Below are positions 1 through 64,000 of a stretch of 64,000 nucleotides of DNA, piece by piece; the stretch's first letter is position 1, and each line of letters opens with the position of its first letter. A model generated the notes under the pieces. The model had not been told where the DNA came from, did no database searches, and saw nothing but the letters and a program-made list of their open reading frames with translations. The position numbers and the translations under genes are program-made. The stretch lies in the IMG/VR virus record IMGVR_UViG_3300046660_000716, positions 124,001 to 188,000 of that record; one strand, 5' to 3'.

Positions 1-892
1 CGGCGTGGCCGTCGAACTGCACGGTGCCGGACGCGTCGCCCGAGACGGACAGCGCCACGGCGTTGGCCAGCTTGGTAGCGGTGGACGCATTGCCAGCCAG
101 GGCCGCGGTCACGGTGCCGGCGGCGAAGTTGCCGCTCGCGTCGCGGTAGACCAGGGTGCTAGGCGTGTTCAGGTTGTCCGAGGCGATGACGATCTGCGGG
201 CTCGCCGCCTGTCCGTCGCCGTTGGCCACGCTCACGCCCAGACCGGTCGCGCCGATGGTGCGCAGTGCGGCGGCGCCGTCGGCCGTGCGGGCCAGCATGC
301 CGGTGCCGGTCAGGGCGGCGATCGCCGTCAGGTCCGAGTCCAGCGCCTGCGCGTCGGTGATGCCGTAGCCAGCGCGGGTGGTCGGCTTGCCGGTCAGGTT
401 GGTGAACGTGTGGGTGTGGCTGTCGTTCAGCACGGTGACGGTGATCGTTGCGTCGTCGGAGCCGTCGAAGAAGACGGAGCCGGTGGCGTCGCCGCCGAGC
501 TGGATGATGCGCGCGGTCAGCAGCTTCGTCGCGGTCGCGGCGTTGCCGACGCCCTGGCCCGAGGCCAGCAGGTCGCGCAGCGACTTCTGGTTGACGATCT
601 GGCCGTCGGGGGACTGGCCGTCCAGGTTCGGCGCCAGCGGCACGCCTGTCAGGTGCGGCGAGTCCAGCGACGCCAGGAGTGCGAGGGCGTTCTGCAGGCC
701 GACGATCTCCGAGATGCCGTGCGTGTGGTCGGAGTTGGCGGTCAGGATGCCGCCGGGGGTGATGCCGTCCTGGACGCGGATCTGCTTCAGATCCATGTCA
801 ATCACGACTTCACCGAACTGGCCGATGTACGCCGCTGCCAGCTCCGTGGTGCCGCGCTTCAGGCGGATATTGCGGATTTCAGTAGTGCTCAT
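1..892 (-). CDS. Tail fibre protein, N-terminal part (runs off the window start)
   Basis: Hand translation from ATG at 892 (not in the ORF track) gives MSTTEIRNIRLKRGTTELAAAYIGQFGEVVIDMDLKQIRVQDGITPGG, an Mtd_N-like fibre N-terminus. Typical fibre motifs follow: GNATATATKLLTARIIQLGGDATGSVFFDGS, HTHT, GKPTTRAGYGITDA. Confidence 0.8.
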   Translation of the reverse strand, partial: MSTTEIRNIRLKRGTTELAAAYIGQFGEVVIDMDLKQIRVQDGITPGGILTANSDHTHGISEIVGLQNALALLASLDSPHLTGVPLAPNLDGQSPDGQIVNQKSLRDLLASGQGVGNAATATKLLTARIIQLGGDATGSVFFDGSDDATITVTVLNDSHTHTFTNLTGKPTTRAGYGITDAQALDSDLTAIAALTGTGMLARTADGAAALRTIGATGLGVSVANGDGQAASPQIVIASDNLNTPSTLVYRDASGNFAAGTVTAALAGNASTATKLANAVALSVSGDASGTVQFDGHA

Positions 893-913
893 GGGGTGCT
901 TTCCTAGCAGTGG

Positions 914-1510
914 TTATTGGAGCTCGCCGCAGTCGATGTCGGTGCCGACCAGGGAGAAGAGCGAGTCGGACTCGGACTTGGTGTACGACGCGCCGGCCAC
1001 CTGCACCGCCACGCCGTTGATGAACAGGCCGGAGCTGTTGGCGGTCACGACGCCGGCTACGTCCAGCGTGAGGGCGTTGACGTTGCCCGCCTCGACCGTC
1101 GCCAGGAAGCGCTGCGCGTCGGCGAAGATCACCGCGCTGCCGGTGAACGCCTCCGGCATGGTGATCTTGAACGAGTCGTCGTCGACCAGCACCCGGTCCT
1201 GCCCCTGGATGATCGATCCGTCGTCGTGGTACGCCACGAAGATCACGTCGGTCGTGCCGAGGCCGTGGTTGACGGTCCACTCCGCGGACGCGATCGCCTG
1301 GTGGTGGGCCGCGCTGTTCTTCGGGTTGGTCAGCGGGAACCAGGCCGGGATTCCGGCGACCGTGGTGTAGGCCCAGATGGCGCCCTGCACCAAGCTGATC
1401 GAGTTGGGCTTCGGTTCCGGCGGAAAGTCTTCGTGGTTCGTCCCGATGATGAGCGCACCGCCGAAGTGCGCGTCGGCGCGAAAGCGCACCGTGGAATTTG
1501 TGTTGGACAT
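914..1510 (-). CDS. Virion/fibre-associated protein
   Basis: 198 aa, in the fibre operon; carries the WTVNHGLG...D...FKITMPEAFTGSA beta module; upstream AACA-N6-TG. Confidence 0.6.
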   Translation of the reverse strand: MSNTNSTVRFRADAHFGGALIIGTNHEDFPPEPKPNSISLVQGAIWAYTTVAGIPAWFPLTNPKNSAAHHQAIASAEWTVNHGLGTTDVIFVAYHDDGSIIQGQDRVLVDDDSFKITMPEAFTGSAVIFADAQRFLATVEAGNVNALTLDVAGVVTANSSGLFINGVAVQVAGASYTKSESDSLFSLVGTDIDCGELQ

Positions 1511-1562
1511 TGAGTGCTCCGCTTAGAAGAGGTGTAGGGCGCCATAGCGGCGATCCTGTTTT

Positions 1563-1772
1563 TCAATCATCTGTTGTCCCGGATGGTGGATCTGCCTTCG
1601 GGCGGGGCGCGCCGGAGAACACGGCCTTCCCCTCCAGGACCTTCAGGGTGACCGCCAGGATTGCGTATTGCTGCGAGAAGCTCTCGGCGTCGGCCCCGGT
1701 CCGCTGGAGGCGCGCGATGTTGTCGTCGCACTTGGACAGCCAGTCCACGATCCTTGCGTTGATTGCTTTCAT
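1563..1772 (-). CDS. Hypothetical protein
   Basis: MKAINARIVD..., start overlaps the upstream stop (ATGA). Confidence 0.5.
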   Translation of the reverse strand: MKAINARIVDWLSKCDDNIARLQRTGADAESFSQQYAILAVTLKVLEGKAVFSGAPRPKADPPSGTTDD

Positions 1773-1984
1773 GGCGCGCTCCCTGCGTGGATGAGGGACC
1801 CGACGCGGCTGTAACACTGCTTGAGGAAGTCCATGTTCGCCCGGAAGACGTCGACTGTCTCCTCGTCGGAAAAGTCAGCTTTAGTGGACGCGTTTTTCAG
1901 AGCGGCGATGCAGGACCGGATGTGGGCGAGCCCGTCCTCGACCGTGGCGATCGAGGCGATGTCGAAATTCGGGAGAGGCGTCAT
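1769..1984 (-). CDS. Hypothetical protein
   Basis: MTPLPNFDIA... with a GAGG RBS. Confidence 0.55.
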   Translation of the reverse strand: MTPLPNFDIASIATVEDGLAHIRSCIAALKNASTKADFSDEETVDVFRANMDFLKQCYSRVGSLIHAGSAP

Positions 1985-2011
1985 GGCGTTGTCCTCGGTG
2001 GAGGCATATGA

Positions 2012-2042
2012 GAGGGAGGGTGGACCGAAGCCCACCCTCCCT
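2012..2042. terminator. GC-rich hairpin, probable terminator of the long fibre gene
   Basis: gggagggtgg-loop-ccaccctccc inverted repeat just after the stop at 2063. Confidence 0.5.
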
Positions 2043-2062
2043 ATCTACGACTCAGGCGCGGC

Positions 2063-3745
2063 TTACAGGCCCGGCAGCTTGCTTGCGAAGCCCTTGACCA
2101 GTGCGGCTTCGGTCAGGGTCACGGTCAGCGTGTCGATGTCGGTCTCTTCGACCGACACGATGTCGTTGTAGTACTTGCCGTTGTCGCCCTGGACCATGAA
2201 GCTGAAGTTCAGCGGGGTCGAGTGCAGGCCGTGGGCGAACACGTGCACCAGCTGGGCCGAACCGGCCTGGAAGGTGGCCGAGCTCGCGTTGATGGCGTCC
2301 GTCACGACCGCGATGGCGGCGTTGCGGGCGGTCACCTCGGCGGCGTCGGCGGCCGCGCGGGCGGCTGCTTCGGCGGTCACGGATGCGGCGATCACACCTT
2401 CAGCTGCCAGCGCGCGGGTGTTCTCGGCGGTGACGCTTGCGGCGACCACGCCCTCGGCTGCGGTGGCGCGGGTCACTTCGGCCGCGATCGCGTTCGAGTT
2501 CACCAGCTCTGCGGCCTGGGCGCGGGTGGCCTCGGCATCCACGCTCGCCTGCACGGCGGCCTCGGCCGCAGTTGCGCGGTCGATTTCGTCCTGCAGGGCG
2601 GTGCCAACGGTGCCGCCGGCGGCGTCGATGTTGGCCTGCAGCGCGGCTTCCGCTGCCTGGGCGCGGGTGGCCTCGGCTGCGATCGCGTTGGCGTTCAGCT
2701 GCTCGGCAGCGGTCGCGCGGGTGACTTCGTTGGACACGCTGGTGCCCAGCGCGATCTCGGCGGCTTGCGCACGCGAGGTCTCGGCGGTGATGGCACCAGC
2801 GTTGACGCCTTCAGCAGCGGTCGCACGGGCGATCTCTGCCGTCAGGTTCCCGGCGACGGTCGAGACTGCACCCTGGCGGGCGGTCACTTCCGCGTCGACG
2901 GCCTGCTGCACAGCCGACTCAGCGGCGGTAGCGCGGGTGGTCTCGGCAGCGATCGCGGTCGACAGCACGCCTTCCGCGGTGGTCGCGCGGGTGGCTTCGG
3001 CAGCCACGGCGGCGCCGCGTGCGGTCACTTCCGATGCCAGGCCGGCGTTGATCTCGTTGACGGCCGAGACCAGGTCGGTCTTGACGGTGGTGGTCAGATC
3101 GTCAACGTTACCGATCTTGCCACCGGCCTGCTGCTCGACGTCGCTCAGGCGCTGGTCCAGAGCTGCTTCGGCACCGGTCGCGCGGGTGATCTCCGAGGCC
3201 AGGCCGTCCGAGACGGTGGTGATCGAGGCGTTCAGCGCGTCGGTGGCCGCGGTCAGCGCGTTGGCAGCGCCGGTCACGGCGGCGGCGACGGCTGCCTCGT
3301 TCGCGTGCAGGCCCGTTTCCAGGGCGCCCAGGGTGTTGAACGCGGTGTCAACGTCGCCGCGCAGCTCTTCCTTGGCGGCGGTGATGTTGGTGCCGATCAG
3401 TGCGGTGATCGTGTTGTACAGGTTCGGGTCGTTGTTCAGCGCGGCAGAGATCTCCTGCAGCGTGTCCAGCAGCTCGGGCGTCGTGCCCTTCAGCGCGGTG
3501 ATGGCCGCGTCGGTGTAGGCGTTGGCCGAGGCCAGGGCCGCGGTCAGCTCCGCGCTGGACGAGAAGGTCGCCTTGACGACGGCGCCGGTGTTGTCCAGGG
3601 TCGTGAAGTTGAACTGCTTGGTGGTGGTGTTCAGCCACAGGCGGCCCGCGGTCAGCGGGGCCGGGTCAGCGGTGAGGCGTTCGACGTTCAGGTTCTCGAT
3701 GACGCTGCCGGCGGCCATCTTGATGCCATGTGCTTTGATAGACAT
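2063..3745 (-). CDS. Long coiled-coil fibre/whisker-like virion protein
   Basis: 560 aa with many 18-residue AExTRAxAAE repeats, an LDTLQEISAALNND fibre motif and a C-terminal HGL..beta module. Confidence 0.7.
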   Translation of the reverse strand: MSIKAHGIKMAAGSVIENLNVERLTADPAPLTAGRLWLNTTTKQFNFTTLDNTGAVVKATFSSSAELTAALASANAYTDAAITALKGTTPELLDTLQEISAALNNDPNLYNTITALIGTNITAAKEELRGDVDTAFNTLGALETGLHANEAAVAAAVTGAANALTAATDALNASITTVSDGLASEITRATGAEAALDQRLSDVEQQAGGKIGNVDDLTTTVKTDLVSAVNEINAGLASEVTARGAAVAAEATRATTAEGVLSTAIAAETTRATAAESAVQQAVDAEVTARQGAVSTVAGNLTAEIARATAAEGVNAGAITAETSRAQAAEIALGTSVSNEVTRATAAEQLNANAIAAEATRAQAAEAALQANIDAAGGTVGTALQDEIDRATAAEAAVQASVDAEATRAQAAELVNSNAIAAEVTRATAAEGVVAASVTAENTRALAAEGVIAASVTAEAAARAAADAAEVTARNAAIAVVTDAINASSATFQAGSAQLVHVFAHGLHSTPLNFSFMVQGDNGKYYNDIVSVEETDIDTLTVTLTEAALVKGFASKLPGL

Positions 3746-3820
3746 GAGTGTTTCCTTCGAAGGGTTGTGATGCTGGGGTCAACAGCTGCATCTATGCGGC
3801 TGTTAAAGAGGAGGTCGTTC

Positions 3821-4312
3821 TCAGACCGTGTCGAACGTCAGCGAGCATACTCCAGCAACGGGCTCGGTGAAGTCTATTTGGATGCGGTTGGCGTCCAGGG
3901 GGCGCCAGCCCGCGAGGTTCTGCTGCCCATCGCTGTCGATGATCATGATGGCGATGGGCACGCGCCCGCGGTTGTGCGAGATGACGGGGTTCTGGTTCAG
4001 CTGGAACGGGAACTGCTTCGTCACCGTCGCGTCGGTCGGGGCGAAGTAGAGCGTCCAGTTCGAGAGCTGCGTGGCCGGGAGCGCGGACAGCTTGTACCCG
4101 GCCGAGATGTCCGCGCGGCGGCAGAAATCGCCCACCCGCGCGGCCAGCGCCAGCATGTGGTTGACGTCGCTCGCTTCGAAGAAGCGCGGCATCGCGTCCA
4201 CCTGGGTCTTGTCGGCCTTCAGGCCGATGAGGCTGCGGAGCTCCAGGACGCGGGCTCCGACGAAGTTCCCGATGCGGGTCAGCGTCAGGGTGTTGGTGAT
4301 AGGGTCACTCAT
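3821..4312 (-). CDS. Virion/fibre-associated protein
   Basis: 163 aa; VISHNRGRVP...DANRIQIDFTEPVAG module shared with neighbours. Confidence 0.6.
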   Translation of the reverse strand: MSDPITNTLTLTRIGNFVGARVLELRSLIGLKADKTQVDAMPRFFEASDVNHMLALAARVGDFCRRADISAGYKLSALPATQLSNWTLYFAPTDATVTKQFPFQLNQNPVISHNRGRVPIAIMIIDSDGQQNLAGWRPLDANRIQIDFTEPVAGVCSLTFDTV

Positions 4313-4893
4313 GCTTCAGTCTCCCCTGCCACGCCGGCCTGGTAGCCGCCGTAGAAGTCGTCAAAAGATTCGAGGGGGAGGAAGGGTGGCGCGGGCAGGA
4401 TCTGTTCAGCCAGCTCGTCGGGCACCCCGTCTCCGTTTGCGTCGATGCCGGCGCCAGTGCTCGAGGGGCGACCCTCTGCGGAGATCTGGATCGTCAGGTG
4501 GCCTGTGGTCGGCTCGACTCCGCTGGTGTACTTCATCAGGACCGTGGACGGCCCGTCGAGGTTCGCCTGGATTGCGGGCTTGGTCAGCGGGAACTGCTTC
4601 GTGTTGCCCGCCCGCGCCGTTACGATCCCGATCAGCTCGGCGTCGGAGGCGTCGAACAGCACGTACGCCGCATCCGCCTCGAAGGCGTGCGACGTGCGGA
4701 CGAGGATCGACGAGATGGTGAATCCGGCGTCCACCGCGAAGAGCATGGTGCCCTCGGACGGGAGCGGCAGCGGGACGTCGATCTCGTAGACGAGCTGGCG
4801 CTTGAATGGCACTCCAGCCACCTTGATCGTGTCGTCCCGCTTCAGGCGGTACGGCAGGTCCGGCGACGGGGCGACTCCTTGTGGGATGGTCAT
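4309..4893 (-). CDS. Putative structural protein
   Basis: MTIPQG... start; beta-rich; upstream AACA-N6-TA. Confidence 0.55.
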   Translation of the reverse strand: MTIPQGVAPSPDLPYRLKRDDTIKVAGVPFKRQLVYEIDVPLPLPSEGTMLFAVDAGFTISSILVRTSHAFEADAAYVLFDASDAELIGIVTARAGNTKQFPLTKPAIQANLDGPSTVLMKYTSGVEPTTGHLTIQISAEGRPSSTGAGIDANGDGVPDELAEQILPAPPFLPLESFDDFYGGYQAGVAGETEA

Positions 4894-4954
4894 AAAGTTA
4901 TCTTTCTGACGGAGGTCATGTATATGACCTTGTTGCACCCCGGCGCGCGGTGAG

Positions 4955-4982
4955 GCCCCCATCCCCCGAAAGGGATGGGGGC
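4955..4982. terminator. Hairpin terminator after the tail tube gene
   Basis: gcccccatccc-ccgaaa-gggatgggggc. Confidence 0.6.
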
Positions 4983-5001
4983 TCAGCGCCGTGGGAGGGG
5001 A

Positions 5002-5736
5002 TTAGCCCTCGTACTTGAAATCGCCCATGTTCATGAAGCCGTACTGCAGCTTCTTGAGCTGTTCGATCGCCAGATCATCGACTGCGGGAGCGATGTGCGG
5101 GACGCCGATGAACGGCATCTCGATCTCGGTGCCCTCGTTCGTGCCGGCCGTGAAGTTCAGGTGGCTCAGGGCCACCTTGGTCGGCATGACCATGGTGTAC
5201 AGGCACGCGAACTCGACGATCTTGCCGTTGTCGGTGTTGTCCGCGTCGGGACGGGTCATGATGTAAATCAGCTCGCCCGTGTGGTTCTTGGCCGAGTACT
5301 CGACGCCGTACTTCTTGGGGTACGTCGCGACGTTGGTCACAGGGTCGCGCACGCCAGTCACCCAGTGGCTGTACGAGTTACGGATCGGCGAGCCGCTGTA
5401 CTCGCGGTGCGTCATCGAGAAGCCCTGGAACATCTGGCTGCCGCCGGCGAACATGACCTCGGACTGACTGAAGCCCTCGTTGATCGCGAAGGTGTTCATC
5501 TCGATGTCGTTGATGCCGGACAGCGCGCGGAAGTTCTTCTCGGTCAGGGCCGCGAAGTCGGGGTACTCCTTCGTGACCCAGTCGGGAACGTGCAGCCACT
5601 TGATGAACGCGTAGCCGCTTACCAGCGGATCGCGAACGATCGTGTCGGACTGGAACTGGCCCTGGAAGAAGCCCGGGGTCGACGCCGACGAGTAGTTGAA
5701 CGGGTTGATGTTGCTGCTTGGTTTGACGAGAGACAT
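5002..5736 (-). CDS. Tail tube protein
   Basis: 244 aa, downstream of the sheath gene; DPLVSGYAFI, EYSGSPIR...HWVTGVRDP, Y..PD and EIEMPF motifs typical of jumbo-phage tubes. Confidence 0.75.
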   Translation of the reverse strand: MSLVKPSSNINPFNYSSASTPGFFQGQFQSDTIVRDPLVSGYAFIKWLHVPDWVTKEYPDFAALTEKNFRALSGINDIEMNTFAINEGFSQSEVMFAGGSQMFQGFSMTHREYSGSPIRNSYSHWVTGVRDPVTNVATYPKKYGVEYSAKNHTGELIYIMTRPDADNTDNGKIVEFACLYTMVMPTKVALSHLNFTAGTNEGTEIEMPFIGVPHIAPAVDDLAIEQLKKLQYGFMNMGDFKYEG

Positions 5737-5755
5737 GGATTATCCTCTTTCGGTG

Positions 5756-6007
5756 TTAGGTACGCTGCAGGGTCAGCTCGGCGGTCTCGCCGAGGACGAC
5801 GGCAGTCACCTGGATCCGGCCGGCAACGACGTCGTCGCGGCTGGCTCGCACCTTCACGAAGTAGTCGTTGCCGACTTCCTCGCGGAGGATGGTGCCCAGC
5901 TGGCGGCGGATCTGCATGCGCGATGCGCCGCGATTCGCGTCCAGGAGGGCCTCGTTGGTGTCCAGCTGGGTCTGCAGCTCGTCGACGATTTCTGGTACGG
6001 TTTTCAT
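5756..6007 (-). CDS. Small protein resembling a sheath C-terminal/gp25-like domain
   Basis: 83 aa between sheath and tube; own AACA-N6-TG promoter. Confidence 0.55.
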   Translation of the reverse strand: MKTVPEIVDELQTQLDTNEALLDANRGASRMQIRRQLGTILREEVGNDYFVKVRASRDDVVAGRIQVTAVVLGETAELTLQRT

Positions 6008-6067
6008 GTGGCTTTCTCCGTTGGGGTCGGACCGCGACTGGCGCGGCCCTTCCTCTCAGATTACTGT

Positions 6068-7924
6068 TTACTTGTCGACGACGATGTCGATCATCACACG
6101 CTCGATCAGGCCGTTGAATACGACTTCGGCTTTGATACGGACGATGCGCTGCTGACGGTCGTAGGCGCTGGCGTACACGGTGCCGCTCGCCGAGTCCAGG
6201 GCGCGGTTGCTCACCCAGGTCTGCAGGTAGCTGTTGACCGAGTACTGCAGCGAGTCCCAGGTCTGGCCGTCGTTGAACTCGAACTCGTAGGTCTCACCGA
6301 TGTTCTCGAGCTCGCGGCGGATGCGCAGCAGGGTGCGGACGTGGCTGATGTCGCTCAGCGCCGAGTTGACGAACTGGCTCGTCGACTGGCTGTTGAACTT
6401 GGTCTGGCGCACGTCGCGCTCGACGTAGTTCAGCTTGGCCTTGTACAGCTCTTCGCGGTACACGTCGTTCGGAGCCCAGGACATCGACTTGAAGCCGGCC
6501 ACGGCGCCGCGGCGCGGGCCGACGAACGGCCAGTGGATGCCGAAGGCCGCGTCGTTCGACGGGATCTTCTCGGCCAGGAAGTAGGTCGGCGTGACCTGGA
6601 TGTCGTTGCCCTGGAACTCGTCTTCCACAACGAAGTCCTGCACGAAGATCGCGCTGTAGAACGAGTTGATGGACAGCTGGTTCTGGCGGATCTTGATGGC
6701 CTGGCCCGGCGAGCCGGTGAAGCCGACGTCCAGGATCGACATGAAGTCGCCGCGCGCGGAAGCGAAGTTCGACATCGCCACCTTGACCGACATCGGGTAG
6801 TTGGCGTCCAGCATCATGTCGAACGGGTACGCCTTCTTGTCCCACGCGTCCGAGAACAGCGTGTCGTAGATGTTGGCGCCGCTCGACGGATCGATGAAGT
6901 CGCCCGAGCCCGAGTACGCCTTGTACAGCAGCGCCTCCAGGCTGTTCGGGCCTACCCAGTCACCGTCCGAGCCGCCGCCCATCGGGCGGAAGACCTCGGG
7001 GGTCGGGGTCAGGTCGGCCGAGCCGCTGGCGACGGTCACGCCCGCGTGGATGGTTTCCGGCACGGACACGCTGCGCTCTTGCAGGGTGAACATGTCGATT
7101 TTCTTCGCCACGGTCGCATCGTCGTTGATGTACTCGGTGATCGCGTCGTAGCCGTCCTCGCTGAACAGGCCGCGGCCGTAGTTCGAAAAGTTCTTCAGCA
7201 CGTCGACGAAGAACTGGCTGGCGCCCGAGTTGTTGGTGGCTTCAGGGTAGAACGACACCAGGAAGGTCTCGCGCTGGTCCGACGCCGAGGCGTAGAACGC
7301 CATGTCGTAGACGCGGTGCGCGTAGGTCTCGTCCAGGCGATCGTTCAGATCGATGGACAGGCCGAATGCGTTGTACTTCACGCCGCGGTCCTTGCCGCGG
7401 ATCACGGCCAGGGGGTGGTACATGAAGCCGTCGGCTTCGGGGTCGTCCGGCTGCGCCAGGACCAGGCCCTGCAGCGACGCGTCGGTGCGGATGGCCTTCT
7501 CGGTGGCCGCCGGCAGCGCGCCGCGGCCATCGCCCAGGGTGCGGGTGCGGACCTTGACTTGCTTGCCGTTGGCGGTGTCGACCTTGCAGCCGACTTCGAG
7601 GATGTACGCAGCGTAGGTCGACTGCTGCAGCGGTGCATCGTTCGCATCCTTCTCGATGTACGGCAGCACGCGCAGGCACAGCGCGGCACCGCCGGCGCGG
7701 AGCCAGCGCACCACGTTGTACGCGGTCTGGCCGTACTTGCGCATGTTGGGTGCACCGTAGTAGAAGAGGAACTCGCTGTCGGTGGTGACCAGTTGGATGC
7801 GATTGTCCGGACCAGATTCAGCCGGGAAAGCAGCGTAAAGCAGAGTCAGACCGACTGCCGTCACGAAGACCTGACTGTTGTCAATGATCCGCGAGGTTAC
7901 AGAAGGGTGGAGGTATTCAGCCAT
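6068..7924 (-). CDS. Tail sheath protein
   Basis: Starts MAEYLHPSVTSRIIDNS; GGAALCLRV, GGSDG, LDANYP, WPFVGPRRG, ALSDISHVR, YEFEFND sheath motifs. Start revised from the ORF track's 8152. Confidence 0.9.
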   Translation of the reverse strand: MAEYLHPSVTSRIIDNSQVFVTAVGLTLLYAAFPAESGPDNRIQLVTTDSEFLFYYGAPNMRKYGQTAYNVVRWLRAGGAALCLRVLPYIEKDANDAPLQQSTYAAYILEVGCKVDTANGKQVKVRTRTLGDGRGALPAATEKAIRTDASLQGLVLAQPDDPEADGFMYHPLAVIRGKDRGVKYNAFGLSIDLNDRLDETYAHRVYDMAFYASASDQRETFLVSFYPEATNNSGASQFFVDVLKNFSNYGRGLFSEDGYDAITEYINDDATVAKKIDMFTLQERSVSVPETIHAGVTVASGSADLTPTPEVFRPMGGGSDGDWVGPNSLEALLYKAYSGSGDFIDPSSGANIYDTLFSDAWDKKAYPFDMMLDANYPMSVKVAMSNFASARGDFMSILDVGFTGSPGQAIKIRQNQLSINSFYSAIFVQDFVVEDEFQGNDIQVTPTYFLAEKIPSNDAAFGIHWPFVGPRRGAVAGFKSMSWAPNDVYREELYKAKLNYVERDVRQTKFNSQSTSQFVNSALSDISHVRTLLRIRRELENIGETYEFEFNDGQTWDSLQYSVNSYLQTWVSNRALDSASGTVYASAYDRQQRIVRIKAEVVFNGLIERVMIDIVVDK

Positions 7925-8103
7925 TAGGCTCTCCTTGGAAAAGGGGATAGTCAGACGATCTCGGCTCTGTGCCGGATTCAATGACCTGTTGGACCGCCCC
8001 CTCTGGACGGGAGCCAGGTTTTCATGGGATCCTGACCGCGGCGGCCCCCATCCGCGGCCCCATATCATGCCTCCGAGACCACAACCACCACCGGAGGAAC
8101 ACC

Positions 8104-8346
8104 ATGAAATCCAGCACCTACCTGAAGTTTTCCGCCTGGCTCGCCCTGGCATGGGCGCTCGCGGCCGTCGCCGTGTTCATCTGCATGAAGACCACCCTGC
8201 CGGACGGCCAGGCGCTCGGGCTCACGATCATCGCCGGCCTGTGCTCGGCCATGGCCGTGGTGCACGGTTTTTACGGGATTTTCAAGGACACGCAGCCGGT
8301 GAGCAGGGCTAGCGGCGCATGGCGAGCGCGCCCGTCGGTGCAGTAA
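8104..8346 (+). CDS. Small two-TM membrane protein (early)
   Basis: GGAGG RBS, MKSSTYLKF..., two hydrophobic segments, CATATCAT upstream. Confidence 0.65.
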   Translation: MKSSTYLKFSAWLALAWALAAVAVFICMKTTLPDGQALGLTIIAGLCSAMAVVHGFYGIFKDTQPVSRASGAWRARPSVQ

Positions 8347-8347
8347 A

Positions 8348-8396
8348 GGAGGGGGATAGGCCATCGGCCTATCCCCTCTTCGGTTCCTTTTTTCTT
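8348..8396. terminator. Bidirectional terminator
   Basis: ggggatagg/cctatcccc hairpin with a T tract, between convergent genes. Confidence 0.65.
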
Positions 8397-8689
8397 CACT
8401 CGACGCCTATGTCCGGGTAGAGATCCTGCTCGCCCTCGACCACGCCGTCGGCGGCCAGCACCTGCGCCGCTTCGATGAGCGCGATACCCATGGCCCACTC
8501 GAACGGCGTGTGGCATGCCATCCAATCCTGCAGCGTCAGCTCGTGCCTGTCGTCGAAGTTCGGATCGAGCCATTTGTCGACGAGCTCCTCGGATGGATCC
8601 TCGCCCGGCTTGCACAGGGCCGTGAGCGCCTCCAGGAACCGCACGCGGAATGTCTTACGGACGGGCTCGACCCTCTTGGCGCGGCTCAC
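8396..8689 (-). CDS. Hypothetical protein
   Basis: 97 aa, coupled to the upstream gene. Confidence 0.6.
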   Translation of the reverse strand: MSRAKRVEPVRKTFRVRFLEALTALCKPGEDPSEELVDKWLDPNFDDRHELTLQDWMACHTPFEWAMGIALIEAAQVLAADGVVEGEQDLYPDIGVE

Positions 8690-9414
8690 ATCTTCACCAG
8701 CTCTTCCATCGGGCTGATGCTCTGGCGCTCGCCCGTCATGGTCTTGCGCACCGCGGTCTGCACGGCCAGCTGGATGTCCTCGAAGCCGATGCCGGTGAAG
8801 ACACTGTTCAGGCGCGGCAGATCCTTGAGTTTGACGATGATCATGTCGTCCTCCGTAGCCTTGCCCTGGTGCAGGGGGATGCGCAGCGGGATGCTCGTGT
8901 CCTTGCTCCAGCGGGCCATGTCGGAGATGACCGCCTCCATGACGGAGCGCGTGACGCCCGTCCCGGCGCCGTTCAGCTTGGCGCCGTCGATGAACAGGCT
9001 GGACATGTCGACGTAGGACACGCCCGTGATGCGCGCACCAGCCAGGATGCGGAACAGCCCGGACACATTGTCGGAGCTCTGCACCACGTTCACGTCCTCG
9101 ACCAGCACATCGCCGGCCTTGGAGGAGAACACGCGGAGCTTGTCGCCCTCGGAGTCCTCCTCTATCGACGTCTCGTTGTAGCGGACGCGTATGCGAGCCG
9201 GCAGGCGCAGGCCGAAGGTGCGCGGCTCCGAGCCCTCCTTCTCGTAGGCTCGGATGTCGACGAAGCAGAGCACGTCGACCACGCCGCCGAGGTCCTCGGC
9301 GAGCGGCGGCTCGGAGAAGTAGCTGTCCGAGATGAGGACGTCCACCCGGTCCCAGACGACGACGATGCTGTCGCCCTCCTCGGACGCGAAGGGCATGTTG
9401 GCGAGGGCGGCCAT
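8686..9414 (-). CDS. RNA polymerase beta' extreme C-terminal subunit (probably virion RNAP)
   Basis: RSVMEAVISDMAR...KLKDLPRLNSVFTGIGFED...SPMEEL parallels the C-terminus of 52568-54436 (VHAEMILRAQVR...KLTPAILSSPSVTNSLAFER...DSLF) and the RpoC C-terminal pattern. Confidence 0.6.
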   Translation of the reverse strand: MAALANMPFASEEGDSIVVVWDRVDVLISDSYFSEPPLAEDLGGVVDVLCFVDIRAYEKEGSEPRTFGLRLPARIRVRYNETSIEEDSEGDKLRVFSSKAGDVLVEDVNVVQSSDNVSGLFRILAGARITGVSYVDMSSLFIDGAKLNGAGTGVTRSVMEAVISDMARWSKDTSIPLRIPLHQGKATEDDMIIVKLKDLPRLNSVFTGIGFEDIQLAVQTAVRKTMTGERQSISPMEELVKM

Positions 9415-9416
9415 GA

Positions 9417-10451
9417 TCAGCTGGCCTCGTGCACGACGACGTCGTCGATGATCGCGGTGCCGTTGTTAGCCTGCGCCACGCGCACGACGTTGTCGTCCAG
9501 CAGGCGGAGCGTCTCCGCCTGCTTGTCGGTCAGCGCGCTGCGATCGATGGTCGGCTTCACGTAGCCGGCCAGCGCAGCCTCCTCCGCGAAGACGCGAGTG
9601 CCACCCAGCAGCGCCTTGTCGTTGAGCGCGGCCGTGCGCACGGGCATGCTGTCAAAGAGGGACACGCGGGGCGTGCGCTTGGCCAGCTCGGCCTCGTGGG
9701 CGACGCGCTCCTTGCGGTGGGCCTCGTACATGAAGCTCTGGATGGCGGCCAGGGCGGAGGCCACCAGCTCGACCTTCTCCTTGTCGTAGACCGATCCCTC
9801 GGGTAGCGACTGGAGGTAGCGGTCGGTGCCCGCGGCCGTGGTCAGGCGGCGAGTCGCCACGGACAGCGGCATGCCGTCCTCGATCAGGTTGCAGTTGGCG
9901 AAGTAATAGGCCAGGCGCAGGCGCAGCTCGTCGCGGTTGATGGTCGGGATCGCGGTGGCGAGATTCAGGGCGCCGTCGATGATGACCTGCGGGTCGACCA
10001 TCAGCCACTTGGCCTTGCGGAAGCGCTTGCGGGCCACGTTGATCAGCGGGATGGCACGGCCCGGGAACTTGAAGTCGCCGGCCTGGGGCTGGCGGTTGTT
10101 GCACACCGACAGGTCGATGACACCCGGGCGCACGGCATTCAGCTGCGCTTCCATGCGCTCGATCTGGCGCAGGCGGATCTCGGCCGCGCGGCCGGTCATC
10201 TGCGACAGCTGGACGCGCTGCTGGGCGACGGTGCGCACCATGTCGTCCACCATCGTGGCGGCCTTGGCGTTGAAGTCCTTGGCCTCGGCCTTGGACGTGT
10301 CGGCGAACACCTTCTGGTCGGCGGCTGTCAGGCCCAGGTTGTTCAGCGTGTCGGTGATCACTTCCTCGACTGTCGCGGTGGTCAGGCGGTCCTCCAGGCT
10401 CTCGTCCTGGTGGGCTTGGATCTCTTGGGCGGTGCTGGTGGCGTCGTTCAT
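9417..10451 (-). CDS. Hypothetical protein (late operon)
   Basis: MNDATSTAQE..., start overlaps the upstream stop. Confidence 0.65.
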   Translation of the reverse strand: MNDATSTAQEIQAHQDESLEDRLTTATVEEVITDTLNNLGLTAADQKVFADTSKAEAKDFNAKAATMVDDMVRTVAQQRVQLSQMTGRAAEIRLRQIERMEAQLNAVRPGVIDLSVCNNRQPQAGDFKFPGRAIPLINVARKRFRKAKWLMVDPQVIIDGALNLATAIPTINRDELRLRLAYYFANCNLIEDGMPLSVATRRLTTAAGTDRYLQSLPEGSVYDKEKVELVASALAAIQSFMYEAHRKERVAHEAELAKRTPRVSLFDSMPVRTAALNDKALLGGTRVFAEEAALAGYVKPTIDRSALTDKQAETLRLLDDNVVRVAQANNGTAIIDDVVVHEAS

Positions 10452-11260
10452 TCTGCGGTTTCCGTTTGGTTGTCGGTTTTCTTGGGTGCGTCGTTCATCC
10501 AGCGGTCCTGGAGGTTCATGCTGGTGACGGACGCGTTCTCGTCGACCAGCGCCGGCTGGCAGTAGCGCTCGGCGAAGTCGTCGTTGTTCCACACGGACGA
10601 GATGCGGGACACGAGGGAGCCGGGCGTGGCTCCGAGCATCTGGGCGCTCTCGGCGAAGTTGAAGCCCCAGTTGCCCTCGCCGCGGAGGTCCTCGATGATC
10701 TGCGGGATGCTGACCCACACGACCACGTCGTCGAAGGAGACGAACACGCGCCGGGCCTCGGCCACGGTCTGGTTCTTCTTCTCGACGACCTTGCGGTAGC
10801 TCTCGGCAAAGCGCTTGCGGGCCGACACGACGACCTGCGCCAGGAGCTCGCGCCCCAGGGCCAGGCGGTCCACGACCATGAAGCGGTAGAGCTCGAGGAC
10901 GTCGTCGTAGTATGAGCCGGAGCTCGGATCGAGGCCGACCTGCGTCAGGTCGACGTCCCACTCGTCCTGGATGCGACCGACGACGCGGGAGAGGATGCTG
11001 CGGAGGCTCGAGTCCAGCGACGCAACGACCTCGGGGCGTCCCTCGTAGCGCTGGCGGAGCACCGCCGCCGAGTCGAGGATCGGCGCGAGGTAGTCCGTGC
11101 TGGTGAAGCCCGTCTTGCCGGTCGCGAGCTGGGCTTCCAGCGCCCCGACGATCAGGGTGGTCGGCAGACCGGCAACCACCGTCTCCGGGGTGTCGTCTGG
11201 TAGCAGACCGGCGCCGGGCAGGATGTCCGATGCGTCCGTGGAGATGGCGGTGTCTTCCAT
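10448..11260 (-). CDS. Hypothetical, probably virion protein
   Basis: 270 aa; upstream AACA-N6-CG. Confidence 0.65.
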   Translation of the reverse strand: MEDTAISTDASDILPGAGLLPDDTPETVVAGLPTTLIVGALEAQLATGKTGFTSTDYLAPILDSAAVLRQRYEGRPEVVASLDSSLRSILSRVVGRIQDEWDVDLTQVGLDPSSGSYYDDVLELYRFMVVDRLALGRELLAQVVVSARKRFAESYRKVVEKKNQTVAEARRVFVSFDDVVVWVSIPQIIEDLRGEGNWGFNFAESAQMLGATPGSLVSRISSVWNNDDFAERYCQPALVDENASVTSMNLQDRWMNDAPKKTDNQTETAE

Positions 11261-11488
11261 TTGGGTTTCTCTGGTGGTGATGGGTTAGGGACTATCGTGA
11301 CTGTTCCCGCAGCGAGCAGGACTGCCACGATGACCTGTTGGGAGCCACCGTGGTGAAAAAACGTTGATCGCTCAGGGGAGGGGAACCCCTTTAGGGGGTT
11401 CCACCCCACCGCGCCGACAGCATATAATTTCTCTGACCACTCGGTCGAATCCCACCAACCACACAGAGTATCAGAAGGAGAGTACCAG

Positions 11489-11749
11489 ATGTTATCCATC
11501 GTCAAAGCACTGAAAGAACTGGCCAGCCCCAGCGCGAGCTTCTTCGAGGAGGACGTGTCCGTAGGCGGCGTGACGACCAAAATGGTCGTGCCCCGCGAGA
11601 CCGCCGAGAGCATCGAGCAGCGCCGCCAGGAGGCCATCGCGAAGATGGGCCGCAACTGGGTCGGCCACCCCGACTACATGCCGCAGTCCAAGCACTCCCA
11701 CTACCAGCACGAGTGGGCCGGCGCGCGCACCCTGCGCTACAACCACTAA
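11489..11749 (+). CDS. Hypothetical early protein
   Basis: AAGGAG RBS, CATATAAT upstream. Confidence 0.65.
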   Translation: MLSIVKALKELASPSASFFEEDVSVGGVTTKMVVPRETAESIEQRRQEAIAKMGRNWVGHPDYMPQSKHSHYQHEWAGARTLRYNH

Positions 11750-11826
11750 TTCCCCGATGGATGCGATCACCCGGCGAGGGTGCCGCATCCATATTATTTT
11801 TTCGTCGAAACTGAAAGAAAAACCCT

Positions 11827-12921
11827 ATGATCCAATCTAACACGAATCAGAATTCAGCTTTGGCGGCCCCGCTCGCCGCCCTGACGGATCACGAGAGCCG
11901 CACGTTCGGCAAGATGGCGCCCGGCGACGCCAAGGTGTTCGGCTCCTCGCTGCTGGGCGGGGACTTCGGCGACATCGACCTGGCCATCGCGTCCAACGAC
12001 ACGATGACCATGGCGTTCCTGCTGGCGACGGCGGCCTCCACGCGCATTCACCCCGTGCACATCCGCCAGACTTGCTACGAAGAACTCCAGGACTACATCT
12101 CGTGGCGCAACCTGTGCGCGACCTCGGACCTCCGGGGCGAGATGAAGATCAGCGCACTGTACATCGACAGCAAAACGCTGGTGTTCAACCCGAAGTCGAA
12201 GACTCTCTTCCCAGACTTTCACACCGTCATGCGCGCCGCGAAGAAGCTCGAGCAGCGCGGATACACCATGGGCACGGGCGAGCGCTGGCGCGCCGAGTGG
12301 CATCTGACCGGAGACCTGGAGGCGCTAGCATCCGTGTGCTACGCGGCGACCGGTCCTGCCCTAGCTAAGCGCATGTCCGACAACCGCGCCATCGTGGCCG
12401 GCGGCTTCCTCCGCGATGAGGCCCAGGGCGTCGCGCCGAAGGACATGGACATCTTCACCCACACCGAGCAGGAGTGGAACGCTATGTGCGAGGCCATGCT
12501 CGACCTCGGCTTCGAGGAAATTACGTTCGACATACCGCCTGGCAAGCGCGTGAATCTGCGGAAGTTCCGTGCAGCCAGCCCGCTGCACGGACACGAGTGT
12601 CTGGTCTACGACGTCATCAACTACGATTTCGTGAGCAGCAAGGAGCATATCGTCGAGACGTTCGATTTCCGGCACAACATGGTCTGGTGGGACCCGGCCT
12701 CCCACGAGGTCCGCGGCCCGACGGCGTCGTTCGGTGGCATCCAGGCGGCAATGGAGGACATTCGCCTGAAGCGCCTCGTCGTCGGTGACAACCTGTGGTA
12801 CCGCGCCGGGCTGGCGCGCGCCCTGATGCGCTGGCAGCGCTTCCGCCGCGAGGGCTACACCGCCGACGAGGCGAACGTCCGCAAGTACCAGGAATACGTC
12901 AAGCTCTTCCAGGGCAAGTGA
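11827..12921 (+). CDS. tRNA nucleotidyltransferase/poly(A) polymerase-like protein
   Basis: IVAGGFLRD...PKDMDIF motif and FDF motif of class II pol-beta nucleotidyltransferases; extra N-terminal domain. Confidence 0.7.
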   Translation: MIQSNTNQNSALAAPLAALTDHESRTFGKMAPGDAKVFGSSLLGGDFGDIDLAIASNDTMTMAFLLATAASTRIHPVHIRQTCYEELQDYISWRNLCATSDLRGEMKISALYIDSKTLVFNPKSKTLFPDFHTVMRAAKKLEQRGYTMGTGERWRAEWHLTGDLEALASVCYAATGPALAKRMSDNRAIVAGGFLRDEAQGVAPKDMDIFTHTEQEWNAMCEAMLDLGFEEITFDIPPGKRVNLRKFRAASPLHGHECLVYDVINYDFVSSKEHIVETFDFRHNMVWWDPASHEVRGPTASFGGIQAAMEDIRLKRLVVGDNLWYRAGLARALMRWQRFRREGYTADEANVRKYQEYVKLFQGK

Positions 12922-12978
12922 CAGATCAGCCCCCTATCCCGCGAGGGGTAGGGGCGAAGCAGCACAGAAAGGGAACCA

Positions 12979-13968
12979 ATGAAGTTTCACTCGGACAACA
13001 TCAAAGCCACGTCCGGCCAGCTGGCCGTGCACAACCTCAACTTCTTCACCCACGGCGATGGGATGACGCGGGAGGAATCTTTCCGCGAGGCCATGCGGCG
13101 TGCGGCGCTCCTAGCTGACGAGGCATACCAGCACTATGCGAAATTCCGGGAAAACCGCAGCCTGGCTCAGATGATCGACAACTATGGGCACCCGCTCCTG
13201 CTCATCGCCGTCCCGCGCATAGCATGCATGGGCGATCATGTGTACAAGCTGGAAGGCGGCATCATGCTGTGGAGCGAGCACCTGTTCCGCCAGGGTGCCA
13301 TCTTTTCGGTCGAGGGCAATGACATCAATTTCATCACGCCGGATCTGATCGAGCCGGCGACAACGGTTGAAGCCGACTTCAACCGCCTCGCATTTGACAC
13401 CTACAACCAGACACCGCTGATCGACGTGGACCGCGAGGTTCTGGAAGAGCTGGATGTGGCCGTCGACTTCGCCCAGCTGCAGAATCCACGGGACGATAGC
13501 TTGTACGACGGCGACGTCGACATGGTCCACTACCTGAGCGTCTACGCCCCGAATGCAGCGAGCGTCGCGCGGCGCAAGCGCGTCTACGCCATATCGAAGG
13601 GCGAGCCAAAAGATGACGAAGGCTTCGACACGACGTTCTTTGACTCGTTGATGGCAATCAACGATTGGAACAGTCTGACGCACTTCGACCACTTCCTCAT
13701 CGAGCTGACGGGGCCGAACGCCATCTTCTCGTACGTGGCGATTGAGTACATGTCGGGACACGTGCTCCCGGCTAAGCAGTTCACAGACCAGCAAGCGATG
13801 GGCACGCCCGGAATCACCTCCGACGGCAGCTTCATGTCCATGGCCAACGCATTCACGGCGCTATTCGACAATAGCAACGTCGAGCAACTGAACGTCACGG
13901 GTGGCCTGCAGCGCTGCCATCTCGACGAACTGCGCCGGGCCGCGGGCTTCTCCCGCAAGCTATCCTAA
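12979..13968 (+). CDS. Hypothetical protein, paralog 1
   Basis: 329 aa, clearly similar to 14014-15057. Confidence 0.8.
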   Translation: MKFHSDNIKATSGQLAVHNLNFFTHGDGMTREESFREAMRRAALLADEAYQHYAKFRENRSLAQMIDNYGHPLLLIAVPRIACMGDHVYKLEGGIMLWSEHLFRQGAIFSVEGNDINFITPDLIEPATTVEADFNRLAFDTYNQTPLIDVDREVLEELDVAVDFAQLQNPRDDSLYDGDVDMVHYLSVYAPNAASVARRKRVYAISKGEPKDDEGFDTTFFDSLMAINDWNSLTHFDHFLIELTGPNAIFSYVAIEYMSGHVLPAKQFTDQQAMGTPGITSDGSFMSMANAFTALFDNSNVEQLNVTGGLQRCHLDELRRAAGFSRKLS

Positions 13969-14013
13969 ACCGATATCATACAACCGCATCCACAACCAAC
14001 AAAGGAGATCCAC

Positions 14014-15057
14014 ATGAAACGCTTCTCGGACAACATCATCGCCACGGCCGGCCCTGTTCCGGTTCAGAACCTCAACGCCTTCGTCGCCGTCCCGGGCGAG
14101 AGCGATTACGCATCGTTCGCCCGCGCGATGTCGCGCGCTGCCACCGGCATTGGCCTCGCGCTCGCCGAGGAAACTCGCTACAGTAACGAGATCCACCAAG
14201 CATCCGTCGCCCTGCTCTCCGCACCGCGCATCTCGCCGCTGGGAAACGGCCAGTACCGCATCGACGGCGGCCTGTTCTTCTGGAACGGTATGCAGTTCGA
14301 CAAGGGCGCCGAATTCAGCGTGTCGCAAGCCAACGGCATGCAGATCTTGACCCCGGACCTGGTCCATCGCGCCGCGCTGGTACCGGCCGCATTCAACGAG
14401 ATGAAATACGATACCTATAACGCCAGCCCGCTCGATGAGATCGAAGACCAGGTGCTGTCCGAACTGGATGTCACCATCGACCGCGCGAAAGTGCAGGAGC
14501 TAACGGATCCGGAAGGCGATGGCGATTACATCGAATTCAGCATGGTCAAGTACATGAGCATCTACGCGCCGTCGCTGTCCTCGGCAACCGAAGGTCGCGC
14601 GATCGCTCTGGCGAGCAACGGCGGATCCTACGCCTCGTCCCAAAGCGAAGTTTCGAACCAGCAGCTTACGCACGATCCCGAGGACACGTCCTACCTCCAG
14701 CATCTCCTGGATGCGCGCATCCACTATGACGAGTTCATGGTGCAGTTCATCGACAAGGCAAATCCATTCGCGTACGTCACCATGGAAGTCGTCCGCGATG
14801 CCAAGGTGGATGTGATCGGCTCGGCGCCTGACGGCCTACCCGACGGCACTGGCGTGTTCACGACCGATGCGGGAAGCACGGACGGCACCGACACGAAGGT
14901 ATCGTTCTACGACGGCAACGCCGTGCTGTTTGCCGACAATGCCGTGCCGGTGACCCGTACGACCCACGGCCATACCTACACCGGCCCGGAAGTTGTCGAA
15001 GACTGGAAGGCCCGTGCCGCAACCCTGCAGCAGATCGCCGACGAGCTGAGCGCTTGA
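14014..15057 (+). CDS. Hypothetical protein, paralog 2
   Basis: 347 aa; AAGGAG RBS; GATATCAT upstream. Confidence 0.8.
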   Translation: MKRFSDNIIATAGPVPVQNLNAFVAVPGESDYASFARAMSRAATGIGLALAEETRYSNEIHQASVALLSAPRISPLGNGQYRIDGGLFFWNGMQFDKGAEFSVSQANGMQILTPDLVHRAALVPAAFNEMKYDTYNASPLDEIEDQVLSELDVTIDRAKVQELTDPEGDGDYIEFSMVKYMSIYAPSLSSATEGRAIALASNGGSYASSQSEVSNQQLTHDPEDTSYLQHLLDARIHYDEFMVQFIDKANPFAYVTMEVVRDAKVDVIGSAPDGLPDGTGVFTTDAGSTDGTDTKVSFYDGNAVLFADNAVPVTRTTHGHTYTGPEVVEDWKARAATLQQIADELSA

Positions 15058-15281
15058 CGATGGGTGCCGGTCAAATGGCACTCTACAAGGACACCTTCGT
15101 GGCCAAGGGCAGCGAGCTCGAGGCTGCCATCGCGAAGGGTCCAGACGAGGCCAAGAAGGTTTACGACGAGACCACCAGGCGCTACGAGGCGCAGTACTCG
15201 CAGGCCGACCGCGACTGGTTCTGGACTCACCAGAAGGACGCGATCGCAACTTACAAACGAACGAAAGGTAGCGCACAATGA
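15054..15281 (+). CDS. Hypothetical protein
   Basis: Coupled ORF with typical codon use. Confidence 0.6.
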   Translation: MTMGAGQMALYKDTFVAKGSELEAAIAKGPDEAKKVYDETTRRYEAQYSQADRDWFWTHQKDAIATYKRTKGSAQ

Positions 15282-15823
15282 GCAGCGACATGACCACCCA
15301 GGCAGACAACCTGAACCTGCAGGAGCTCCTGCGGAAGAAATTGTCCGACCAGATCAAGAGCGGCTTCGTCAACCTGATCCCGGACGAAGCGTTCGAGAAG
15401 ATGATCGGCGCAGCCATGGACGACTTCATGCACGGTCCGCGCAACAAGCGCTTCAAGATGACTACCGAGTGGCTGGAGGAGGACGATCCGCGCAACACGC
15501 TCGGCCGCACCGGAAACGTCCAGGTCGAGACCCCGTTCGTGGACCCGACCTACGACGTGATGCGCGATCCGAACACGCTGCCCGGCATGATCATGGCCGA
15601 GCTGCACGCCCTGGCGAAGGCCGACCTGATCAAGACGATCAGCCAGGACCCGATCTTCCAGCAGAAGTACGTCGACGGCCAGTACGTGACCGACGCGCTG
15701 AAGGGCATCGTGACCGACAACCCTGGTCCGTTCATGGAGGCGCTGGTCGGCGGCATCATCTCGCGCTCCATGATGAACTTCATGAATGAGATGCGCAACA
15801 GCAGCGGTCGCCTCTATGGATAA
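15278..15823 (+). CDS. Hypothetical protein
   Basis: 181 aa, ATGA overlap. Confidence 0.7.
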   Translation: MSSDMTTQADNLNLQELLRKKLSDQIKSGFVNLIPDEAFEKMIGAAMDDFMHGPRNKRFKMTTEWLEEDDPRNTLGRTGNVQVETPFVDPTYDVMRDPNTLPGMIMAELHALAKADLIKTISQDPIFQQKYVDGQYVTDALKGIVTDNPGPFMEALVGGIISRSMMNFMNEMRNSSGRLYG

Positions 15824-16235
15824 GCCGCTCAAGCTTGAGCGCGGTCTGCGGCCGGCCAAACCCATCGCCGGTCAGATGGCCCGCATAGACGGCGTGATGT
15901 CCTACTACTCGCTCACGGGCGAGTGGGTGCCGTTCCCGACCTACGAGTGGCATCCGTCGGATGCCATTCCGCCTGGCATGGACGAGAACGGCGGCGGAAG
16001 GTCCTCCGAGCTGCTGCTCGAGCTGAGCGACGGTGTGATTCGCCGTGGAACGGTTCACTTCCACCGCGGCAGCGTTCACAGCTGGTTCATTGTCGTCGGC
16101 GGGCACTCGTACCACATCGGATGCGATGTCGCGAACGGCGCCACGGTGAAGCGCTGGCGTCAGGTGCCGGAACCGCGCGACCTCGCCGCCATCCTCGACA
16201 TCCACGCCCAGTGGATGAACCAACAAGCAACCTAA
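15816..16235 (+). CDS. Hypothetical protein
   Basis: MDKPLKLERG..., overlaps the upstream stop. Confidence 0.55.
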   Translation: MDKPLKLERGLRPAKPIAGQMARIDGVMSYYSLTGEWVPFPTYEWHPSDAIPPGMDENGGGRSSELLLELSDGVIRRGTVHFHRGSVHSWFIVVGGHSYHIGCDVANGATVKRWRQVPEPRDLAAILDIHAQWMNQQAT

Positions 16236-16246
16236 CAGGAAACGAC

Positions 16247-16432
16247 ATGAATAACACCAACACCGACACCGCGCAAGCAGCGGAGGTCAAGACCGATGGT
16301 GCCGCCGACGATCCAAAGGCCCATCAGTACACCCCGGCGCAGCTCGAGATTATCGAGGGGCAACGCCGCTACCACGAGGCATGCCGCCACGCGCGACAGT
16401 TCAACTACGCCTCCCCACAACACTATTTCTGA
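16247..16432 (+). CDS. Hypothetical protein
   Basis: AGGA RBS, MNNTNTDT... Confidence 0.5.
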   Translation: MNNTNTDTAQAAEVKTDGAADDPKAHQYTPAQLEIIEGQRRYHEACRHARQFNYASPQHYF

Positions 16433-16443
16433 GGTGCCCAGCC

Positions 16444-17394
16444 ATGGCCAAATGGACAACGACTGAGCTCGCGCAGTACGAACGCGATCGCCTCGCGTCG
16501 ATCGGCTCGAAGAAGGATCCGATGCTCTTCCAGGCGATGCGGTCGGCCGCCCCCAGCGAGCGCACACAGAACCGCACGGTGATCGTGAACTACGCGGACG
16601 AGACGACCCGCTTCGGCTGCCGGTTCGACTGCTCGTTCTGCTCCTGGAAGGAGCGCGCAGAGGAGCAGGGCGACATTTATCCAACCCGCGACGGACTGCA
16701 GTCCTTCCTGAAAGGGTTCGAGGGCTACAAGGTCACGCTGTCGGGCGGCGGCGATCCGCTGTACGACCTGGACCGGAACGGTACGCGTCTGCGCACGCTG
16801 GTCGACTGGATCCACGAGCTCGGCTTCCTGGTAGAGGTCGTGACCAAGGAGACCCGCAACGTGGCCATGTCCTTCGGGATGGCGGCGCCTCGGTACATCC
16901 CAATCGCGAGCGATGCTGCCAGGGCGGTGCCGACCGCACCGCTCGACGGGCGCAGCGCGCTACGCGAGATCGACATGTGGAGCTTCAGCTACGAGGTGGC
17001 CAACAACGGCGCCATGCACGAGGTGTCCAGCGTCGCGATCGACCGTCCGGTGCGCGTGTCGAAGGTCGTCAGCCCCGGCATCGCCCGCAAGGACGAGCGC
17101 ACGCGGACGCCCGGTCGCTTCCTGTGCGACTACGTGGAGAACTTCTCGGATGCCGGCGCCTACCAGGTCCTGCTCCGCGAGGACTTCAATGTGGCCGTTG
17201 GGGAACCGCTGTCCAGGGAGGATGCCGCCAGCGTGGTCAGAGCGCTCGACGGCTCGCTCCGGCCCGAGTGGCACCGCACGCGGGGTGCCGGCTACGCCCG
17301 CTACCTGCTCAACAAGGTCTGCAGCAACAACCTCTTCCTCATCGGCAGCGACACCTTCATCGGCGACGCGGCGCTCGGCGGGGTGGCGAAATGA
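16444..17394 (+). CDS. Radical SAM protein
   Basis: CRFDCSFC (CxxxCxxC) and VTLSGGGDPL motifs; GAGG RBS before MAKW. Confidence 0.8.
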   Translation: MAKWTTTELAQYERDRLASIGSKKDPMLFQAMRSAAPSERTQNRTVIVNYADETTRFGCRFDCSFCSWKERAEEQGDIYPTRDGLQSFLKGFEGYKVTLSGGGDPLYDLDRNGTRLRTLVDWIHELGFLVEVVTKETRNVAMSFGMAAPRYIPIASDAARAVPTAPLDGRSALREIDMWSFSYEVANNGAMHEVSSVAIDRPVRVSKVVSPGIARKDERTRTPGRFLCDYVENFSDAGAYQVLLREDFNVAVGEPLSREDAASVVRALDGSLRPEWHRTRGAGYARYLLNKVCSNNLFLIGSDTFIGDAALGGVAK

Positions 17395-17588
17395 GCGAGC
17401 TCAGGACGCTGGAGGTGGCGGAGGAGATGCGCTTCGGTATGGTCGACCGCGCGGATCCTCCGCTGAACTACATCAAAGCCCTGGAGATCATGCTCCAGGC
17501 GATCAAGGATGCCGGCATCGAGCTGCCGTCCTTCCCGGACCAATACCAACCCAAGGAGCAAAGAAATGATTCGAATCAGCCACAGTGA
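17391..17588 (+). CDS. Hypothetical protein
   Basis: MSELRTLEV..., ATGA overlap. Confidence 0.55.
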   Translation: MSELRTLEVAEEMRFGMVDRADPPLNYIKALEIMLQAIKDAGIELPSFPDQYQPKEQRNDSNQPQ

Positions 17589-17892
17589 CCTGGACTTCCA
17601 GAAGACCGACGACAGCGGCAGCCTGGCCACCGGCACCGCGCTGCTCGCCACGATGGCCATCGGCCCCCACCGCTACCACGTCGAGGCGTACGCGGTCACC
17701 GGCATCGCGCGCGAGGACGACGCGGACGGCCACGCCGCCGAGGGCGTCGCCGCGTCCTACGGCCTGGTCACGGTGGACCCGAGCCTGCAAGAAAAGCTGG
17801 ACGCCGTGTGCACCCTGGTCGGCGCGAAGCCGCAAACGACCCAGATCGACGGGCGCGAGTACGTCCTGGCGGTCTTCCCCTTCTCGCCATGA
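17566..17892 (+). CDS. Hypothetical protein
   Basis: AAGGAG RBS, MIRISHSD... Confidence 0.6.
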   Translation: MIRISHSDLDFQKTDDSGSLATGTALLATMAIGPHRYHVEAYAVTGIAREDDADGHAAEGVAASYGLVTVDPSLQEKLDAVCTLVGAKPQTTQIDGREYVLAVFPFSP

Positions 17893-18416
17893 TCAAGAAG
17901 GCTAGGCCGCCGCGTCCGGGTGTTATGACCGAGGCGCAAAGCAAGGCGGCCGGGATCATGTCGGTGGCCGAGCGCGCGCAGACGTACGGCACCCGCACGA
18001 GCTACGAGCTGGAGGATGCGTTTCGAGTTCTCCTGCGGCCCACTTCAGCTCCAGACCCGAGCATGCCGATCAAGACAGTATCCGTGAAGCGCCGCGACTT
18101 TGCCGTCCTGGCTGACATCAGCCGCCTCGCCGCAGTGATGGAAGGCGTAGCCCAGGATGCCGGGTACAATCTGGCGTTCTACGGCAGCACGGTGCGCAAC
18201 GGCGAGGGCCGCGACATCGACGTGATGGCGGTGTCGTGGAGGGAGTACCCGAGTCGCGATCTGCTCCTGGAATACTTCGAACAGCGCGGCTACGCTAAGG
18301 CGTCCTCGTGGGCCGTCAGCGCTGTTCTCAACAAGCACACCATCCTGCTAAGGGAGGTCTCTACGGGCCTGATACTGGATCTGGTGGTCATAGACTGCGA
18401 GGTAAGAAAATGGTAA
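17889..18416 (+). CDS. Minimal nucleotidyltransferase-like protein
   Basis: LAFYGS...RDIDVMAV (hG[GS]x7-9DxD) plus a distal LILDL. Confidence 0.55.
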   Translation: MIKKARPPRPGVMTEAQSKAAGIMSVAERAQTYGTRTSYELEDAFRVLLRPTSAPDPSMPIKTVSVKRRDFAVLADISRLAAVMEGVAQDAGYNLAFYGSTVRNGEGRDIDVMAVSWREYPSRDLLLEYFEQRGYAKASSWAVSAVLNKHTILLREVSTGLILDLVVIDCEVRKW

Positions 18417-19264
18417 CAGCACTACAGCGCGAGGGAAGCCTGCGCCCGCTCTTCGTGAGGGAGGGCTTCATTATCTGCTGGCAGGCACTTCCCGACTACG
18501 AAGACTACGACCGGGCGTACGCGGGCCGCTCGATGAAACTGTCCGAGCACCGCGCCCAGATGGCGGAGGTTTTCGCGGGCGAAACCCACCTCTTCGTCTC
18601 CGAAGTGAGCGCCTGGAAGCACGGGCGCCTCTTCGGGCGCGCAACCATTTCCGGCTGCTTCTGGCAGACCCCGGAGGCGTTCATCACGGAGTCGCCGTAC
18701 TTCGAGCAGATGGTCGAAGAAGCGCTCGTGGAGGCCCGCATGGACGAGCCCGAGCAGGCGCCTACGTGCGGCAGCGTGTGCGACGAGATGGGCGACAAGC
18801 CGTTCGAGATGAACGACATGCAGAAGCGCGCGGTCGAAGTGGCCCAGGAGTTCTTGCACAACGACGACAGGCGCGATCTGTCCGGCCTCCACAGCATCCG
18901 CATCAAGGGCGAGATGATGACGCGCGGCGGAGTGGCCGACCTGCTGAAGGTGGCATTCACCGGCCGCTTCAAGGACAACACCAACACCAGGGAACCACGA
19001 AACATGACTGAATCGAACGACGAGCGCAGCCCCGAGGGCACGGCCGAGCACGACCTGCAGCAGGCCATGCGAGGGCACGACTGGCACTACGCCCGCGCCG
19101 AGGACCGGACGGTCGTCCGCGAGGGCACCGACCGCCACAAGCGCATCAACTATCTGTACAAGCAGCTCGTGGCGCTGGTGGGGACGGCCAAGGCCGTCGA
19201 GGTCTGGAACGAGCTTGCGCCCGAGGACTTCAAGCGCCCCGTGCCGACGGGCGAGGCTTCCTGA
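18410..19264 (+). CDS. Hypothetical multi-module protein
   Basis: GAGG RBS, MVTALQREG...; internal Met codons have RBS-like sequences. Confidence 0.6.
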   Translation: MVTALQREGSLRPLFVREGFIICWQALPDYEDYDRAYAGRSMKLSEHRAQMAEVFAGETHLFVSEVSAWKHGRLFGRATISGCFWQTPEAFITESPYFEQMVEEALVEARMDEPEQAPTCGSVCDEMGDKPFEMNDMQKRAVEVAQEFLHNDDRRDLSGLHSIRIKGEMMTRGGVADLLKVAFTGRFKDNTNTREPRNMTESNDERSPEGTAEHDLQQAMRGHDWHYARAEDRTVVREGTDRHKRINYLYKQLVALVGTAKAVEVWNELAPEDFKRPVPTGEAS

Positions 19265-19459
19265 CACGCATCGGAAAGTTAATTTCCGTAACGCCCTCCA
19301 ATGTTGACTCCTTAATATTCTCATGAGAAGAACCGCACGACGGTGCGGGCGCCTCTTCTTCTCCGCCCCGGCGTTTGCACACCGGAACCAGGCGGAGAAC
19401 CAACAACAGCCTGCCGATCCTGATCCGATCGGAATGCAACTGGCAGTGAGAAGGAGATC

Positions 19460-19696
19460 ATGATGACTGTAGCACGACAAATCGCAAGCGTCGCCGTAGG
19501 GCTTTCCGTAGCGGCCGGAGCCGCACTAGCGGATGAGCCGACGTTCCATGAGGACCAGCCCACGCTGTCCCGCGCCGCCATGCAGGCGGTCGTGGAGGAG
19601 GCGGACGGCATGTCCGACGAGGTGCAGTCGGCGACGCACGGTATTGTCAGCGGCTTCATGGCGGCGGGCGAGTTCGCCACAGACATGTACGCCTAG
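19460..19696 (+). CDS. Small protein with a signal-peptide-like N-terminus
   Basis: AAGGAG RBS; ...AVGLSVAAGAALA-DEP. Confidence 0.6.
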   Translation: MMTVARQIASVAVGLSVAAGAALADEPTFHEDQPTLSRAAMQAVVEEADGMSDEVQSATHGIVSGFMAAGEFATDMYA

Positions 19697-19797
19697 CTTG
19701 CAGAAGAGAGGCCACCCCTACCCTCCCGGGGTAGGGGCAATCGAAAACCAACCGAAGGAGAATCACATGAACACCCAAGCACGCGTGGAGGCGCAGG

Positions 19798-20259
19798 ATG
19801 AACGATAACCCGTTCACGAGCTCCACGTTCGGCCGACCGACGCCGAGCCAGCTGGCCTCCTGGAAGGAGCGCCTGCCGCAGGCGCCGGGCTACACGTTCC
19901 TCTACTGCGAGGAGCTGGCCTCCAACGCGCCGAAGGGGGCGAAGCCCGACCAGACGACCTACCTGGTCGTCGACGGCAAGGCGATCTACGCCTCCTCGAT
20001 GAATAGCGCCCTGCCCGCGGAAATCGCGGCGCACGGCGGAGGCGTCTCGGCCATCGCCCTGCCGGGCCAGTCGTTCAACGTTGCGTCCATAGTAGACATG
20101 GGCGTGGCGCGCTCGGGCAAGGTCTACGAGATCCGGGCCGGCACCTACGACGGCTTCCTTGCCGGGTGCGACAAGATCGAGGTCCAGCGCAAGGTGCCCA
20201 AGGGCTCCATCCGGCGCTTCTTCGAGAAGTACCGCGCCACGCTCGAGCGTGGCAAGTAG
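19798..20259 (+). CDS. Hypothetical protein
   Basis: 153 aa, GGAGG RBS. Confidence 0.65.
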   Translation: MNDNPFTSSTFGRPTPSQLASWKERLPQAPGYTFLYCEELASNAPKGAKPDQTTYLVVDGKAIYASSMNSALPAEIAAHGGGVSAIALPGQSFNVASIVDMGVARSGKVYEIRAGTYDGFLAGCDKIEVQRKVPKGSIRRFFEKYRATLERGK

Positions 20260-20268
20260 GACGACAGA

Positions 20269-20312
20269 GCCCATGCCCCGCGGGGCATGGGCCTTGCGCT
20301 CCTTCTTTTTTC
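20269..20312. terminator. Terminator between convergent genes
   Basis: gcccatgcccc/ggggcatgggc hairpin plus T tract. Confidence 0.65.
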
Positions 20313-22415
20313 CTACATCGGGAAGTCGCCGCCGCTCCCAGACGAGTTGAGGTCGTTCAGGATGCTCGCCATGCGCGCCCTCTTGGCCGCCTTCTCGTCG
20401 GTCATGGCGTGGTCCGCCCGCGCGACGTAGTCGTCCACGCTGACCTCCTTCTTTCCGGTCAGGGCGACGGGCACCGCCGGCCGGTCGCCGACGATGTTGA
20501 GGGCCGACACCGCGTTCATCTGGGACGCGTTGCGCTCTCCGCCCTGGCGGCCGCGCGAGATCATGCCGCGGAGCACAGGCTGGTCGTGGCGGTCGGCATA
20601 GATGCCGATCAGGAAGGACATCAGCACGTCGTCGTGGAACCCGGCGCGCGCCTCGATCTTGCCGGTCTTCTTGCGGTGCAGCGTCCGGATCTCGTCCTGC
20701 AGGTCCTCCGCTCGGATCAGGTGCGGCAGCTCGTCCACGATCTGGAAGAGGTGCCGGAACATGGCCTCGCGGCTCTCGGCGGTCGTGTCGACGCCGTAGA
20801 CGCGCACGCGCTTCTTCTGCTTAACGACCATCTTGCCGATCGTGCGCTCCGCCTCGCGCTCCTTCTCCAGGTAGAAGATCCGGGGCTCCAGGCCGGGGAC
20901 TTTCAGCAGGTGGTTGATGACCACGATGCCCAGGTAGTTGCGCTCGATGACCGCGATGCAGCGCGGGAAGAGGGACGTCATGAAGTGCTCGGTGAGCGCC
21001 CTCACCGCTCCGTCGTCGGCGGTGTTCGTCTTCAGCGTGCCGATGATGCGCATGTCGTCCGGGTGCAGCAGGTTGAACGCGGTGTAGTCGCGCCCGACGC
21101 CGCCGGACGTGTCGACGGTGAGCAGGTACGGCAGCACAGTGTCCGGCATCTCGGTGAACTCGACCTCCAGTCCCGGCTGGATGTGGGCGTGGCGCAGCTT
21201 GACCGGCAGGGTCGCCACGACGGGCTTCTGGTGCTTGCGCAGGTTCTCGAGCTGGTTCTCGTCGAAGACGGCGCCCTCGGTCGAGATCGGCCAGACCAGC
21301 AGGATCTCCCGCTTGATCTTCATCTGGTCGTTCAGCAGCTCGCGGCACTGCTCCTTGAACCACGCCTCGCTCCGGCCGAGCTCCTTGTAGGTGTACTCGG
21401 CGTAGAGGTAGTTGTACTCGGCGAGCTCCTCCATCATCTGGCGGACCTTGGTCGGGCCGTAGTCGTAGAACTCCAGGCGGAAGCGCAGGGAGCCGTTGCG
21501 GATCATGTAGGCGAACATGCCGGACGGGTCGTCCTGCGAGTTCGGCGTCGTGGTGATCACGGTGCCGAACGGGACGCCCATCTTGATCGCGGATGCGCGG
21601 GCCTGGGACTGCGCGGGGACCGCGGCCATGTACGTCTCGCGGATGAACTTCATGAACGCGATCTCGTCGTACCACACGGACGGCACGGTGTTGCCTCGTC
21701 CAAGCTTGTCGGCGTGCTCGGTGCTGGTGCCGGCCGCCTTCGGATCGATGCGGTTCTTGCGATTCTCGGAGTAGATGTACTCGATCGCGTTGCGGTCGCT
21801 GTCGTGGTCCAGGACGTTCTCCCGCAGCCAGTTCGGCAGGTTGTCCTGGATGTCCTTGACGCGCTTCAGATTGTTCTGGCTGTCCTTGAGCTCCTTGTTG
21901 AAGAACAGCATGTGGCTGTTGGTCGTCGAGAAGCCGTACTGCCAGAGGTAGATCGCGCAGGCCGACACCGTCTTGTAGTTCTGGCGCGGCAGGAGGAGGT
22001 AGCAGTTCAGGTTGCTGACCATCGCCCACGTCAGGAAGAGGTTCCCCAGGTGGAGCTCGTAGGGCACCCAGCCGCCCGGCACCGGAATGCGGACGACCTC
22101 GCGGATGAAGTAGAACGGGTTGCGGGTGATCTCCACCAGGATGCGGGCTTGGATCTCCTCCGGGAGGTCCTCGCGGTGGGGGTCGACTCCCACCAGGTCC
22201 AGGTCGTACAGCGCCAGCATGAAGGCGTTGTTCTTGATCCCCTTCTCCGCCAGGTGCGCGGAGACCTTGGTGAAGCTCTTGTTGTTCGTCCCGAAGTCGG
22301 CGTAGTAAGGGCGGCCCGGGATCTGCACGACTCCCACAGGCTGCTTCACGGGCACGGGCACCTTCAGGCGGGGCGGCAGCATGACCGGCGCCCTCTCTTT
22401 GACTGCAGCAGCCAT
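20313..22415 (-). CDS. terL: Terminase large subunit
   Basis: NPFYFIRE, LPRQNYKT (Walker A), WYDEIAF (Walker B), ITTTP, VDTSGGVGRDYTA and HDDVLMS nuclease motifs. Confidence 0.92.
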   Translation of the reverse strand: MAAAVKERAPVMLPPRLKVPVPVKQPVGVVQIPGRPYYADFGTNNKSFTKVSAHLAEKGIKNNAFMLALYDLDLVGVDPHREDLPEEIQARILVEITRNPFYFIREVVRIPVPGGWVPYELHLGNLFLTWAMVSNLNCYLLLPRQNYKTVSACAIYLWQYGFSTTNSHMLFFNKELKDSQNNLKRVKDIQDNLPNWLRENVLDHDSDRNAIEYIYSENRKNRIDPKAAGTSTEHADKLGRGNTVPSVWYDEIAFMKFIRETYMAAVPAQSQARASAIKMGVPFGTVITTTPNSQDDPSGMFAYMIRNGSLRFRLEFYDYGPTKVRQMMEELAEYNYLYAEYTYKELGRSEAWFKEQCRELLNDQMKIKREILLVWPISTEGAVFDENQLENLRKHQKPVVATLPVKLRHAHIQPGLEVEFTEMPDTVLPYLLTVDTSGGVGRDYTAFNLLHPDDMRIIGTLKTNTADDGAVRALTEHFMTSLFPRCIAVIERNYLGIVVINHLLKVPGLEPRIFYLEKEREAERTIGKMVVKQKKRVRVYGVDTTAESREAMFRHLFQIVDELPHLIRAEDLQDEIRTLHRKKTGKIEARAGFHDDVLMSFLIGIYADRHDQPVLRGMISRGRQGGERNASQMNAVSALNIVGDRPAVPVALTGKKEVSVDDYVARADHAMTDEKAAKRARMASILNDLNSSGSGGDFPM

Positions 22416-22493
22416 GGCTGGCCCTTTCTGTTGGATGTCTATCACAAGTGGATGTTTCGCCCCATCCGGCGGCGGCCGGATGGGGTTGTAGGA

Positions 22494-23144
22494 TCATCGG
22501 CCCGGCGGACGGGGCGCGGTGATCGGGGCGTCGGCGGTCTTCGCCTTCTCGGCCACGAGGCCCTTCAGGGTCTGGTCGGCGGTCAGCTGCCAGTCGTGCA
22601 TGCTGCGCAGCTCGGTGGCGACGTAGCCGATGGAGGTCACGATTACCATCTGGATGATGCCCATGAGCACGGACGCGGCGAACCAGGCGCCCTTGCCCTT
22701 GTTGATCCAGGATTCCGACTCGGCCTTGACCGTGGTCACCTTGGTGTCCAGGCTGGAGACGCTCTGGGTCAGCACCTCGAGGGCGGTGGTCATCTGGTTG
22801 GCGATCTCGTTGCGGTGGCTCGTTGTGAACTCGTGGAACTCGATGCGCACCTTCTGCGTGTCGTCTTGGACCTGCGCGCGAACGTCGTCCATGCGCTCGT
22901 GGACCCGGATGATGGACTTCTCCATCTTCTCCAGGATCTCGGCGAGACGCTGGTCCGTGTCCATCTGGCGACGCTCGGTGGTGGCCTGTCGCTCCAGCAG
23001 CGCCGGGTAGGAGTTGACGGTCTGCTTGATCTCGCCGACCGCGGTGGTGAGGTGGCGGATCTCCGTCACCAGCACCTGAATGGTGCCGGCCGTGCCGCCG
23101 TCGTCCCGGCCGTGCTGCATGGTTGAAATTTCGCCGTGGCTCAT
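22494..23144 (-). CDS. Coiled-coil protein with a C-terminal TM helix (holin/lysis-like?)
   Basis: Long coiled coil followed by GKGAWFAASVLMGIIQMVIVTSIGYV. Confidence 0.55.
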   Translation of the reverse strand: MSHGEISTMQHGRDDGGTAGTIQVLVTEIRHLTTAVGEIKQTVNSYPALLERQATTERRQMDTDQRLAEILEKMEKSIIRVHERMDDVRAQVQDDTQKVRIEFHEFTTSHRNEIANQMTTALEVLTQSVSSLDTKVTTVKAESESWINKGKGAWFAASVLMGIIQMVIVTSIGYVATELRSMHDWQLTADQTLKGLVAEKAKTADAPITAPRPPGR

Positions 23145-23215
23145 GTGGAAGTCCGTTGGTAAATTGGGTGGGTGTCGCGGCTAACGCGTCTATCAGTTAG
23201 TTCCGCGAGACCGGC

Positions 23216-23317
23216 AAAAAGAGTCGCTTCCCCCGAGAGGGAAGCGACCAAAGTCTTGGCAGGGATGGGCCAGGATCAGCAGAAAGGAAAACACAGCGGG
23301 AAACCGTACACGCCTTC
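23216..23317 (-). ncRNA. Candidate late small RNA
   Basis: AACA-N6-TG at 23328-23317 and an intrinsic terminator at 23248-23216, with no convincing ORF between. Confidence 0.4.
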
Positions 23318-23368
23318 ATGGGTATGTTGACCGGCGGACTCATCCAGAGAGTGACTTCGGACGCGGTG

Positions 23369-23405
23369 AAAAAGCCCCTACCCCGCGAAGGGTAGAGGCT
23401 TTTCT
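23369..23405. terminator. Terminator of the major capsid gene
   Basis: aaaaagcccctaccc...gggtagaggctttt. Confidence 0.75.
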
Positions 23406-23419
23406 GGTCGGACCAGGAA

Positions 23420-25036
23420 TTACGCAGGCAGGGTGCCGTTGTTGTTCTTGATCACGATCTTGCCAACCAGCGGAACGAATTCCTGGAAGGCTTGGCGCTT
23501 GGTCAGCAGGACGCTCGGCACGTTCGGCGAGTTAGGCGACACGAAGCCCGAGGCACTACGCTCCACGTTGAACGTGTATGGGTAGTACATCAGGGTCTTG
23601 ATGTCGTCCTGACCTGGCACGAAGAACACCCACAGCTCGCCAGCCGGCAGGTTCTGGCTGGAGAACATCATGTAGCGCTGGGTGCCGCTCATGGCGCCGA
23701 TGCTGTAGTTCACGTCCACGCCGTCGCGCTGAGCGTCGGCCTGTGCGGTGAAGATCCAGTTGACGCCGGTGAACAGGTTCACGTCGATCGGGTTGCCGAC
23801 GATCATGAACGTGCCGCCCGAGAAGTTCGAGTAGTTGCGCATCGACTGGGCCAGATTGTCGGTGATGCGCTTCAGCTCGTTCAGCCAGTCGGTAGGCGAA
23901 CCCATGTAGTTGCCGGTCGGCCACACGTCGAAGGTGCGCACGAACTGTGCGCCCTGGGCGGCGATGTGGTCGGCAGCGTCGGAGATGAAGCCGGCGCCTT
24001 GCAGGTCCACCTTCTGGGCCAGCACTTCGGTCATGATGTCCACGACCTTCAGGGTGCCGTCGATGTTGTACAGCGCCAGGTTGTCCTGGAGCCATTCCAG
24101 CGGCAGCGCTGCATCGAAGTGCTCACCGGTGCCGATGTGGATCTCGGTGGTCTTGATGTCGAAGCCGATGGTGGTCGACTGCTTGTTGGAGGTGGTCTCC
24201 AGCTTGCCCGACAGGTAGATCTTGGTGATCTGCGCCTTGGCGGCGGTCGCGCCCGACGACAGCGAGGTCGCGGTCAGGGTGCCGTCGGCGGTCGACACGA
24301 AGCCGAACACGGTGTCGCTCGACTCGTGGCCGTCCACGCTGTGCTGGGCGGTCGCGGTGAAGCGGATGTTGCCCTGGCGGGTCTCGGCCTTGCCGTCGTA
24401 CACTGGCACCTTGACCTGGGTCTCGGCGTTGGCACCGGCGGCGTCGGTCACGACGATGTCGACAGCGACAACCGCGAACACTGGGTCCAGGTTGTAGCCA
24501 GCCGAAACCGGGCAGCCGACAGGCATGATGTCCACGACGTCCATCGGCAGCGCGTGCGCGGCGCCGTCGATCTTCTTCTGCGAATTGCCCAGGGCAGGAT
24601 CGCGCAGAGCTTGCGGCAGCTCTTTCTTCAGGCCGGTGACCGGATCCTTGATGTAAGGAATCAGGTGCGACACGGTGAATTTCGGGGTCTTGACCGGCTC
24701 GGTCGGCAGCGCTTCCTTGATGCCGATCTTCGGCCAGGCCTTGCGCAGCATCGGCATGGTCAGGACGGACACCGGTTGGATGCCGCTCAGCGAGCTCTCG
24801 CGGAACACGGTAGCCTGGAAGTTATCTGCCAGGATCGACAGCGCGTCGGCGCTGTCTGCGCTCATGCCTTCGGACAGCATGGACTTGTACTGGCGGTACA
24901 GGGCTGGCTCGGTCAGAGCTTCCTGCATGCCGGCGATCGTCAGGACGTTGACGTGGTCTTTGGCGCGCAGGGTGTCGACGGTCTCGCGCAGCACGGCGGA
25001 ATAGCCATCGTTGCGCGCATTATTGAATTGCGTCAT
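23420..25036 (-). CDS. Major capsid protein
   Basis: 538 aa with strong codon bias. N-terminal propeptide ending near FRES, then PMLRK, IVGNPIDV, YYPYTF and NVPSVLLTKR: a gp23-like HK97-fold MCP of jumbo phages. Confidence 0.85.
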   Translation of the reverse strand: MTQFNNARNDGYSAVLRETVDTLRAKDHVNVLTIAGMQEALTEPALYRQYKSMLSEGMSADSADALSILADNFQATVFRESSLSGIQPVSVLTMPMLRKAWPKIGIKEALPTEPVKTPKFTVSHLIPYIKDPVTGLKKELPQALRDPALGNSQKKIDGAAHALPMDVVDIMPVGCPVSAGYNLDPVFAVVAVDIVVTDAAGANAETQVKVPVYDGKAETRQGNIRFTATAQHSVDGHESSDTVFGFVSTADGTLTATSLSSGATAAKAQITKIYLSGKLETTSNKQSTTIGFDIKTTEIHIGTGEHFDAALPLEWLQDNLALYNIDGTLKVVDIMTEVLAQKVDLQGAGFISDAADHIAAQGAQFVRTFDVWPTGNYMGSPTDWLNELKRITDNLAQSMRNYSNFSGGTFMIVGNPIDVNLFTGVNWIFTAQADAQRDGVDVNYSIGAMSGTQRYMMFSSQNLPAGELWVFFVPGQDDIKTLMYYPYTFNVERSASGFVSPNSPNVPSVLLTKRQAFQEFVPLVGKIVIKNNNGTLPA

Positions 25037-25126
25037 GGGGGATTTCTCCTAAAACGGGTAATGTGGCGGAACAGAAACCGAGGCTATTCGCTTTTCCCTT
25101 GGGCTGTCGAGGCCGGCGGGGTGTTC

Positions 25127-25762
25127 CTAGTTTGTTGGTCCGGAGTCGGGTTTCCGGAAGTCATCGTCACCATCAATTACGTGTTTGATGATTTCGGCCA
25201 CAGCGGACACTCTTTCTCGCACGGTGACGTACACGTCGCGGACGCGTTCGTAGCCGAGGTCGGCGAACCGGGCGCGCAGCGTGGTGCACTGCTCGTTCGC
25301 CTCGTCGATCAGAGCCTTGGAGCGCGTGATGTACTTCTGGCCGACTGGGTCCTTGATGCGGTCCAGCAGCTGCTCCGACGCCGTGCTGAGCGCCTGGCAC
25401 TGGGCCTGGATCTCAACGAGGCTGTCGTACATGCGCTCGCGCTTGATCTTCTCGGACGCGGGGTCCGGGGCGGAGGCCGGAGCCCCGTCGGCGGAGCCGT
25501 CTCCGGGATCGTCACTGCCCAGCTCGGATGTGTCGCTGTTGTCGTCGTCATCGATGTTGAAGTCCGACGATCCGTCGTCGGCAGGAGGGTCCGCCGGGTC
25601 CGCGTCCGGCTTGGCTGCGGGTTTGGCCTTCGGATCTTTGGGCGCGTCGGGCTTGGCCGCTGGATCCACGGCAGCCTTGCCGCCCGGCTCCTTCAGCTCC
25701 TTCTCGTCCTTCGGGGGGTCGCCCGGCGCCTCGTTCAGGGGCACGTAGCCGGTCAGGATCAT
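25127..25762 (-). CDS. Head assembly/scaffold-like protein
   Basis: Acidic, Pro-rich N-half and helical C-half, directly upstream of the MCP. Confidence 0.55.
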   Translation of the reverse strand: MILTGYVPLNEAPGDPPKDEKELKEPGGKAAVDPAAKPDAPKDPKAKPAAKPDADPADPPADDGSSDFNIDDDDNSDTSELGSDDPGDGSADGAPASAPDPASEKIKRERMYDSLVEIQAQCQALSTASEQLLDRIKDPVGQKYITRSKALIDEANEQCTTLRARFADLGYERVRDVYVTVRERVSAVAEIIKHVIDGDDDFRKPDSGPTN

Positions 25763-26106
25763 ACGCCCGCCGTTTTGCGCTTGACCGCGTCCTTGAGGAC
25801 CTTGGCGGCGCGGAAGGACACGCGGCGGCCGGCCTCGATGGCGACGACCTCGCTGGTGCGGGGGTTGCGGCCCTCGCGCGGCTTGGTCTCGATGATGCGG
25901 AAGTTGCCCAGGTTCGGCACCCGGACCGTGGCGAAGCGCCCGGCCAGGGAGGCGATGCCGCGGGTCACGCTGTCCACGATCTTGTTGGAATCGGCCTTGG
26001 TGGTGTCCAGGTCCTTGGAGACGAAGGCGACCAGCTCCTCGCGGCCCGCCGGGTCCGGCTCACCGGCCAGGCGCCGGGTTCGCGGCGCTGCGGTTTCAGT
26101 AGTCAT
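25759..26106 (-). CDS. HU/IHF-family DNA-binding protein
   Basis: VPNLGNF...REGRNPRTSEVVAIEA.RRVSFRAAKVLKDAV signature. Confidence 0.88.
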   Translation of the reverse strand: MTTETAAPRTRRLAGEPDPAGREELVAFVSKDLDTTKADSNKIVDSVTRGIASLAGRFATVRVPNLGNFRIIETKPREGRNPRTSEVVAIEAGRRVSFRAAKVLKDAVKRKTAGV

Positions 26107-26207
26107 TTGGTAAATCCTCGTGGTCGCGGCGATGGCGCCGCAGGGTGGAGTCTATCCCCTTGTTGATCCGGAACGAGGGGCGGACATCGAGAAACCGAAA
26201 TTTTGCA

Positions 26208-26235
26208 TTGAAAAAACATGCAACTGCTATATAAT
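26208..26235 (+). promoter_or_regulatory. Composite promoter for the RNAP beta-N gene
   Basis: TTGAAA-16-TATAAT, containing AACA-tgcaac-TG and TATATAAT. Confidence 0.6.
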
Positions 26236-26297
26236 TCTCTTGAAACACCCCCGGACACTGCCCCGCACGCGGGCGGTCCCAACAAGAAAGGACCCGC

Positions 26298-27779
26298 ATG
26301 TCATCTGTATCCGAAAAACTCTATGCACGCTTTCAGAGCGCGAACCCGGAGAACACCTTCAATGACGACTTGATTTTCTGGCGCGAGAAGGACGATCCCG
26401 AGGGCTACCTCGAGGACGTGTTCCAGGCGCTCGAAGTCGTCCCAGGGATCAAGTTCAACGGCGTGACGGTCATGCGCGACGAGAGCCGCTACCCGAAGGA
26501 CCTGATGTTCAACGACATCGAGCCGTCGCGCCTGGACCTGGCACAGGTGCGCTTCCACCTGGAGATGCAGGAGAACGTCAAAGACATCACCCTGTCCATC
26601 TTCCTGCCGAAGCTGAAGGACCGCATGTTCTACGAGCTGAACGGCAGCCCGTACTACCCGATCCTCCAGCTGGTCGACCGCGGTACCTACGTGACCCGCA
26701 AGACCTTCACGCTGAAGACGCTGCTGATGCCGCTGGTGTTCCGCCGCGACTCGGTAGTCAAGGTGCAGGACACGGTCAGCGAGAAGGAGTACGAGGAGCT
26801 GATCTACACGCTCGACCTCTTCCGCAACCGCATCAACATCTTCCGCTACCTCTTTGCCAGCAAGGGCATGGCCGGCACGATGGAGTTCCTCGGCATCAAC
26901 ACCGAGACCGAGGTCATGCTGTGCGTCAAGGACGAGGTGAAGAACACTGAGCCCGGCACGTACCGCATCTACGACGTCAAGGGCGCCGCCGGCCTGTGCG
27001 TCGTCGCGGAGGAGTCGTGGGTCGCGCAGAACCCGCACTACCGCGGAGCCATCATGGTGACGCTGGCCGACGCCCTGGACGGCATCCAGCGCCGCCTGAT
27101 CGAGGAGGACGACATCGCGCAGTGGAAGCGCCGCCTCGGCCGCCACTTCACGCAGAACTCCAACGGCTACGAGGAAAAGGCGGACAAGATCCTCATCAGC
27201 CTGCAGCGCATCCTGGACCAGCGCACCAAGAAGAACCTGGCGCACGTCGCGCCAGAGGACAAGGTGGACGTGTACTGTATCCTCCGCTGGATGATGCGCG
27301 AGTATAAGACGCTGGTGCAGGTCGACGGCATGGACGTGCGCAACAAGCGCATCCGCGTGTCCGAGTACCTGATCCACCCGCTGCTGCTGAAGTTCTCCGA
27401 GTCCACGTACCGCCTGCTGAACTCGAAGAACCTAACCTTCCGCTCCCTGGTCGGCGTGTTCCGTCCGTTCATCCACGACGTCGACGACCCGAAGTCGAAG
27501 CCACAGACGAACTTCCTCATCAAGAAGCTGGTGATGAACGAGCTTTTGAGATATAACAATATGGTCAACTCGTTCGACCTGATCCCTGCGCTCCGGTGGA
27601 CGACGCGCGGGCCGCAGTCCCTGAGCGACCGGAGCCGATCGGACATCTCGTTGCGGTTCAGGGGCCACCACCCATCGTACGTTGGGCGTATCGGGTTGAG
27701 CGCAGCAAGCGCATCCGATCCTGGCACGAGTGGCACGTTGGTGCCGTTTTGCAAGACCGATTCGCAGTTCTTTCTGTAA
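26298..27779 (+). CDS. RNA polymerase beta subunit, N-terminal part (probably non-virion RNAP)
   Basis: LNGSPYYPILQLVD, NKRIRVSEY, GPQSL, RGHHPSYVGRI...SDPGTSG (RpoB fork/Rif region); early-type promoter. Confidence 0.85.
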   Translation: MSSVSEKLYARFQSANPENTFNDDLIFWREKDDPEGYLEDVFQALEVVPGIKFNGVTVMRDESRYPKDLMFNDIEPSRLDLAQVRFHLEMQENVKDITLSIFLPKLKDRMFYELNGSPYYPILQLVDRGTYVTRKTFTLKTLLMPLVFRRDSVVKVQDTVSEKEYEELIYTLDLFRNRINIFRYLFASKGMAGTMEFLGINTETEVMLCVKDEVKNTEPGTYRIYDVKGAAGLCVVAEESWVAQNPHYRGAIMVTLADALDGIQRRLIEEDDIAQWKRRLGRHFTQNSNGYEEKADKILISLQRILDQRTKKNLAHVAPEDKVDVYCILRWMMREYKTLVQVDGMDVRNKRIRVSEYLIHPLLLKFSESTYRLLNSKNLTFRSLVGVFRPFIHDVDDPKSKPQTNFLIKKLVMNELLRYNNMVNSFDLIPALRWTTRGPQSLSDRSRSDISLRFRGHHPSYVGRIGLSAASASDPGTSGTLVPFCKTDSQFFL

Positions 27780-27788
27780 AGGAACCCC

Positions 27789-27953
27789 ATGATCCAATTC
27801 TCCCTGTACCAGACCACCAACGGCAGCTATCGCGTGCTGGTCAACGGTAAGGTCCACCCGCTGATGTGCGGCGTCGAGGACGAGGCCGACGCCATCAAGC
27901 GCATCAAGAAGGTCTTCGACATTGACGTTCCCTGCGTCGAAGCGGCGGTGTGA
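27789..27953 (+). CDS. Small hypothetical protein
   Basis: AAGGA RBS; MIQFSLYQ... (54 aa, read by hand). Confidence 0.55.
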   Translation: MIQFSLYQTTNGSYRVLVNGKVHPLMCGVEDEADAIKRIKKVFDIDVPCVEAAV

Positions 27954-28507
27954 CCGTGGACTTCGCGGACATCAGGCCGAGGGGCGAGCCGATCGTGGTC
28001 GCGGGAGCCGGCCCGCTCGCGACCGTGGGCCTGTCCCACATCATGAAGATGATGCAGGAGTCCATCGGCCCGGTCCTGCCGGGCCGCCACCGCGCGCCCC
28101 TGATGCTGGAGGAGAGCATAAACCGCGACATCGCGGACATCCGCGCCAGCATCACCAGCATGAGCGAGCCGACGGTGTCGAGCGCGGAATTCGTCGCGTC
28201 GATGGAGAAGCAGCTGCGCGGCCTCGTGAGCGGCCTCTTCCAGACGGCCGGCGTCGCGAATCACAAGCTCGACAGCTGGCGCCCGGTGGGCGTCATGATT
28301 CGCAGCCACGCTTCCGGAGCAGACGTCATCTACTTCGGCGAGGACGGGCGCTTCCAGAGGGTGAGGGGCCGGAGCTACGGCGGTCGCCGCGCTGCGCGGG
28401 TTGCCCTGAAGAAGCGACCGATCGACTTCAGGACGGTAATCTGCACGAGCATCGTGTACGACCACCCCGTTCCTGTGACGACCTACACCCTCGACATCAC
28501 GTTCTGA
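27950..28507 (+). CDS. Hypothetical protein
   Basis: 185 aa, GTGA overlap. Confidence 0.6.
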   Translation: MTVDFADIRPRGEPIVVAGAGPLATVGLSHIMKMMQESIGPVLPGRHRAPLMLEESINRDIADIRASITSMSEPTVSSAEFVASMEKQLRGLVSGLFQTAGVANHKLDSWRPVGVMIRSHASGADVIYFGEDGRFQRVRGRSYGGRRAARVALKKRPIDFRTVICTSIVYDHPVPVTTYTLDITF

Positions 28508-28569
28508 AACCAAAGCGGTCCTACCCTTCGCGGGTAGGGCTCTTTCCAACCTAACCGAAGGAGCAATTC

Positions 28570-28845
28570 ATGACATTCGAAATATCCCAGGGCTTTGATA
28601 CGCCCCGATCCCTCCTCAAGATCCTGGAGCAGGTCCCGGACTACATGCTGGACGTACCCTTCGCCTTCGTGTACGAGTCCGACGACGGCATCACGATCCT
28701 CAAGGAGCGCAGCGACGGCGGAGATTGCGAGGCACCGGACGTCGGGGCGCGCGAAGCAACTCTCGACGGCATCGACACCATCAACGGCGGCAACCACGAG
28801 ATCGGCATGCGGATCACGTTCGTCGGCAAGAGCGCGTCCAACTAG
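28570..28845 (+). CDS. Hypothetical protein
   Basis: AAGGAG RBS. Confidence 0.65.
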   Translation: MTFEISQGFDTPRSLLKILEQVPDYMLDVPFAFVYESDDGITILKERSDGGDCEAPDVGAREATLDGIDTINGGNHEIGMRITFVGKSASN

Positions 28846-28854
28846 GAGAAGCGC

Positions 28855-29097
28855 ATGGACATCGACGAATTCCAAACGCAGTATGGCCCAGCCAGGCGCT
28901 ACGCCATGCCGAATGCCGCGACCACCCAGGAGAACCTGGACGCAGTGGACGAGCGCCTCATCTGGACCGAGGTGCGGCGCGACCAGGGACGCCGCCTGCT
29001 GAATGGTCGCTGGCCTGAGCATGCGACCGCCTACCGCATTGCCGCAACGCCCTGGGACGTCCGCCATCCGCGCGGCGCCATCGAAATCGCGCTGTAG
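28855..29097 (+). CDS. Hypothetical protein
   Basis: AGGAG RBS. Confidence 0.65.
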   Translation: MDIDEFQTQYGPARRYAMPNAATTQENLDAVDERLIWTEVRRDQGRRLLNGRWPEHATAYRIAATPWDVRHPRGAIEIAL

Positions 29098-29098
29098 G

Positions 29099-29326
29099 AT
29101 GGACGAAGACGACGACAGGCCGTCCCTGTGGGAACGGATAAAGTGCTTCTTCGGCCGGCACCGCTACCAGCCGGCCTTCCACCGCCGCACGTGGTACGCC
29201 AAGCGCAAGCAGCGATACCTGATCACCGAATTCCGACTCAGGTGCAAGCACTGCGACAGACCGACGCGCTGGTGGCCTCAGCGCCGCATGGCCGAGATAA
29301 CCAAGAAACTGAACGTGAGGTGGTGA
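29099..29326 (+). CDS. Hypothetical basic protein with Cys/His (Zn-ribbon-like)
   Basis: KCFFGRHRY...CKHC. Confidence 0.55.
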   Translation: MDEDDDRPSLWERIKCFFGRHRYQPAFHRRTWYAKRKQRYLITEFRLRCKHCDRPTRWWPQRRMAEITKKLNVRW

Positions 29327-29327
29327 C

Positions 29328-29543
29328 ATGAGCCCAGGAGAAATCAACGCAAAGTACCCCGAGCCGGTGTACCGCTGCCGGGCGTGCCGGTCGGCCGAGA
29401 ACCTGCGGTGGTTCGGCGGCACTTCCTGCCCGGTGTGCGACAAGCCCGAGTGCTCCGCCGCCCTGGTGAAGGAAATCGAGGATTCCAACGCGTACGAGGA
29501 ATCCCTGGACCAACTCTACGCCGACCGCTACGGCAACCCATAA
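29328..29543 (+). CDS. Small Cys-rich protein
   Basis: CRAC...CPVCDKPEC; GAGG RBS. Confidence 0.6.
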   Translation: MSPGEINAKYPEPVYRCRACRSAENLRWFGGTSCPVCDKPECSAALVKEIEDSNAYEESLDQLYADRYGNP

Positions 29544-29560
29544 CTGAAGGAGAAGAACGC

Positions 29561-30208
29561 ATGAACGAAGATCAAAAGTGGTACCGACTCAAGCAGGACC
29601 TGTACGCGTTAGGCAAGCTCGATTCGCGCGGCTATGTCACGGCCGTCGAGCTGAAGGACGCCACGACCCTGGTCCACAAGGCCGGCGACGTCTATCTGCT
29701 GGACCCGAGCGGCGAATACCTGTCCGGCCCGATGGGCGACTACTCGGTGGGCATCGGTGGCGCCAAGGGCGAGCCCGACCTGTGGGAACGGGTCGAGACC
29801 GCGCCGAACATGGCCGAACGGGAGCACCGCCGCGCGGGCGCGATCTACTCCGCCAAGGCGCCGAACGGTCTGGCGATCGTCGGCACATCCGACACGGCCC
29901 CGATGGTGTGTCTCGCATCGCAGTTCCAGCTGAATGGCAACTTCCTGCTGGAGGCGCTGTATGAAGACCAGACTGATGTGGACTGGAACAACCAGACCGT
30001 GCAGACCCTCCACGACGAGAAGCTGTACGTCGACGAGCAGGGCAACCGCTGGCGCGAGAACCAGCTGGTGCTGGCGGAGGTCATCGAAGAAAGCGATGCA
30101 CCGCATCACACGCTGGTGGGCGCGGACTACCGTCCGATCACCCCAGTGGTCACTGAACCGACCACCTACGCCGGCGCCGCCGAGACCGAGGGAGGCTCAG
30201 TTGACTAA
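29561..30208 (+). CDS. Hypothetical protein
   Basis: AAGGAG RBS, MNEDQKW... Confidence 0.65.
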   Translation: MNEDQKWYRLKQDLYALGKLDSRGYVTAVELKDATTLVHKAGDVYLLDPSGEYLSGPMGDYSVGIGGAKGEPDLWERVETAPNMAEREHRRAGAIYSAKAPNGLAIVGTSDTAPMVCLASQFQLNGNFLLEALYEDQTDVDWNNQTVQTLHDEKLYVDEQGNRWRENQLVLAEVIEESDAPHHTLVGADYRPITPVVTEPTTYAGAAETEGGSVD

Positions 30209-30542
30209 GTCCTTCATGGTCATGTCCAATCTCGCCAACTGGGACATGGACTCGCTCGGCTACGTCGGAGCCTTCATAGGCGAAGATCCGAACCTCGGCC
30301 TGCAGGCGTTCATCCAGTCGGACGAGGTCCAAAAGCGCCTGGCTGACACCTACTACGCCTCGACAAAGCCGACGCTTGCATCATTCCCTCTGACCGACGA
30401 CGAGTGGACTGAGCTGATCAACAAGCAAGAGATCAACTGCTACTTCCACGGTGCCGAGGTGGCGTGGGGCGTGGTGCCCGACGGGACCGAAAGGCCATAT
30501 CTCTTCGCCGCGGTCGAAGTCAAAGAGGGGCTCAACGCATGA
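30201..30542 (+). CDS. Hypothetical protein
   Basis: GGAGG RBS, TTG start. Confidence 0.55.
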   Translation: MTKSFMVMSNLANWDMDSLGYVGAFIGEDPNLGLQAFIQSDEVQKRLADTYYASTKPTLASFPLTDDEWTELINKQEINCYFHGAEVAWGVVPDGTERPYLFAAVEVKEGLNA

Positions 30543-31195
30543 AGATCTATGCCGTGTTCTCCAACAACGGAGCCTGGAACTACAAGTCCCTGGGCTTGGT
30601 GCGCGTGCTGCCTGCCAAGGACGCCACCGACGCGGCCGCCTTGGTGGCCGAGTCCGACAGCCGACCGGGCTGGGCTCCGACCACCACGGGCATCTACACC
30701 GGCCAGGCGAATATCATGCGCTTGACCTCTAAGATGGAGCTCCTGTACAAGAGCCCCATCGAAATCGAGCTGCTCATGGTCTACGGCGCCCATAGCAACG
30801 CGCACCCACTACTGCCAGGTAGCACGGTGATGTACGCCGTCGTGCCGGTCGAGCTACCCGACGTCGTCGTGCCGCCGATGAAGAACCCCAACCCGATCAC
30901 GGCGGCGAGCTTCCACAGCGGCGAGCTGACAGTCAAGCCGAAGACGACCGGCGTGGTCGAGTTCGGCATCGACGGCGACGAGCAGGCGAGCGAGCACCAG
31001 AACGCCACTCTGGACGTCCAGGGCGAACTCGCGATCACGGTGCAGACCATCGTGAAGGTGCCGGAGGAAACTCTGGCGCGCGGCGAAGAGGAGGTCGCCC
31101 ACTGGCTGCGCATGACCTTCGGGTCCGTGCGCACCCTCCACCCCCACTTCACGTTCAACGCGTGGGTGGGAAAAAACGAACCGAGTGACAAGTAA
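30539..31195 (+). CDS. Hypothetical protein
   Basis: MKIYAVFS..., ATGA overlap. Confidence 0.65.
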   Translation: MKIYAVFSNNGAWNYKSLGLVRVLPAKDATDAAALVAESDSRPGWAPTTTGIYTGQANIMRLTSKMELLYKSPIEIELLMVYGAHSNAHPLLPGSTVMYAVVPVELPDVVVPPMKNPNPITAASFHSGELTVKPKTTGVVEFGIDGDEQASEHQNATLDVQGELAITVQTIVKVPEETLARGEEEVAHWLRMTFGSVRTLHPHFTFNAWVGKNEPSDK

Positions 31196-31445
31196 GGAGA
31201 AAGACATGGGCATGAATGACGGACAGATCCAGCAGGCTATCGCGGCGACCACCAAGGGCAAGCCCCAGGTGACCTGGGGAGAGATCTCCGACGGCGTGAA
31301 GGCCGCAGGAACGATCCCGAAGAACGGCTGGGGTAAGGTGCGCAACAACCTTCAGGGCCTCATCAACGCGGGCTACCTGCTGCGCAACACCGAGAACATC
31401 CGCGGTCCCGAGCTCTACGACGTACTGAAGGAGCTGCCGCAGTGA
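31185..31445 (+). CDS. Small winged-helix-like protein
   Basis: VTWGEI...VRNNLQGLINAGYL; true start may be 31206. Confidence 0.55.
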   Translation: MTSKEKDMGMNDGQIQQAIAATTKGKPQVTWGEISDGVKAAGTIPKNGWGKVRNNLQGLINAGYLLRNTENIRGPELYDVLKELPQ

Positions 31446-31630
31446 CCGCCGAGAAGAAGGGCACGGTCGCGAGGATCGCCGACATTCTCGAGGACGTGGC
31501 CGACCTGTTCGGCATCGGCTCGCGCGTGGTGCGCAACGCCTCGGACCTCGTGTCCAAGGACGGCCGCCAGCAGGTGAAGGACGAGATCGCGGAGCGCTCG
31601 CGGCGCCCCGCCGATCCACCGACCAAGTAA
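31442..31630 (+). CDS. Hypothetical protein
   Basis: GTGA overlap, followed by a terminator. Confidence 0.55.
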   Translation: MTAEKKGTVARIADILEDVADLFGIGSRVVRNASDLVSKDGRQQVKDEIAERSRRPADPPTK

Positions 31631-31633
31631 GAC

Positions 31634-31660
31634 GAGGGGCCTCCGGGCCTCTCTTTTTTT
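31634..31660 (+). terminator. Intrinsic terminator
   Basis: gaggggcc...ggcctctc hairpin plus tttttt. Confidence 0.7.
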
Positions 31661-31725
31661 ACCGGAGCGCTCAACGCGATATCCTTATAGTGTAGGCCAC
31701 CCGAAACCAACAGAAGGAGAATGGA

Positions 31726-32826
31726 ATGACGCAAAAGAAAGCCACCCGCAAGCTGCCGTCGCTGCCGAGCATCACCGCGCCGAAGGTCGTCGATGCGCGC
31801 TCCCAGGAGCAGCGCGATGCAGACTTCAATGCCCGTGGCAAGCGCGAGTCGCGCAAAGTGGATTTCAAAGTAACGGTCACCGTCGCCAAGTACCGCAACC
31901 GGGGCCGCGTCACGATCGCCGTGGCTCCGCGCGACGTCGCCAAGATGCGCGGCGTGTTCGGCCTGCGGCCCGGCGCCAAGCTGCGCCTGCAGGCGCTGGC
32001 CTCCTCCAAGGGCATCCTCCACCTGAGCGCCCACGAGGGCGGCTACGCGCTGAGCGACAGCTGCCTGGCGCTCACCAGCCTGGACCGGATCAACATCGCC
32101 GAGCCGCTGGTCGACATCGCCAAGCACGAGACCACCATGGAGTGGGGCGCCGACGGCTACGTCATCCAGATGGCGGGCTTTGCTGTGTACCAGGATCGCG
32201 GCGGCGACGGAATGCGCAAGCGCGACTCGAACGGTCGCCCCGCCGGTGCCAGCAACAAGGCCAAGTCCGAGCGCCGCCCGATCGCGGACGCGCCGGCCAA
32301 CCCGAAGAGCGACGAGCCCGCGTCCCCGCAGGGCCAGCTCAAGCTCGAGCCGGCGAAGCCGGACGTGGGCCGCGGCCTCGTTAACCCGTGCGTCGAGATC
32401 CCCGACCTGGGCGAGAAGCCGTTCAGCGTGCTGGGGCTCTTCCCCTTCACCAAGGACCCGAGCTGCGTCCACCGCCACAACGTCAACTCGCCGCCGCTGG
32501 CCAACGCCCTGTGGATGCGCCTGGTCCGCACCAAGTCGCCCCGCATCGAGAGCGTGGACGGCATCTACGTCTTGGGCTTCACCGCGCTCGACCCGCAGAC
32601 CGTCGTGCTGCGCGGCTTCGACATGGCCGACAGCTACTACGGCGGCATCGGCGACCTGGTGCTGGAGCTGCGCATGGACGACCTGACGTCGCGCGAGCTC
32701 GAGATGCTCGCCATGGAGATGGGCACCATCATGGACGCCCGCGCCGAGAACGAGTACCAGCGCCGCAACGCCGAGCGCCGGGCCAACGAGGTCCGCGCCA
32801 TCCGCGAGGAGATGTACGGCATCTGA
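31726..32826 (+). CDS. Hypothetical protein
   Basis: 366 aa, AAGGAG RBS. Confidence 0.7.
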   Translation: MTQKKATRKLPSLPSITAPKVVDARSQEQRDADFNARGKRESRKVDFKVTVTVAKYRNRGRVTIAVAPRDVAKMRGVFGLRPGAKLRLQALASSKGILHLSAHEGGYALSDSCLALTSLDRINIAEPLVDIAKHETTMEWGADGYVIQMAGFAVYQDRGGDGMRKRDSNGRPAGASNKAKSERRPIADAPANPKSDEPASPQGQLKLEPAKPDVGRGLVNPCVEIPDLGEKPFSVLGLFPFTKDPSCVHRHNVNSPPLANALWMRLVRTKSPRIESVDGIYVLGFTALDPQTVVLRGFDMADSYYGGIGDLVLELRMDDLTSRELEMLAMEMGTIMDARAENEYQRRNAERRANEVRAIREEMYGI

Positions 32827-32867
32827 TTGAAAGCCCCCATGCCCGCGGAGGGCATGGGGCGATTGAA

Positions 32868-33605
32868 TTACAGCGACAGCAGCGCGCCGCGGAACTCGCT
32901 GCGGATGTCTGCCTCCAGAAAGACCTTGACGATGGCCTGGCTCGACTTGACGATCATGTTCATCTGGCTCTCGTCCAGCGAGTACTCGACGCCCTCCAGC
33001 TCGAACTGCTCCACCAGCGAGCGCACGTTGGCGCTCTGGTCGCGGGCGTACTCGGCGGCCTGGGACATCGTCACCACGCACGCGCCCTCGTTCTTCATCG
33101 ACGCGGTGTCCATGTAGGCGCCGGAGTGTGACGGGAAGGTCACCCAGTCGTACGTCACCAGGGCCAGCGGCTTGGTGACCTCGACCAGATCCTGGCCCTG
33201 CACCTTGCGAACGCCGCCCATGCCGCGCATCGAGAAGGCCACGGTGGACTTGTTCTCGACGATCAGGCCGCGCATGTCGCGGCCGCAGGCGGTGGCCGCG
33301 GTCTCCAGCTGGCCGCGCACCACGCCGCCCCGCGCGCCGTCCAGGCCGGTCACGATGTGGCTGATGCGGGTCTGGTCGATGATCATCTGGCGGGCCAGGT
33401 CCGTGGTGAACGGGTGGTTGGCCTCGCCATACATGGTGCGGGTGCGCAGGCGCTCCTGCACTGCCGGCGCCGAGATGGCGTGCGTCAGCACGTCCTCGTT
33501 GTACAGGCGCTTGTTGCGGTTGGGCTTCGTGTCCTGCAGGTGCGACTCGAAGCGCACGATGCCGCCGGAGCCCGTGTCGGAGACGATCTTCGGCTCGGCG
33601 GCCAT
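32868..33605 (-). CDS. Prohead core protease (T4 gp21-like)
   Basis: PNRNKRLY, YGEANHP, ISHIV, FSMRGMG, TYDWVTFPSH; AGGAG RBS before MAAEPK. Confidence 0.9.
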   Translation of the reverse strand: MAAEPKIVSDTGSGGIVRFESHLQDTKPNRNKRLYNEDVLTHAISAPAVQERLRTRTMYGEANHPFTTDLARQMIIDQTRISHIVTGLDGARGGVVRGQLETAATACGRDMRGLIVENKSTVAFSMRGMGGVRKVQGQDLVEVTKPLALVTYDWVTFPSHSGAYMDTASMKNEGACVVTMSQAAEYARDQSANVRSLVEQFELEGVEYSLDESQMNMIVKSSQAIVKVFLEADIRSEFRGALLSL

Positions 33606-33717
33606 GATCGTGAGCTCCTGCAGGATCACGCCGATCAGCGGCTCGCCCGCGAACTCGCGCAGCACTGCGATGTTGTGGTTGTGCATGTCATTTCCCTATC
33701 ATAAGAAGGAGTACCAA

Positions 33718-34335
33718 TTGATTTTTCTGAAGATCTACCTCTGGGCCGGCCCCATTATCGCCGCGGCCTTCATGCTGTACGAGTACGCCAGGCGCGGACT
33801 GCGCTGGGCGCTGGGGCGAATCCTGCCCCGCGCCAGCCAGCCCTTCTGGGTGTGCTACCGCGGTCCCGAGGACGGCAAGGTCTGGGTGCTGTGGGCGTTC
33901 GCCATCGTGACCTGCATCCCTGTGGCAAACTTCTACGTCCTGTACATCCTGACCATCGGCTCCTGGCTGAACGAGGCGCGGTGGAAGCGGGAGCGCCTCG
34001 CCAGGGAGCAGGCAGCTTCGGCCGCTGAGATCCTGGCCGACCGTGTAGACGGGATAGCCAGGCCGTCCCAGGGGCGGTCCGGTGAAGGCTACGCCGTCTT
34101 CTCATTCAGCAAGGCGCAGATTCGCAAGCTCTTCCCTGACATGAAGGGCGAGATTGAGATGCGCAAAGCCGCGGATGCCTTCGCCGAGGCCATCAATCCG
34201 GCGGCGAATTACGACGGGCCGGGCCATGTCATACCGATCACGCTGGATTCGGACTCGTCCGACGCCGCGCGCTGGAAGTCCGGCCAGCCGCTGAAGACGA
34301 TCGACAGCATCATGACCTACTACGAGGAGCGCTGA
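33718..34335 (+). CDS. Membrane protein
   Basis: AAGGAG RBS, TTG start, two hydrophobic segments. Confidence 0.6.
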   Translation: MIFLKIYLWAGPIIAAAFMLYEYARRGLRWALGRILPRASQPFWVCYRGPEDGKVWVLWAFAIVTCIPVANFYVLYILTIGSWLNEARWKRERLAREQAASAAEILADRVDGIARPSQGRSGEGYAVFSFSKAQIRKLFPDMKGEIEMRKAADAFAEAINPAANYDGPGHVIPITLDSDSSDAARWKSGQPLKTIDSIMTYYEER

Positions 34336-34484
34336 TGGACGAGCGAGACCTGGTGGCCCTCGTAATTCTTGCCATGGGCCTCACACTGTACGGCATCCCC
34401 GTCCTGTTCTACTTCGGCGTGCACCTGGTCTGCTGGCTCCGAGACCAGCGGCGGAAGCACATACTCACCAGCAAAAGGAAATGA
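34335..34484 (+). CDS. Small membrane protein
   Basis: MDERDLVALVILAMGLTLYGIPVLFYFG..., GAGGAG RBS. Confidence 0.55.
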   Translation: MDERDLVALVILAMGLTLYGIPVLFYFGVHLVCWLRDQRRKHILTSKRK

Positions 34485-34486
34485 CC

Positions 34487-35239
34487 ATGTCCAAAGACAA
34501 ATCCCCGATCGACCTGAACAGCTACAACTGCTCGCTCGCGTGCGCGCTGTGCAGCAACTCCAACGAGCACGACGCGGGCACCGAGCTTTACACCGCCGAA
34601 AAGATCCTCAAGGACCTCAACGAGATGCTGGGCGACAGCATGTTCGAAGCCGAGTACGACGACTTCATCTCCGAGCTCAACGCAATCGGCAAGAAGGGCC
34701 AGATCGTCGTCGCCAACCGCCTCTTCAATTACGAGTTGGGTGACGACCACAACTTCGCCACTTTGAGCGAGGTCCTCGGACTGAACGACGCGACCACGCT
34801 GAAGCGCATCGAGGAAGGCCGCGCTCGCGGCCTAGGCCTGATGACGGCTATCGAGTCCGTCGACTTCAGCACGGCGACGCCGGACCTCCAGAGCGCCCTG
34901 CGCCGCTTCCTGTGGCTGGGCCACTGGGTGCTGGACCGGTTGGACCCGGGCAGCATCCGCGACGCTGAGCGCGCGGGCAACCTGTACACGCGCGCCGATG
35001 GCACTGTGGTCGGCACCGTCGAGAAGAAGTACACCTTCGATGTCGCCAGCATGACCAGCACCATCTTCAAGGGCGTGCCGCAGACGCAGTACACCCTCGT
35101 CCGTACCGCTGATCTCCTGGCCGCCAACCTGGAAGGCGTTGATGCGGACGATACGGAGAACACGCCGCTGCTGATCGAGCGCGGCAACTTCAACGACAGC
35201 TTCCCCGACATGATGGCGGACCTACGCAGCGAGGAGTGA
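34487..35239 (+). CDS. Hypothetical protein
   Basis: AAGGA RBS, about 250 aa. Confidence 0.7.
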   Translation: MSKDKSPIDLNSYNCSLACALCSNSNEHDAGTELYTAEKILKDLNEMLGDSMFEAEYDDFISELNAIGKKGQIVVANRLFNYELGDDHNFATLSEVLGLNDATTLKRIEEGRARGLGLMTAIESVDFSTATPDLQSALRRFLWLGHWVLDRLDPGSIRDAERAGNLYTRADGTVVGTVEKKYTFDVASMTSTIFKGVPQTQYTLVRTADLLAANLEGVDADDTENTPLLIERGNFNDSFPDMMADLRSEE

Positions 35240-35303
35240 CCGAGGCAGTGTAAGGGCGGGAACGGTCGCCCGTTCCCGCCACGTTGTGCTGCTCGTGCGC
35301 TGG

Positions 35304-35744
35304 TTAGTTGCGCGTGTCCGGATTGCTCAGCGACGATGGGCGCTGCGAGATGTCGACCATGTTGCGCTTGCCGGCGTTGGCCAGCAGCTTGCGTGCGGTC
35401 GTGGTGGCCTGCGAGCCGTACTTCTTCGCGATGATGGCGCGGATCGAGCGCTTCAGCATCGCGGCGCGCGCGTACTTGGCGAACAGCGGGTCCTTCTTCT
35501 GCTGAGCCAGCACCAGCGCGCTGCGCATGGTCAGGCTCGACAGCTTGGCCTGGCGGTTCAGGCGCACGATGTTGGCGGCTTCGGCCAGCGGGCCGCCTGC
35601 GGCGACTGCCTCGTCAAAGGCGATCAGCGCCTTCGATTCTTCTTCCGTGACCATCAGGCCCAGGTTTTCGGCGATCTGGTAGATGGCGTTCTCGCCAGCT
35701 TCGGTCAGGGTAGCTGGCAGGTTGTCGTTATTGTCAAGAATCAT
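35304..35744 (-). CDS. Putative virion protein (basic C-terminal half)
   Basis: MILDNND...; LAEAANIVRLN...KKDPLFAKY...KKYG; GGAG RBS. Confidence 0.65.
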   Translation of the reverse strand: MILDNNDNLPATLTEAGENAIYQIAENLGLMVTEEESKALIAFDEAVAAGGPLAEAANIVRLNRQAKLSSLTMRSALVLAQQKKDPLFAKYARAAMLKRSIRAIIAKKYGSQATTTARKLLANAGKRNMVDISQRPSSLSNPDTRN

Positions 35745-35975
35745 GGGTTTGCTCCGGTTTTCTTCGAAGAGGAAGGGAAAGCGGGGCGCCGTCGCGGCCC
35801 GCAAGGTGATCAATGATCTATGTTTCAGTTCGGCACCAAACAGACGCGAGGTTTCGGCTTTCGCTCCCCATCTGGGTATCGGGCCGAACGGCGCTCTGGC
35901 ACCGCGAGCGCAAATGCGGTGCAACAGCAATTCATCGGGATCGCTCCGATCTCAGCATCAAAGAAGGGAAAGCAG

Positions 35976-37967
35976 ATGTCAGAAGTACTTCCGTTCCTCA
36001 AGACCTACATGGACACGGCGTCCGAGCGCCTGCAGGCCCTGTGGGGCCGGCCGCTCACCGCGTCGGAGCAGGCGCGCCTACTGCACGTCACCGAGACCGG
36101 CTACCGCGACAAGCAGGCCGTCATCGTCAACGCGCACCGCCAGGTCCGCGTCCCGACCAGCCTCGCCAAGGTGGCGGACTGGATGCACAACCGCAAGCCT
36201 CACGCCCCCATCATCACGGGCCACGGCACGATGTTCCGCCCCCACGAGGAGTACCGCTCCACGGTGGGCGACATGGTCTCGTTCCTCCTGGCGCAGCGCA
36301 AGGTGCTCAAGAACCGCATGTTCGACCTGATGCGCGAGGGCCGCCCGCCCGAGGACGCCGAGGTCAAGGCGCTCGACCAGGGCCAGAAGATCTACAAGCT
36401 GCTCGCCGTGTCGTTCTACGGCGCGTACGGCGAGAAGGGCTTCCACTTCTACAACGACGCGCTCGGCCCCGCCGTGACGTTCACGGGCCAGCTCATCATC
36501 GCTTCGACGCTGTACGGCTTCGAGAGCTTCATGATGAACAACCTGTGGCTGCGCAACCCGAACGAGATGGCCCGCCACGTCGCCATCTGCGTCGGCCAGT
36601 GCGAGGGCGGCGACCCCCGCGAGGAGTGGGGCGACCATCCGCAGGTGCCAGAGGTCACGCCGGAAATGGTCGTCGACCGCCTGATCGACGCGTCCGCTCC
36701 GGGCTGGGACTCGCGCACCTGCGCCGAGGGCCTGGTCGTCGGGCTGCCCGAGTCGGCGCTGTGGGCCATCCTCTTCCGGGGCAACCCGTTCCAGTTCCTC
36801 GGCTTCCCGCGCGCCCAGGAGCTGCTGATCACGGCCCTCAACGGCAAGATCAGCGAGGCGGACCCGGGCAAGATGGAGAAGCACCACCCCGAGGGCAAGC
36901 TCGCCATCGAGGCGCTGTGGGAGGGCATGAGCCGCTGGGTCGCCATCCACTGGATGCCCGCCGACATGCCACGCCTCATCGGCGAGATGACTCGCCGCGT
37001 GGTCATCCTGACCGACACCGACTCGACGTTCCTGAACCTGCTGCCCTGGATGGAGTGGCTCCGCGCATCCTTCGAACTGCCGGAGAACGACGAAGACCAG
37101 ATGCTCACCTGCCTGAACGTTATGGTGTACCTGCTGCGCCTCGTCAGCGACTTCCAGATGGGCGAGCTGACCAAGAACCTCGGCGTGCCCGAGGACAAGC
37201 GCCGGATGATCAACTTCAAATCCGAGTTCGTGATCTCTCGCATGGTCTTGACCAACGGCAAGAAGAACTATGTCGCGCTCGAGATGTACCAGGAGGGCGC
37301 GCGCATCGTCGGCGACAAGGTGACGCTGAAGGGCCTGTCCATGAAGAAGACGACCGTGGCGAAGAGCACCGGCGAGTTCCTCAAGGAATCCATCGAGACC
37401 AAGATCCTGCGCAGCAAGGACATCGATCGGGTCGGCGTGCTGCGCGACCTGGTGACCCTAGAGGACACGATCCGCGAGCAGACCCTCGCCGGCGTCCCGG
37501 AGTACTCGTCGCCGGCCACGCTCGGCCGGATGTCCGAGTACGCCGACAAGTACGCCATGCCCGTCGTGCGCGGCGCGCTGGCGTACAATGTGGCCGAGCC
37601 TGAAATGCCCATCCGGGAGGGCGATCGCGTCGCCATGTACAGGACGGTCGTCAACACGGACGTTGGGCGACTCGCGGAGGAGATCGCCAAGCACGAGCCG
37701 GGCACGCGAGGCCACGAGGCCCTGTCAGCGCTGCTCACGGAGTTCTTCGGCGACAACGCCCCGGAGGAGATGTCCAAGAACGGGTTCAACTGGTTCTGCA
37801 TCCCGAAGGACGCGGCAGCCATCCCGGACTACATGCTGCCACTGATCGACGTCGAGAGCGTCCTGCAGGCGAACTCCACGCCGATGCACCCGATCCTGGA
37901 GGCGATCGGCATACGGGTCTCGCGGGCGTCGAGCGTGGACTCCTACTCAAACATCATCCGCTTCTGA
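35976..37967 (+). CDS. Family B DNA polymerase, polymerase subunit (split enzyme)
   Basis: R.VLK..M, QKIYKLLAVSFYG (motif B), TDTDSTF (motif C), KKNY and LKGL; no exonuclease or motif A visible. Confidence 0.85.
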   Translation: MSEVLPFLKTYMDTASERLQALWGRPLTASEQARLLHVTETGYRDKQAVIVNAHRQVRVPTSLAKVADWMHNRKPHAPIITGHGTMFRPHEEYRSTVGDMVSFLLAQRKVLKNRMFDLMREGRPPEDAEVKALDQGQKIYKLLAVSFYGAYGEKGFHFYNDALGPAVTFTGQLIIASTLYGFESFMMNNLWLRNPNEMARHVAICVGQCEGGDPREEWGDHPQVPEVTPEMVVDRLIDASAPGWDSRTCAEGLVVGLPESALWAILFRGNPFQFLGFPRAQELLITALNGKISEADPGKMEKHHPEGKLAIEALWEGMSRWVAIHWMPADMPRLIGEMTRRVVILTDTDSTFLNLLPWMEWLRASFELPENDEDQMLTCLNVMVYLLRLVSDFQMGELTKNLGVPEDKRRMINFKSEFVISRMVLTNGKKNYVALEMYQEGARIVGDKVTLKGLSMKKTTVAKSTGEFLKESIETKILRSKDIDRVGVLRDLVTLEDTIREQTLAGVPEYSSPATLGRMSEYADKYAMPVVRGALAYNVAEPEMPIREGDRVAMYRTVVNTDVGRLAEEIAKHEPGTRGHEALSALLTEFFGDNAPEEMSKNGFNWFCIPKDAAAIPDYMLPLIDVESVLQANSTPMHPILEAIGIRVSRASSVDSYSNIIRF

Positions 37968-38059
37968 GCCGTGCCGGTCGCGGGGCCCAATTGAGTCCCG
38001 CGATCAGTCACATATCATGCTCCCGCACCACCAACCATAACACTTGAAGGAAACACAGT

Positions 38060-39001
38060 ATGACGCTCAACAGCAATCCAACAGCACGTCGTTCCGGCTT
38101 CGGCGGAGCCCAGGCACGCGGTGTAGGCGGCCCTGGTCGCACGGCCACGCCGGCCGATTCGGGATCCGGCGGCGGCGGTCGCGGCGGCTACGGCGACAAG
38201 CCGAAGCCATCGTGGACCACCGCGGTTGCATTGTACGACGAGTACCACTCGAGCATGGAAGTGCAGATCGTCGCCGAGACGTTCCGCACCGCGGTGGCAA
38301 TCAAGCTGGCGCCCGTCTTCGCCGAGGCGAAGGGTCCGAGCGAGGCCGCGAAGGGCCAGCGCAAGTACAACCACGACGAGTCCGCGATGGTCGTCCTGGA
38401 CCTGAACGAGGTCATCGTGCTGCGCGAGCAGCTGAACGCGTTCATCAACGGCGACCTGAGCGAGGTCATGCTGGCCCGCCTGGAAACCAAGCGCCTGCTG
38501 CTGCTGCGCGCCGAGGCCTACTACGACAACACCCACCCCGAGTACCAGATCCACGCCAACGGCCTGGCCCTGTCGATCGAGGAAGATCCGAGCGACAAGA
38601 GCACCGGCAAGGTGGTCGTGTTCATCAGCCGCCAGAGCGCGGTCGTGCTGGCGGACGGCGCGGAGCCCGTCGCCTTCTATCCCGAAATGCAGGCCCTGCT
38701 GGCCGTGCTGGACAGCTACCTGGCAAACTGCGCGCGCGTGGACTACGCCAGCGTCCGCCTGCTGAACAACGCCGCCAAGGAAGCGGCACCGGTCGGCCCT
38801 ACCGCATCGATGCCTATGCGTCGCGGCGGCATCGGCGCCCCGGTCGCGCGCGGCGCGGCCTCCGCTGCCCCTGCGGGCTCCGGCGGCGACGCTGAGCAGA
38901 ACGACGTGTCCGCTCCTGCGGGCCAGGTCCAGCAGCAGGCCGGTGCGGTCGCCGACGTCGACCTGGACGCGGCCCTGGGCGGCGAAGTGCCTAAGTTCTA
39001 A
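38060..39001 (+). CDS. Putative single-stranded DNA-binding protein
   Basis: Follows the DNA polymerase; RGG-rich N-terminus and a flexible acidic tail ending in EVPKF. Confidence 0.5.
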   Translation: MTLNSNPTARRSGFGGAQARGVGGPGRTATPADSGSGGGGRGGYGDKPKPSWTTAVALYDEYHSSMEVQIVAETFRTAVAIKLAPVFAEAKGPSEAAKGQRKYNHDESAMVVLDLNEVIVLREQLNAFINGDLSEVMLARLETKRLLLLRAEAYYDNTHPEYQIHANGLALSIEEDPSDKSTGKVVVFISRQSAVVLADGAEPVAFYPEMQALLAVLDSYLANCARVDYASVRLLNNAAKEAAPVGPTASMPMRRGGIGAPVARGAASAAPAGSGGDAEQNDVSAPAGQVQQQAGAVADVDLDAALGGEVPKF

Positions 39002-39066
39002 GCGTCACCAAGTGGACCTAGCCCGCGGGCTAGGTCCTTCTCTGCACCTCGGAAATAAAGAGACCG

Positions 39067-39747
39067 ATGAATAACGCCAAGCTCATAGCAGTAGACACCG
39101 ACGACGTGTTGGTCCACATCACCACCCCGTGGATCCTGCGCGCCGCCGCGCATCCGGACCTCCGCCAGTTGCTGGAGGCCGTGATCGGCAAGCACTACCC
39201 GAACGACGGCGACCTGACGCGCGCCCTGCTGGCGCGCCCGCACCCCTACATCCAGGACTGGCTGACCGCGGCGCACGCGCTCTCGCCTAGCCTGTACCCG
39301 GCGCTGGACATGGTGTACCGCGGCGACCCCGCCTTCTACGACGACCTGCCGCCGACCCAGTACTGCCAGGCCATCCGGGCCGCGATGTCGATGCCGGGCC
39401 GCGTGGCCCACGTGCACGTCATCACGCACAACTTCGACAACGCCGACCCGTGCGCCGAGAGCAAGGAGCGCTGGCTGCGCAGGTGGCTGGGGGAGCGCGA
39501 CCGCGTGACCATCCACCACGTCCAGGCCGGCCAGAAGAAGTCCGACGTGATCGCCGAGCACTGCCCCGAGGCGGACTCGTTCGCGGACGACTCAATGAAG
39601 AACGTCGTCGACATCCTGCTGCACGACGGCTGCAAGCCCCGCGAGATCCTGATCCCGCGCATGGGACACAACGTCATGAGCGAGCAGATCGCGACCCTGG
39701 CGGTGCTGCGCAAGATCAGCATCGTCTACTACGAAAACGCACTCTAG
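39067..39747 (+). CDS. HAD-family 5'(3')-deoxyribonucleotidase-like protein
   Basis: IAVDTDDVL, FYDDLPP, K.RWL, KSDVI, FADDS. Confidence 0.75.
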   Translation: MNNAKLIAVDTDDVLVHITTPWILRAAAHPDLRQLLEAVIGKHYPNDGDLTRALLARPHPYIQDWLTAAHALSPSLYPALDMVYRGDPAFYDDLPPTQYCQAIRAAMSMPGRVAHVHVITHNFDNADPCAESKERWLRRWLGERDRVTIHHVQAGQKKSDVIAEHCPEADSFADDSMKNVVDILLHDGCKPREILIPRMGHNVMSEQIATLAVLRKISIVYYENAL

Positions 39748-39755
39748 GAGACGTC

Positions 39756-40118
39756 ATGAAGGCCACCGTCCACCTGGCGCCAGGAAGCGCCGACTACGTG
39801 CCGCTCTTCGACGGTGAAGAGCGGTCCCTGACCGAGCAGCAGCGCCGGGAGGCGATGTACCGCGAAGGCCAGTACATCGCGTGCAGGCCGATCGAGGTCG
39901 CAATCGGCACCACCCCGCACCATGCGGCGGAGGAAATGTTCGATCTCACCAATAATCCCGGCCGCCAGGAAGAGCGGGAGCGGATGTACGGCACCGGCCG
40001 CTCGGTCTCCACGGGTGACATCGTGGAGGTCGAGGAGGTGCTGACCGGCAGGACGCACTGGCTGTGCATGAGCATCGGCTGGAAGCAGATCAACCAAAGA
40101 GAAGGCCCGAAAACGTGA
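39756..40118 (+). CDS. YodL-like domain protein
   Basis: AEEMFDLTN...GRSVSTGDIVEV...CMSIGWK. Confidence 0.6.
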   Translation: MKATVHLAPGSADYVPLFDGEERSLTEQQRREAMYREGQYIACRPIEVAIGTTPHHAAEEMFDLTNNPGRQEERERMYGTGRSVSTGDIVEVEEVLTGRTHWLCMSIGWKQINQREGPKT

Positions 40119-40423
40119 GACACATCGAGCGCATAGCGCAGATCGAACGCCAGCTCGCCGGCGTCGACAAAATCATGAAGTGCGGCGACCTCATCGCGGC
40201 GGGCCTCTCGGTCTCGCTCACGATCGGTCCGACCGCCGAGGACCGCGCCCCGGACGTCGATCTCGAGATCACGACCGAGATGCTCCCCATCCTCGAGCTG
40301 ATGAAGAAGGCGCTCAACGAGTCCCGCCGCGTCACCGTGATGTTCGCGCGCGAGGACATGAAGAAGCTCCAGGAGTTCTTTGCACGCGAAGACGCTGCTG
40401 TAAAACCAAGGACCAAAGAATGA
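40115..40423 (+). CDS. Hypothetical protein
   Basis: GTGA overlap. Confidence 0.6.
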   Translation: MRHIERIAQIERQLAGVDKIMKCGDLIAAGLSVSLTIGPTAEDRAPDVDLEITTEMLPILELMKKALNESRRVTVMFAREDMKKLQEFFAREDAAVKPRTKE

Positions 40424-40451
40424 GCAAACTGAACCAAATGGAGATGTCCAA

Positions 40452-41267
40452 ATGAAGCAGCTGTACTGCATCTTCTCCACCAGCGGCCCCTGGAGCAGCG
40501 ACGAGCTGTGCTACGTCGGCACGCTGCGCTCCACGCCTGAGACGGTCGTCTCTGACCTCAGCATCACGTACGGCGCTGGCTTCGCAAGCGGTGTCGAAGT
40601 GGTCGGGTACGACGAGATCGCCAGGTACCTGGATGCACAGAACATCACCGCGAAGTACGAGGGCGCCGAGCTGGCGCTGATCGCCGGTCCGGTCAACGAC
40701 GAGCTGGTGGTCTACGTGGCCGTCGAGGCGCGCGGCGAGGGGCCTAGCGTTCCCGTGTTCCCGCTCCGCTTCACCGTCAGCGGCAGCGGCTCCCAGGACG
40801 GCATCTACGCCTTCCCGAGCGGCCTGGCCGAGCGCCCGTACATCAACAACGATTTCCTGGCCAGCAGCGTCGACATCGCAGAGCACCTGGACTTCTGGGC
40901 TCTGCAGCACGAGGGCGATGGCATCATCGCGTCCGACATCGACGTCCTCGACCTGGGCGGCATCGACGGCACCGGTCGCGCATTCGAGCCCGAGTGGGAC
41001 CACCGCCTGCACGCGCTGCTGTACCGCGCCGGCATCGCGGATCTGACGGTCGAGAACGACCAGGACCAGACCGTCGACCGCAGCAACGTAGTGGTCGTGC
41101 TCGTGTCCCGCGGTCTCGGACCGAGCCACAACGTGCTGATCGGCGGCCTGCCGGACCGCGCGCCGGTGTGCGTGGGTCGCTTCGTGCGCGCCGACCACGC
41201 GATGATGGTGGCCAACACCCTCGCAACCAAGATGGGCGCCGCCGGCGTCCGCCTCCAACAAGGATAA
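40452..41267 (+). CDS. Hypothetical protein
   Basis: 271 aa; C-terminal domain paralogous to the next gene. Confidence 0.7.
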   Translation: MKQLYCIFSTSGPWSSDELCYVGTLRSTPETVVSDLSITYGAGFASGVEVVGYDEIARYLDAQNITAKYEGAELALIAGPVNDELVVYVAVEARGEGPSVPVFPLRFTVSGSGSQDGIYAFPSGLAERPYINNDFLASSVDIAEHLDFWALQHEGDGIIASDIDVLDLGGIDGTGRAFEPEWDHRLHALLYRAGIADLTVENDQDQTVDRSNVVVVLVSRGLGPSHNVLIGGLPDRAPVCVGRFVRADHAMMVANTLATKMGAAGVRLQQG

Positions 41268-41271
41268 CCGC

Positions 41272-41832
41272 ATGAGCAAGCAACGCCAGGGGGTCTTCCC
41301 CGAAGTATTCACCGTCACCGGCGGCCTGGGCTCGTTCGACTACAAGATCGACGGCACCCCGGTCGGCAAGCCCTACAGCGACGGCGACTTCTGCGCGACG
41401 TCGATCGACATCGAGGAATACCTCGACTTCTGGATGCTGAACAGCCCGGGCGGCGTTCCGACCGAGGAGAACATCGTCGGCCTAGGGCACCACAACCCGG
41501 ACGGCACCTACGTGCCGGCCGAGGTCAGCTTCCGCGTCGCGGCGCTGCTCGACCGCGCCAGCGAGAGCTTCATGGAAGCGTGGGAGAAGAACCCCCACGC
41601 CCGCGACCTCGATCTGGTGCACGGCTTCGTGGACGGCTACACCGTCCGCCTCGTCGTCCTGCGCGGCACCAAGCTGGAACGGACGTTCGTCGTCGGCCGC
41701 TTCCACATCGACGGCCACGCCACCGATGTGACCGCCGAGATCATCGAGGCGATGCACCTCCCGGGTGCGCGCTTCCTGGTCGAGGCGCCGCAGGACCTGG
41801 ATCCAGCGCCGACGGGCGTCGCGGTCCACTAA
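41272..41832 (+). CDS. Hypothetical protein
   Basis: 186 aa, paralog of the upstream domain. Confidence 0.7.
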   Translation: MSKQRQGVFPEVFTVTGGLGSFDYKIDGTPVGKPYSDGDFCATSIDIEEYLDFWMLNSPGGVPTEENIVGLGHHNPDGTYVPAEVSFRVAALLDRASESFMEAWEKNPHARDLDLVHGFVDGYTVRLVVLRGTKLERTFVVGRFHIDGHATDVTAEIIEAMHLPGARFLVEAPQDLDPAPTGVAVH

Positions 41833-42060
41833 TTAGGGGCGACCGCCGCCGCTGCGGGCCACATCGTTGGCGGCGGTCTCCTCTATGTGCCCCCGCAAGG
41901 GCGCATCTCCTTCATCACAGCCGCACGACGGGACGGCAATGTGGCAAACCCGCGGGTGTTCTGACCTTTCTTTCGCCCGAGATGGCCGCCATGGATCGCA
42001 AGGTCCATGGCGGTCCCCTAACCGCAACATTTTTTTGATCAACATCTTGGGATTTTTACC

Positions 42061-43587
42061 ATGGAACTCTCCGCACTCAACGTCGACAAGTTCATCGAGG
42101 TGAACCAGCTGCAGCCCGTGACGGCCCTCACCTTCTTCGAGGCGACCGGCGCTCCCACGGAGGGCGGCCTGTTCTCCACGTCCATCTTCGGGCGGGCCGG
42201 GTCCGAGGACCGCCGCCGCCGCTGGGCCTATATCGACCTCAACGGTCGCTTTCTGCATCCGCTCGTCTATAAAACGATCACCCAGTTGAACCGTAAGTTC
42301 CCCGACATCGTGGCCGGCCTGCAGCGCGTGCGGCTCACCCGCTCCGGCGAGATGCAGAACGTCCCCGACGAGGAGAACGAGGGCTGGAGCGGCCTGGACG
42401 CGCTGTACGAGCACTGGACCGAGATCAACTGGGGTGTGGCCGAGCCGGGCTCCCAGCGCGCCGAGCGCGTGGGCATGCTCAACGCCCTGCGCAAGCACCG
42501 CGACATCGCGTTCGTAACGAGGTGGCACGTCATCCCTGCCATGTTCCGCGACGTGGACACCTCCTCGGGCGACCGCATCAAGGAGGTCCCGCCCATCAAC
42601 TCGCTGTACATCCAGATGATGACCAGCGCGCCAACCCGCGTGTCCGGCCTCACCTTCGTCGACGGGACCAGGAAGCGCCGGGCGCAGGAGACGCTGTACG
42701 AGCTGCACCGCTCCGCCCTGGACCTCATCAGCGGCAAGCACGGCCTGATCCAGGACCGCGTGCTCGGCAAGTACACCGACTGGGCAGTGCGCGGCGTGCT
42801 GTCCGGCCCGGCGCTGGCCAAGGCGGCCAAGCCCGGGGAGCAGGAGGTTCCGTTCGGCACCATCGGCATGCCGCTGTACCTGGTGATCAACGCCTTCCAG
42901 CCGTTCGTCATCAAGCGGCTGACCGAGATCTTCCGACTGTACGCCACCGGGCAGGAGCGCATCCTGGTGCGCACCGAGGAGGGCAAGGAGCCGGTGTACT
43001 TCGAGATCCCGGCCGAAGCGAAGGCCCAGCTGGAGCCGGAGCTGTACAAGAAGTGGATCTCCCGCTTCATGCGCAGCCAGGCCAACAGGCTGGACGTGGT
43101 GTCGCTGAAGACAGGCAAGGGCAAGACGATCGCCCTGCCGCTGTACGACGCGGTGCTGGGGCGCCCGACGACCCTGCTGGACCTCTTCTTCATTGTAGCG
43201 CAGGACGTGATCGCGGACAAGTACGTGATGTTCACGCGGTACCCCGTCGAGGACTTCCGGGCGTGCCACTTCGCCAAGCCCGTGGTGCTGACCACGGAGC
43301 GAACGGAGTTGGTCACGATCGGTGCTCACGAGTATAAGCGCTACCCGATCATCACAGGGCGGCCAAGGTGGATTGACAGCTTCCGGATCAACAACAGCTA
43401 CACGAAGGCGATGGGCGCCGACTACGACGGAGACACGCACCGGGTGGTCGGAATCTTCACGCAGGAGGCCAACGCCGAGGCGGAGCATCTCATCCAGCAG
43501 CCGACGAACTACTGCGACGGCCAGGGCAACGCCAGCCGCCCCGTGGCCAACGAGGCCATACTCACGCTGTACGCTCTGACCAAGTAG
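42061..43587 (+). CDS. RNA polymerase beta' N-terminal/catalytic subunit (probably virion RNAP)
   Basis: GGLFSTSIFG, AYIDL..FLHP, VIPAMFRD, GKHGLIQDRVLGK, TRYP and catalytic GADYDGD; late-type promoter. Confidence 0.9.
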   Translation: MELSALNVDKFIEVNQLQPVTALTFFEATGAPTEGGLFSTSIFGRAGSEDRRRRWAYIDLNGRFLHPLVYKTITQLNRKFPDIVAGLQRVRLTRSGEMQNVPDEENEGWSGLDALYEHWTEINWGVAEPGSQRAERVGMLNALRKHRDIAFVTRWHVIPAMFRDVDTSSGDRIKEVPPINSLYIQMMTSAPTRVSGLTFVDGTRKRRAQETLYELHRSALDLISGKHGLIQDRVLGKYTDWAVRGVLSGPALAKAAKPGEQEVPFGTIGMPLYLVINAFQPFVIKRLTEIFRLYATGQERILVRTEEGKEPVYFEIPAEAKAQLEPELYKKWISRFMRSQANRLDVVSLKTGKGKTIALPLYDAVLGRPTTLLDLFFIVAQDVIADKYVMFTRYPVEDFRACHFAKPVVLTTERTELVTIGAHEYKRYPIITGRPRWIDSFRINNSYTKAMGADYDGDTHRVVGIFTQEANAEAEHLIQQPTNYCDGQGNASRPVANEAILTLYALTK

Positions 43588-43716
43588 AGGGGCGCGGCTT
43601 TTTTTTGCCGGATTCCCGTCCCGCCGATGGCAAACGACAACCGTGCATCCACGCGATGCACGGTTTTCTATCTGCTCGAAGCTTGGAATAAAAAATATCC
43701 CTACTGAACTAGAAAC

Positions 43717-43983
43717 ATGACAAAAACGAAGCCAACGACGTTTGTGAACGACCTCGGACCCGTAACGTGTAGCTGCTGTACAGAGCCCCGGCCGAGGGCG
43801 AAAAGCATCAAGATCAACATCGACCGCCTGCACTACAAATGGCTGTGCTCGCGCTGCTTCGCAACACAACTAAGAACACAGAAGGAATCCAATGACGCAA
43901 CAAGAGACGCCACGCCGTCCGGGCCGTCGTCCGATCCTAACGCCCGAGATCGTCGAGTCGTGCAAGGCGCGGCTTGCCGCTGA
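43717..43983 (+). CDS. Small Zn-finger-like protein
   Basis: CSCC...WLCSRC; AT-richer codons; overlaps the next ORF. Confidence 0.4.
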   Translation: MTKTKPTTFVNDLGPVTCSCCTEPRPRAKSIKINIDRLHYKWLCSRCFATQLRTQKESNDATRDATPSGPSSDPNARDRRVVQGAACR

Positions 43984-44812
43984 GAGCGCGAACGACACGA
44001 TAGCCTCGCTGGCGCGGGAGTACAACGTTCACTCCACCACGATGCGCATGGCCGTGCGCGGGACAACGTGGGCCAACCGTGACCCCGCCTCCGTGCCCGA
44101 GCCCGAGGGCATGCGACGCATCCCTGGCTACTCTGCCTACTTCGCTGACCGGCGCGGCGACATCTACTCCGCCCGCCAGAGCGACTCGCTGAAGCCGCTG
44201 GCGTTCGGTGCCTCCGGCAAGGGTAGGAAGGTCTTCCTGATCGCGGACGGGGCCGAGAAGGGTCACACCGCGCAGGTCCACGATCTCATCTGCGCCGCGT
44301 GGCACGGCCCGCGTCCGACGGACCGCCACCGCGTCCGCCACATCGACGAGGACCGCACCCACAACTCGCCGGACAATCTGGCCTGGGGCGAGCCCGGCGA
44401 GGTTCCCCGCTCCGGCGGCGGGGCCACAGGGGAGGCGCACGGCCGCTCCAAGCTGACCGACGCTGACGTGCTGCAGGTGCTGGCCTACGCGGCGGCCGGC
44501 GAGCGCCCCGCCGACATCGCGCGGCACAAGCACGTCCACCCGACGACGATCTCGGGCATCGTGGCCCGCCGTCTATGGAGCCACGTCCAGATCCCGGACG
44601 GCGGCCTGCCGGCCGTCGCCCCGCTCCCGCACGCCGACCGGCGCGTGTCCTCCGGTCAGAACCACGGCCGCGCCAAGCTCAATGACGCCGCCGTCGGCCG
44701 TATCCGCCTCAGCCTGCCCCACAAGAGCAACGCGGAGCTCGCCAAGGAGGAGAAGGTCCACCCGACCACCATCGCAAGGATCCGCTCGGGCCGCGGCTGG
44801 AGGGCGCCGTGA
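43892..44812 (+). CDS. HNH homing endonuclease with HTH repeats
   Basis: IPGYSAY..DRRGDIYS, VHDLICAAWHGPRP, VRHIDEDRTHNSPDNLAW and repeated G..H.R.KL...V / VHPTTI..I HTH units. Confidence 0.8.
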   Translation: MTQQETPRRPGRRPILTPEIVESCKARLAAESANDTIASLAREYNVHSTTMRMAVRGTTWANRDPASVPEPEGMRRIPGYSAYFADRRGDIYSARQSDSLKPLAFGASGKGRKVFLIADGAEKGHTAQVHDLICAAWHGPRPTDRHRVRHIDEDRTHNSPDNLAWGEPGEVPRSGGGATGEAHGRSKLTDADVLQVLAYAAAGERPADIARHKHVHPTTISGIVARRLWSHVQIPDGGLPAVAPLPHADRRVSSGQNHGRAKLNDAAVGRIRLSLPHKSNAELAKEEKVHPTTIARIRSGRGWRAP

Positions 44813-46290
44813 GCGCCGTTGCGGCGGCGGACTTCGTCGGAACCGAGTTCGCCGGGGAGGTGGACGACAAGGGATATTTCCGGCGGGACTTCTCGCCCGA
44901 GCTGGAGGGTAGCCGGGAGCAGTGGACGGAGTACTGCGACGTGCAAGAAAGCTTCAGGACCCTGGGATACGAGCTCCGGGAACACTACTCAGAACACGAC
45001 TGCCTCACCGGCACCGTCGTCAAACTTAAGGCAGATATGACCATCGACCCATCCTCCATCAACCTGGAAGCCCTGCGCCAGGACGCTTGCAACTCGGCCC
45101 TGCGCAAGATCAACGCCAGCGAGACCCTGACCACCGCACTGATCGCCCGCGCCTGCTACGACGCGAACGGCGAGTACTGCAAGCTGGCCGGCGACGCCGA
45201 CCCGCTGCCGTGGGACCAGTGCTCCGCCTCGACCGAGGAGGGCGTGCTGTTCCGCATCAAGAATCCGGACGCTCCGAACAGCGCCCTGCACGAGAACTGG
45301 CTGAAGTCTAAGGCTGCGGACGGCTGGAAGTGGGGCGAGGTCAAGAACGTCGAGACCAAGGAGCACCCGGCGTTCCTGCCGTACGATAAGCTGCCCGAGA
45401 CCCAGCGCCTCAAGGACGAGCTGTTCACCCGCGTGGTGATGTTCCTGGTGCGCTATTTGGACCCGGCCCAGCTGGCCAACATCCGCTCGACTGGCACCGC
45501 GCCGGTCAGCGAGATCGCCTACGAGGGCGACGGCTTTGACGGGGACCCCGCCCTCGCTTTTAGCCAGGCCGACGCGATCGTAGCATCGGTCGTCGCCGGC
45601 CTGCCCAGCCACCGCGTGCTGACCGTCGGCGATCTCCCGAAGGCGTTCTACGATGCATGCAGCCTCTTCTACACCTCGCTGGGCGACACCGCGCAACTGG
45701 CCTACGTCGGCGGCGTGGTCGACAACTGCACCGCGCGCGTCATGTACGCGCTGGGCGGCGACTACGAGTCGGCCCAGGCCCAGCACGAGGACGTCGTCTC
45801 CATGATGCTGGAGGAGGGCTGGCGCTTCAGCACCGAGCGCGGCATCGACGCGGTCGCCATGGTCAGCCCGTACCTGTGCCCATGGGGCGACCTGCCGCTG
45901 CGCCGCAAGGTCGAGGAGACGATCCTGTTCGACGTCATCAAGGCCCTGAAGCCGGTGCTGGTGGGCCAGAAGGCGCCGGAGCCCGCCTCGATCGCGGGCC
46001 TGACCAACCTGTACAAGGGCGGGCAGGGCGACGCCCGCCAGTCGGACTCGCCCGTGCTCGATCCCGAGTGCAGCCTGTTCCGCAAGCGCTACCGCAAGCT
46101 GAGCGAGCCCGAGGTCGCGCTGCACGACGCGATCAAGGACAAGGCCGACGAGCTGTACCGCCTGTTCATGCAGGTCTCGCCGATCGACAAGGGCCAGGAC
46201 GCCAACCGCGAGCGCGGCGCCAACGTCCAGCTGGGCGTGCGCCACCTGGAGGACGCCGTGTACCGCGTGGTCAAGGGCCTGACGTCGTGA
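44809..46290 (+). CDS. RyR-domain protein fused to an Acb2-like C-terminal domain
   Basis: HENWLKSKAADGWKWGEVKNVETKEHPAFLPYDKLPETQRLKD (RyR), a second degenerate RyR repeat, and C-terminal YRKLSEPEVAL...LEDAVYRVVKGLT. Confidence 0.7.
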   Translation: MSAVAAADFVGTEFAGEVDDKGYFRRDFSPELEGSREQWTEYCDVQESFRTLGYELREHYSEHDCLTGTVVKLKADMTIDPSSINLEALRQDACNSALRKINASETLTTALIARACYDANGEYCKLAGDADPLPWDQCSASTEEGVLFRIKNPDAPNSALHENWLKSKAADGWKWGEVKNVETKEHPAFLPYDKLPETQRLKDELFTRVVMFLVRYLDPAQLANIRSTGTAPVSEIAYEGDGFDGDPALAFSQADAIVASVVAGLPSHRVLTVGDLPKAFYDACSLFYTSLGDTAQLAYVGGVVDNCTARVMYALGGDYESAQAQHEDVVSMMLEEGWRFSTERGIDAVAMVSPYLCPWGDLPLRRKVEETILFDVIKALKPVLVGQKAPEPASIAGLTNLYKGGQGDARQSDSPVLDPECSLFRKRYRKLSEPEVALHDAIKDKADELYRLFMQVSPIDKGQDANRERGANVQLGVRHLEDAVYRVVKGLTS

Positions 46291-46529
46291 TCTCCGACTA
46301 CGTCCAGGCGCAGGCGCTGCTCTACCTCCAGTGGCTGGTCGAGCAGGCGAAGTACGACTGGGGCGTCCTGTCCCAGCCGTGGCTGTGGTACTGGGCGCTG
46401 GTTCCGGCCTTCTTCTACGCCGTCTTCGCCGTGTGCAAGTGGGTGATCATGCTGCTGCCAGTGTGGTTGCCCCTGCGGTTTGCACTGATGGCCGTCGCCG
46501 TCCTCATCCGCGCCTTCCGGGGCCGGTGA
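46287..46529 (+). CDS. Small membrane protein
   Basis: GTGA overlap; highly hydrophobic and Trp-rich. Confidence 0.6.
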   Translation: MISDYVQAQALLYLQWLVEQAKYDWGVLSQPWLWYWALVPAFFYAVFAVCKWVIMLLPVWLPLRFALMAVAVLIRAFRGR

Positions 46530-46644
46530 TCCGTTCGGAAAATGCCCGACTGCCCACCGGCAGTCGGGACCCCTCCGTCAACAGAACTTTGGTGCTTTCG
46601 CTGATGCGCGAACTCACCAATGAACCCTTTAGATTGGAGATGCC

Positions 46645-47883
46645 ATGGGCCAGGTAGTTTCTAGCGCCGAGATGAGGCGCGTCGTCGATGCGAACCTGCA
46701 CAGCTACATCGAGCAGGCGACGCAGACGTACTCCCGCCTCTTCGGCAAGACCCCGACTTTCGTGACGTACTACTCCCAGGACACGTCGCAGAGCTACGCG
46801 GACGTCAACCTGGGGGGCGCCATCCAGCTGGTCGGGCAGGAGAGCCCGCTCCGCTTCCAGAAGATCAACGACTTCCCCCTGTACGGGATGAGCGACGCGG
46901 ACGTCAGCTCCTCCTACGACGAGCTGCAGGGCATCGTCAGCGCCGGCGTCCACGGCGAGACCTACGCGCTCCCCGGCACGATCGAGCCGATGGAGAACGA
47001 CCGCTTCGTCATCGACTACCTCGAGACCAAACTGGTCTTCCGCGCGATCAGCTGCAACCCCGATCGCCTCGAGGGCAAGTCCTACTTCAAGATCGAGTGG
47101 GCGTTGGACCCGGTCGAGATCGGCACCATCGAGCGGCAGGTCGTCGAGTCCTTCGACTTCGAGCTGTCCACCATCGGCACGGGCGACAACCCGCTGATCG
47201 AGTCCGACCTGGCGATCCTGCTGCGCGAGATGGAGGTGCTGGTGGAGTTCCACCGCGCCTCCTACTGGAAGGCGTTCTACGACCGCAGCTCCGGCGCCCT
47301 GCTGTGCCGGACCGGCTTCGACAGACCGCTGCACGATCGCGGCGTGGACCTCATCGTGGCCAACAAGTCCCTGCTGGGGTCCAACGGCTACATGAAGGGC
47401 CGCACGGTCGTCCCTGTGGACTACTCCGACCGCGGCTCCTACGACGACATGGTGTACCCGCTGACCCTCTACTGGCAGGCCGAGCGCGGCAAGTGGGACC
47501 CGGCGGTGCAGACCCTGAACAGCGTCATGCTGGCGCCTTCCTCGCCGATCCGCCAGTCCAACCCGTTCTTCGCCGAGTTCGCGGTGGACGGCTACATCGA
47601 GGCCCTCACGGCCCCGAGCGCATCCTACCAGATCGGCGGTCCGGACTTCGTCGCCAAGACGACGGCGAAGGACTACGCCGATGATGTACCAATTCGTGCC
47701 CTGGCACGTCGATGCCTGCAGGAAGATGGAATGGGCACCGACACCCGCGTTGCATTGCGCGCGTTCAACCTAGCGCTGAACGATTCTTCCCTGGTCCTCA
47801 ACCGAGCAGACCAGTACTGGCTCATGCCGATCGTGCTGATGCGTGCAAAACGCTTCCGCGATCAGGCACGGGCGAACAACTGA
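46645..47883 (+). CDS. Putative virion structural protein (neck/tail)
   Basis: TPTFVTYY, SPLRFQKINDFPLYG, LPGTIEPMENDRF; GGAG RBS; AACA-N6-TG promoter. Confidence 0.65.
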   Translation: MGQVVSSAEMRRVVDANLHSYIEQATQTYSRLFGKTPTFVTYYSQDTSQSYADVNLGGAIQLVGQESPLRFQKINDFPLYGMSDADVSSSYDELQGIVSAGVHGETYALPGTIEPMENDRFVIDYLETKLVFRAISCNPDRLEGKSYFKIEWALDPVEIGTIERQVVESFDFELSTIGTGDNPLIESDLAILLREMEVLVEFHRASYWKAFYDRSSGALLCRTGFDRPLHDRGVDLIVANKSLLGSNGYMKGRTVVPVDYSDRGSYDDMVYPLTLYWQAERGKWDPAVQTLNSVMLAPSSPIRQSNPFFAEFAVDGYIEALTAPSASYQIGGPDFVAKTTAKDYADDVPIRALARRCLQEDGMGTDTRVALRAFNLALNDSSLVLNRADQYWLMPIVLMRAKRFRDQARANN

Positions 47884-47951
47884 TTGACGCGCTGCGCCCC
47901 TGGGCATCCAGGGCGCACACCCACCCATCACACAACTTAGGAGATCACGCC

Positions 47952-48374
47952 ATGAGCGATACCTTCGCTGGGCTGAGCCGCCGCCTGAACGACCACATCC
48001 ACGACCGAGACACGGCCGAGGAGCTGTCCCACATCGTCGAAGAGACCGCAGAGCCTGGTCTGGACGGCGCCGACGCAATCATCGAGCTGGCGCTGGACGT
48101 CGGCTACGACCCGGACTCGTTCGACGCGGGCGACGCCGAGGACTCCGAGCTGGACGTCGTCATGAACATCGAAGAGGATGGCGACGACGCTCAGCTGGAA
48201 GTCGACGAGGACGGCAATCCGATCGATCCGAACGTCGACGACATGGAAGAGGGCGACATCGACGGCGCCCTGGACCTGCTGGCCGGCGAAATCGAATCCG
48301 AGGACGCGGAAGACGCGTCCCTGGGCCTGGGCGAGGCTGCAAAGCTGCGCACCGGCGAACTCCTGATCCTGTAA
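47952..48374 (+). CDS. Highly acidic protein (late)
   Basis: AGGAG RBS; D/E very abundant. Confidence 0.65.
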   Translation: MSDTFAGLSRRLNDHIHDRDTAEELSHIVEETAEPGLDGADAIIELALDVGYDPDSFDAGDAEDSELDVVMNIEEDGDDAQLEVDEDGNPIDPNVDDMEEGDIDGALDLLAGEIESEDAEDASLGLGEAAKLRTGELLIL

Positions 48375-48383
48375 GGAGCCGCC

Positions 48384-48965
48384 ATGACACTCAGCCTCGT
48401 GACCATCAGTCACCCAACCGACCACTACAAGGAAGTGCCGTTCCTGAACGCGCCCGGTCCTTTCAAGAAGCTGGCCATCGAAACCTGGCGCGCCAACTCC
48501 ATCCGCTCCCAGGGCTTTGACGTGGAAGTCCACGAAGAGCCCTATGATCCGGTGGCGGCGCGCAACGCGGCAGCTGCGGACCTGGCCTCGCGCCTGTCCG
48601 CCGCGCCCGTGAACGTCCCCTCCGCGCCGGCTGTGCAGACAGCTCCGGCGGCACCGGAACCCGCTCCGACCCCCGCGGTCGCCCCTCCCGCACCGGCGGC
48701 GCCGGCTCCCGCACCGGAGCCTGGCCCTGCTGATGCCCCTCCAGCGGAAGGCGCCGGTGGCGCCGAGCTGGGCGAGGGCGGCGAGGACGAGCCGGCCGCG
48801 ATGACCGCCGAAGAGCTGGCAGCACTGCGCGCCCGCGTGGAGGACCTCAAGTCCGTGGTCGAAGCAACCGCCCTGGCGGCCGAGTTCGGCATCGAAGTTC
48901 CGGCCGACAAGACCAAGCTGAAGGACATCAAAGCCTTCATCATCGGTCTGATCGACGGCGAGTAA
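48384..48965 (+). CDS. Protein with a Pro/Ala linker and a C-terminal HeH/LEM-like domain
   Basis: AAGGAG RBS; ALAAEFGIEVPADKTK..IKAFI. Confidence 0.6.
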   Translation: MTLSLVTISHPTDHYKEVPFLNAPGPFKKLAIETWRANSIRSQGFDVEVHEEPYDPVAARNAAAADLASRLSAAPVNVPSAPAVQTAPAAPEPAPTPAVAPPAPAAPAPAPEPGPADAPPAEGAGGAELGEGGEDEPAAMTAEELAALRARVEDLKSVVEATALAAEFGIEVPADKTKLKDIKAFIIGLIDGE

Positions 48966-49007
48966 AAAAAAAAAGGAAGAGCCCCTACCCCTCGACGGGG
49001 TAGGGGC
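48964..49007. terminator. Terminator between convergent genes
   Basis: A tract plus gcccctacccc/ggggtaggggc. Confidence 0.75.
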
Positions 49008-49012
49008 GTCCT

Positions 49013-49471
49013 TCACGCTTCCGCGTCGTCGGCCGGCTCGAACGAGACGACCATCTTCTTGCCGATGATGGCCAGCCAGCGGCGGGCGCACTCCATCGTG
49101 ATCGTCGGGCGCTTGCGCAGGCCGTACTCCAGGTTGTACGCCTGGTTCTCGCTGTCGAACAGCATGCCCGGCCCGTCGCCGATGAAGGCGTACAGGTCGC
49201 GGCGCGTCATGCCCGACTGATTGATCTCCTTCTTCAGCAGGACGACCAGCTCCTCGTCCGGCTTGCGCTCCGCCGAGCGCACGTCGGCGTGCAGCCCGTC
49301 GAAGATCTCAAACACCAGCACCTGGTCGGCGGTGTGCTTGTCGTCGTCGGGGGACGTGCGGCGCCCCTGGCGCGGCCCCGACGTGGAGCGGTGGATCTGC
49401 ACCTTCGGGGCGCGGCGCGTGCCGCTGGATTCCGCCATCCGGCCGAGCTTGTCTTCTCGGGATATCGTCAT
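49013..49471 (-). CDS. Putative HTH DNA-binding protein
   Basis: INQSGMTRRDL...AYNLEYGLRKRPTITME..RRWLAIIG, Cro/C1-like. Confidence 0.55.
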   Translation of the reverse strand: MTISREDKLGRMAESSGTRRAPKVQIHRSTSGPRQGRRTSPDDDKHTADQVLVFEIFDGLHADVRSAERKPDEELVVLLKKEINQSGMTRRDLYAFIGDGPGMLFDSENQAYNLEYGLRKRPTITMECARRWLAIIGKKMVVSFEPADDAEA

Positions 49472-49498
49472 TGCAATTCCTTTCTTGCTGTCACTTGT

Positions 49499-50254
49499 TT
49501 ATCGTTTCGCGAGGGTCGTCTTGGCGCCTGCGAGGCCTCCGAGGGTCCCGGCCTTGCGCTGCGGCATCTCGGCGGGGGCGCGCGACCGCATGACGCCGGG
49601 CACGCCGCCCATCTGCGCCACCGCGACCTGGACGGCGGCCCGGGACGTTGCGAAGAGGTCGAACCTCATGAAGAACTCGACGAACGCCGTGTAGTCCGAC
49701 AGGCGCACGTCCGAGTAGTAGTCCCAGCTCTTGATGTACATCCGCATGCCGGGCTCGCCGGCCGCGGCCATCGGGGCCTCGCCGTCGCCCTCCAGGTCCC
49801 GCTCGGAGCGGACGAACACCGTCGGTGCGAACGCCAGGAACCCGACCCCGATGAGGTCGTCCACGATCAGCGCGTCCTGCTTGCCCTTCTCGGTGAGCAC
49901 GTAGCCGTCTGCGCTCTCCTCGAAGCAGCCGTCGCGCACCATCTCGAGGGCGTCCTGCAGGCCCTCCACGAACCTGAACACGTGGGAGTACCCCATCATG
50001 ACCTGAATCCGCTCGGCGCCCTGTTCGAAGTTGACCACCCGGAAGGTCAGGAAGTCGTCGGTGCCGAGGTCCAGGCTCATGGCGTCTATTGGCGCCTCGT
50101 ACCTGTTGGACTGATACGTGCTACCCTTCAGCTTCGGGTAGCGCTGGCCGTTGGACCGACCTTTCTCGGCGAACGAGAACTCGGCCGCCGCCGCCACCTT
50201 GGGGAACGGGCAGTACAGGGACCAGGTGATCCTCTCCAGCGCGGCGGCGCTCAC
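49499..50254 (-). CDS. Hypothetical protein
   Basis: GTG start overlapping the upstream stop. Confidence 0.65.
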   Translation of the reverse strand: MSAAALERITWSLYCPFPKVAAAAEFSFAEKGRSNGQRYPKLKGSTYQSNRYEAPIDAMSLDLGTDDFLTFRVVNFEQGAERIQVMMGYSHVFRFVEGLQDALEMVRDGCFEESADGYVLTEKGKQDALIVDDLIGVGFLAFAPTVFVRSERDLEGDGEAPMAAAGEPGMRMYIKSWDYYSDVRLSDYTAFVEFFMRFDLFATSRAAVQVAVAQMGGVPGVMRSRAPAEMPQRKAGTLGGLAGAKTTLAKR

Positions 50255-50466
50255 TTGAGCGCCCACTGAATCGCCTGGATGAGGCTCAGGAGCACGAACT
50301 GCGCCCCCAGAACGACCAGGCACAGAGTTAGGAGGCGACCGTTGCTCTCGCGCCTCCACCGGCGGTCGATGTCGCGCGACCACAGGGTCTGCTCGCGGTG
50401 GCGACGCCACTGCTCCAGGCGCCCGTTGATCGTCGGCGCGTCGTAGGTGATTCTTGACAGGCTCAT
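50251..50466 (-). CDS. Small single-TM protein
   Basis: MSLSRITYD...LLTLCLVVLGAQFVLLSLI. Confidence 0.55.
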   Translation of the reverse strand: MSLSRITYDAPTINGRLEQWRRHREQTLWSRDIDRRWRRESNGRLLTLCLVVLGAQFVLLSLIQAIQWALK

Positions 50467-52043
50467 TTCACGTAGTCCGTTTCTTCCAGCTCGAGGCTGA
50501 TTTTCTTGAAGAGCTTGCGTCGCTCCTTGCGGGACGACTCGATCTTCGGGAAGCCCGCATCCCAGATGTCCCACAGGTAGCAGGGCGCTCCGTCGACGCC
50601 GCGCAGGCGGCCCGACACCTGCTCCACCCACACCGCGCTGGAGATCGGCGCGAAGAGGAGGAGGTGGGTCATGCGGATGGGGTTGACGCTACCGTTGAAG
50701 CTTTTCTCCGTCGTGACGACGATGTCCTTGTGGAGCTCGACGTCACGCAGCTCGCCCGCCTTGACGCGGGACGAGAAGTTGCCGACCGAACGCTCCGGGA
50801 ACGTCGCCCTCATCAGCTTGACCGTGGCGTCCAGGAACTCCAGGCGCCCCGACACGACGATGCCGACGCTGTTGCAGTCCGGCGCGGCCAGAGCGCGGCC
50901 CACGAGGGCCGTCGCCATCTCGGCCCAGGCCTCCCACTGGTCGACCAGCGCGATGCGGTCGAAGAAGTAGACCGGGTCGAAGAACTTGCGGCGGTTGACG
51001 CTCTTCGCCACCTCCTTCTCGGTGGGATTGCTGTTGTACTTGATCTGGCGCACGATGAGCCGGGCCGGAGACGCGATGACCAGCGCCCAGTCGCGCGGCA
51101 TCTGCGCGCCGTACACGCGGTCCTCCATCCACTCCGATCGCTTGGCCGTGGCGGTGAGGTAGAACGTGCGCTCCACGTTGATCATCATGGCGAGAGTGAT
51201 CAGGCTGGCGAGCTCCAGGTGGCACTCGTCGGAGACGTGCGTGCCGACGCCCAGGTCCTGCACTAGCTTGACGAACTCGCTGACGCCGGACATGATCTCG
51301 CCGGTGACGACGCTGGAGGCGCAGGACGCCACCGTGCGGTGCAGGACCAGGCAGACCTTGGCCGTGGCCACGGTGCCCTTCTTGTACGCTTTGCGGATGC
51401 TCTCGCGGCCGTCGTCGATCACCAGGATCTCGTCCTCGGTCAGGTCCGTGAACTTGAGCAGCTCGACCCTGAAGTTCTCGAGGTGGGCGCTGGCGGCGAA
51501 GGTCCCGAGCAGCACGTCGCTGGAGTCCACCCAGGACCGGATGGCCGCGTAGCTCTTGCCGGCGGCGGTGCCCGCGACGACGAGGCGCGCGCCGGGGTTC
51601 TGGCCTGCGTAGTCGCCGACGCACGACAGGTAGTCGTGGACGCGGCGCTGGTCGTCGTTCTTGTACGGGAAGTCCTTGGTTTTGAACTTCACCCGGACCT
51701 TGCGCGCGACCCACACGCGGTCGTCGTCCACCAGCTTGTGAGCCGGGAACGCCGAGGAGATCTCGTCTGGGCTCAGGGCGCCCGGCAGGCGCAGGACGCG
51801 GCGGCGCTGGGGGTCCATGTCGTAGAGCATGGCCTTGTACGTCACCCAGCTGGCGCCGGTCGGCTCGCTCTCGCGCACGGACAGCCGGTTCTCCAGGGCG
51901 GAGAAGCCGGCGGCGTCCTTGCTCTGCGGGCTGTACACCAGCCAGTGGTTGCGGCGCCGGATGGCGAGCAGCGGCGCCGGAGCGCTGTCGGCCACGGCCT
52001 GCTGCGCGGGGGAGTCGGGGGGAGGGTTGCGGTGCGCCGTCAC
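50463..52043 (-). CDS. SF2 (DExH, UvsW-like) helicase
   Basis: GTAAGKS, SDECH, LTAT, EQVSGRLR. Confidence 0.85.
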   Translation of the reverse strand: MTAHRNPPPDSPAQQAVADSAPAPLLAIRRRNHWLVYSPQSKDAAGFSALENRLSVRESEPTGASWVTYKAMLYDMDPQRRRVLRLPGALSPDEISSAFPAHKLVDDDRVWVARKVRVKFKTKDFPYKNDDQRRVHDYLSCVGDYAGQNPGARLVVAGTAAGKSYAAIRSWVDSSDVLLGTFAASAHLENFRVELLKFTDLTEDEILVIDDGRESIRKAYKKGTVATAKVCLVLHRTVASCASSVVTGEIMSGVSEFVKLVQDLGVGTHVSDECHLELASLITLAMMINVERTFYLTATAKRSEWMEDRVYGAQMPRDWALVIASPARLIVRQIKYNSNPTEKEVAKSVNRRKFFDPVYFFDRIALVDQWEAWAEMATALVGRALAAPDCNSVGIVVSGRLEFLDATVKLMRATFPERSVGNFSSRVKAGELRDVELHKDIVVTTEKSFNGSVNPIRMTHLLLFAPISSAVWVEQVSGRLRGVDGAPCYLWDIWDAGFPKIESSRKERRKLFKKISLELEETDYVK

Positions 52044-52243
52044 GCCGTCACCTTCGGGCTCTCCGTGGTGAGCAGCTGCAGACCGTTCATGTTGAGCGAC
52101 ACGTCGCGCTCCGGCATGCGGGACTCGCCGCAGAACGCAGAAATGGCGCGGGCGAAGCTCTTCGCCCGGATCACGACGGCTGGCAGGGAGCCGTTGGTGC
52201 TGCTGCGGGACACCACGGTGTACTTGTGCTTTCGGCGATTCAT
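52040..52243 (-). CDS. Small hypothetical protein
   Basis: AAGGAG RBS. Confidence 0.55.
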   Translation of the reverse strand: MNRRKHKYTVVSRSSTNGSLPAVVIRAKSFARAISAFCGESRMPERDVSLNMNGLQLLTTESPKVTA

Positions 52244-52259
52244 GACAACTCCTTTCGGT

Positions 52260-52562
52260 CTATGTTGGGTCGGGTTCTACCTTGCCTACTATGCGGTAGC
52301 TCTTCGGGACGACTGCGTCCTGACTCCAGAGCGTGCCTTGGTCGTCGATCAGCATGCCGTCGGCGCTGCGCTTGGCAAACCGGCCGTGCCAGACGCCGTA
52401 CCCGCTGGGCTTGCCGTCGCTGAACACGGACGGCGCGCACTCCGAGCAGAGCGCCCGGCACACGTGTCCGGCGGGCCAGATCGAGGCGTCGTTCCTGGAC
52501 CACCATAGCCCCAGTGCGGTGTTCTCGACGCAGCCGCATTCCTCGCATCGGAAGAGACCCAT
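52260..52562 (-). CDS. Zn-finger protein
   Basis: FRCEECGCVENTAL...LCSEC...WHGRF. Confidence 0.65.
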   Translation of the reverse strand: MGLFRCEECGCVENTALGLWWSRNDASIWPAGHVCRALCSECAPSVFSDGKPSGYGVWHGRFAKRSADGMLIDDQGTLWSQDAVVPKSYRIVGKVEPDPT

Positions 52563-52567
52563 CGCAA

Positions 52568-54436
52568 CTACCCACCAAAGAGGCTATCGATCACCCCGGG
52601 CTGCGTCTTGCGAAGGATGTCCGTGGAGGTCAGCTGCGCCTTGACGCGCTCGAACGCCAGCGAGTTGGTGACGCTCGGGCTGGACAGGATGGCCGGGGTC
52701 AGCTTCAGGACGGCGTACGGCGGCTCGTCCGGGCCGGTCGAGAAGTCCGGGCGGTTCATGTGGTCGGTGGCGCTGCGCACCTGGGCGCGCAGGATCATCT
52801 CGGCGTGGACCGACGGGGTGCGCAGCTCGGATTTGGTGAGCAGCGCCATCAGGCGGGCGTACGCGTCGTGGTACGTGGCGATCTCCTCGCGCTCGATCAG
52901 GTTGAAGATCGAGTGCAGGGCCTCGGACAGGTCCGTGTTGCTGATCGGGACCTGGAAGACCGAGCTGTCCTGCAGCGGGGACAGGGTGAGCTCGCCGTCG
53001 TCGACCTCGGTGTTCTCCCACGCCTCGTCGTCGAGGTAGATGGGCACCGGGGTCGTAATCTTGATCCGGCTCTGCTTGCCGGCGATCTTGTAGTAGAAGA
53101 TCGTGGTGGAGCGGCGGTCCTCGTCCTCGTCGAGCTCGATGTCGTCCTGCTTGACGTACACGCGGAAGACGGTGCTCTCGGCGATGACCGAGGTGCGCTC
53201 GACGGAGAAGTGCTTGAGGAAGTCCTCCGGCCAGTTGATCTTGGTCGGGCGAGCCTTCAGCAGGTGCTTGGAGGACAGCAGGCGCTGCAGGATCTGCTCG
53301 GAGATGATCAGCACACCGTAGATGCCGGCGTGGATGCTCGCGTTGCTGCGGGCCAGGGCGCCGTAGCAGTGGTGGCAGACGCCGTTCTTGCCCGCGCAGG
53401 TGATCGGCGAGCGCAGGGCGATGTCCTGTTCGACCAGGCCCTCCAGCTCGCCTTCCTCGGCGAGGTGCCACTGCTGGTTGGCGTGGGTGGCGATGTAGCG
53501 ACCCTCCAGGCGAGCCGCGTGGTCCAGGCTCAGGACCTTGGTCTGCACGCCGTGCAGCGTCTCGCAGTCCTCCAGGTCCGGGTCGATGAAGTGGTTGGCG
53601 ACCAGCAGGACCAGCTTGCGCGACAGGTAGCCCGAAGTCTTCACCTGCTTGTAGTTGGTGGTCAGCGCCTTGCGGGCGCCGATCGCGCAGATGTAGAAGT
53701 CTTCGACGCCGCGCATGCCGCGCAGGAAGCTGGTGTCGATCGGCTCCGGCATCAGCTGGCCGTCCATCAGGCCCGGCTTCACGCCGATGCTCACGAACGC
53801 CTGGCGCATCTGGCCGATGTTGACGGCCGAGCCCGAGCGCAGGAGGCGACCCAGCTCGCCGGGCAGCGCCTTCAGGCGCGTGTTCAGCTCTTCGGTGGCC
53901 GCGTCGGCGGCCTTCTCGATGTCGCCCAGCTCGCCCACGGGGGCCTGCCAGCGCAGCAGCTTGCGGATCTCGGGGTCGCGCTCGCCGGCCTCGAAGAGGC
54001 CCTTGATGCTGATGCTCGTGCCTACGCGCCCGACCACGGCGATCGCCAGGTCCTGCACGTAGTTCACGGCGGCGGCGACGGCCATGTTCAGGGTGTCCGG
54101 GTCCAGCACGCGGTACAGCGCCTTGATGGTGACGTCCAGGTGGACTTCCAGGTACTTCGCGTTGATGATCTCACGCACAAAGCGGTCGGCCGGCGGCTGG
54201 ACCTGGGCGACGTGGTACGGGTAGAGCAGCGACAGGCTCGCTAGCGCGCGCCCGACCGACATTTCCTCCGGCCCGTTGCCGCACTCGACGAGGATGGTGC
54301 CGTGGCGGCCGCCGTCCTCTCCCAGCGAGAGCTCGTGCAGCTGCTGCATGACGTCCTCGTAGCTCCCGCCTTCCTGGTCTGCCAGCGCGGCGACGAGGTC
54401 CACGACCTGAATGTCGGCTTCCATCATTTGATCCAT
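52568..54436 (-). CDS. RNA polymerase beta' C-terminal subunit (probably non-virion RNAP)
   Basis: SGSAVNIGQMRQ, PIDTSFLRG, GARKAL...KTSGYLSRKL, DC, RSPITC...GVCHHCYG, QRLLSSKH. Confidence 0.9.
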   Translation of the reverse strand: MDQMMEADIQVVDLVAALADQEGGSYEDVMQQLHELSLGEDGGRHGTILVECGNGPEEMSVGRALASLSLLYPYHVAQVQPPADRFVREIINAKYLEVHLDVTIKALYRVLDPDTLNMAVAAAVNYVQDLAIAVVGRVGTSISIKGLFEAGERDPEIRKLLRWQAPVGELGDIEKAADAATEELNTRLKALPGELGRLLRSGSAVNIGQMRQAFVSIGVKPGLMDGQLMPEPIDTSFLRGMRGVEDFYICAIGARKALTTNYKQVKTSGYLSRKLVLLVANHFIDPDLEDCETLHGVQTKVLSLDHAARLEGRYIATHANQQWHLAEEGELEGLVEQDIALRSPITCAGKNGVCHHCYGALARSNASIHAGIYGVLIISEQILQRLLSSKHLLKARPTKINWPEDFLKHFSVERTSVIAESTVFRVYVKQDDIELDEDEDRRSTTIFYYKIAGKQSRIKITTPVPIYLDDEAWENTEVDDGELTLSPLQDSSVFQVPISNTDLSEALHSIFNLIEREEIATYHDAYARLMALLTKSELRTPSVHAEMILRAQVRSATDHMNRPDFSTGPDEPPYAVLKLTPAILSSPSVTNSLAFERVKAQLTSTDILRKTQPGVIDSLFGG

Positions 54437-54471
54437 TTGGTACCCCTTGGTTTGTGTTGCGAGTGAATCAG

Positions 54472-54489
54472 ATTATACACTTTTTTGTT
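54472..54489 (-). promoter_or_regulatory. Composite promoter for the beta'-C gene
   Basis: AACA-aaaaag-TG followed immediately by TATAAT on the minus strand. Confidence 0.55.
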
Positions 54490-54572
54490 GCAAACGTGTT
54501 CAATTTTTCACCCAAAGCTAGTGCGATGCGAAAACAATACCCCTACCCGTTCCCGGGTAGGGGGCGTTGCTG

Positions 54573-57353
54573 TTACGAAAAGTCAGCCAGGACGACCTTG
54601 TTCTCGAGGAACGTCGGGTCGCCGACCGGCATGGAGTGGCCGGGGAAGAGCACGATGCCCGCCGGCGACGCCGCGAAGGAGTCGTTGTGCGAGATCATGA
54701 ACAGCTGCTCCAGCCCCAGGTCGCGGGACAGGTGCTCCACGATGTCGGCGAAGCGCTCGCGGTTCTTCTCGCGGTCGAGCATGCCGTCGATCTCGTCCAG
54801 GCCAATGATATTGTACCCGCCGGCCTGCTGGATGGTCTGCTTGACCAGCGCCAGCGACAGAATGGTCTTGCCCAGCGCGAGCTGCCCCATGCTGGCCTCG
54901 GTGATGTCCTTGATGACGCGGCCGGAGCCCTTCGAGACCGGCACGTTGAACTCCTTGTCGGTCAGCGAGAAGCCGATGCGGAACTCGCCCTGCATGGCCA
55001 GATCGAGCAGATCGTTGACGTTCTCGCGCGTCGTGTCCAGGAACACCTTCAGGAACTCGATCGGTGCGCCCTTGGCGGGGTGCGACGCGGCGGCCACCGG
55101 CAGCGCGCGCTCGATCTTACCCTGCATCTCCGCGAGGCGGGCCTCGTACTCGTCGCGGCGCTGCAGGCGCAGGGCCGCCTCGTTGCGCTGCTGGTCGGCG
55201 AGGTTCGCCGCGCGCTCGGCGTCGGCGCGGTCGGACGTGCCCATGGTGAGCTCGTCGTTGGCTGCGGTCCAGCGCGCGCGCAGCGCCTCCAGCGACTCGG
55301 CCAGCGTGGCCAGCTGAGAGGAGCGGTCGCGGGACTCGGACGCGGTCTTGTGGAGCGCCATCATCTGGTCGATCAGCTGCAGAGCCTGGGACCAGGTGCT
55401 TACGCGCTGCTCGGCGGAGGTGACCGCTTCGTCGTTGGTCGTGACCTCCGCGCGGGCCGTCGCGACGGCCTCCGTGGCGCGCGCTGCGGTGTCCTTCAGC
55501 TGGTCGGCGGCGCCTTGTAGCTGCTCCATGCTAGCGATGCGCTCCTTCACGCCCTCCAGCTGGCGGATGTTCTCGGACAGGTCGCGCTTGACGCCCAGCG
55601 AGTCCAGGAGGCGCGCAACGCTCAGCGTGTCGGCGGTCTGGATGGCGCCGGACGCCACGAGGTCGTAGAAGGCGCCGGACGGACCGATCGACGCCCAGAT
55701 CCCGGCAGCCTCCAGCACGGGCTTGGCGCGGCGCAGACGCGCGTGGGCGGCCTGCACCAGCTTGGCGGTGGACGCGGCGTGGCCAAAGTCGGCTACGTCC
55801 GCGTCGGCCTGGGCGATGCGGGCCTCCAGCGCGACCACCTCGTTCTGCTTGTCGACCAACTCGTCGGCCGCCGTCGCGTACTGGCTGATGTGGCGCTCGA
55901 AAGGGCAGCGGCTGTCGTTGCAGTGCATGCCTGCGAAGCGAGCGTGGAACGATGCCTGGGTCTCGATGGTCGTGATGCGGCTGCGCGTCACGTCGAGGCT
56001 GGTGCGCAGCTCGCGGGCGGCCTGCCGGCGGGCTGCCTGGACTCCGCGGATCTCGGCCTCGTCCATGTCGAAGCGGCGGGCCTCGCTCAGGGTGTCGGCG
56101 GTAGGGAACCCGTTGCGCAGATCGTTGATCTCGCCTTGCAGGTTGCCCATCATGTCGGAGACGACCTTGACTTCCGCGAAGTCCAGCCCGTCCGGTGCGC
56201 CCGGCAGGGTGGCCGCCTTGGCGGTCAGCTCGGCGATCGCGGCTTCCAGCGGAGCCACGCGGGCGCGCAACGTCGTCAGCTCGGTGGCCGAGGAGGTGGC
56301 CTTGCGCACGGCCAGGTTTGCCTGCACCTCGGCGTTGATCGCGGTGTCCAGGCGCATGCGGGCGCTGGAGCGGGTGCTGCGGTGGATCTCCAGCTCGCCG
56401 TTGGCGCGGGCGATGTTCTCGCGCAGCTCGTTCGACTTGGTGAGCGCCGCGGCCGGGTCGGTGAACGCCGACAGGCGCGGGCGCTCGTCCACCAGCTTGG
56501 AGATGGATGCCTCGGCGCGCGACTGAGCCTGGACGGCCTTGGCGTGCTCGTCGGCGATCGGGTTGAAGGACGCCGGATCGTCGGCGATGCCGGCGCGCTC
56601 CAGCAGGGCGGCTCGGGCCGGGGTCAGCTCGGCCAGCGTGCCTCGGGCCTCGCCCAGGCGGCCGTCGATGCGGCTGATGATCTCGCGGTGGCGCGCGTTC
56701 TCCGAGACGGCCAGGCGCACCGTGGCCTCCAGCGTGTCGCGCGGCTCGATGCGGTCCAGCTCCACCTGCATGCCGGAGAGCTGGTTGCGCATGATCGTGA
56801 TCCGCTTGGTTACGTTGCGGTTCATGGCGATCCACTCCTCGACCTCGGGCATGAACTGGCCGATGTACTCCTTGCGCTTGCCCGGCGACATGTCCAGGAA
56901 GCCGGACACGCTGGAGCCGATGCGTCCGATCTTCAGGAAGTCCGGCGTGAAGCCCATCGTGTCCTTCAGCTCGTCCATGTAGGTGCCGATGTTGCCCTTC
57001 TCGGTCAGTTTGGTCGGCTTGTCGCTCTCGTCCGTGTACATGAAGCAGGCGACCTTGCCCTTCGACGAGTGCTGGATGTCGCACTTGAAGGTGCGGCCGG
57101 TCGGCGAGATGAAGTCGATGGTCTTGCGGCCGGCGCGGCCGGGGATGATCAGCGCGCTGCGGTCGTCCATCTGGCCCGGGGCGGGGGTCAGCGCGTTCAC
57201 CAGCGTGGTCTTGCCGCTTCCGTTGCGGCCGAAGAACAGGATGCGGGCCAGGCCGGCGTCGTACGCCGGCTTGAAATCGATGTGCAGCTCGCTGCGGCCG
57301 GTTCCTTCCTGGATGTTCAGGTAGTTCTCGAGGTATACTTCTCCGATGCGCAT
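54573..57353 (-). CDS. SbcC/Rad50-like SMC ATPase
   Basis: GRNGSGKTT, long coiled coil with a CNDSRCPF hook, ASMGQ signature, IGLDEIDG, MISH. Confidence 0.9.
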   Translation of the reverse strand: MRIGEVYLENYLNIQEGTGRSELHIDFKPAYDAGLARILFFGRNGSGKTTLVNALTPAPGQMDDRSALIIPGRAGRKTIDFISPTGRTFKCDIQHSSKGKVACFMYTDESDKPTKLTEKGNIGTYMDELKDTMGFTPDFLKIGRIGSSVSGFLDMSPGKRKEYIGQFMPEVEEWIAMNRNVTKRITIMRNQLSGMQVELDRIEPRDTLEATVRLAVSENARHREIISRIDGRLGEARGTLAELTPARAALLERAGIADDPASFNPIADEHAKAVQAQSRAEASISKLVDERPRLSAFTDPAAALTKSNELRENIARANGELEIHRSTRSSARMRLDTAINAEVQANLAVRKATSSATELTTLRARVAPLEAAIAELTAKAATLPGAPDGLDFAEVKVVSDMMGNLQGEINDLRNGFPTADTLSEARRFDMDEAEIRGVQAARRQAARELRTSLDVTRSRITTIETQASFHARFAGMHCNDSRCPFERHISQYATAADELVDKQNEVVALEARIAQADADVADFGHAASTAKLVQAAHARLRRAKPVLEAAGIWASIGPSGAFYDLVASGAIQTADTLSVARLLDSLGVKRDLSENIRQLEGVKERIASMEQLQGAADQLKDTAARATEAVATARAEVTTNDEAVTSAEQRVSTWSQALQLIDQMMALHKTASESRDRSSQLATLAESLEALRARWTAANDELTMGTSDRADAERAANLADQQRNEAALRLQRRDEYEARLAEMQGKIERALPVAAASHPAKGAPIEFLKVFLDTTRENVNDLLDLAMQGEFRIGFSLTDKEFNVPVSKGSGRVIKDITEASMGQLALGKTILSLALVKQTIQQAGGYNIIGLDEIDGMLDREKNRERFADIVEHLSRDLGLEQLFMISHNDSFAASPAGIVLFPGHSMPVGDPTFLENKVVLADFS

Positions 57354-57573
57354 TCGCGTCTCTCCTTGGGTTGGTCGGTGCGGGGCCGGAAGTCGCCCTT
57401 GCACTTCCATGATATCGTTGCAACGGACCTGTCAGAAGTGAGAGGCCCTCGAATCATTTGTGGGCTCTCCCGCGAGCGCAAAAGCCCTGTGATCCGCCGC
57501 AGGACCCCACGCGTCTATGTCCATATTATTGCTTTGAGGAAATTCGAAGCCTCGTAACCAAGGATAGATATCT

Positions 57574-59190
57574 ATGAACAAGAAGCGGAAACCAGCAGTA
57601 GAGTGGACCGAGCTGCTCAAGGTCCTTGCCGAGAACCCCGGCGTGACCGGGGTGCAGTTCGGCAAGCTGACCAAGTGTAGCCGGAACCTGGGAACCACCA
57701 GGCTCACCCGCCTCGTCGACCGCGGGGTCGCAACCCGCAAGGAATCGACAGAGGCGGCGGGCCTCGTCCACCACTACTACGCAATCCAAGTGAATAACCC
57801 AGCCGAAGGAGAAGACCGCATGCCAATCACCACCCTAGACATACTCGAGCTGATCAAGAAGAACCCCGGCAAGAGCAGCACCGAGCTCGCGGTGCTGATC
57901 GGCATGCGCCCCGGTAGCATGTCCGCCCGCCTGACAGACATGATGGACAAGAAGACCATCCGCCGCGAGGACATCGCAACATCCGGCAAGCGCACCAACT
58001 ACATATACTTCGCTCCCGACGCTCCAAGCGCAGCCAGGCACACCGCGCCCTCGATGATCGAGCAGCTGGTGTCGACGGCGGTGGCGGAGATGTCTGCGAA
58101 GATCCAGGACGGCGTCATCGACACGGTCGTTGAAAATGTCAGCACCGAAGTCATCCTTCGCGTAACCAAGAACGTCGAGGCCGCCGCGCAGGGCATCGCC
58201 GACCGGGCCGCCGCCATCATCGCCGACGGCGTGACCAGGGCCATGGGCGGAGTGGCCGACAGCGCCGTCGCTGATCTCATGGAGCGCCTGCGCGTCGCCA
58301 TGGGCGGCTCGGCCGCCTCTACACCGGAGGAACCCGGCCGCCCAAAAGAGGATAGGGTCGTGCAGCGGCGCCCCCGCATCGTCTTGCATCTAAGCAAGGA
58401 CGAGGCGGGTGGCCGTGCTTCGGTGGCAACCGAGCGGCGCGATCCACCTGTCGGCATCAAGGTCATCCGCCCCGGCAGCCGCCCCCGGACCCCTGCTGGC
58501 TACGAGGGCATGGTCGCGGAGCTGGCGCAGGTCCAGGATGCCCCGGCAGAAGCTGCACCGGCGCCTGCCCCCGTCCCCGCGCCGGCCCCGACCGCAATGG
58601 CATCAGCAATGGCTGCGGCGGCCTCCAAGGCCAAGCCCGTTCCGCTGATGCTGAACTACGAAGCGCTGAGAGCCGCCGAGGCCGCGAGCAAGGTCCCGGC
58701 CGCCCCAGCGCCGTACACGCCGCCGCCGCCGGTGCCTGAAGCCGTAGCCAAGGTCGAAGCCGAGCTGCGCGACCACATGCTGGAGGACGCTGCACCGGGG
58801 TCCATCTCGGATGAGGTCATCGTTCCGGCCTACGTCCCGTACGTGAAGCCGGAGCTGCCGGCGGTCCCTGAGCAGTGCAAAAAGGCCCCGGGCGAGCGCC
58901 CCCGCGTCCTGGTGCTCGGTCTGCGCACCAACCACGTCGCGGCCGTCAACAAGGACTTCAGCGACTGCCTCGAAATGACGTTCTACGAGCACGCACCTAG
59001 CGCCGGAACCCTCGTCAAGCGGGCGCGTCGGTACGCCGACTACGTCTTCGTGATGGAGGAGACCTGCTCGCCCAAGGTCCGCAACGCCATCAAGTCCCAT
59101 CCGGGATACCGCCTCTGCAACGGATCGGCGGGCGCACTCAAGCGCATCCTGACGGACCTCTGCGAGAACGGGGTGCGTGGGGCCGACTAA
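57574..59190 (+). CDS. Multidomain protein with two winged HTH domains
   Basis: LAENPGVTG.../IKKNPGKSSTELA...RLTDM repeats, Ala/Pro linker and an alpha/beta C-terminal domain. Confidence 0.65.
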   Translation: MNKKRKPAVEWTELLKVLAENPGVTGVQFGKLTKCSRNLGTTRLTRLVDRGVATRKESTEAAGLVHHYYAIQVNNPAEGEDRMPITTLDILELIKKNPGKSSTELAVLIGMRPGSMSARLTDMMDKKTIRREDIATSGKRTNYIYFAPDAPSAARHTAPSMIEQLVSTAVAEMSAKIQDGVIDTVVENVSTEVILRVTKNVEAAAQGIADRAAAIIADGVTRAMGGVADSAVADLMERLRVAMGGSAASTPEEPGRPKEDRVVQRRPRIVLHLSKDEAGGRASVATERRDPPVGIKVIRPGSRPRTPAGYEGMVAELAQVQDAPAEAAPAPAPVPAPAPTAMASAMAAAASKAKPVPLMLNYEALRAAEAASKVPAAPAPYTPPPPVPEAVAKVEAELRDHMLEDAAPGSISDEVIVPAYVPYVKPELPAVPEQCKKAPGERPRVLVLGLRTNHVAAVNKDFSDCLEMTFYEHAPSAGTLVKRARRYADYVFVMEETCSPKVRNAIKSHPGYRLCNGSAGALKRILTDLCENGVRGAD

Positions 59191-59208
59191 ACCAACAAGG
59201 AGCCAAGA

Positions 59209-59661
59209 ATGAGAGAACTACCCTTCGACGCCAACCAGAAGCGCAAGGCCGCCAATCTCAAGCTGATAGCGGAGTGGAAGCACTCGCCTAAGCACGAGAT
59301 CGTCGTGGCGCTGAGCGACACCGAGATCCTCCGTCTGATCGGCTACTGGGGGCCGGCGCGGACCGTCCACCGGACCAGAAAGGCCAGGATGGACATGGTC
59401 GGCGGGGGCCAGCTGCAGTGCGTGTCCGGCCGGAACGTGCGCCTCACCGGCATGATCGGGCCGGCGCTGAAGACCATCGAAGGATGGTGGTCTCGCGCGC
59501 CCTCCCAGTTCCAGCTCGATGTGGCCGGTAAGAACGGCTCGGAGGCGCGTACCAAAGCAATCGGGAAGGCATACATCGCCGCCATGAAAAAAATACTCGA
59601 CAACGGGTCCTACGGCAGTCATGCCAACATACACAACCGCAACACAACCGGAGAGCCGTGA
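59209..59661 (+). CDS. Hypothetical protein
   Basis: AAGGAG RBS. Confidence 0.6.
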   Translation: MRELPFDANQKRKAANLKLIAEWKHSPKHEIVVALSDTEILRLIGYWGPARTVHRTRKARMDMVGGGQLQCVSGRNVRLTGMIGPALKTIEGWWSRAPSQFQLDVAGKNGSEARTKAIGKAYIAAMKKILDNGSYGSHANIHNRNTTGEP

Positions 59662-59882
59662 TGTACATCTCACAAACAGCCGTTAGCGAAAAGGAGCTCG
59701 CCGACCTGCAGTCTACCCTGCGCATCGTGGGGGCCGCGATGAGCGACGACGAGCTGGCGACCTGCGCCAAGGCGGAGGTGTGGTCCAGTAGCTTCAGCGA
59801 TCCTGGTCCCGACTTCAACGAACTGCGCCTGTTCGATGCAAGCGGGGCGCAATATGCCACGAAGCAGATCGCCGGCTATTAG
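59658..59882 (+). CDS. Hypothetical protein
   Basis: Coupled ORF. Confidence 0.6.
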   Translation: MMYISQTAVSEKELADLQSTLRIVGAAMSDDELATCAKAEVWSSSFSDPGPDFNELRLFDASGAQYATKQIAGY

Positions 59883-60000
59883 CCACTGACCGATGCGGGG
59901 GCGCAACGCCCCCGTCCCGGTTGCCCTCTTTTTTTCCCTCCCCTCAAAAATTTCGGGCATAATTGCGCCGAAGTTACTACACACCAGAAAGGAGGGCACC

Positions 60001-60213
60001 ATGTGCATCAAAATCACCCCGCTGTACCACCGCTGCATCAGCTCCGGCCCGGACGCCGGCAGCTTCTACGTGATCCCGTTCCGCACCTCGGCGTACGCCG
60101 TCGAGCGCGCGCAGGAAGAGCAGGACCGCCTGCGCGCCGCGGGACACCGCGTGGTGCCCGCCCCGACCACCGCCCTCCCCGAGGCCCGCCCGGTCCTGCG
60201 GCGCGTGGCGTAA
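60001..60213 (+). CDS. Hypothetical protein
   Basis: AGGAGG RBS, MCIKITP... Confidence 0.6.
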   Translation: MCIKITPLYHRCISSGPDAGSFYVIPFRTSAYAVERAQEEQDRLRAAGHRVVPAPTTALPEARPVLRRVA

Positions 60214-60268
60214 GAAAGACCCAACGGCTCAGGCCGTTGGGTCTTCCGTAGTCAATTCCCCATCACAC

Positions 60269-60970
60269 CTAAGCGATCCACAGCCTGCGGGCCGTGGACG
60301 ACTTCAGCTGCTTGCTCTCCATCCGCTCGATGATCTCCGGCCGCTTGTCCGCCTGGGCGTTCAGCCGCTCCAGGTTCAGGTTCAGCTCGCCGAAGATCGT
60401 CTGCACGGTCTGGAAGTACTGCCGGACGCTCAAGATGTCGATGGCGATGTCCGCCAGCATCAGCTCCCTGAAGATCTCCCTGGCCCCCGGGTGGATGGTG
60501 CGGAAGTGCGTCGCGTGCACGCACTTGCACTCCACGTAGAGGTCGGAATATTGGAGGCCCTTTGGGAAAATTTCGATGATGTTGGGAGGGCGGTAGTCGA
60601 ACGTCAGGGAGAGCTCGGAAGCCGACTGGCGGTCGGCCACCAGCTGGCGGTCCAGGACGTCGCCGAACATGAGAGGATCATATGGGAAGGCGCCGAAAGC
60701 CCCAACCCCTTCACGCACACGATTCACGCCGAGAATTCGTTCGCCTTGCGGGCGGATCTGGTAGACGCCCTCGCGCTGGTCGATGCGGTCGGCCACTGTG
60801 TCAATTTTGAGATCGACCATGTACGGCAAGTAGATCGAGAACGTCGGTAGGGTCTCGGCGTCAATGCAGGCGAGTATGTCGGCGTCGTTGAAGTCGATCG
60901 GACCTGTAACCGTCTGCCCTAAGAAGGACCTACAGCGGTTCGTAACCCACGTCGCGTCGATTATGGACAT
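60269..60970 (-). CDS. Putative neck/head-completion protein
   Basis: ETLPTFSIYLPY, LTFDYRPPN, FRELMLADI, GELNLNLE pattern typical of T4 gp13-like neck proteins. Confidence 0.55.
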   Translation of the reverse strand: MSIIDATWVTNRCRSFLGQTVTGPIDFNDADILACIDAETLPTFSIYLPYMVDLKIDTVADRIDQREGVYQIRPQGERILGVNRVREGVGAFGAFPYDPLMFGDVLDRQLVADRQSASELSLTFDYRPPNIIEIFPKGLQYSDLYVECKCVHATHFRTIHPGAREIFRELMLADIAIDILSVRQYFQTVQTIFGELNLNLERLNAQADKRPEIIERMESKQLKSSTARRLWIA

Positions 60971-61722
60971 TGGAATTCCTTAAAAAGGTGGTGATAGGCC
61001 GGAATATCGTTGAGACAGATCCTTCGCACTGTCACCTTATGTGGTTTGCCATTCAACAGCACAGCAATTTCGGTATACGTCTTCTTGTCAACGAAATGCA
61101 GCGTGTAGACTCTCTTTACTAGCTCGTCATCAAGAAGACGAGAGGTAGGTATCCTGGATTGCGTTTCCTGGAAGTCGCGCGGCTCATATCCTAGCGGTAC
61201 ATGCGACCAGAATTTACCCTTGTACACATCTACGACATACGATGGACTCAGGTTGAGCCTCACGGCAGCGCTGGCGGGCGTTTCGCCGTTGTGTAACGCC
61301 GTTCGGAGAGCAATTACTTCCTCGCGCGTAAGCTTTGCCCGTGGGTGGTCCTCGTCCCGTGCCAAGCGGTGTGCAAGCCGATCCGCCATGTTCTGAACCT
61401 TGGTGCCCCAGTACAAATTACTGCACACGGGGTTTGACCTAACGCCATCCTTATGGCACGCCTCCAAGATTGCGTCCGACTCTGGAAGAGGGATGAACGT
61501 GCGCGCAACCATGTTGTGCACTATAAACATGGCATCACCGCCTAATTTCAGTCGTAGACTGATATGCACATATCCAGTTGTACTAGACACATGCGTTTTC
61601 ATTTGCCTTGGCGTCGAACTACGCAGCGTGGAAAACACTTCTCCACGCCGATTGATGAAATAGCCGTCTACCAGACGATCATCGACAATTGGAAATAGTT
61701 CTGCGGTATCTTCTTCGGTCAT
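60961..61722 (-). mobile_element. Free-standing HNH homing endonuclease (low GC)
   Basis: YFINRRGEVFS, VHNMVARTFIP, ACHKDGVRSNPVCSNLYWGT; GC clearly lower than the flanks. Confidence 0.85.
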
Positions 61723-61724
61723 AC

Positions 61725-61777
61725 AATATCCTCCCCTGTGTGAATGATACCCTGTTTGTCAAACAGGAGAGGATATT
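61725..61777 (-). promoter_or_regulatory. RBS-sequestering hairpin with an internal late promoter
   Basis: 15-bp stem AAUAUCCUCUCCUGU/ACAGGGGAGGAUAUU covers GGAGG; AACA-gggtat-CA lies in the loop. Confidence 0.7.
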
Positions 61778-61779
61778 TT

Positions 61780-64000
61780 TTACTCGTTGTAGATCTCCAA
61801 GACTCGCTTCTTCAGGTCGACCAGGACTGCGTTTGACCACATCGCCAGGAAGACGTCCGACGTCATGCGGCTGACGATCGACAGCGGGCTCGTGATGTAG
61901 TCCACCTGGTTGCCTTCCTCGTCCTCCGGCTCTTCGCCGTCCTCGAACACGCGGCTGACGATGCCCTTGAGCGGGGAGCTGCACACGAACTTGTCGCCCG
62001 GCGCCGCCTCGTCCTCGACCTGGATCAGGAACTGGATCAGCACGCCGTCCACGATCTCCCCGGCCACCTTGTCCCGCGTGATGCGGATCGGGGCGTTGGC
62101 GCGCACGGGCTCGTCGGTCGGGGCTCCGGCGCCGGCCTTCTTGCGCTCGTCCGCCAGCCGCTCCTGCAGCCTGATGAACTTCTGCAGCGACGGCGACAGC
62201 TGGTCGAGGTCCTTGTTGTAGTACGTGCGGATCTCGACCACCTTGCCGGCGTACTTCGCCACGGCCACGTTGCGTGTGAGCTCGGCGATCGCGTCGTCGA
62301 ACTCCTTGCCGACCCGCGCCAGCAGCGCCGACACGTCGGCGTCGTCCGTCACGTTCTCGAACACGGCCAGCGAGTCGTTCGGCTGTACAACGGTCCCGAC
62401 CTTGGCCACGCCCTGCAGGTTGGTCTTGGCGCCCAGGCTCACGGAGCGGGCCATCGTGACCAGGGCCACGGTGTCGCGCGTCAGCTTGGAGGTCACCATC
62501 AGGCTGTCCTCGTACGTCTGGTCCAGCGCCACGATGGCGATGCGAGCCAGGATCCCGCTCTTGTAGCCGGTGGAGCCGTCGTCGCTCGCCGCGAAGTAGG
62601 ACGGGTCGTGCGCCAGGATGTCGTCCTGGGCGAACCGCTTGCCCGGCTCCACGCCGGGGTTGAGCTTGAGCTGGGCTGTGATGTAGAAGCCGCCGCCCGA
62701 GTTCTTGACCGAGCGGGGCGACATGTCCACGTAGGCCAGCTCTCCGTCGTCGTACTTGATCTTAGCCAGCTGCGCCTTCTCGTCCAGCGAGACGAACACC
62801 CCTGCTTTGCGGGCCTTGTACGCGTACGTGTTGCCGATGGCGTAGGCCAGGGCCTTCTCGGCACCGGAGCCGACCAGCTGCGGCGTGTGCTTGGCGATCG
62901 GCATGGTGTGTGTCGCCTGCTTGGACTGCATGCCGATCCGCGGAGGGTCGGCGTGCTGCGCCACGAACGGCGTGATCAGCTCCCCCAGGGCCAGGACCGA
63001 TGCGGCGTCCGTGGCGGCCAGGTCCAGGTCGAACCTGCCGCGCACGTCCTTCACCGCGGCCGAGTAGGCCAGGGTGCGCTTGACGCCGATCTCGGCCGAG
63101 TCGGGCGAGTAGTAGCCGAAGATGCCGCGCATCGACTTGTGGTACGCGCGCATGGCGCGATTCACGGTGCGTCCGTCGCTCAGGCCGCCGGCGGCGCCGG
63201 TCCACGTGGCCTTGCCGCGCAGCTCAGCCTCGAGCAGGGGGTTCAGCAGGGAGACCTCCTCGACGTTGGAGGCGGCCTGGACCTGGCGGATCACCTCGAC
63301 CGGGTTGACCATGAGCTTCTGCGGCGAGGCCGACTCGCGGGTGGCGCGCACGCGCTCCATCTCCTTGTGCAGCACCTTGTACAGCATCGAGTTGACCAGC
63401 TCCGGGCCGCGCAGGCGGTACGACGCCATGTCGTTCGACTCGGGGTGCTCGTTGCTCTCCAGCATGGCGCTGGCATACAGCAGGACGTGGGCCATGTCGG
63501 TTGGCAGGCCGTCCTCGGCCAGCAGGTCGCGGGTCATCGGGTCGATGAACGATGCCTGGTAGTTGACCAGCGCCTTGGCGTGGCCCGGGCCGCCGAGGCG
63601 GTCGGCGATGTGGTCCACCCAGCCCATGCCGGCCGGGCCGAAGTCCGACATCGGCCGGTCCTCGGTGTCCAGCTCCTTCAGGCCGTTGATCAGCAGCGAG
63701 TCGCGCAGGCGCGTCGGGGCGAACACCACCACGCCGTCCTCGAACCGGATGGCGTCGCTCTCTGCGTAGCGGCTCTTGCGGTAGGCGCCGGCGTCGACGA
63801 TGGAGAACTGCACCTGCGCCGCGCGCAGCATGTTCGTCAGGCCGATGTCGTAGCCCACGATGACGGCGGTCGGCAGGTACTGGCTCAGCATCTTGACGCG
63901 GCTGTACATGTACTTGCGCTGGAGGACGCTCGGCTCCGGGAGGTCGGCCGCCGGGGCGGCCTCGCGCACCATGTCGTAAATCAGGGCGCCGATGTCCTTG
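61780..64000 (-). CDS. RNA polymerase beta subunit, large (probably virion RNAP); 5' end lies beyond the window
   Basis: RAYHKSMRG, HADPPRIGMQSKQATH, TYEDSLMV, GDKF...LKGIVS, SPLSIVSRMT. Confidence 0.88.
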   Translation of the reverse strand, partial: KDIGALIYDMVREAAPAADLPEPSVLQRKYMYSRVKMLSQYLPTAVIVGYDIGLTNMLRAAQVQFSIVDAGAYRKSRYAESDAIRFEDGVVVFAPTRLRDSLLINGLKELDTEDRPMSDFGPAGMGWVDHIADRLGGPGHAKALVNYQASFIDPMTRDLLAEDGLPTDMAHVLLYASAMLESNEHPESNDMASYRLRGPELVNSMLYKVLHKEMERVRATRESASPQKLMVNPVEVIRQVQAASNVEEVSLLNPLLEAELRGKATWTGAAGGLSDGRTVNRAMRAYHKSMRGIFGYYSPDSAEIGVKRTLAYSAAVKDVRGRFDLDLAATDAASVLALGELITPFVAQHADPPRIGMQSKQATHTMPIAKHTPQLVGSGAEKALAYAIGNTYAYKARKAGVFVSLDEKAQLAKIKYDDGELAYVDMSPRSVKNSGGGFYITAQLKLNPGVEPGKRFAQDDILAHDPSYFAASDDGSTGYKSGILARIAIVALDQTYEDSLMVTSKLTRDTVALVTMARSVSLGAKTNLQGVAKVGTVVQPNDSLAVFENVTDDADVSALLARVGKEFDDAIAELTRNVAVAKYAGKVVEIRTYYNKDLDQLSPSLQKFIRLQERLADERKKAGAGAPTDEPVRANAPIRITRDKVAGEIVDGVLIQFLIQVEDEAAPGDKFVCSSPLKGIVSRVFEDGEEPEDEEGNQVDYITSPLSIVSRMTSDVFLAMWSNAVLVDLKKRVLEIYNE

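What the first reader, a model, noticed from the sequence alone, without database searches (positions are those of the whole stretch)
61725..61777. HNH endonuclease with a translation lock opened by a late promoter
Seen: between the RNAP beta stop and the HNH ATG lies a 15-bp stem with one G-U pair on the minus strand. Its 3' arm holds the GGAGG RBS, and an AACA-N6-CA motif lies in the loop. Read-through mRNA would hide the RBS, while a transcript starting in the loop lacks the 5' arm. Known: T4-family homing endonucleases such as I-TevI use this logic. Inference: the same control has arisen with the phage nvRNAP promoter, which independently supports the promoter motif.
Basis: partly seen in the sequence, partly recalled or inferred. 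Interest (0 to 1): 0.65.

Follow-up and report, generated by a model that had tools for sequence, protein, structure and literature searches.

The report
Hairpin-locked HNH gene with loop promoter
A mobile HNH endonuclease gene in an uncultivated GC-rich jumbo phage hides its ribosome-binding site in a conserved hairpin whose loop is a late-promoter motif of the phage's own RNA polymerase, which repeats with different parts a control already known from phage T4.

Summary
On the minus strand, 2 nt after the RNA polymerase beta stop, a 15-bp stem with one G·U pair continues through a U·C mismatch into 3 more pairs. Its 3' arm holds the GGAGG Shine-Dalgarno sequence, and its 15-nt loop holds AACAGGGTATCA.

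The stem is not chance. Only 3 such hairpins occur in the 259-kb genome (0-1 in shuffles), and the gene ranks 3rd of 312 for the cost of opening its ribosome-binding site.

The decisive evidence is comparative. Five distinct homologous HNH cassettes on metagenome contigs each carry a 15-bp stem whose 12-nt loop is exactly AACA-N6-TA. Seven of 15 stem pairs show compensatory changes, and AACA and TA never vary. A related contig without the HNH has neither hairpin nor motif.

AACA-N6-T[A/G] is also this genome's real late-promoter motif (37 intergenic sites) and matches the AR9 consensus. The genome encodes an AR9-type nvRNAP beta.

Caveats:
- The window copy has C, not T, at -1. That variant is not enriched genome-wide.
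- The upstream gene is probably the late virion RNAP beta, so timing differs from T4.
- A ribosome terminating at the beta stop could also open this copy.
- No RNA data exist.

Verdict: a real, convergent variant of the T4 I-TevI type lock.

The parts
61780..64000 (-). 3' part of the RNA polymerase beta gene. The full gene runs to window coordinate 65763 (genome 189763), outside the window. It is probably the virion RNAP beta. Stop TAA at 61782-61780.
   Evidence: phrog_14872 E = 1e-141 and PF00562. The nearest kin are beta subunits of the LPJP1, phiR1-37 and Staphylococcus S6 group. It has no hit to AR9 nvRNAP chains, whereas the genome's other beta gene hits 7S00_C at 2e-106. Start codon.
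61763..61777 (-). 5' arm of the lock hairpin, AAUAUCCUCUCCUGU. It begins 2 nt after the beta stop codon.
   Evidence: Sequence, folds, and homology to the 5' arms of the relatives.
61759..61761 (-). Inner 3-bp extension of the stem (UGA), pairing with 61741-61743 after a U·C mismatch at 61762/61740. It is a remnant of the fully paired inner stem seen in relatives (GTTGAC/GTCAAC in L003).
   Evidence: Minimum-energy folds and comparison with L003.
61744..61758 (-). Apical loop, 15 nt: CAAACAGGGUAUCAU.
61745..61756 (-). Late-promoter-like motif AACA-GGGTAT-CA. AACA would lie at -11..-8 and the predicted start is A 61745, 23 nt before the ATG. It is off-consensus at -1 (C instead of T).
   Evidence: The genome's consensus is AACA-N6-T[A/G], as in AR9 (PMC5312081). 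In AR9, changes at -1 have a smaller effect than changes elsewhere in the motif (PMC5449584). Relatives carry consensus AACA-N6-TA at the same place.
61725..61739 (-). 3' arm of the hairpin, ACAGGGGAGGAUAUU. It contains the Shine-Dalgarno GGAGG (61734-61730) and ends 2 nt before the ATG.
60961..61722 (-). HNH endonuclease gene, 253 aa, 52-53% GC against 65% for the genome. It is a free-standing mobile cassette, and its last 10 nt overlap the start of the next gene.
   Evidence: phrog_59 E = 5e-25 and PF13392 below its cut-off; GC profile; homologues at 44-47% identity in the same position on other contigs; an empty site in L006.
60269..60970 (-). Virion structural protein gene, 233 aa. It is the conserved downstream neighbour of the cassette.
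   Evidence: phrog_18911 E = 1.5e-37; 75-76% identical in relatives.
60214..60247 (-). T-tailed terminator hairpin that closes the beta-HNH-structural gene unit.

Best explanation
The 53-nt inverted repeat is the control module of a free-standing, mobile HNH endonuclease cassette. The cassette sits between the virion RNAP beta gene and a virion structural gene of an AR9/phiR1-37-related, GC-rich jumbo phage.

On RNA that reads through from the beta gene, the 5' arm pairs with the 3' arm and buries the Shine-Dalgarno GGAGG up to 2 nt before the AUG. The HNH is then not translated from the operon transcript.

The apical loop is a late promoter of the phage's non-virion RNA polymerase, with AACA at -11..-8 and the start at the last motif base. 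RNA started there begins at the loop/3'-arm boundary, cannot form the hairpin, and has an open ribosome-binding site on a 23-nt leader.

What is shown: the structure, its rarity, its conservation with covariation, the invariance of the loop motif in relatives, the identity of the genome-wide promoter motif, and the presence/absence link with the HNH.

What is inferred: that the motif fires in vivo, that the stem blocks translation, and the timing.

In the window's own copy the promoter is off-consensus (-1 C) and the stem has shifted to 2 nt from the upstream stop. This copy may fire weakly and may also be opened by ribosomes terminating on the beta gene.
For: Structure in the window:
- The stem, the G·U pair, the SD in the 3' arm and the motif in the loop are all present.
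- It is one of only 3 clean hairpins of at least 15 bp in 259 kb, against 0-1 in shuffles.
- Its ribosome-binding-site opening cost of 17 kcal/mol ranks 3rd of 312 genes.

Relatives:
- Five distinct homologous cassettes (L001, L003, L009, L011, L012) each have a 15-bp stem, a 12-nt loop that equals AACA-N6-TA, the SD in the 3' arm, and the ATG 7-8 nt after the stem.
- Covariation is clear: 98.7% of cells are paired, 7 of 15 pairs change on both sides, 0 of 500 shuffles reach the observed score, and slid registers pair only 27-48%.
- In the loop, AACA and TA are invariant while all six N positions vary.
- The hairpin travels with the HNH behind four different upstream contexts. It is absent from L006, the related contig without the HNH.

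Promoter motif:
- AACA-N6-T[A/G] has 37 sense-upstream intergenic sites in this genome, at spacing 6 only, typically 21-30 nt before the ATG. This equals the AR9 late consensus.
- The genome encodes an orthologue of an AR9 nvRNAP beta chain, 7S00_C, at 2e-106.
- None of the 37 ordinary late promoters lies in a stem of 8 bp or more, so the stem is not needed for promoter function.

Lock and release:
- Opening cost, long versus short leader, is 15.5 versus 5.3 kcal/mol in the window and 20-25 versus 4-9 in relatives.
- Wobble pairs are U·G on the sense RNA in 3 cases, against one C·A.
- Substitutions at -1 have only a smaller effect in AR9.
- CA-variant sites with a 19-31-nt leader number 4 of 11, against 8 of 70 for other non-T classes.
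Against: - No transcription start or expression data exist. The only sequencing run that holds the locus is rhizosphere metagenome DNA.
- The window's motif has C at -1. AACA-N6-CA shows no enrichment over other spacings genome-wide.
- The window's loop is enlarged and its inner stem is partly decayed, which could mean the promoter is degenerating.
- The upstream beta gene is probably late as well. The early/late contrast that gives the T4 lock its purpose is therefore not established here.
- The comparative sample is small, five distinct relatives from a few soil-type metagenomes, and they are phylogenetically related.
- An inverted repeat around a promoter would also be conserved if it were a protein operator or a DNA cruciform.
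Confidence: 0.65

Rival explanations
1. Translational coupling. The hairpin is a lock that is opened mainly by ribosomes terminating at the upstream stop codon, which melt the 5' arm. HNH synthesis is then tied to translation of the upstream gene, and the loop motif is irrelevant or decayed in this copy.
For: In the window the stop codon is only 2 nt from the stem, and the SD pairs with the outer, stop-proximal part of the 5' arm. Forcing 9-12 nt past the stop to be unpaired lowers the opening cost from 14.9 to 4.1 and 3.3 kcal/mol. The loop promoter is off-consensus here. A stop codon lies 2-7 nt upstream of the stem in all six cassettes.
Against: In the five relatives the same footprint leaves 7-16 kcal/mol, so coupling cannot explain the conserved design. 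It also does not explain the invariant AACA and TA in a loop of exactly 12 nt. The closeness of the stop follows simply from insertion into a 5-nt intergenic gap, as in the L006 empty site.
Confidence: 0.2
2. The repeat acts at the DNA level. Either it extrudes as a cruciform that presents the promoter's template strand single-stranded to an nvRNAP that reads single-stranded template DNA, or it is a palindromic operator through which the HNH protein, which has a C-terminal HTH-like region, represses its own promoter as I-TevI does.
For: AR9 nvRNAP recognises the template strand in single-stranded form and initiates specifically on single-stranded DNA (PMC5449584). The promoter is exactly the loop in five relatives. 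I-TevI autorepresses through an operator that overlaps its late promoter (PMC2988022). P0001 has a weak sigma-70 region-4 (HTH) match at residues 201-230. Symmetric covariation of the arms fits a palindromic operator as well.
Against: The 37 ordinary late promoters have no flanking stems, so no hairpin is needed for firing. The 3' arm always coincides with the SD and ends 2-8 nt before the AUG, which a DNA-level role does not require. The wobble positions are mostly U·G on the sense RNA and would be A·C on the other strand.
Confidence: 0.1
3. The hairpin is a terminator, a 3'-end stabiliser or an RNase processing site of the upstream gene, and its overlap with the HNH ribosome-binding site is incidental.
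For: It lies directly after a stop codon in all copies. The two other long clean hairpins in the genome are terminators.
Against: No T-run follows the stem in any copy. The terminator scan finds nothing there, while the genome's real terminators have small loops and T-tails. The hairpin goes with the HNH and not with the upstream gene, which differs among contigs, and it is absent from the HNH-less L006. A 15-bp stem is short for RNase III (established knowledge, not tested).
Confidence: 0.04

Closest known systems
T4-type translational control of homing endonuclease genes: I-TevI, I-TevII, I-TevIII, segB and Aeh1 mobE. The same control also acts on T4 genes e and soc.
   Same: A stable RNA hairpin sequesters the Shine-Dalgarno sequence of an endonuclease gene on long polycistronic transcripts. 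A late promoter placed so that its transcript lacks the 5' arm frees the ribosome-binding site (PMC2988022). As in T4, the gene is a free-standing cassette squeezed between conserved genes. In some relatives a promoter for the downstream gene is embedded in the endonuclease's 3' end, as in segG and gene 32.
   Different: The phage lineage is different: an AR9/phiR1-37-like jumbo phage at 65% GC. The polymerase and promoter are different: an AACA-N6-TA motif of a phage multisubunit nvRNAP, not the gp55-dependent TATAAATA read by host RNAP. The whole promoter, from -11 to +1, is the apical loop. The upstream transcript is probably late rather than early or middle. Nothing has been tested experimentally.
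AR9 nvRNAP late promoters, AACA-(6N)-T A/G, where the last base is the start
   Same: The motif and spacing are the same genome-wide, with 37 sites. The genome carries an orthologue of an AR9 nvRNAP beta chain, 7S00_C. Leaders of 21-30 nt are typical.
   Different: The window's site has C at -1. [quoted passage not shown] In AR9 no hairpin context has been described for these promoters in the papers read.
N4 virion RNAP hairpin promoters (from general knowledge, not checked here)
   Same: Promoter information lies in or around a DNA hairpin. The enzyme uses single-stranded template features.
   Different: N4 promoters are 5-7-bp stems with 3-nt loops, read by a single-subunit RNAP and requiring extrusion. 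Here ordinary promoters of the same class work without any stem, so the resemblance is probably superficial.

Membership tests
RBS-sequestering hairpin bypassed by an internal late promoter (T4 I-TevI/segB/mobE type control) | The SD and/or AUG of the endonuclease gene is paired in a stable hairpin on read-through RNA | tested here: met
   15+3-bp stem. Opening cost is 15-17 kcal/mol, rank 3 of 312 genes. It is conserved with covariation in 5 relatives.
RBS-sequestering hairpin bypassed by an internal late promoter (T4 I-TevI/segB/mobE type control) | A promoter sits so that its transcript lacks the 5' arm | tested here: inconclusive
   Relatives have consensus AACA-N6-TA that exactly fills the loop. 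The window has AACA-N6-CA, which is off-consensus at -1 and not enriched genome-wide, though -1 is a tolerant position in AR9.
RBS-sequestering hairpin bypassed by an internal late promoter (T4 I-TevI/segB/mobE type control) | A mapped transcription start inside the hairpin, and differential translation of long and short leaders | not testable with these tools
   No RNA run holds the locus. Only predicted energies are available.
RBS-sequestering hairpin bypassed by an internal late promoter (T4 I-TevI/segB/mobE type control) | The long transcript belongs to an earlier temporal class than the internal promoter | tested here: inconclusive
   The upstream gene is by exclusion the virion RNAP beta, which is expected to be late by analogy with AR9. 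Its own upstream region has only an AACA-N6-CA site 21 nt before the ATG.
AR9-type nvRNAP late promoter | AACA at -11..-8 and a purine start 6 nt plus 2 downstream | tested here: met
   AACA at 61756-61753 and A at 61745.
AR9-type nvRNAP late promoter | T at -1 | tested here: not met
   C at 61746. All 37 canonical sites have T by definition of the enriched class, and CA is at background frequency.
AR9-type nvRNAP late promoter | The cognate polymerase is encoded by the genome | tested here: met
   The ORF at genome 96677-98761 matches AR9 nvRNAP chain 7S00_C at E = 1.9e-106. A homologue of the gp226 specificity subunit was not searched for.
AR9-type nvRNAP late promoter | Uracil at template positions -11 and -10 | not testable with these tools
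   Base modification cannot be read from an assembled sequence.
Free-standing HNH homing endonuclease cassette | HNH nuclease domain | tested here: met
   phrog_59 E = 5e-25, phrog_959 E = 1e-17, and Pfam HNH_3 at 18.3 bits, below the 24.8 cut-off. The His, Asn and Cys columns are invariant in 3 homologues.
Free-standing HNH homing endonuclease cassette | Presence/absence polymorphism at one genomic site among related genomes | tested here: met
   L009 has ORF187, the hairpin-HNH and the structural gene. L006 has ORF187 and the structural gene with only a 5-nt gap. The cassette has low GC.
Free-standing HNH homing endonuclease cassette | Site-specific cleavage of the empty allele, and homing | not testable with these tools
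   Needs an enzyme assay or phage crosses.
Intrinsic terminator | GC-rich stem, small loop, and a T-run directly after the stem | tested here: not met
   The scan finds no terminator at the hairpin. The stem is followed by GTATGACC.

The most novel reading that the evidence does not exclude
The cassette may be a portable structured promoter. In a GC-rich genome the 15-bp inverted repeat would extrude, or breathe during replication, so that the template-strand TTGT...AT of the loop is offered single-stranded to an nvRNAP that natively reads single-stranded template DNA. One element would then act twice: as a DNA hairpin that switches its own promoter on, and as an RNA hairpin that keeps foreign read-through transcripts untranslatable. 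This would give a selfish endonuclease gene expression that does not depend on where it lands.
Probability: 0.1. Interest if true: 0.85.

Novelty: new variant of a known kind. Interest (0 to 1): 0.6.

Why it matters
First, the finding shows that the T4 solution for keeping a homing endonuclease quiet has arisen independently. That solution is to hide the ribosome-binding site on operon transcripts and free it on a transcript from a promoter inside the hairpin. Here it appears in a very different phage lineage that transcribes with its own non-canonical multisubunit RNA polymerase.

Second, the invariant AACA...TA in otherwise freely varying loops, on uncultivated phage contigs, is independent evolutionary evidence that the AR9-type late-promoter motif operates in GC-rich soil jumbo phages.

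Third, the 42-nt module is compact and self-contained. The arms can be redesigned at will, as nature has done, which makes it an attractive test object for nvRNAP promoter recognition on structured or single-stranded DNA. It could also serve as an insulated expression part.

Fourth, the work gives an annotated set of two promoter classes for this genome.

Tried and rejected
- Close relatives of the locus in the phage collection (megablast) and in IMG/VR were not found. The relatives came only from the protein word search plus contig look-ups.
- A sigma-70 reading of the loop (TTGACA, 7 nt, TATCAT) was rejected. The spacing is impossible and the scan is negative. TTGAC is inherited inner-stem sequence (compare L003).
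- A reading of the loop as the genome's second promoter class, ATAT[C/A]AT-N6-G, was rejected. The loop has GTATCAT-N6-A, which is wrong at both invariant ends. Of 33 intergenic TAT[C/A]AT sites, 26 obey A...G.
- A terminator reading was rejected.
- An apparent excess of AACA-N6-GA in intergenic DNA turned out to be Shine-Dalgarno regions of the form ...AAGGAGA.
- A first genome-wide hairpin count that allowed unlimited G·U pairs was uninformative, with 16 real against 6-16 in shuffles. It was replaced by the count allowing at most 1 G·U.
- The second HNH-like gene of the window (43892-44812) has no comparable leader.
- A similar lock at genome 86981-87050 was followed into three distant homologues and is not conserved there.
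- I tried to reach the upstream part of the L001 record to compare the beta-gene promoter, but the record is not held.
- RNA evidence: the only run holding the locus is DNA.
- The large representative protein search, structure prediction and complex prediction were not needed and were not run.

Full report
**Setting**

The window is bases 124001-188000 of a 259,338-bp virus record with direct terminal repeats and 65.6% GC. The only run that holds it is rhizosphere metagenome DNA.

The beta-like gene of the finding is nearest to those of Listeria phage LPJP1, Yersinia phiR1-37 and the Staphylococcus S6 group (33-35% identity). This places the phage in the AR9/PBS1-like branch of jumbo phages with two multisubunit RNA polymerases.

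A second beta gene, at genome 96677-98761, matches AR9 non-virion RNAP chain 7S00_C at E = 1.9e-106. The window's 1310-aa beta has no such match. By exclusion it is the virion RNAP beta. This is inference, not proof.

**The observation**

On the minus strand the beta gene stops at TAA 61782-61780. Two bases later the 5' arm AAUAUCCUCUCCUGU (61777-61763) begins. It pairs with ACAGGGGAGGAUAUU (61739-61725) in 15 contiguous pairs with one G·U (61768·61734).

The Shine-Dalgarno GGAGG (61734-61730) lies in the 3' arm, and the ATG of a 253-aa ORF is at 61722. AACA-GGGTAT-CA occupies 61756-61745.

The minimum-energy fold adds a U·C mismatch and 3 more pairs, which leaves a 15-nt loop. Folding gives -31.4 kcal/mol, z = -4.3.

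The ORF is an HNH endonuclease (phrog_59, E = 5e-25). Its 52-53% GC contrasts with 65% around it. Its last 10 nt overlap the start of a virion structural protein gene (60970-60269; phrog_18911). A T-tailed terminator follows at 60247-60214.

**Is it more than chance?**

With unlimited G·U pairs, 15-bp stems are as common as in shuffles. With at most one G·U, only 3 exist in the whole genome, against 0-1 in ten local shuffles. The other two are terminators.

I called 312 genes with a codon model and computed the free-energy cost of freeing the region upstream of each start. The HNH gene costs 17.0 kcal/mol, rank 3 of 312, against a median of 4.0.

**The promoter motif in this genome**

AACA followed by TA or TG is enriched in sense-upstream intergenic DNA only at a spacing of 6 nt. 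There are 17 and 20 such sites, against 0-5 at spacings 3-9. This gives 37 sites, most of them 21-30 nt before a start codon.

This is exactly the AR9 late consensus AACA-(6N)-TA/G, where the last base is the start (PMC5312081).

One weak point in its favour: 4 of 11 CA sites have a 19-31-nt leader, against 8 of 70 for the other non-T classes. One of the four lies 21 nt before the beta gene's own ATG. In AR9, substitutions at -1 have a smaller effect, while -11..-8 are essential (PMC5449584).

A second promoter class, ATAT[C/A]AT-N6-G, has 33 sites where about 2 are expected. It recalls AR9's early AAATATATATTAT-(6N)-G. The loop's GTATCAT-N6-A fails it at both invariant ends.

**Relatives decide the matter**

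The word search found five further HNH proteins at 44-47% identity. Their contigs all place the HNH directly upstream of, and overlapping, the same 233-aa structural gene, which is 75-76% identical.

The upstream neighbour differs among them:
- RNAP beta in L011 and L012;
- a 187-aa P-loop ORF in L009;
- a 121-aa ORF in L003;
- a duplicated remnant of the beta C-terminus in L001.

In every one the leader is a 15-bp stem with a 12-nt apical loop that is exactly AACA-N6-TA. The loops are AACAGATTAGTA, AACAGTTGTATA, AACATATAAGTA, AACAGAAATATA and AACAAATAAGTA. The SD sits at the 3' end of the 3' arm, and the ATG follows 7-8 nt after the stem.

On the gap-free alignment A4:
- 98.7% of cells are paired;
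- 7 of 15 pairs change on both sides;
- no shuffle of 500 reaches the covariation score;
- slid registers pair only 27-48%.

AACA and TA never vary, while all six N positions do.

Contig L006 has beta, ORF187 and the structural gene with a 5-nt gap. It has no HNH, no hairpin and no AACA motif. Hairpin and promoter therefore belong to the mobile cassette.

None of the genome's 37 ordinary late promoters lies in a stem of 8 bp or more. The stem is thus not a requirement of the promoter.

**Mechanism**

A transcript starting at the last motif base begins at the loop/3'-arm boundary. The predicted cost of opening SD to AUG falls from 15.5 to 5.3 kcal/mol in the window, and from 20-25 to 4-9 in relatives.

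This is the logic described for T4 I-TevI, I-TevII, I-TevIII, segB and Aeh1 mobE (PMC2988022). Here it is built with another polymerase's promoter.

**Peculiarities of the window's copy**

- The -1 base is C.
- The inner stem, GTTGAC/GTCAAC in L003, has decayed to 3 pairs.
- The stem has grown outward (AAUA/UAUU), to 2 nt from the beta stop and 2 nt from the AUG.
- As a result, a terminating ribosome with a 9-12-nt footprint would unlock this copy (14.9 falls to 4.1 and 3.3 kcal/mol), but not the relatives (7-16 kcal/mol remain).

I therefore hold the loop-promoter model at about 0.65 overall. It is higher for the family and about even for this copy. Translational coupling is the main rival for this copy.

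**Other rivals**

A DNA-level role is not excluded. It could be a cruciform that offers the single-stranded template to an nvRNAP that reads single-stranded DNA, or a palindromic operator for autorepression as in I-TevI. It does not explain why the 3' arm always coincides with the SD, and the wobble pairs are mostly U·G on the sense RNA.

A terminator reading fails for lack of a T-run, and because the hairpin follows the HNH rather than the upstream gene.

**Limits**

- No transcription start data exist.
- The host is unknown.
- The sample is five related sequences.
- The temporal class of the upstream gene is inferred only.
- I did not search for a gp226 homologue and cannot tell whether the DNA contains uracil.

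**Verdict**

The element is a convergent variant of a known control and is well suited to experiment.

Noticed in passing
whole genome; in the window for example 3793 (-), 4923 (-), 26153 (-), 42037 (+), 54478 (-): A catalogue of 37 candidate late promoters, AACA-N6-T[A/G], in sense-upstream intergenic DNA, mostly 21-30 nt before start codons. The motif is identical to the AR9 nvRNAP consensus although the genome has 65% GC.
   Followed up: yes
whole genome; in the window for example 8062 (+), 11422 (+), 13973 (+), 26229 (+), 38012 (+), 57415 (-): A second promoter-like class, ATAT[C/A]AT-N6-G, with 33 sites (26 intergenic, about 2 expected), usually about 40 nt before an ATG. Its N6 is pyrimidine-rich. 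It is probably the early (virion RNAP) class, by analogy with AR9's AAATATATATTAT-(6N)-G. Some sites also have a TTGA-like box 16-17 nt upstream, so host sigma-70 use is not excluded.
   Followed up: partly
outside the window: genome 86981-87050 (+), locus L007:982-1051: A second possible translation lock: a 21-bp interrupted stem (-41 kcal/mol for 111 nt, z = -5.3). Its 5' arm is an ATATCATTCTCCT promoter of the second class, with the predicted start G immediately after the arm. Its 3' arm holds the SD and the ATG of a 153-aa conserved hypothetical gene. It is not conserved in three distant homologues (L014, L016, L018).
   Followed up: partly
L001:3841-3943, L006:684-1247, L009:155-718: The junction between RNAP beta and the virion structural gene is a hot spot for cargo in related phages. 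It holds a 187-aa P-loop ORF (L006, L009), an acetyltransferase-like ORF plus a 121-aa ORF (L001), and in L001 a duplicated remnant of the beta C-terminus (...NAVLVDLKGKVAEIYRE*) directly before the HNH hairpin. The remnant suggests that flanking sequence was co-converted or duplicated.
   Followed up: partly
L001:4691-4702, L009:1464-1475, L012:1076-1087: In three relatives an AACA-N6-T[A/G] motif lies inside the 3' end of the HNH ORF, 38 nt before the structural gene's ATG. This is a possible embedded promoter for the downstream gene, as described for T4 segG and gene 32. It is absent from the window's copy, L003 and L011.
   Followed up: partly
window 43892-44812 (+): A second HNH-like ORF of 306 aa (phrog_59 matches, E = 9e-19) with genome-like GC and repeated HTH-like segments. 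It has no RBS-sequestering hairpin and overlaps an 88-aa ORF upstream.
   Followed up: partly
outside the window: genome 96677-98761 (+), locus L013:878-2962: A split beta-subunit fragment of the non-virion RNAP, orthologous to AR9 nvRNAP chain 7S00_C (E = 1.9e-106). It shows that the phage has an AR9-type late transcription machine.
   Followed up: yes
window 65784-65795 (-), just outside the window (genome 189784-189795): The only AACA motif before the virion RNAP beta gene is again the CA variant, AACAGTCCATCA, 21 nt before the likely ATG at genome 189763. It shares AACAG...ATCA with the HNH loop. It may be a weak late promoter, or chance.
   Followed up: partly
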